Part shown: positions 1 through 17,861 of the stretch, piece by piece
How positions within the stretch are numbered: position 1 is the stretch's first letter
Layout of the letters: each line of letters opens with the position of its first letter
From: a virus
Lineage: Duplodnaviria; Heunggongvirae; Uroviricota; Caudoviricetes
Direction: 5' to 3' (one strand)
Length of the DNA stretch: 17,861 nt
Virus record (IMG/VR): IMGVR_UViG_3300021387_000285
The notes under the pieces: generated by a model
Told to the model about the DNA's origin: nothing
Seen by the model: only the letters and a program-made list of their open reading frames with translations
Databases searched by the model: none
Made by a program: the position numbers and the translations under genes

Positions 1-71
1 CTTTCTCTCAAAAAAATAATTATTTCTATATTTTAAGAAAAATAATAGAGACAAATTATTTATATCAGTCC
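1..71 (-). promoter_or_regulatory. Candidate phage promoter-like motif and AT-rich leader for the next gene beyond the window
   Basis: Minus strand reads GGACTGATATAAATAATTTGTCTCTATTATTTTTCTTAAAATATAG directly after the terminator U-tract. Spacing matches the copies at about 3112-3156 and 10459-10504. The window ends in GAGAGAAAG, which resembles the start of the AGAAAGGAG RBS used elsewhere. Function is inferred. Confidence 0.35.
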
Positions 72-107
72 AAAAAAAAAGAGAGTAGGTAAAACCTACC
101 TACTCTC
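72..107 (-). terminator. Rho-independent terminator
   Basis: Perfect 10-bp inverted repeat GAGAGTAGGT (81-90) / ACCTACTCTC (98-107) with a 7-nt loop, followed on the minus strand by T9 (A9 at 72-80). It overlaps the TGA stop of the 106..714 gene. Confidence 0.85.
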
Positions 108-714
108 ACGCATCTATCCAATAGATAGAAAGATTCTTTTGTATCTATTCAAGCTGGGCCAATTTCTAAATAAAATCATTATTAACTAAAATATCTTGTG
201 CGCTAATTGTATTATAGTTATGATTGGCGCCATTTTTAGTTGCCCAACCAACTAATACTCTAGTTTTTGCCACCAAAGTATTTAATTCATATAATAATTC
301 TCCAGAGGTGGGATTAACTCTAAAAAACTTAAAGGAGAACTAAACTGAACCACCATATTTTGTTACAGGACTTTGAATATCCCAAGCAAAAATCATTTTA
401 CCAGTTTTGCTTACTACATCAAAGTAAGGAATAACATAGTAATACTCTTCATTTTTTGCATTACGAAATTCAACGATTCCAATACAAGTAGATAAATCCA
501 CAGAGTCATAAAATCTATCCATTTCAAAATAGATTAACTCTGCTTCATGGTCAGCTTCTACACCAAGAAAACTTGGTGTAGAAATGACCCTTGAATTTAA
601 ATTAATTTCATATACTGGTTCATCAGTTGGTATTCTCATTCTTATACTAGGAGGATTATATGACTCAGCAATAGACGCTAAGAATCTTTGATATTCTTCA
701 CTACCAGTAACCAT
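106..714 (-). CDS. 202-aa BppU N-terminal-like (upper baseplate-type) protein, read with TAG=Gln
   Basis: ATG 712-714 with RBS AGGGGG at 723-728. Code-11 ORF 340..714 continues through TAG at 340, 166 and 145 to TGA at 106-108 (...KYGGSV*FSFKFFRVNPTSGELLYELNTLVAKTRVLVGW...DFI*KLAQLE*IQKNLSIYWIDA). The GVEADHEAELIYFEMDRFYDSVDLS...IFAWDI...G.VQF...F pattern resembles BppU_N-type domains. Clear paralog of part of 739..3054. Confidence 0.8.
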
Positions 715-738
715 ATCTTATACCCCCTGTTAGAATTA

Positions 739-3054
739 TTATACAAGAACTGCTTTAAATACGTCAGTATAACCGATACGAAGAGTTCCGTGATAACGAT
801 TTTCTGTACGAATACGATAAATACCAGAATCTTTATTAATTACAAAGGTATATGCGCCATCTGGATGGTCTGCATCAACATAAGTAGCATCAAAGAGAAC
901 TTCAATTTCATCTGGATCTGGATTGGTCTCAGCATAAGAAAGCTTCCATTCACCAGTAGCAGGATCTTTGTAAACTTCTTCAACATAGTAAGAAGTGATT
1001 GCATCTGCATACTTATTAGCAGCTTCAGTCTTATCATCAATAACGAATAAACGTTCTGGATAAGTGTTATTTAATTCAATTGCGCGACCTTCTTCATTAG
1101 AGCCTTCAGGACGAGCACCTTCTTCAAGCATATAAACTTTATCAGTACCATCAATAGTACTAATATCAAGTTTAGTAATCTTTGGAGCAATGAAAGAAGT
1201 TACGATACTTTCAGAAGGTTCAGAGACATTATAAGTATGGTTGCGGCGGTTGATTGCACGCACACGATACTCGCCTTCTTCAGTAACGCCAGCAGCATTA
1301 ACTTGTTTTTCTCCACTTTCTGGGAGAATCTCAAATGTATAATCGCCTGCAAGAATATCTTCTTCTGTTAAGTCGCTAATCTACTCATTCTTTAAAACCT
1401 CAACAGCAACAGCGCCGAGTGGTTCATCATTAGAGCTACTAACAACAGCTTTAATCACAGGAGGAACACTAGCAGAAATATACTTATAATTGGTTTCTTC
1501 AATAACTTCATAGTCATCTTCATAAGCAGTATCAACAACTAAAGAAACATTTGGTTTAGCAGCAGGAGGCACTAAGCAAACATTACTTTCAATTTCGTTA
1601 CTAGTGGTCTTAATATAAGTACCATTAGGACGAACAGCAATCTTTTCAGCCTGTGCTTTTACTTGATATCTGCCAGCCTTAAGAGCATTGTAAGAAGAGC
1701 CTAATTCATAAACTTCAACTGTTGGGTCATCAAATGCTTCTTGAATAGCATCACCAGCAAGAGGAGTTGTGTTAATAGTGCCATCATCATTTTTTACATA
1801 ATAGACAGACTTATCATTTGGCTCTGTATCAGTAGTAACAAAATAATCACTTGGCTTAGTAATAATTTCAGCAGGCTGAACGACAGCAGGAATACCATCT
1901 TCAACAGCAGAATACCAAGTATATTTCATATCAACAAGACCAGGAGCATAGGCTTGAGTGATAATTGGTAATGTTTCTGCTTCAACACCTTGAGCGTCCA
2001 TAACAAAGTTAAGTTTTGCAGGAAGTCCAAGAGGTTTGTTTTCTTCATCAAGAACACCTAATTGCCACTCTGGGTCAGCAATAGGAGTAACTCCATCAGG
2101 ATTGTAAGCACTATTAGAAAGACGTGCTAAAGCAGCTGCGGCCACGCTCTTAACCTTTGTTGGGTCTTCTAAAGTTAAACCTTCATTAATTGCTAAGGTA
2201 GCAGTTTGAGTGTTAAAGCTATAGTTGATAAGGTCATTATCAGTATCATAGCAAGTAACTGCAAACTGAAGAGTACCTTTAACAGGTGTCATTTCATTGG
2301 TGATAAAGAAACCAAATACGACATAACCTGGCTCTAACTCATCATCTTTTGCAAAAGCAACTTGAGTCTGAGTTTCTTCATATGCGGGAACACGAGAACC
2401 ATTAGGAGTAAAGTTCCAGTTAATGGCAATCTTAGTTTCCATAAAGTCTTGATGGTCAAAATATCTATCAATCTTAAAGACAATTAATTCAGCCTCATGG
2501 TCTCCTTGTACGCCAACACCATATTTCTTGAAATGTGCAGGAATATTGATAACTCTTGTATTAGCATCAATTTCAAAATAAGGTTCATCAGCAGGAGTAA
2601 CGAGAAGGAACTTACCATCTTCAAATTTAGAAGTCTGTAAAGCAGCAATTGCTTTTAAATTACCAAAATAACTTTCAATAGAATCAATAACAATGCCAAC
2701 TTCTTTTGCTTTAGCAACAGCGGCATCAGCAACATCGCTTGCTAACTCAATACCAGCTTCAATATTTGCGGCACTTAAGTCGCCTCCATTAGCTGTAGAG
2801 TTTTCATATAAAACAGAAGTAAAAGCATCAACTAAAACTTCTTTGGAAATGCTTCTTACTTTTTGTTCAGATACAACAGATTGAAAATATGCTTTTATAT
2901 TAGCACTACCACCAAGCTCATCTACTTTACTTCCAATAGCAGAAACAATTTCACCACGAACAGTAGGTTCAGAAACTGCTAAAGCATTAGTGATTTGTTC
3001 AAATCTAGGAGCAAAAAGTTCTATATCATTAGCAGAAGTGATTTTTGTAATCAT
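739..3054 (-). CDS. 771-aa structural protein: BppU_N-like domain plus C-terminal Ig-like repeats, read with TAG=Gln
   Basis: ORFs 1381..3054 and 739..1263 are in frame and joined by one TAG at 1381 (VLKNE*ISDLTEEDILAGDYTFEILPESGEKQVNAAGVTEEGEYRVRAINRRN). Ends with TAA at 739-741. RBS-like AAAGGAAG upstream of the ATG. BppU-like region about 2170-2700. Three G-x-Y-x-[VI]-x-[AT] motifs (KAGRYQVKA, EEGEYRVRAIN, DSGIYRIRTEN) resemble Ig-like F strands. Confidence 0.8.
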
Positions 3055-3086
3055 AGATTCTTTCTCTTCCTTTCTATCATATTTTG

Positions 3087-3113
3087 AGAGGGAGAAAAAG
3101 TTTTTCTCCCTCT
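3087..3113. promoter_or_regulatory. Intergenic stem-loop (terminator-like or 5' leader hairpin)
   Basis: AGAGGGAGAAAAA-G-TTTTTCTCCCTCT perfect inverted repeat. A T-rich tail follows on the plus strand (TTTATTTA) but not on the coding minus strand, so its role in minus-strand transcription is unclear. Confidence 0.6.
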
Positions 3114-3156
3114 TTATTTATTAAAATAATTGTAATTTAAATAATCTTAATTGGCC
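3112..3156 (-). promoter_or_regulatory. Candidate promoter-like motif upstream of 739..3054
   Basis: Minus strand GGCCAATTAAGATTATTTAAATTACAATTATTTTAATAAATAAAG aligns without gaps to the copies at 26-71 and 10459-10504. Overlaps the stop of the 67-aa gene. Confidence 0.3.
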
Positions 3157-3350
3157 GGAACTTCCCACCAATTTCCAATTTCCTCTTCTGGAACACGGAC
3201 TGATTGTTTTCTCTCAATTCCATCGGTTAAGACTTTATCTTTGTCAGCAGTTAATAAAACTATTCTAACATAATAAATATCTTCTAAATGGACTGGAGAC
3301 TCAATAACTCCATTAGTTCCAAGATATCTGTAAAAAACCTATCTTTTCAT
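3147..3350 (-). CDS. 67-aa small protein (possible tail-fibre assembly/accessory factor); absent from the code-11 ORF track
   Basis: RBS GGAGG (3358-3362), ATG 3348-3350, TAG at codon 4, TAA 3147-3149. MKR*VFYRYLGTNGVIESPVHLEDIYYVRIVLLTADKDKVLTDGIERKQSVRVPEEEIGNWWEVPAN. It fills the gap right after the giant gene. Function inferred from position only. Confidence 0.8.
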
Positions 3351-3368
3351 TTATTAGCCTCCAATCTA

Positions 3369-6300
3369 TTAACCTGTTGCCTCAATAGTATCAATAGAAC
3401 CACAAGACAATTTATTAGTAATCGTGTCAGAATCTAAGCCCATAATTGGATTGTAATAGAATGTCACAGGAACAGGAGTGGTAGATACTAATAACTATCC
3501 ATAACCGGAACCTTGGAAGATACCAGTGCCCCATTGACCTGGGTCTAAAGTGAATGGGTCATCAACATTACCAAATCTTACGCTGCGAATTAACGTACTA
3601 CTGAAAGCACGGTTACTTAATTCAACTACATTCCCTGGTAATCTTAATTCTTTATCATGTAAGAATGTATCAGTAGCAAAATTAGGAGAGGTCTGCGCGA
3701 AGGCATTCTCACCATATGCAGTGATTCTACCAAAGAAATTATCAACATCTTCTTGAGTTATCTTATCGCTCTTAAATAAATTAGTGCATCCTGAGAAGCC
3801 ATGATAAGGGACTGTGAAGTTATTTACTGGGATTTCAAAATACATTAAGTTAGGATATACTTTACCAGCGAAACAACTCTAACTAAGAGTATTGACTTTA
3901 CTTCCACGTTCCCAGAAGATATGAGTTACACCAGGCTATTCAATACCTGCAGTAGCAAATATTAACACATCTTGACCGTTATATTGTGCAGGAAGCGTAA
4001 TTTTACCCGTTAATCCTGCTTTTGCAACAGATAATGTTTGAGATATTGGACTAAAGTTAAACCAACTCATATCTGTCATAACGTTATCGTGGACATCTGC
4101 TTCTACGAATGTAGCATACAGATTTAAATCACGAAGAACAATAGCAGGAGGAGCTTGAGTTACTTCAGTAGTATCTTCTGAATTCATTGAATATCCATTA
4201 AACTTATAAGTTCTTGTTAATGCTAAATCTGAATCATCTTTATAAGGCATTATACTTGGGCCAACTAATGCTGTATTATAAGGAACTTTAACAGGTGCGC
4301 CACCTATTAACTCATCACCAACATAATAGTAAACATTATGCTCATGAATTTTAAATTGTGCATACAACACTAAAACGTTCTATGACATAGTATAAGTGAA
4401 TGCTGCTAATTCAGTTTCAGCATTTGGATATGTTCTATTTTCAAAGTCATAATTTAAGAACATATTATTACCTGCAATATCAGTACTCCAACCAATAAAG
4501 TCATAGTGAGCCTTTGAAGGAACAACTGTTGTTAATACAGGATGCTCAACAGTACTTGCTAAACGGATAACACTTAATTCATTTTCACGACCATCATCAG
4601 TAGCTTGAACATATTTTACAATATTAGATTCTCTAACATATTTTGCAAAGATAGTTAATTCAGGCCATTTTTCTGCATAAACACTAGTTAAAGTATCTTC
4701 TTGAATTGGAGTTTGTTCAGTATTTTCAACATAAATAACACCAGTTAATCTTGGTAAAGCAGCAGTGCTACTTTCCATATTAGTATAGTGATTTAAGTGA
4801 GTTGTAGTTGCTAAACCATTTTCATAGTCCTAAAGGAAGAAATCTAATAAGTCTAATGATGTAATAATTTCTTGGTCTGGTGAGTATTCATAAGTATAAA
4901 TCTTACCATTCAACAATAATTGCTGCCAAGTATTTTCATCATAAGTATAAGGAACAAATGTACTATGGTCAGTAACCTGATAATAATTAGTATTAGAATC
5001 ATACTCATCATAAACACTTAATTGAGTATATGGACACCAATCAATATTTTCAAGGTTAATCTTTAATCTTGTGCCGGAAGCAGCTATTTTTTCTTTTGCG
5101 ACAATTGCTTTACGTAATAACTTATAAGAATCATATTTTAAGTTACCACCAACAATCTTAATGTTTATTAAACTAGAAGCACTTTCAACATTACCTAAGT
5201 TCTTCCAAGTTAATTGTCCATCTTGATTCTCTAAAGTAACTGCGCTATCATCAACATCAGTAATGCCTTCTAAGTACAATCCTTCATAAGATTCATGCGG
5301 ATAGAAAGCAGAACCCTCAGCAATACTTTTTCTAATCTTAGGAGTAGAAGTGAGTATATGAGTTAAGTTTTTAGCTTCAACTAAACCAATACCATTAACA
5401 GTCTTTGGTAAATGAACTGTATCTAATGGAGCACCTTCAGCAAACACAACACCTTGAATAATAGTGCCGAGCGCACGGAACTCTTGTAACTTTTCAGAAC
5501 CAGAAACATCAATAGCATAATTCAATTGAGTCATATTTGTAAGAATAACTTTTTGTAATAAAGTTTTTCTATTTACATTTAAACTACTACCGTCTTGAGT
5601 CTTTAAACTATCGTTCAAGATAAAGTTAGCCATACTACGTCCATTGTAGTATCCTTCAATATCACTACCAAGAGTCAAATCAAGTAATCTCTTTGCACTT
5701 GGAATCTAGAATTGGTCAAAGTATTTTGTACTTAAATCACCTAAACTAGAAATGTATGAAGGACCTGGGATACGAGTAATCTGTTGTGATAAGTTAGGAG
5801 TCTTTTTAAATCCATCCAAAATTGATTCAGATACATAAGCCTAAACAGGTTCACCCTAGAACTTAACAGAACGCCCTGAAGGAATCTTATCAATAAATGT
5901 GAAAACATATTGTTTTAAGAAAGGCGTAATCGTATATTCTGGGATAGCATCTAAATATTCAACAGGATATGGAGCTAAACTACTACCAGCATTTGCATTA
6001 GAAGGTAATTCACTTAAGGAATTAGAATCTAAGAATAAGTCAGAAGTCTGACCTGCGTTAGCATTTGCACGAACAATAACACAACCATCATCACCAGAAA
6101 CAACTTCAGTAGAATAGTCACCAGCTCTCCAATAGGAGTCAAGATAGTTAAGTCTATTTCTAATTAAAAGTTCACGAGATAACATACGGTCACCATTGAT
6201 AGCATAAACATAACCATAGCTATCTGGAACAACTTCACCTTTAGTATTATAATAACCAGCAACAGATGGTTTTAAATACTTAACATATTCATCTAAACCA

Positions 6301-9300
6301 ATAGCAATAACAGGTCTTACACCGCGCATTGCATAAGAATCAAATACGCTAGGGTCACATAAGTAAGCACCTTCAACATTTGTTTCAGTTAATTTAGAAG
6401 CACGAAGTTCTTTATATGTGTTAATAATCTTTGTCTCATAAGTGGCTGCGAAGTTAACCCATAAAATACTAGAAGGAGTAGAGAATGTACCATCTTTACT
6501 TGCATCAGTATCATAGTCCCAAAGAGTAGCACCGATATTATTCAAGCCTAATTGAGTATCAATATCATAGAAAATAGGATACCAAATATAGTCTCCACCT
6601 ACTTCTTTTGGTCCCCAAGTAGCTAACATCACATTTTTACCACGAGAGTCATAACATAATAACAATTCAGTTAAAACATAATAAATAGCACAATAGTCAA
6701 CATTAAAGTGCTTTGGTAATTCTGTTCTGAACTTTGCTAAACGATATGCAGGAGTATCTTTATAATAAGTTGCAGAATAAATACCATTGTTTTCAGTATA
6801 AGTGATTTCACCTGGAATATTTTCTCCACCTGCGCTGACCACAACTGGGCCATAAGGAGCTGCTAAAGCTTCATTAGTAGCTTTTGCAGTATTAGTAGAA
6901 TCTAACCAAGTAGTAACAGCTTCTAAGTTTCTGTATTTATCTCTTAAATACTGATTGATTTGTCCAAAAGTACCTAATTCTTCTGGATATGCTTGTACAT
7001 CATAATCATAGCAAGCATCAAGTTCATCACCATAGGCGCTATATCTATATTCAAAGTGGTTAATCACTTCTAACTTTGGTTCTGCTACTGGATTACCATT
7101 AGCATCATAACTATCTTTTTCATAGGTGCCAAAGTAATAGTCATTACGGCCAGGCACATTTTTATTCTTTTCAGCATCACTAGGATACGTGAAGGAAGTC
7201 CAAGTACCTTGGTTATCACAAAGTTCCCAACATTCAGCGATATCAGCAATTGCAGGATGTGTGCCATCTTCTAATGTAATATATTTCTGTTCGCCTTCAA
7301 CTTCAAAACCAAAATATTCATTAGAACCTTTATCTAAGTTCATATTATATCTACCGATATACTCATAGATTTCATCTTCATAAGAAGTACCAATCTTTTG
7401 TTTATCGCTAGGTTTGCTGTGTTGATGAAAAACAAGAAGTGGGAATCCATAAACACTAGTACGAAGACCAGCAGTAGAAACACCATCAAAGTTATAATCA
7501 TTTAATGGATGATAATCATACATTTTACCCATTAAGTTAGCAAAACCAGTATTGTAAGTTCCAGAAGATTCCATAAAGTCAATCTTCCAAGTGAACTTAT
7601 TAGTAGCAGCATAGTTACTATCAACACTCCACTTTTTAAAGCGTTGACCAGCTTTAGAACCTTTACTATAGAACCAACCCCAATCATCATGGGTAACTTT
7701 TTCAGCATCTTTCTTACCAGTAGCACTCTTCATTTTGGTCTTAAAGTTACGACGAGGATAACCTTGTGAAGAAGTACCCTGAACGTTAATATCTGCGCCA
7801 ATACATACATAGCTAGGGCAATGACTATAATAAGTTTCCTCATTTATCATACCAAACTCTAATAAAGCATCTGCAACAGCATTAACAAATGTAATCTTAC
7901 AATAACGATTACCATCTTTAACATATGGTAAACGGTCATCATCAGTACGTCTCTATGTCTTAGTTGGGTCGCGCATTGAAGTATCATTATCAATAATTTC
8001 AATGACCGCATAAGGCATCATTAAAGCATTAAAATCTTCTTCAAGTAATACTTGACCTTGATTTCTACGAGTTTCTAAGTTAGAAATAATTAAATCATTA
8101 TATGCTTTAATTTTACCTAATGATAAAGCAGTTGCATCATCATCTTTAGTTAATTGGTTCTGGTCATAAAGAGTTAAATCATGAATATCAGAAATATAGT
8201 TATGAATAACTTCTGGCATTGTTAAAGGTTTGATATTTGTACCTCTATAAACACGAAGTTTATAAATATCAAAGTCACAATACTTAGAGTTAATTTCAAA
8301 CTTATTAGTATTAGGAGTAAATCCATTATTACCAATACTAACAGCACCACTTAAGATACCATTCAAGTAAAGTGATAATAATCCACCTGCTTCTGCAGTA
8401 ATGGTTAAACTAATAATTTCATCTTCTTTATAACGCACGTTAACTGTAGTATCAGGAGTTTTGAAATATGCTTCTTGAGTACCTACGAATAAACCTTGCT
8501 TAGTCTGTTCATCATAATACTTAAAGCAAACGCCTTTTTCATGCTCAGTAATCTTTGGAGAATTAGCTTCATCCATAATCCAGTTACCATCTTTATCAGT
8601 GGCAATTGTTAATCCTTGTGCCTTAATATCTTCAATATACATGGAGTTCTCCATTTGGACTCCATTCTCATCAAGAACAAAGTAATATGGTAAAGTTTTA
8701 ACCAATGTAGAATACTCTTGAATATTCTTTACTCTAAATCTTAATTCAATAGTATAAGATTGATTCTAAGTATTAAAGCCCATGGTTGTGAAGTTAATGT
8801 CTGCCGAAGCACCATTAGCAACAGATAAATAGGAACCTGCTCCATCATTATCATTTTTCCAACCATTGTTATACCAGTTGAAATCTTTAAAAGTAGTAGT
8901 GGTTATAATTTCATCTTCATAATTATAACCCCAAGCAGCTCTCTTTGCGGCAGACTCTTCATTAGAACGGCCAGCAGAAGAAAGGTTTAAAATCAATGCG
9001 CCAGAATCAACAAGACCTAAGTCTCTTGACCCTTCTGTAGTAACATTAAAATTAATTTCTTTATTTTCAGTTCCACACTGAATAAGGAAACGGTTTGCGC
9101 CAACATGGTAGCTTTCAGTTAAGTCCCAAGTTAACCAATCAATAGAACTAGAAGAATATTGTGGATAAACTGTAGCAATTTCTTCATTAAGAATACTATC
9201 AATTAACTGAACTTCAGCTCTTGAACCAGTAGCAACTTTAGCTGGGTCATAAACCATATATTTAATAACGCATTTCTCATATTGAATAACAGTATCAGCA

Positions 9301-10379
9301 TATTCTTGCACCCAAATCAATGGAGTTGATTCATTAGGGTCTGCCCATGCTAATTCATAACTGATTTCATCACTATAAACAACGTTACCTCTAATTGCGG
9401 CACCAAGTTTCAAAGAAATAGTATGAACGCCATGAGGTTGAGCTGGAATACGCACTGAGCGCACTGTAGTGCCTGGATTAACACTTGCTACTAAGTTATC
9501 TGCTAATATACCATCAATAGAAGGATAAATAGTTAATGCTAAACTATTACCACCTTTAATAAAGTAGTTAACGGTAGCTGCGCCATTTAAAACTGTATTT
9601 GTTAATTGTGAATTATCTTTTGCAATACCTAATTCAACAATATTTAATCCAGTAAATTGTTTTCTAAAACCAGTAGGGTGGGATAAGCTATTTGGAGAAA
9701 TTAAAGTTACAGTCATTAACAGGTTTTCCCCAGAAGGGATTTGACCCATATTAAACTTATAGACTTTATTAACTGGCACTCCAATTGCCTAAGTCTCAAA
9801 AACTTTTTCATTAGTTGTAGCATTTACAACTTCAAATAATAAATTAACATAATTATCATATTCGGCTTTTGGAGTAAACTCTGCATCAGAATCTTGCCCA
9901 TAAACAAAAGTCATATAAGAATTAATAGTATTGGTATTGAAATCTAAAGCTACATCAGTCCTTGATGGACTTTCTCCGCCGCCTCCACCACCACCAGAGC
10001 CTCCTCCGGTTCCGCTTACTGCAAGTAACACAGCTTGGATTTCTTGAGACGCTGGGTCGGCTGATAATACTCTGAAAAATCTGCCATCAGCATTTAATAT
10101 AAGAGTATCTGGTTTTAATGTGACAGTAGTATCTTCTAAAGCAGCATATTTGATAGTATAATGGTAATCCGTATCATCAGGTGAGTTTTTAATAATTGTA
10201 TTTACATTACCTGCGGTATAAGCAATGCCAGATGCGCCACCACCAATGGTATAGCGCGTTCCTTGCTTATCAAGGTAAATATTACCGCTATCATAAGCAA
10301 AATAGACATAACCTTCACGGATTGGTAACTAACTAATTGCGCTTTCCGTACCTCTTACAGGTTGAAATATTTCTGCCAT
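3369..10379 (-). CDS. Giant 2336-aa multidomain tail-associated protein with CotH kinase-like, LamG-like, LRR, InlB B-repeat-like and BspA-LRR-like regions, read with TAG=Gln
   Basis: Eight code-11 ORFs (3495, 3936, 4380, 4830, 5856, 7953, 8766, 9789) share one frame. All gaps were hand-translated and contain no TAA/TGA. 12 TAGs, at 10329, 9789, 8766, 7953, 5856, 5841, 5706, 4830, 4380, 3936, 3879 and 3495. Start MAEIFQPVRGTESAIS*LPIREGYVYFAYDSGNIYLD with RBS AGAAAGGAG (10388-10396); stop TAA 3369-3371. The single ORF is firm; domain calls are by motif inspection. Confidence 0.88.
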
Positions 10380-10413
10380 TATATATACTCCTTTCTCCAA
10401 TTAATATAATAAA

Positions 10414-10447
10414 AATAAGGGTAAGGAATATATACCTTACCCTTATT
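10414..10447 (-). terminator. Terminator-like hairpin between the 560-aa fibre gene and the giant gene
   Basis: 13-bp perfect inverted repeat AATAAGGGTAAGG (10414-10426) / CCTTACCCTTATT (10435-10447), 8-nt loop. On the minus strand it runs into TTTTTATTAT. It lies 17 nt upstream of the giant gene RBS. Confidence 0.65.
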
Positions 10448-10458
10448 AAATATTCCTT

Positions 10459-10504
10459 CAATGGAATATAAAAATCAAAAGAAATCAGTTAACCAATTCT
10501 GTCC
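10459..10504 (-). promoter_or_regulatory. Candidate promoter-like motif upstream of the giant gene
   Basis: Minus strand GGACAGAATTGGTTAACTGATTTCTTTTGATTTTTATATTCCATTG; same GG[AC]C...TA...TTTT..TA spacing as the two other intergenic copies. Confidence 0.35.
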
Positions 10505-10509
10505 TTTAA

Positions 10510-12192
10510 TTAGAAGCTACCCCATACTAAATCAATATTGACAGAGTAAGTGTTGCTACCAGATTCAAGAGCAGGAGTTGTAACTTCTAAGTTGCTGGAA
10601 GAGATTTTGAAATTACCAGTTGAAGAAGCATTATCACTATCTTGAACAGTAATTGCAACTGTTGCTGTACCACCAGCGCTAGAATCAGTAGAACTATTAG
10701 CAGCGGTATTGATACCAACAATTACATTTTCAATGTTAGCATGGCTATCATTTAATACATAATTTTTTGCGCTAACAGCAGTAACGTGGCCTGCGGCATC
10801 CTTAGAAATACTTGTTACTACTGGAATAGTAACTTGTTTCTTGCTTGCGCTTTGAGTAGTATCAACATCAGCAGCTTCAACTGTAATAGCAGTGCCAGTG
10901 CCGGCAGCCCCGTGAGCAACTGTTAATGTATTATAACCACTAGAAATACTAGGAGTAACAGAAATAGTACCATAAGTATTAGAGCTACCATTTACTCCAA
11001 TACCAGCAATAACGCCAGCACCATCAGAAATAGTAATACCATTACCCTCGGCCGCACCAGTAATAGTCTGCTCATCGCCAGAAGGAACAACTTCCCATTC
11101 TACGTTACCATCAATGCCAGAAGCAATGATTAAGTCACCGGTCTTTGCAGTAACGCCATTAACATTATTGATGTTGCCTGCTGCTTTATAAGTTGTACCA
11201 ACTTTTGGACTTTCGCCTGCAACTTCAGTAGCGACTAATTTTGTAGCAGCTGTTGCTTGAGTAATAGTACCAGCATACTCCATAGCGTCAAAGCCTTTTA
11301 ACTCTGCAGCAATCTTATCATCAACTTGACCTTTAGTATAAACATCAAGTTGAGCAGTGCCACTAGCAAAAGCAGCGGTAGTGCTGTAACCAGTACCATA
11401 AGCAATAATAGGAGTTACAGCATCACTATTAATGTCTGTAGAGACACCTTCAAGTGTTGTAATGAAAGCACCATTAGGACCAAAAGCATTACTTACACCT
11501 TTGATACCCTGTGCGCCAGAAGCTGTACCAATAGTGATTGTACCAGCATCATTGCTAGTAACAGCCATACCAGGGCCAGCAGCAATAGTAATATTCTGCT
11601 TTGCACCAGTAGAAGGAGTTAAACTAATAACACCTGAGGTAGCATCTGCAGTAGTACCAAGAGTATAAGTTGTATTATCATTATCATTCTGAGACTCAAT
11701 AGTAATTGTATTGCCACTGCGAGAAACAGTTACATTATTACCACCTTGGATTGAGAAGTTACCAGAAGCGCTATTGGTTGCAGTATCAGAAACTGCCATA
11801 GCGATAGTAACTGTACCAGAACTATCAGAAACATTAATAGCATTATTGCTTGCGCTTAATTTAGTATCTGGGTTTAACTGTACCCAAGTACCTGCGGTTG
11901 GATTTTTGCAAATTGCTAATACATTCTGATTTTCCCAATAGTACATATCACCAGCTTGAAGATTTTCATATCCAGAAGTACCACTATTAGGAAGGTCACT
12001 TAAACTTGCTAAAGCTTTAATTCTAATATATTGGTTAAGGTCAACAAGCTTATCAGCAGCCTGTGCAAAATATAATCTATTAGTATCATTAGTTAAATAA
12101 AAAGTACCCTCAGTAAATCTATTACCGCTACCATTTAATAAAGTATTAATACTGGATTGAGAGCCTCTTTTAAAGTTTACCTTTACACTCAT
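10510..12192 (-). CDS. 560-aa tail fibre / receptor-binding-like protein
   Basis: Intact ORF, no TAG, TAA stop, RBS AGAAAGGGG (12201-12209). Mtd_N-like start (VNFKRGSQSSI...EGTFYLTNDTNRLYF). Rich in Gly/Thr/Ser/Ala/Asn, consistent with a beta-rich fibre. Contains fibre-like motifs DVYTKGQVDDKI...AMEYAGTI and VVTSISKDAAGHVTAV; ends LVWGSF. Confidence 0.75.
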   Translation of the reverse strand: MSVKVNFKRGSQSSINTLLNGSGNRFTEGTFYLTNDTNRLYFAQAADKLVDLNQYIRIKALASLSDLPNSGTSGYENLQAGDMYYWENQNVLAICKNPTAGTWVQLNPDTKLSASNNAINVSDSSGTVTIAMAVSDTATNSASGNFSIQGGNNVTVSRSGNTITIESQNDNDNTTYTLGTTADATSGVISLTPSTGAKQNITIAAGPGMAVTSNDAGTITIGTASGAQGIKGVSNAFGPNGAFITTLEGVSTDINSDAVTPIIAYGTGYSTTAAFASGTAQLDVYTKGQVDDKIAAELKGFDAMEYAGTITQATAATKLVATEVAGESPKVGTTYKAAGNINNVNGVTAKTGDLIIASGIDGNVEWEVVPSGDEQTITGAAEGNGITISDGAGVIAGIGVNGSSNTYGTISVTPSISSGYNTLTVAHGAAGTGTAITVEAADVDTTQSASKKQVTIPVVTSISKDAAGHVTAVSAKNYVLNDSHANIENVIVGINTAANSSTDSSAGGTATVAITVQDSDNASSTGNFKISSSNLEVTTPALESGSNTYSVNIDLVWGSF

Positions 12193-12209
12193 TATTTTTT
12201 CCCCTTTCT

Positions 12210-13193
12210 TTATTCACCAGAAGTAATTTCATTCCAAATTAACCGAGCATAAACATCAGCTAATTCATCTGCGATAGTAGAAGTATTATCACCTGTAACG
12301 GCACGTAAATTATTAATATCTCCTACTTCGTTATTAAACTTAGAGAGAAGAACATAATTACTTTGAAGATTATTTGTGATTAAGCCATCAATTTCATCTT
12401 GTCTAACATAATCACTTAAATTAACACTCCATTTTCCTAATTTTTCAAAATTAGAATTAACATACATATATTCATCATATTTATTACTGGTATCTTCAGA
12501 GCCATTAGGAACTAAAAATACTGTACTATTGATATTCTCAACAGTAGTATCTAAATTTTCCAATGTTTCATCTGGACCTAATACTTGATATGATAAATGA
12601 TTATTATTTAAAACATCTTGTCTAATTGCTTGGACTTCAGACTTTAAACTTGATACATCAGTCTCTAATGTATCAATTCTGTCTAATACACTTTGACTTG
12701 TTAAAGATGCCCAATTTGACCCAGTATAAGCATAAGGCTCACCACTAACAATAGCGATATCACCTTGAACAGGATTACTTACTATACGGTCAAGAGCTTG
12801 AGAAATACTTTCTCCATCATTTTTTGTTCCAGCAATTACTCTATCATTACTAGAACTACTGCTACCACCTGGAGTAAATCCAGCATTTTCTAAAGCAGTT
12901 ACAATTGAAATAGGCTTCCAAGTTTGGCTTTCTATTTCATAATGAAGTAACATCCCATCAGCTAAAGTAGCATCTGATAAATCCACATCTGCTAAGTCAT
13001 TTAAATTCGTAACAGATGAAAAACCAGTACCACCAATTAAACGAGACCCTAAATAAAGCAAACCGCCTTCTTCAGGAGCATTTTGTCTTTCATATACAAA
13101 ATACAAAGTATTTTCGTCTAAATTACCCGCAGTCTTACGTCTATCAAAAATAGACTTTAAACCACGTTCAAATTTAACAAAATTAACTGCCAT
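12210..13193 (-). CDS. 327-aa tail fibre/adaptor-like protein
   Basis: Intact ORF, no TAG, TAA stop, RBS GGAGAAAGGG (13200-13209). Mtd_N-like start (VKFERGLKSIF...ENTLYFVYE...LLYLG), LNDLADVD...DGMLLHYE...W tail-repeat-like motif, heptad segment LDRIDTLETDVSSLKSEVQAIRQDV, and VFLVP...NKYDEYMYVNSNFEKLG..VNLSDY motif that I recognise from Firmicutes phage fibres. Confidence 0.7.
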   Translation of the reverse strand: MAVNFVKFERGLKSIFDRRKTAGNLDENTLYFVYERQNAPEEGGLLYLGSRLIGGTGFSSVTNLNDLADVDLSDATLADGMLLHYEIESQTWKPISIVTALENAGFTPGGSSSSSNDRVIAGTKNDGESISQALDRIVSNPVQGDIAIVSGEPYAYTGSNWASLTSQSVLDRIDTLETDVSSLKSEVQAIRQDVLNNNHLSYQVLGPDETLENLDTTVENINSTVFLVPNGSEDTSNKYDEYMYVNSNFEKLGKWSVNLSDYVRQDEIDGLITNNLQSNYVLLSKFNNEVGDINNLRAVTGDNTSTIADELADVYARLIWNEITSGE

Positions 13194-13260
13194 CTTTTAC
13201 CCTTTCTCCTTCCTCTAAAAGTTTTTTATCCATTATTATTCATTTTTTTAAGTATATGGA

Positions 13261-14505
13261 TTAACTTAAATTGTCTATGAGTTTCCAAGCATCAAAGTCA
13301 ATATAACAATGAGAAGGTGTAATCGCCGTAGTCTTAACAGTAGCACCAGTAGAATCTGTTGTTGTAGTAGCATAAGCATAACCTACTGTTTCTGGTTTAT
13401 GGTCAATAAAAGCAGCATTAGAGTTCTCATTATAAGTTGTTGTCCAATCACATTGCAGATAATATCTAACTTTACCACTTAATGGGTCTGGATAGGTATA
13501 TAAGCTACGTAATAATCCAGTTAAGCCTTCTGTATTATTAGCTAAAAAACCTCCAATGCTAGGAACTGAAGATAACCAAGATTCGTCATCTGTATCAATA
13601 GTTAAATCAGAGCCATTTAATGCGCTAGCTGCTTCCCAATACTTTTTAAAGAATGGGCGCACATTAGTTCCATCATTACCAGGCACACCATATAATAAGT
13701 CATAAAGTTCTGACATAACATTACCAAAAGCAGGTAAATTAATGACTAACTTTTTCTTATTAACTAATTTTGAGTCTCCTGACTAATCTACATCTTCTGC
13801 GGCAAGCCCTTCTGGAATCCAATGAATATAAGAATGATAATCATTAGTTCTTTTGCCTACATTATAAACAACATTAAATCCATTACGATTATAATTAATA
13901 TCTTGCTCATCTGCAGCTAATTCAACAGACCTTGGCATCTTTAAGAAGTAAGAAGATTCAGTGCTCTTGGCTTCATCAAATGCAGGTTGAACATAGTCAA
14001 CCTGCACTCTAGGAAGTAATACTGGAATAGTCTCGCCGTTCTATTCCTTTAAAACATACACTTCTTCTGCATCAGCAGCATTGTCAGCATATTTATATAA
14101 TAAAGGCTCATTAATATCAATTTCAAATCTTGGGGCCATTGCATTTAATTCAGCAATCATAATATACTTTTCACCTTCGGTTAAAGTATAAATCTTTTGC
14201 CAAACTGTTGAATCATAAACGGCACCAAATGCTTCAAGGTCTTCATTTAAGCTTTGAGAATATTCCTCTGTCTATTGGATATAGTAATAAACCTATCCAT
14301 CTTGAACCATTGTCATATCCCCGCCACCAGGAGCTTGTTTCTTTTCATAACGAATACCATTATTGCCATAATTTATCAATACATAGCGACCAATATAAAC
14401 TCCATCAGTGGCGCATTGTGCTTCCATTTCAACTCTTGATTTATATTCTCTATCAAACTGAAATTGACTAGTACCAACTCGTTTTACATTTCCATATAAA
14501 CTCAT
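13261..14505 (-). CDS. 414-aa hypothetical tail/baseplate protein, read with TAG=Gln
   Basis: ORFs 14293..14505, 13783..14007 and 13261..13716 are in frame; TAGs at 14293, 14272, 14041 and 13783; no other stops; TAA at 13261-13263. RBS GGGGAGGG. ATG overlaps the upstream stop (TAATG). Bridging text includes AVYDSTVWQKIY...KYIMIAELNAMAPRFEI and INLPAFGNVMSELYDLLYG. Confidence 0.8.
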
Positions 14506-14873
14506 TATGTACCCTCCCCGCCATATACTAAATCAACAATTAAATAACCATTTGGTAAATCATTAATTGTCTACATACTTTCTGGGTCAATTCTAATACT
14601 ATTTAAAATAGCAGTAGTATTAGTTAAATCTAATTCATAAACACCAGAAGACCCAATAATAACAGGTGTAGTGCTTTGATTAAAATAAACTTTTGTCCCA
14701 GGTAAAGTTTGGATACCTAACTAATAAATAGGAGCAAAATATCTAAAACTTGTGTCATCACAATAGTATTTATAACTAACTCCACTTGGTGCATTATTTG
14801 GATTTGATATAATGTTTCCGGCAGAGTCAGCTTCGGCATTATAAAATCTTAACTATTTTATTTTTGTTGCCAT
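14505..14873 (-). CDS. 122-aa hypothetical structural protein; absent from the code-11 ORF track
   Basis: RBS AAGGAGG (14884-14890), ATG 14871-14873, TAGs at 14853, 14721 and 14571, TAA 14505-14507. MATKIK*LRFYNAEADSAGNIISNPNNAPSGVSYKYYCDDTSFRYFAPIY*LGIQTLPGTKVYFNQSTTPVIIGSSGVYELDLTNTTAILNSIRIDPESM*TINDLPNGYLIVDLVYGGEGT. Confidence 0.82.
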
Positions 14874-14892
14874 TATTCCTTTTCCTCCTTTA

Positions 14893-17637
14893 TCAATATA
14901 CACGTTCAGGCACTTTTACTGCCGTAATCTACATTGTTCCATTATACTTTAATGGAATAGTGCATTTATTTAAAATATAGTAACCATTAACCGTTCTCTA
15001 CTCATCTTTTGCCGAAATAATTGTATTAGGCTCTAAATAATAAATAGGAATTGATGTTAATGTTACATTTTCATTACAATAACCATAACTATATAATAAA
15101 TTATCAATTTCATCATGCGCTGATACACTACGAGTTGATATAGATAATTTATTATCATCAAAATACTGCTAGAAATCATCACTAACAATATAGCTATATC
15201 CAGATGGTAACTAATTAGCCGTGTATGAATCATACATCTCTTTAGTTATCAAAACGACATCTGGAACATCTTCATAAATTATAACTCTTATGGTATCTTT
15301 ATTAACAACTTTAGGCCGGTCACCAATAGCTGGGACAGAGAATGAACCTATACCTAAACTTTCAGCATCAAAGAAATCAAACCAAAAGATTAGTGCTGAA
15401 GGGTCATCAATAATATCTTTATTCCATCCATCTTCATTATATACCTCTTCCTCTAAACCTAATGGATTTTTATCCCAGTTATAAACATTCTCTGGTGCAT
15501 ATAATTGTCGCCAGAAACCATGTAAATCATGATAATACTATTCATAACCTGTTTTACCATTCTAAAACTAGTCAATATCAAACTCTGGGATATGATTATT
15601 TTGATGAATATTAACATAAAAGTCATCTTCATGATTATGTAATAAATAATCATTTGCCATTTGATAAATAATTTCACGCCAATCAACTTGGAAGAATCTA
15701 TATTTTCCATCATATTTTAATTCTTCATATATAGCTAAATCACCTGGTAAATGTGGTTTATATATCCAACTGTCAAGATTACAAAGAGTATCTAATTTCA
15801 TAAAATATTCATAAGTATGAGTACAACCTCTATAACCATGCTGTGTAGGATTCCATCTTTGAGATGCATAATATGGATAAATTGCTGGAACAGCTCCATA
15901 ATATAAATTGCCAGTCGCTTTTTCAATATCAAAAATAGACTAATTACGTAAATGAGTTGTAGTCCCATTTGGCGTAGTAATATCTCCAAAGAAACCAGCA
16001 GTACCATACTATCTTAATTGGCCTTCGGGATAAGAACCAACTAATGCTTTATAATATTCAGCCCAATCTAATACAGTCCACCATACTTCATCAGGATTTT
16101 CCCCTTGCGCTAAAGTAGCCTCACGTAACCACTAAGGCACAGGAGTTTTCTCAATTTCTTTTCCATTAACTTTAATGGTAGTTGAAGTATTCTCTTTTTC
16201 TTTCTTTTCAATTATAGGTGCTAAATATTCATCATAATACTCTTTAGTAGTATAAATCTCTTGATAATAGCTAAAGGTTCTTTCTTCATCTGATGCAGCA
16301 TTTGTCTTAATTGCTTTTTTAAATCCACCATAAAACTAAGGTTTAATATCAATAGCATAACGCATATGAATAGGATACTCTACTCCAGAAACAGGTAATC
16401 GTTTCTTCCCCCAAACCGTATAGTCATTTTTAATATCACCAATTTTTGGAGTATTCTAATAAGCAGTAGTTAAATTACTGCCTTCAAAACTATATTGAAC
16501 TAACTATGAAACAGCTGCAGGCTCAACATAAGTGTCATTATCTCCAAAAATTATATTATTCCAAGGAGTATTAACATAAGTCTTTTTTGCTTGAAATACA
16601 AATTGGCCCTCAATATTATAAAAATATTCATAAGCACCAAATATATTAATAATTTTATCTAAAACAGAAGTAACGGTTTCATTAATACCAGCTATCAAAT
16701 CTTCATCTGGGTAAGTTAATTCTCTAGCATAATAACCAATATCCTTCTAATCTTCAATAGCTAATACCACACATTTTACATAATCATCAATTTCTGGATT
16801 ATAATAACCAATATACGTAGGAACATCCACTTGTGTTGGGTCTAATAATCCAACATCATCTTCTTCTACTCTTTTGGCAAAGATAAAATCATTTTTTAAT
16901 TTTGTAAAATCAACGTCAATAGAAAAACCATAATATAAATAAGAATGATTAGCTACTGTTTTTCCTGGGTCTATAATATCAACATATTCGCCAGTGTCAA
17001 CTTCTTGAACTAAATATAAGGTATTACCAGTCCTATTTCTTAATATTTCAAGACCTAGCTAATCAATATCTTTAATAACAATATTCTCATAAGGTTCCTA
17101 AGCATAACGATGTATCATTTCACGAATAATGTATGGAATAGAACGTTTTTCTCGGCTATGAGTTCCATCTTCTTGTTCTACTTCTTCTGAACCTAAGACA
17201 GTTTCAGCATTAAAGTTTCCACTGATATCACCATTTAACAAACACATCTTATCTTTTCCACTTAAGGTAATAACATAGTTATTAACCTAAGAAGAAGTTT
17301 TAAAGTCTGTTAAAATATAAACTCCCATTGGAAACCAAATAATATCATCATATGCTGGATTAATTTGATTTAATAAACCAATTTCAATTTTAACACGAGT
17401 AGTAATACCCCAATAGACATTATTAATATTAAGATTTTTAGTTGTCATAGTTAACTAGCAAATGCGCCGCACACTAGAGGTTCCATCTAGAGTGATGGAA
17501 CCTCCTGTAGCAACGCCCTCTATCCGTTCTATTGGGTATTGGTCAAGTGTTAAAGAAGTAAGTCGTACGAAAGTTGTCCTATTACGATTATGGTCTAATT
17601 CGCGCAAAAATAAAGTATCAAGTAATGGATTTTGCAT
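14893..17637 (-). CDS. 914-aa probable baseplate hub / distal tail protein (tentatively DUF5047/DUF5048-like), read with TAG=Gln
   Basis: RBS AGAAAGGAG (17647-17655), ATG 17635-17637. One frame, open to TGA at 14893-14895 apart from 18 TAGs (17455, 17287, 17098, 17059, 16747, 16504, 16456, 16336, 16132, 16009, 15940, 15568, 15562, 15538, 15211, 15169, 14998, 14929). N-terminal GGSITLDGTSSVRRIC*L...WFPMGVY...LSGKDKMCLL and C-terminal IPIYYLEPNTII...GYYILNKCTIPL...GTM*ITA resemble phage hub proteins. The ORF is firm; the family call is from memory of motifs. Confidence 0.8.
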
Positions 17638-17861
17638 TAACCATATCTCCTTTCTACTTTATTTAAATAAGCTAATCCTAAAGCAAATAGATAAGTAGCA
17701 AGAGCATCTTTAATTTTATTAATATACGTTTCATTATCAAATTCAGTTGCAATATCTTGATTTGCTATTTTGCTTAATTCTTCAAGTTCTTCTTCTAATT
17801 CACTAATCTTCTTGGTAGCTATTTGAATTAAACCAAGATTATTTATATCATTATTATCATA
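17637..17861 (-). CDS. 3' end of an upstream gene (partial, 74 aa visible, helical/coiled-coil)
   Basis: Frame is open from the window edge: YDNNDINNLGLIQIATKKISELEEELEELSKIANQDIATEFDNETYINKIKDALATYLFALGLAYLNKVERRYG, then TAA at 17637-17639 overlapping the next ATG (TAATG). Confidence 0.75.
   Translation of the reverse strand, partial: YDNNDINNLGLIQIATKKISELEEELEELSKIANQDIATEFDNETYINKIKDALATYLFALGLAYLNKVERRYG

Follow-up and report, generated by a model that had tools for sequence, protein, structure and literature searches.

How are the tail genes of a phage translated when they are punctuated throughout by one of the three stop codons, and which amino acid does that codon stand for? The question is raised by the minus strand of the 17,861-nucleotide stretch of viral DNA that was analysed here over its whole length (hereinafter, the window). 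Under the standard code (translation table 11), this strand breaks up into 20 in-frame pieces of at least 60 amino acids (aa) that account for 72.8% of the window, whereas reading TAG as a sense codon yields nine complete genes and one gene end that is open on its 5' side, together covering 97.4%. Among the 5804 codons of these frames there are 42 in-frame TAGs and not a single in-frame TAA or TGA, and the gene ends are TAA (8 of 10) or TGA (2 of 10) but in no case TAG. This restriction to TAG is not due to chance given that, in two non-coding minus-strand frames, TAA (200-273 occurrences) and TGA (228-261) both occur roughly twice as often as TAG (93-137): if the share of TAG is taken as about 0.2, the chance that 42 out of 42 interruptions are TAG is approximately 1e-29.

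A first-pass annotation of this DNA, made from the letters alone, had merged about 20 short minus-strand ORFs into nine complete genes, counted 42 in-frame TAGs without any TAA or TGA, listed eight TAA and two TGA gene ends, and placed a Shine-Dalgarno sequence in front of every rebuilt gene. An independent recount yields identical figures, and the comparison of coding densities which that annotation had proposed comes out as given above. A purine-rich Shine-Dalgarno sequence is located 5-12 nucleotides upstream of all nine starts, provided that, for two of these, an internal ATG preceded by a strong Shine-Dalgarno sequence is taken instead, at position 10379 for the 2336-aa gene and at position 14873 for the 122-aa gene; the gene calls in databases concur with these starts. 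The layout of the block is given in Table 1.

Table 1. Genes and terminator-like elements of the window, in the order of increasing coordinates.
Feature	Coordinates	Strand	In-frame TAG	Stop	Shine-Dalgarno	Remarks
Terminator-like hairpin and T run	81..107	-				End of the gene block
202-aa protein	106..714	-	3	TGA		
771-aa protein, no assigned function	739..3054	-	1	TAA		
67-aa ORF	3147..3350	-	1	TAA	GGAGG	TAG is codon 4
2336-aa giant tail fibre/adhesin-like protein	3369..10379	-	12	TAA	AAAGGAG	
Terminator-like hairpin and T run	10414..10447	-				Between the 560-aa and 2336-aa genes
560-aa Ser/Thr/Ala/Gly-rich fibre-like protein	10510..12192	-	0			2 TAG in the 98% identical strain
327-aa fibre-like protein	12210..13193	-	0			4-8 TAG in orthologues from relatives
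414-aa tail protein, no assigned function	13261..14505	-	4	TAA		
122-aa protein, no assigned function	14505..14873	-	3	TAA	AAAGGAGG	
914-aa baseplate/tail-hub-like protein	14893..17637	-	18	TGA	AAAGGAG	
3' end of a large gene, 74 codons	17637..17861	-	0	TAA		1865 aa in the near-identical contig; sited between the tape-measure and baseplate genes

What do these genes encode? Searches of Pfam, NCBIfam and PDB sequences named none of the proteins of the window, and the matches to CK2 that came up were rejected as an artefact of a glycine run. Matches to PHROG profiles, one of a tail protein and two of phage proteins of very great length, extend across the TAG sites, and the 914-aa protein matches PHROGs 32343 and 1887, 'tail protein'. 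Its AlphaFold model is mediocre (pLDDT 66), and a Foldseek search with this model gave no match at E<0.001, just weak rows of the baseplate, hub or tube kind, a mere hint that its fold might resemble that of baseplate hub or tube proteins. The 2336-aa protein contains a weak CotH-like segment; the 202-aa protein and residues 154-285 of the 771-aa protein are paralogues, the two proteins sharing a domain; and the G+C content of the 560-aa gene (0.39) is the maximum in the block. The hairpin between the 560-aa and 2336-aa genes shows small indel variants in other sequencing runs. A search of the window against Rfam gave no match, and a promoter scan of the window performed no better than scans of shuffled sequences.

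The nature of the phage itself is revealed by a 193,398-bp contig from ENA (ERZ1037986 scaffold_55), whose counterpart of the 914-aa protein is 99% identical to it. In this contig, the genes of the window follow, in collinear order, those for the 3643-aa tape measure and for proteins of 98 and 1865 aa. This gene order, together with the PHROG matches, shows that the window encodes the distal part of the tail of a large phage, with its baseplate and fibres, so that the initial description of this DNA as phage holds, as it also does in view of the hundreds of viral-contig relatives of the block. The sequence is present in gut and bovine-gut metagenome runs from at least eight studies that span the years 2013 to 2025, and independent contigs span the entire window at about 98.6% identity; given such recurrence, the TAGs are not the errors of a single assembly. 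Contigs from an RNA library span the window as well, which is not, however, proof of transcription. A megablast search against GenBank phages produced no nucleotide match, and a public protein collection already contains the proteins of the window translated with Gln at TAG.

The behaviour of the TAG codons at short evolutionary distances is best seen in a near-identical strain from another study, L002, that shares six genes with the window at 98-99% identity (a further locus, L003, is identical to L002 over 12.7 kb, hence the two were counted as one strain). The codon differences between the window and L002 in the six genes include 167 synonymous and 33 non-synonymous ones, that is, these frames evolve under purifying selection across their TAGs. 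The TAGs themselves are either kept (29) or exchanged with CAA or CAG (6), and there is no exchange between TAG and any other codon, so within this population TAG is equivalent to the Gln codons. Outside it, 25 homologues from viral contigs that use the standard code align to the 914-aa protein without a stop over all 914 residues, every TAG site included, and two residues downstream of the last TAG of this protein, A906 and P910, are conserved in all close homologues.

Does the equivalence of TAG and Gln extend to more distant relatives? The codon comparison involved six related loci, namely, the near-identical strain and relatives at 82%, 61%, 54%, 53% and 47% identity, and these five relatives are all TAG-recoded themselves. 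In the 82% relative, the positions facing the TAGs of the window are occupied by TAG in 11 cases, by Gln in 8 and by each other residue in no more than 2, and, in the opposite direction, the window has Gln at 15 of the TAGs of this relative. The likelihoods of the possible assignments were calibrated on sense-to-sense pairs from the same alignments. Pooled over the five relatives, the log-likelihood for the TAGs of the window is -325.6 for Gln, -385.1 for Glu, -394.1 for Lys and -400.3 for Ser, which puts Gln ahead of Glu by about 60 and ahead of Ser by about 75 units; because all relatives are scored on the same 42 sites, this sum overstates the independence of the data, and the conservative figure is that from the best single comparison, with the 82% relative alone, where Gln exceeds Lys by 16 units. 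The TAGs of the relatives, analysed in the reverse direction, give -499.2 for Gln vs -601.7 for Lys. The Gln codons that face a TAG of the window are CAA in 20 cases and CAG in one, which points to selection for Gln rather than to a bias of one-step mutation from CAG to TAG, and at 11 of the 18 TAG sites of the 914-aa gene at least one relative has CAA or CAG. Gln, the residue proposed in the first-pass annotation, is the commonest sense partner of TAG in the closer relatives, in line with the alignment of TAG columns by which that annotation had suggested checking its proposal. Judging by these comparisons, the decoding of TAG in the window as Gln (code 15) is well supported.

The interpretation that we favour, with a probability of roughly 0.9, is that an uncultivated bovine gut or rumen phage with a genome of about 190 kb encodes its tail and baseplate in the window, as a late operon, translates TAG as Gln, ends its genes with TAA and TGA alone and likely itself supplies a tRNA-Gln(CUA). 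In an uninfected host with the standard code, release factor 1 (RF1) would cut the products of these mRNAs at the first TAG. Upon infection, a phage tRNA that is derived from tRNA-Gln and has the anticodon CUA would most likely read TAG as Gln, being charged by host enzymes and outcompeting RF1, and full-length tail proteins would be made only after the appearance of this tRNA.

So is there a source of such a tRNA? The first-pass annotation had inferred that a Gln suppressor tRNA with a CUA anticodon, and possibly RF2 or GlnRS, are encoded elsewhere in the genome. A search of the window detected no tRNA gene, and the case for a suppressor in this phage comes from its relatives. The closest complete genome that was read, G001 (239.6 kb, with 47% identity in the baseplate protein and a collinear tail block), is heavily TAG-recoded, with 75 and 84 TAGs in single genes, and carries approximately 40 tRNA genes, one of them with the anticodon CUA. 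Among the tRNAs of G001, the nearest paralogue of tRNA(CUA) is tRNA-Gln(CUG); the D arm and anticodon stem-loop of the two coincide, as does the 3' end with its G73 and encoded CCA, a pattern that marks tRNA(CUA) of G001 as a derivative of tRNA-Gln. The same derivation applies to supE of Escherichia coli, an amber suppressor tRNA-Gln(CUA) that inserts Gln at UAG. However, supE suppresses UAG only partially, in a cell where this codon retains its role as a stop, whereas the window contains dozens of essential TAG codons and none that serves as a terminator. No release-factor gene and no gene for a Glu- or Gln-tRNA synthetase were detected in G001, the synthetase having been sought in this genome only. 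Altogether, tRNA(CUA) is present in four of the five complete TAG-using relatives: apart from G001, three have one or two such genes, and in the remaining one, G003, none was detected. Nor was tRNA(CUA) detected in a standard-code relative. A gene for RF2 (a 354-aa release factor with the SPF and GGQ motifs) is found in one TAG-using relative only. In one of the relatives, the tRNA(CUA) gene is flanked by genes for a DUF2828 protein and a 369-aa protein, and searches for homologues of these proteins on the 193-kb contig gave no match.

The case of G003 suggests a different possibility, one that we consider unlikely. The phage of the window might resemble G003 in having no recognisable tRNA(CUA), with its 42 or more essential TAGs decoded by a route that has not been described, for instance through inactivation of RF1, modification of a host tRNA or use of a non-canonical one; or else the lineage might represent an unnamed clade with repeated flips between the standard, TAG and TGA codes. 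The homologues of the 914-aa protein, 68 distinct loci in all, include 25 with the standard code, 35 with in-frame TAG and 8 with in-frame TGA.

Must each of these TAGs be decoded efficiently? Conceivably, TAG could be read through only in part, by leaky termination or weak suppression, such that the yield of the full-length proteins is throttled and truncated products are made as well. The share of TAG among Gln codons is indeed uneven in neighbouring genes, with values between 0% and about 50-60% (chi-square p = 2e-5), and the existence of a complete TAG-using relative without a detectable suppressor tRNA could be taken to indicate the same. Nevertheless, near-complete decoding is required by the 18 TAGs of the essential 914-aa gene, let alone by the 75-84 TAGs in single genes of a relative, and most of the relatives possess dedicated tRNA(CUA) genes. 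Moreover, the absence of TAG from the 327-aa and 560-aa genes is kept neither in the relatives nor in the 98% identical strain, so that drift is a simpler explanation of the uneven TAG use than tuning, and throttling by partial readthrough strikes us as quite improbable.

A further possibility is that TAG is a sense codon but is translated as another amino acid, such as Ser, Glu or Lys, by a suppressor tRNA of another identity. In the 914-aa protein, positions 61, 117, 378, 394 and 903 are Ser in standard-code and TGA-type homologues with 35-40% identity, and the likelihood computed from these homologues alone ranks Ser first, driven by some five columns; the 47%-identity relative, taken alone, also shows a weak preference for Ser. 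The codon-level comparison with closer relatives overturns this assignment: in columns 117, 394 and 903, closer relatives have CAA where the window has TAG, and in column 378 the near-identical strain has CAG. The serine columns were Ser ancestrally and turned into Gln in the sub-lineage of the window. The exclusive exchange of TAG with CAA and CAG in L002 argues against Ser, Glu and Lys alike, as does the pooled likelihood with its lead of Gln over Glu and Ser, and we regard any residue other than Gln as very doubtful.

Finally, the probability that the TAGs are true stops, in a decaying prophage, a pseudogenised region or a sequence ridden with assembly or sequencing errors, is close to nil, the fragmented look under table 11 being the sole point in its favour, whereas the frames are interrupted by TAG alone, the sequence is found in many independent runs, and both pseudogene and assembly error are excluded by the excess of synonymous over non-synonymous differences in the TAG-containing frames (5 to 1), the retention of TAGs or the presence of Gln codons in their place in relatives, the full-length homologues and the conserved residues past the last TAG.

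If, then, the TAGs of this tail operon encode Gln, how does the phage relate to the recoded phages that have been described? That TAG-to-Gln recoding in phages is a known phenomenon had been stated at the outset, and not only the phenomenon but also clades with the properties seen here are on record. Recoding of TAG to Gln and of TGA to Trp has been reported in eight gut-phage clades, in four of which codes 11, 15 and 4 are mixed (Borges et al., 2022; bioRxiv 10.1101/2021.08.26.457843). The same study describes large 'Agate' phages from cattle, pig and tortoise, detects suppressor tRNAs in just about 40% of the genomes with recoded TAG and, among the Agate ones of these, RF2 in two, and advances the idea that recoding delays the translation of late genes (Borges et al., 2022). 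A role of this kind in the timing of late-gene expression might be envisaged for the phage of the window as well. The likeness to 'Agate'-type clades extends to TAG aligned with Gln, recoded structural genes, genomes of 150-200 kb and occurrence in animal guts, including those of cattle, and further to the presence of standard, TAG and TGA members side by side, of a suppressor tRNA in part of the genomes and of RF2 in few of the TAG members. Membership in the clades of that study is defined by position on a tree of the large terminase, with bootstrap support of at least 95%, and the above traits are common to other clades as well, so that they do not prove it; we speak of a resemblance rather than an assignment.

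The closest GenBank record identified by tblastn is phAss-1 (OQ749652), which aligns with 70% of the 914-aa protein at 26.5% identity. In this phage, for which the genus Phassvirus was proposed, TAG is read as Gln in the tail and terminase genes; there are suppressor tRNA genes and no synthetase of its own, and Clostridia-type hosts are suspected (Babkin et al., 2023; PMC10607447). The described members of the genus are 83-86% identical to one another, and Enterococcus phage EF1 is reportedly part of the wider group (Babkin et al., 2023). Matches to the N-terminus of the 914-aa protein came from EF1-type Enterococcus phages. There are differences too: phAss-1 has a genome of 136 kb and comes from the human gut, whereas the phage of the window, at about 193 kb, is bovine. 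Given that there is no nucleotide match to phAss-1, the phage of the window fits the broad group of Babkin et al. but not the genus Phassvirus. The crAss-like phages are an unrelated lineage with the same code change; here, TAG=Gln has been proved by peptides (Peters et al., 2022; PMC9523058), direct evidence that is not known for any other phages so far; in the window it is deduced from the comparison of sequences.

Thus, the window adds one further well-documented case of TAG read as Gln and no new principle, but a case that includes flips from TAG to CAG at the population level and a protein family that spans three codes. It also carries a lesson for the reading of recoded genomes: distant standard-code homologues pointed wrongly, to Ser, hence close relatives, compared codon by codon, are the best guide to what a recoded codon means. 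For the phage itself, the consequence is immediate, in that annotation under the standard code splits its tail genes into about 20 fragments, the 2336-aa fibre and the 914-aa baseplate protein included, so that code 15 is a prerequisite for any analysis of the host range or receptors of this phage, which is abundant in the cattle gut.

Among the viral-contig homologues of the 914-aa baseplate or tail-hub-like protein (window 14893-17637; relatives' loci L046-L124), in-frame stops are absent in 25 loci, TAG is the sole in-frame stop in 35 (2-33 per locus), and TGA is the sole in-frame stop in 8 (3-15 per locus); thus, three genetic codes coexist within one protein family. In the nearest GenBank record, phAss-1 (OQ749652), a single unbroken match to this protein at 33178-35376 overlies five separate 'hypothetical protein' features, so that the deposited annotation is still split by the standard code.

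In G001, the closest complete relative (239.6 kb, TAG-recoded), the tRNA(CUA) resembles the tRNA-Gln(CUG) of the same genome, with one additional base where the T stem joins the acceptor stem, and its 1:72 pair is a C-U mismatch. The suppressor tRNAs of two other relatives, G004 and G009, are 89-93 nt long and thus have an extra arm. In the 174-kb relative G003 (L130-L138; completeness 100% by CheckV), the baseplate gene contains 22 in-frame TAGs; tRNA genes number just 9-10, and neither ARAGORN nor the Rfam tRNA model detects one with the anticodon CUA. ARAGORN also predicts tRNA introns of 62 to 374 nt in G001, G003 and G015, and two of these predicted genes are backed by an Rfam tRNA match (143-154 nt). 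A release-factor gene was found neither in G001 nor in 17 other relatives screened, the exception being G009, whose product contains the SPF tripeptide along with GGQ and is therefore assigned to RF2; the gene itself is free of TAG.

Features located in the window and in relatives
Feature	Location	Strand	Remarks
Weak CotH kinase-like segment	window about 6350-6720		residues 1222-1343, numbering of the 2343-aa ORF first listed
Two adjacent TAG-free genes, 407 and 274 aa	G001 103379-105448	(-)	within TAG-dense structural block
tRNA(CUA)	L044:1767-1841 = G001 201767-201841	(+)	
Predicted intron-containing tRNA gene	G001 199127-199283		ARAGORN
Predicted intron-containing tRNA gene	G001 203216-203678		ARAGORN
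Predicted intron-containing tRNA gene	G003 96840-96985		ARAGORN
Predicted intron-containing tRNA gene	G015 64519-64811		ARAGORN
Release factor, 354 aa	L129:865-1929	(+)	G009, 188-kb complete TAG-using relative

As for the other proteins of the window, residues 154-285 of the 771-aa protein (739-3054) are paralogous to residues 29-149 of the 202-aa protein (106-714; 33% identity, E = 3e-14), and the domain that they have in common is without a family name. By eye, the N-termini of the three fibre-like proteins (3369-10379, 10510-12192 and 12210-13193) look alike and follow the pattern hydrophobic-x-R-G ... G-x-x-Y-[FL] ... [IL]-Y, which may represent a common baseplate-attachment module. Against Pfam, a stretch of the giant fibre protein weakly resembles CotH kinase (E = 1.6e-4; 21.7 bits, under the 23.8-bit cut-off), and PHROG 14959 matches this stretch strongly. 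In comparison with other runs, no indels were reported within the window genes; small insertions and deletions occur at 10430-10448, a T-rich terminator-like hairpin separating the 560-aa and 2336-aa genes, and one more at position 9, just below the gene block.

The 560-aa and 327-aa fibre-like genes (10510-13193) use TAG for none of their 27 Gln codons (Fisher p = 0.0017 versus the rest), and the former is the most G+C-rich gene of the block (0.39). The orthologues of these two genes contain 1-8 TAGs in relatives and 2 in the 98% identical strain from another study. Should the adjacent TAG-free genes of G001 encode the major capsid protein together with a partner protein, TAG would be avoided by the most highly expressed late genes.

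Follow-up and report, generated by a model that had tools for sequence, protein, structure and literature searches.

Described CotH proteins and the class of the window protein

Bacillus CotH, a Ser/Thr protein kinase, is the closest characterised relative of the protein studied here, and in B. subtilis CotH the residues D228 and D251 were found to be needed for activity (PMC7821199). Giant phage proteins with CotH-kinase motifs beside carbohydrate-binding and LRR domains have also been described (PMC8008677; bioRxiv 10.1101/2020.04.01.020958; bioRxiv 10.1101/2024.11.15.621889), and a CotH annotation is already present in crAss-like phage records and in UniProt viral entries. As of 2021, the characterised phage protein kinases were two, T7 gp0.7 and the 933W kinase (Benler et al., PMC8008677), neither of which is a virion component. 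In the literature searched (phage CotH proteins, Hankyphage together with kinase, phage G gp353), no experimental study was found, and no activity, ATP-binding or virion-proteomics report for any member.

The window, by which we mean the whole analysed stretch of 17,861 nucleotides of viral DNA (IMGVR_UViG_3300021387_000285), encodes a giant tail-fibre or receptor-binding-type protein with a genuine CotH-family kinase domain. It fits the giant phage CotH receptor-binding-type class, whose members exceed ~1,600 aa, follow tail genes and combine CotH with C-terminal binding domains. The first-pass annotation had regarded it as its best candidate for an undescribed system. Because giant phage CotH proteins are already covered by the three papers and the existing annotations, this view could not be maintained; the window adds a well-defined member and a clean negative, that is, a CotH gene without a phosphatase-like neighbour, and no new kind of system.

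The CotH region of the DGR variable protein of Hankyphage p00 (Bacteroides; BK010646.1, 31489–38226, 2,245 aa) is homologous to that of the window protein (E = 4e-38 to the family HMM, C-lobe identity ~28%). The Hankyphage protein is likewise giant, lies directly after tail genes, has the same catalytic motifs with binding domains C-terminal of CotH, and is taken together here with the phage DGR targets classed as 'domain group 3' and PC_00012. Its C-terminus is a C-type lectin that a DGR diversifies, and a reverse transcriptase is encoded close by, whereas the window protein ends in LRR repeats. The 'spore coat protein-like / internalin-like' giants of crAss-like phages (cr124_1 gp19, NC_055899, 2,496 aa) are of similar size and also TAG-recoded. 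The CotH-type motifs of cr124_1 gp19 are DSVMKN and YDMDT, and its record carries the note 'Similar to spore coat protein/internalin/CotH kinase'. These giants matched the window model in structure, but the sequence match was weak (tblastn E = 3e-3) and was missed by the family HMM. Bacillus phage G gp353 (2,055 aa), another giant in which Pfam clearly recognises a CotH domain, was the best viral structural match (E = 8.5e-14). In cr124_1 a 1,389-aa phosphatase-like gene lies directly upstream, and gp353 is preceded by gp352, a purple-acid-phosphatase-like metallophosphoesterase with LTD and Mtd_N.

Reading frame and domains of the giant protein

The features of the giant gene and of the adjoining tail genes are listed in Table 1. 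An alternative upstream start, TTG at 10400, would give a protein of 2,343 aa. The ATG at 10379 is preceded by a GGAGAAAGGAG Shine-Dalgarno sequence, and homologues have the same 'MA' start. A 98%-identical relative on record is also 2,336 aa long and is translatable only when TAG is read as Gln. Residue numbers given here count from the TTG; those of the first-pass annotation were 7 lower because they were counted from the ATG. The CotH domain has no in-frame TAG (ORF 5856–7850) and is therefore readable under the standard code too. The carrier is a large gut or rumen phage of ~196 kb in which TAG is read as Gln, and the family comprises 2,082 cluster representatives and 419 IMG/VR contigs, with the ubiquitous Hankyphage among the members.

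Table 1. Coordinates of the giant CotH gene, its domains and motifs, and neighbouring tail genes in the window
Feature	Position	Strand	Details
Giant CotH gene	3369..10379	(-)	2,336 aa from the ATG; 12 in-frame TAG = Gln; TAA/TGA-type stop at 3369
Putative N-terminal fibre-attachment-type module, MAEIFQPVRGTE...GYVYFAYDSGNIYLD	10221..10379	(-)	Alignment with the 560-aa and 327-aa genes
Concanavalin-A-like lectin jelly-roll	8244..8996	(-)	Residues ~469-719; AF2 model, pLDDT 89; followed by a helical linker
CotH-family atypical kinase domain	6123..7838	(-)	Residues 855-1426; Pfam, hhalign, AF2 model
N-lobe hairpin and loop, QGTSSQGYPRRNFK	7740..7781	(-)	Residues 874-887; invariant in 116/116
Strand FTWK (K939) and DFMESS (E944), FTWKIDFMESS	7563..7595	(-)	Proposed ATP-binding Lys and acidic partner
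Catalytic loop DSRGKN (D1251 to N1256)	6633..6650	(-)	Invariant in 116/116; within the Pfam CotH match
Metal-binding-type motif YDID (Y1278, D1279, D1281)	6558..6569	(-)	Invariant in 116/116
Listeria-Bacteroides repeat (Flg_new)	4401..4535	(-)	Residues 1956-2000; Pfam 25.6 bits, E 1.3e-5, just below the cut-off of 27
BspA-type leucine-rich repeats (LRR_5)	3570..3890	(-)	Residues 2171-2277; weak Pfam match, E 0.005
Two TAG-free fibre-type genes, 560 aa and 327 aa	10510..13193	(-)	N-terminal module common with the giant CotH protein
914-aa tail protein	14893..17637	(-)	18 TAG; phrog_1887 'tail protein', E 1.3e-9; upstream of the fibre genes

The isolated domain (residues 840–1460) matched PF08757 with 25.7 bits (E = 1e-5) against a curated cut-off of 23.8 bits, over profile positions 158–274 only, and the whole giant protein scored 21.7 bits, under the cut-off. 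The profile matched 22 of 39 homologous domains (E < 0.01). When the family was compared by hhalign with eight Pfam-positive CotH proteins, a probability of 99.7% and an E value of 5e-26 were obtained over 364 columns covering both lobes. Phage G gp353 matched Pfam CotH with 66 bits (E = 4e-18, profile positions 2–277) and the HMM of the window family with E = 8e-37, and so bridges the family and the Pfam-positive set. For the AF2 model of the domain (pLDDT 78, pTM 0.80), the top Foldseek matches were the B. cereus CotH structures 5JDA and 5JD9, with a probability of 0.93 and an E value of only 0.025; VIA-align of the model with 5JDA gave a Z score of 14.9 and an rmsd of 4.1 with 310 of 359 residues aligned, and the next fold was HipA with a Z score of 6.6. 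These matches far exceed what chance would give. Region 855–1426 is thus a true CotH-family kinase-fold domain, as the first-pass annotation had proposed, and all the motifs quoted there were recovered in place in the translation of 3369–10400 (-) with TAG read as Gln.

The same fold and the same motif order (QG.SS loop, strand Lys, D-x4-N, xDxD) are found in Bacillus CotH (B. subtilis; B. cereus 5JD9/5JDA; PF08757), which is, as the phage protein would be, part of a large proteinaceous assembly. Bacillus CotH, however, is a free-standing 360-aa enzyme, whereas the phage CotH is one domain of a 2,336-aa tail protein. It is also larger, ~570 aa compared with ~360 aa, because of two large inter-lobe insertions (~200 extra residues). 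Identity to Bacillus CotH was ~10–12%, and PDB-chain sequence searches with the domain alone, three family profiles, the NatCom and phage G domains and a Pfam-positive CotH profile never reached 5JDA. Canonical CotH was absent from the plasmid collection searched.

From the N-terminus, the protein consists of the attachment module, the lectin jelly roll, CotH, the Listeria-Bacteroides repeat and a variable LRR end. The attachment module is a tentative assignment: by hhalign, it aligned with the Mtd_N segment of phage G gp352 with a probability of 72% (E = 3e-5), and the Pfam Mtd_N model matched none of 26 N-termini. The top Foldseek matches of the jelly roll were to the lectin-like part of clostridial neurotoxin binding domains (E = 2e-10); because identity was 10–14%, the lectin assignment holds at fold level only. 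PF13306 is annotated in about half of the homologues. The C-terminus was the least conserved part (9–25% identity to homologues), and the LRR end is presumably the ligand-binding end.

Active-site conservation and proposed activity

It was found that Q874, G875, T876, S877, R884, N885, K939, D941 and E944, together with D1251, K1255, N1256, W1273, D1279 and D1281, were invariant in all 116 full-length homologues. The same motifs are kept in Hankyphage, in the Heliusvirales phage NatCom_3357 and in Bacillus phage G, and D..[GA]KN and YDxD were retained in all distant lineages compared. D1244, N1249 and D1272 of the earlier numbering (D1251, N1256 and D1279 here) are among these conserved residues. 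K880 (K887 here), which had been picked as the key lysine, is likewise invariant inside the family, but other CotH proteins have T, K or R at this position, and its choice appears doubtful. The universally conserved lysine is instead K939 (K932 in the earlier numbering), which is kept in 116 of 116 members, in phage G, Hankyphage and NatCom_3357, and in the eight Pfam-positive CotH proteins. In the AF2 model, the FTWK strand is followed by a long helix.

Alignment with the Pfam-positive CotH proteins identified QGTSSQGYPRRNFK as the counterpart of the canonical QG[TS]SS..YPKKN. At the position of the canonical PKKN Lys, which Bacillus CotH has, all 116 members carry Arg884 before the invariant Asn; this is a conservative change. 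D1251-x4-N1256 and Y-D1279-x-D1281 aligned with D..GKN and YDxD of the same proteins. From motif order, spacing and this alignment, D1251 probably corresponds to D228 and D1279 to D251; no sequence-level alignment to 5JDA or B. subtilis CotH was obtained. The most conserved 50-residue window of the whole protein was residues 1251–1300, with 81% identity.

The invariant active-site residues, the peak of conservation at the catalytic segment and the presence of the motifs in distant phages argue for an active domain. We estimate a probability of about 0.6 for the overall reading, in which this CotH-family atypical kinase domain within a tail-fibre/receptor-binding-type protein is predicted to be catalytically active and to work during assembly. 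The domain would be a Mg-dependent phosphotransferase in which K939 and E944 position ATP, the metal is bound by N1256 and D1279, and D1251 is the base in catalysis. It would most likely act in the infected cytoplasm before lysis, because the gene, with its TAG codons, is a late one and because only the inside of the cell offers ample ATP. Its targets may be the protein itself or the adjoining tail and fibre proteins during their assembly, by analogy with Bacillus CotH, which belongs to the coat structure and, as a kinase, also patterns how the coat is assembled. Afterwards the virion would carry the protein, with its lectin and LRR parts binding the host surface. As a second possibility, it might act on the host surface from outside with extracellular ATP. 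The Arg in place of the PKKN Lys, the ~200 extra residues and the little ATP outside the capsid count against a kinase, as does the fact that atypical kinase folds can catalyse other chemistry.

The flanking lectin jelly roll and the LRR and Listeria-Bacteroides repeats are all binding modules, and with the receptor-binding-protein position, the scarcity of ATP outside cells and the substituted N-lobe Lys they would also suit a CotH fold that serves as a binding module or adhesin, a role also suggested for the CotH invasins of Mucorales. A metal or a phosphorylated surface ligand (teichoic acid, capsule or LPS phosphate, for example) would in that case be bound by the conserved residues, with no phosphate transfer. 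This was considered unlikely: none of the 116 homologues departs from the full set of strand Lys, acidic partner, D-x4-N loop and YDxD, nor do four distant phage lineages, and conservation along the protein peaks in the catalytic segment, whereas receptor-binding surfaces normally vary, as the C-terminus does.

An active enzyme need not be a protein kinase. Polysaccharides of the cell surface are the usual targets of tail-fibre enzymes, and some enzymes with a kinase fold act on glycans or carry out non-kinase reactions. With a conserved active site and a lectin domain directly upstream, the domain might phosphorylate glycans or lipids of the host envelope, or perform another ATP-using transfer (e.g. 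AMPylation), at adsorption. Nothing points to a glycan substrate, however, and ATP supply outside the cell would still be a problem; moreover, among characterised relatives the nearest is Bacillus CotH, which acts as a Ser/Thr protein kinase (PMC7821199). This alternative seems as improbable as a pure adhesin.

That the virion carries an active protein kinase at the tail tip which is important for infection, targeting its own fibres as an assembly or triggering switch or the host surface at adsorption, is a tentative proposal with the odds against it. If true, a working protein kinase that forms a structural part of the virion would have been demonstrated in a bacteriophage for the first time. 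That receptor-binding-type proteins in thousands of gut and rumen phages strictly conserve a kinase active site hints at a functional role.

Tail module and neighbouring genes

On the 196-kb contig, a 3,616-aa tape measure gene (PF10145) is followed by genes for a 1,865-aa protein and the 914-aa tail protein, small genes, the two fibre genes and the CotH gene. This order agrees with the earlier placement of the CotH domain inside a giant protein of the phage tail region. For most neighbouring genes, Pfam and PHROGs searches gave no match.

In the tail-module proteins tested, from the 1,865-aa through the 709-aa protein, no Metallophos (Pfam) match was found; the tape measure was covered by tblastn alone over its C-terminal 1,323 aa. 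tblastn with gp352 and cr124 gp20 gave no match in the ~45 kb context, a search that a very divergent version could escape. The 560-aa gene was considered as a phosphatase partner and rejected, as it showed no likeness to phage G gp352 past the N-terminal module and no Metallophos match. Among 30 IMG/VR relatives, every PF00149 match was a 174–445-aa frame far from the CotH gene. Judged from these searches, the window lineage is without the adjoining phosphatase-like giant gene, unlike crAss-like phages and phage G. If the kinase is active, this lineage would show the enzyme operating without that partner.

A DGR in the window was also rejected, since no TR/VR-like repeat pair and no C-type lectin match was found; the window's eight other long ORFs gave no Pfam match to reverse transcriptase.

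The MAG bins with relatives are Bacillota, some of them spore-formers. This, together with a proposal made by Roux et al. for DGR targets (bioRxiv 10.1101/2020.04.01.020958), would fit a protein that is no virion fibre but an effector kinase, either delivered or made late as a non-structural product, which reprogrammes host signalling (division, dormancy or sporulation). Such a role is quite improbable, the least likely of the readings considered: the gene lies among tail and fibre genes and has its N-terminal module in common with two adjoining fibre-type genes, the binding-type domains and the hypervariable C-terminus suit an external receptor-binding protein, and a 2,336-aa multidomain protein is unlikely to be ejected. 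In NatCom_3357 the CotH homologue is located after Dit and Tal, and in Hankyphage after a minor tail protein.

The giant gene and its relatives

The minus strand of the window contained many ORFs under the standard code, which were joined into nine genes once TAG was read as Gln. For the giant gene, the ATG at 10379 was taken as the real start, because it is preceded by GGAGAAAGGAG and the homologues begin at the same place with 'MA'. Translation from this ATG gave 2,336 aa, equal to the length of a 98%-identical recorded protein that was translatable only with TAG as Gln. Residues are counted here from an upstream TTG at 10400, and the residue numbers of the first-pass annotation are lower by 7. 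The motif strings quoted in that annotation were all present in the translation, and their re-derived positions matched exactly. The CotH domain (residues 855-1426) contained no internal TAG.

Features of the giant gene, its surroundings and the comparison loci
Feature	Location	Strand	Remark
Giant gene frame	3369-10400	-	2,343 codons, 12 in-frame TAG
Concanavalin-A-like lectin jelly roll	8244-8996 (residues ~469-719)	-	predicted model, pLDDT 89; upstream of CotH domain
QGTSSQGYPRRNFK	7740-7781	-	coordinates checked exactly
FTWKIDFMESS	7563-7595	-	coordinates checked exactly
DSRGKN	6633-6650	-	coordinates checked exactly
YDID	6558-6569	-	coordinates checked exactly
560-aa and 327-aa fibre-type genes	10510-13193	-	zero TAG codons; flanking genes carry 4 to 18
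327-aa gene	12210-13193	-	
Direct repeat	584-626 and 2549-2591		43 nt, 72% identity
Phage G gp352-gp353	L006 (phage G locus) 863-9633		gp352 purple-acid-phosphatase-like metallophosphoesterase with LTD and Mtd_N domains
cr124_1 gp20-gp19	L005 (cr124_1 locus) 1736-13392		giant metallophosphoesterase gene, then giant CotH gene
Tape-measure gene	L009 (ENA contig locus) 1-3969		3,616 aa (PF10145)

It was found that 883 proteins in a 90%-clustered collection matched the giant protein, mostly of 2,300-2,500 aa and on contigs up to 229 kb; the matched 50%-cluster representatives numbered 2,082, 1,427 and 640 at E 1e-3, 1e-10 and 1e-30, respectively. Matches were also obtained in 419 IMG/VR contigs, many of which were complete 150-240 kb genomes with terminal repeats. 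Seven contigs with relatives (L091-L097) sat in MAGs from rumen and gut that were assigned to Erysipelotrichaceae, Ruminococcus, Clostridia, Mollicutes and Tyzzerella. These are probably contigs of phages that were binned together with Bacillota hosts, and the binning hints weakly at such hosts.

Identity and catalytic residues of the CotH domain

The CotH-type kinase domain claimed in the first-pass annotation was borne out by the profile match of the isolated domain, by hhalign and by structural comparison. The whole protein scored 21.7 bits against Pfam PF08757, below the cut-off of 23.8, whereas residues 840-1460 alone reached 25.7 bits (E 1e-5), the match spanning profile positions 158-274, which comprise the catalytic loop and the metal motif. 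The same profile matched 22 of 39 homologous domains. Bacillus phage G gp353 provides stronger evidence than this direct score, as it bridges the family of giant-protein homologues (E 8e-37 against the family HMM) and Pfam CotH (66 bits, E 4e-18, profile positions 2-277). When the family was compared by hhalign with eight Pfam-positive CotH proteins retrieved with gp353, a probability of 99.7% was obtained (E 5e-26, 364 columns, both lobes). An AlphaFold2 model of the domain built from the 39 homologues had a pLDDT of 78 and a pTM of 0.80, and its best Foldseek matches were B. cereus CotH 5JDA and 5JD9 (probability 0.93, E 0.025). In VIA-align, 310 of 359 residues were aligned with B. cereus CotH at Z 14.9; the next folds, HipA and PI3-kinases, reached Z 6.6 or lower. 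The domain is longer than Bacillus CotH (~570 versus ~360 residues), the excess coming from two large inter-lobe insertions.

Conservation was calculated from 116 full-length homologues, which were 25-70% identical overall. Invariant residues were Q874, G875, T876, S877, R884, N885, K887, K939, D941, E944, D1251, R1253, K1255, N1256, W1273, Y1278, D1279, D1281 and T1282; these include the catalytic-motif residues previously numbered D1244, N1249, D1272 and D1274 (D1251, N1256, D1279 and D1281). Taken in 50-residue windows, conservation along the protein peaked at residues 1251-1300 (81% identity), and it was lowest in the last 200 residues (9-25%). QG[TS]SS, the strand lysine, D..[GA]KN and YDxD were kept in the Bacteroides Hankyphage DGR target, Heliusvirales phage NatCom_3357, phage G and the Pfam-positive set. 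The key lysine proposed earlier, K880 (K887 here), was indeed invariant within the family, but it aligned with T, K or R in other CotH proteins, and the canonical PKKN lysine was arginine in every family member. The universally invariant lysine was K939, located in the model on the strand ahead of the long helix, the usual kinase arrangement. CotH activity in B. subtilis requires D228 and D251 (PMC7821199); D1251 and D1279 are their presumed equivalents, judged by motif order, spacing and alignment to Pfam-positive CotH proteins.

Judged from domain identity and conservation, the best reading is that the CotH domain would be an active phosphotransferase, although non-protein or non-kinase chemistry is an alternative. 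A purely adhesive domain is disfavoured, since the strongest constraint in a receptor-binding protein would not then fall on the full catalytic set. The phosphotransferase might act on the host surface; action inside the infected cell before lysis is favoured because ATP is available there. Its substrates in the cell would be the giant protein itself or co-assembling tail proteins, for which Bacillus CotH, a structural coat component phosphorylating its neighbours, is the precedent.

The first-pass annotation overstated the novelty of the system. CotH-family kinase domains were described as occasional in phage genomes, fused to hypervariable C-type lectins and unstudied (Benler et al., PMC8008677); PC_00012, a viral DGR target of 2,284 aa, contains a CotH-like kinase (Roux et al., bioRxiv 10.1101/2020.04.01.020958); and variable proteins of >2,000 aa combine CotH (5JDA) motifs with carbohydrate-binding motifs and LRRs (Macadangdang et al., bioRxiv 10.1101/2024.11.15.621889). 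GenBank annotates gp19 of crAss-like cr124_1 as 'spore coat protein-like ... CotH kinase', and BFVD entry names include 'CotH kinase protein' and 'Spore coat protein H kinase fold'. Literature searches for experimental work on phage CotH proteins found none. The giant protein is an additional member of this catalogued, experimentally unstudied class.

Architecture and tail-module context

An N-terminal module was common to the giant, 560-aa and 327-aa proteins, with 22-25% identity to the giant N-terminus (alignment A5). It resembled the Mtd_N segment of gp352 from phage G at an hhalign probability of 72%; a Pfam Mtd_N search of the modules gave no match. The best structural matches of the predicted jelly roll were clostridial neurotoxin binding domains, in their lectin-like half (E 2e-10, 10-14% identity), a likeness that reflects a shared concanavalin-like fold and is no evidence of toxin relationship. 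The C-terminal part contained a Listeria-Bacteroides repeat and BspA-type LRRs.

A 195,902-bp ENA contig carried the same gene set as the window, in the order tape-measure protein (3,616 aa, implying an unusually long tail), 98 aa, 1,865 aa, 914-aa tail protein (phrog_1887), 122 aa, 414 aa, 327-aa and 560-aa fibre-type genes, giant gene, 67, 771, 202 and 709 aa, followed by a nucleotide-metabolism module on the opposite strand. The CotH homologue of NatCom_3357 comes after tape measure, Dit and Tal, and that of Hankyphage comes after a minor tail protein and bears a DGR variable repeat; no DGR repeat pair was found in the window. The giant protein is thus placed and built like a receptor-binding or fibre protein; a role as a non-virion effector is the alternative.

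Directly upstream of the CotH gene, cr124_1 and phage G both carry a giant gene that is purple-acid-phosphatase-like. In contrast, no such neighbour was found in the lineage of the window or in 30 IMG/VR relatives: Pfam Metallophos did not match the tested tail-module proteins (1,865-aa through 709-aa), tblastn with both phosphatases (gp352, gp20) gave no match across ~45 kb of context, and the only PF00149 matches in the 30 genomes were small frames (174-445 aa) at a large distance from the CotH gene.

The 327-aa protein showed a Pfam Tox-HDC match at the cut-off (21.5 versus 21 bits, E 3e-4, residues 122-205), which is probably a coiled-coil artefact because it overlaps the coiled-coil-type matches NPV_P10, LPP and FlaC. 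Only one long direct repeat was present in the window; it connects the 202-aa gene with the 771-aa gene, both downstream of the giant gene, consistent with the two being paralogues.
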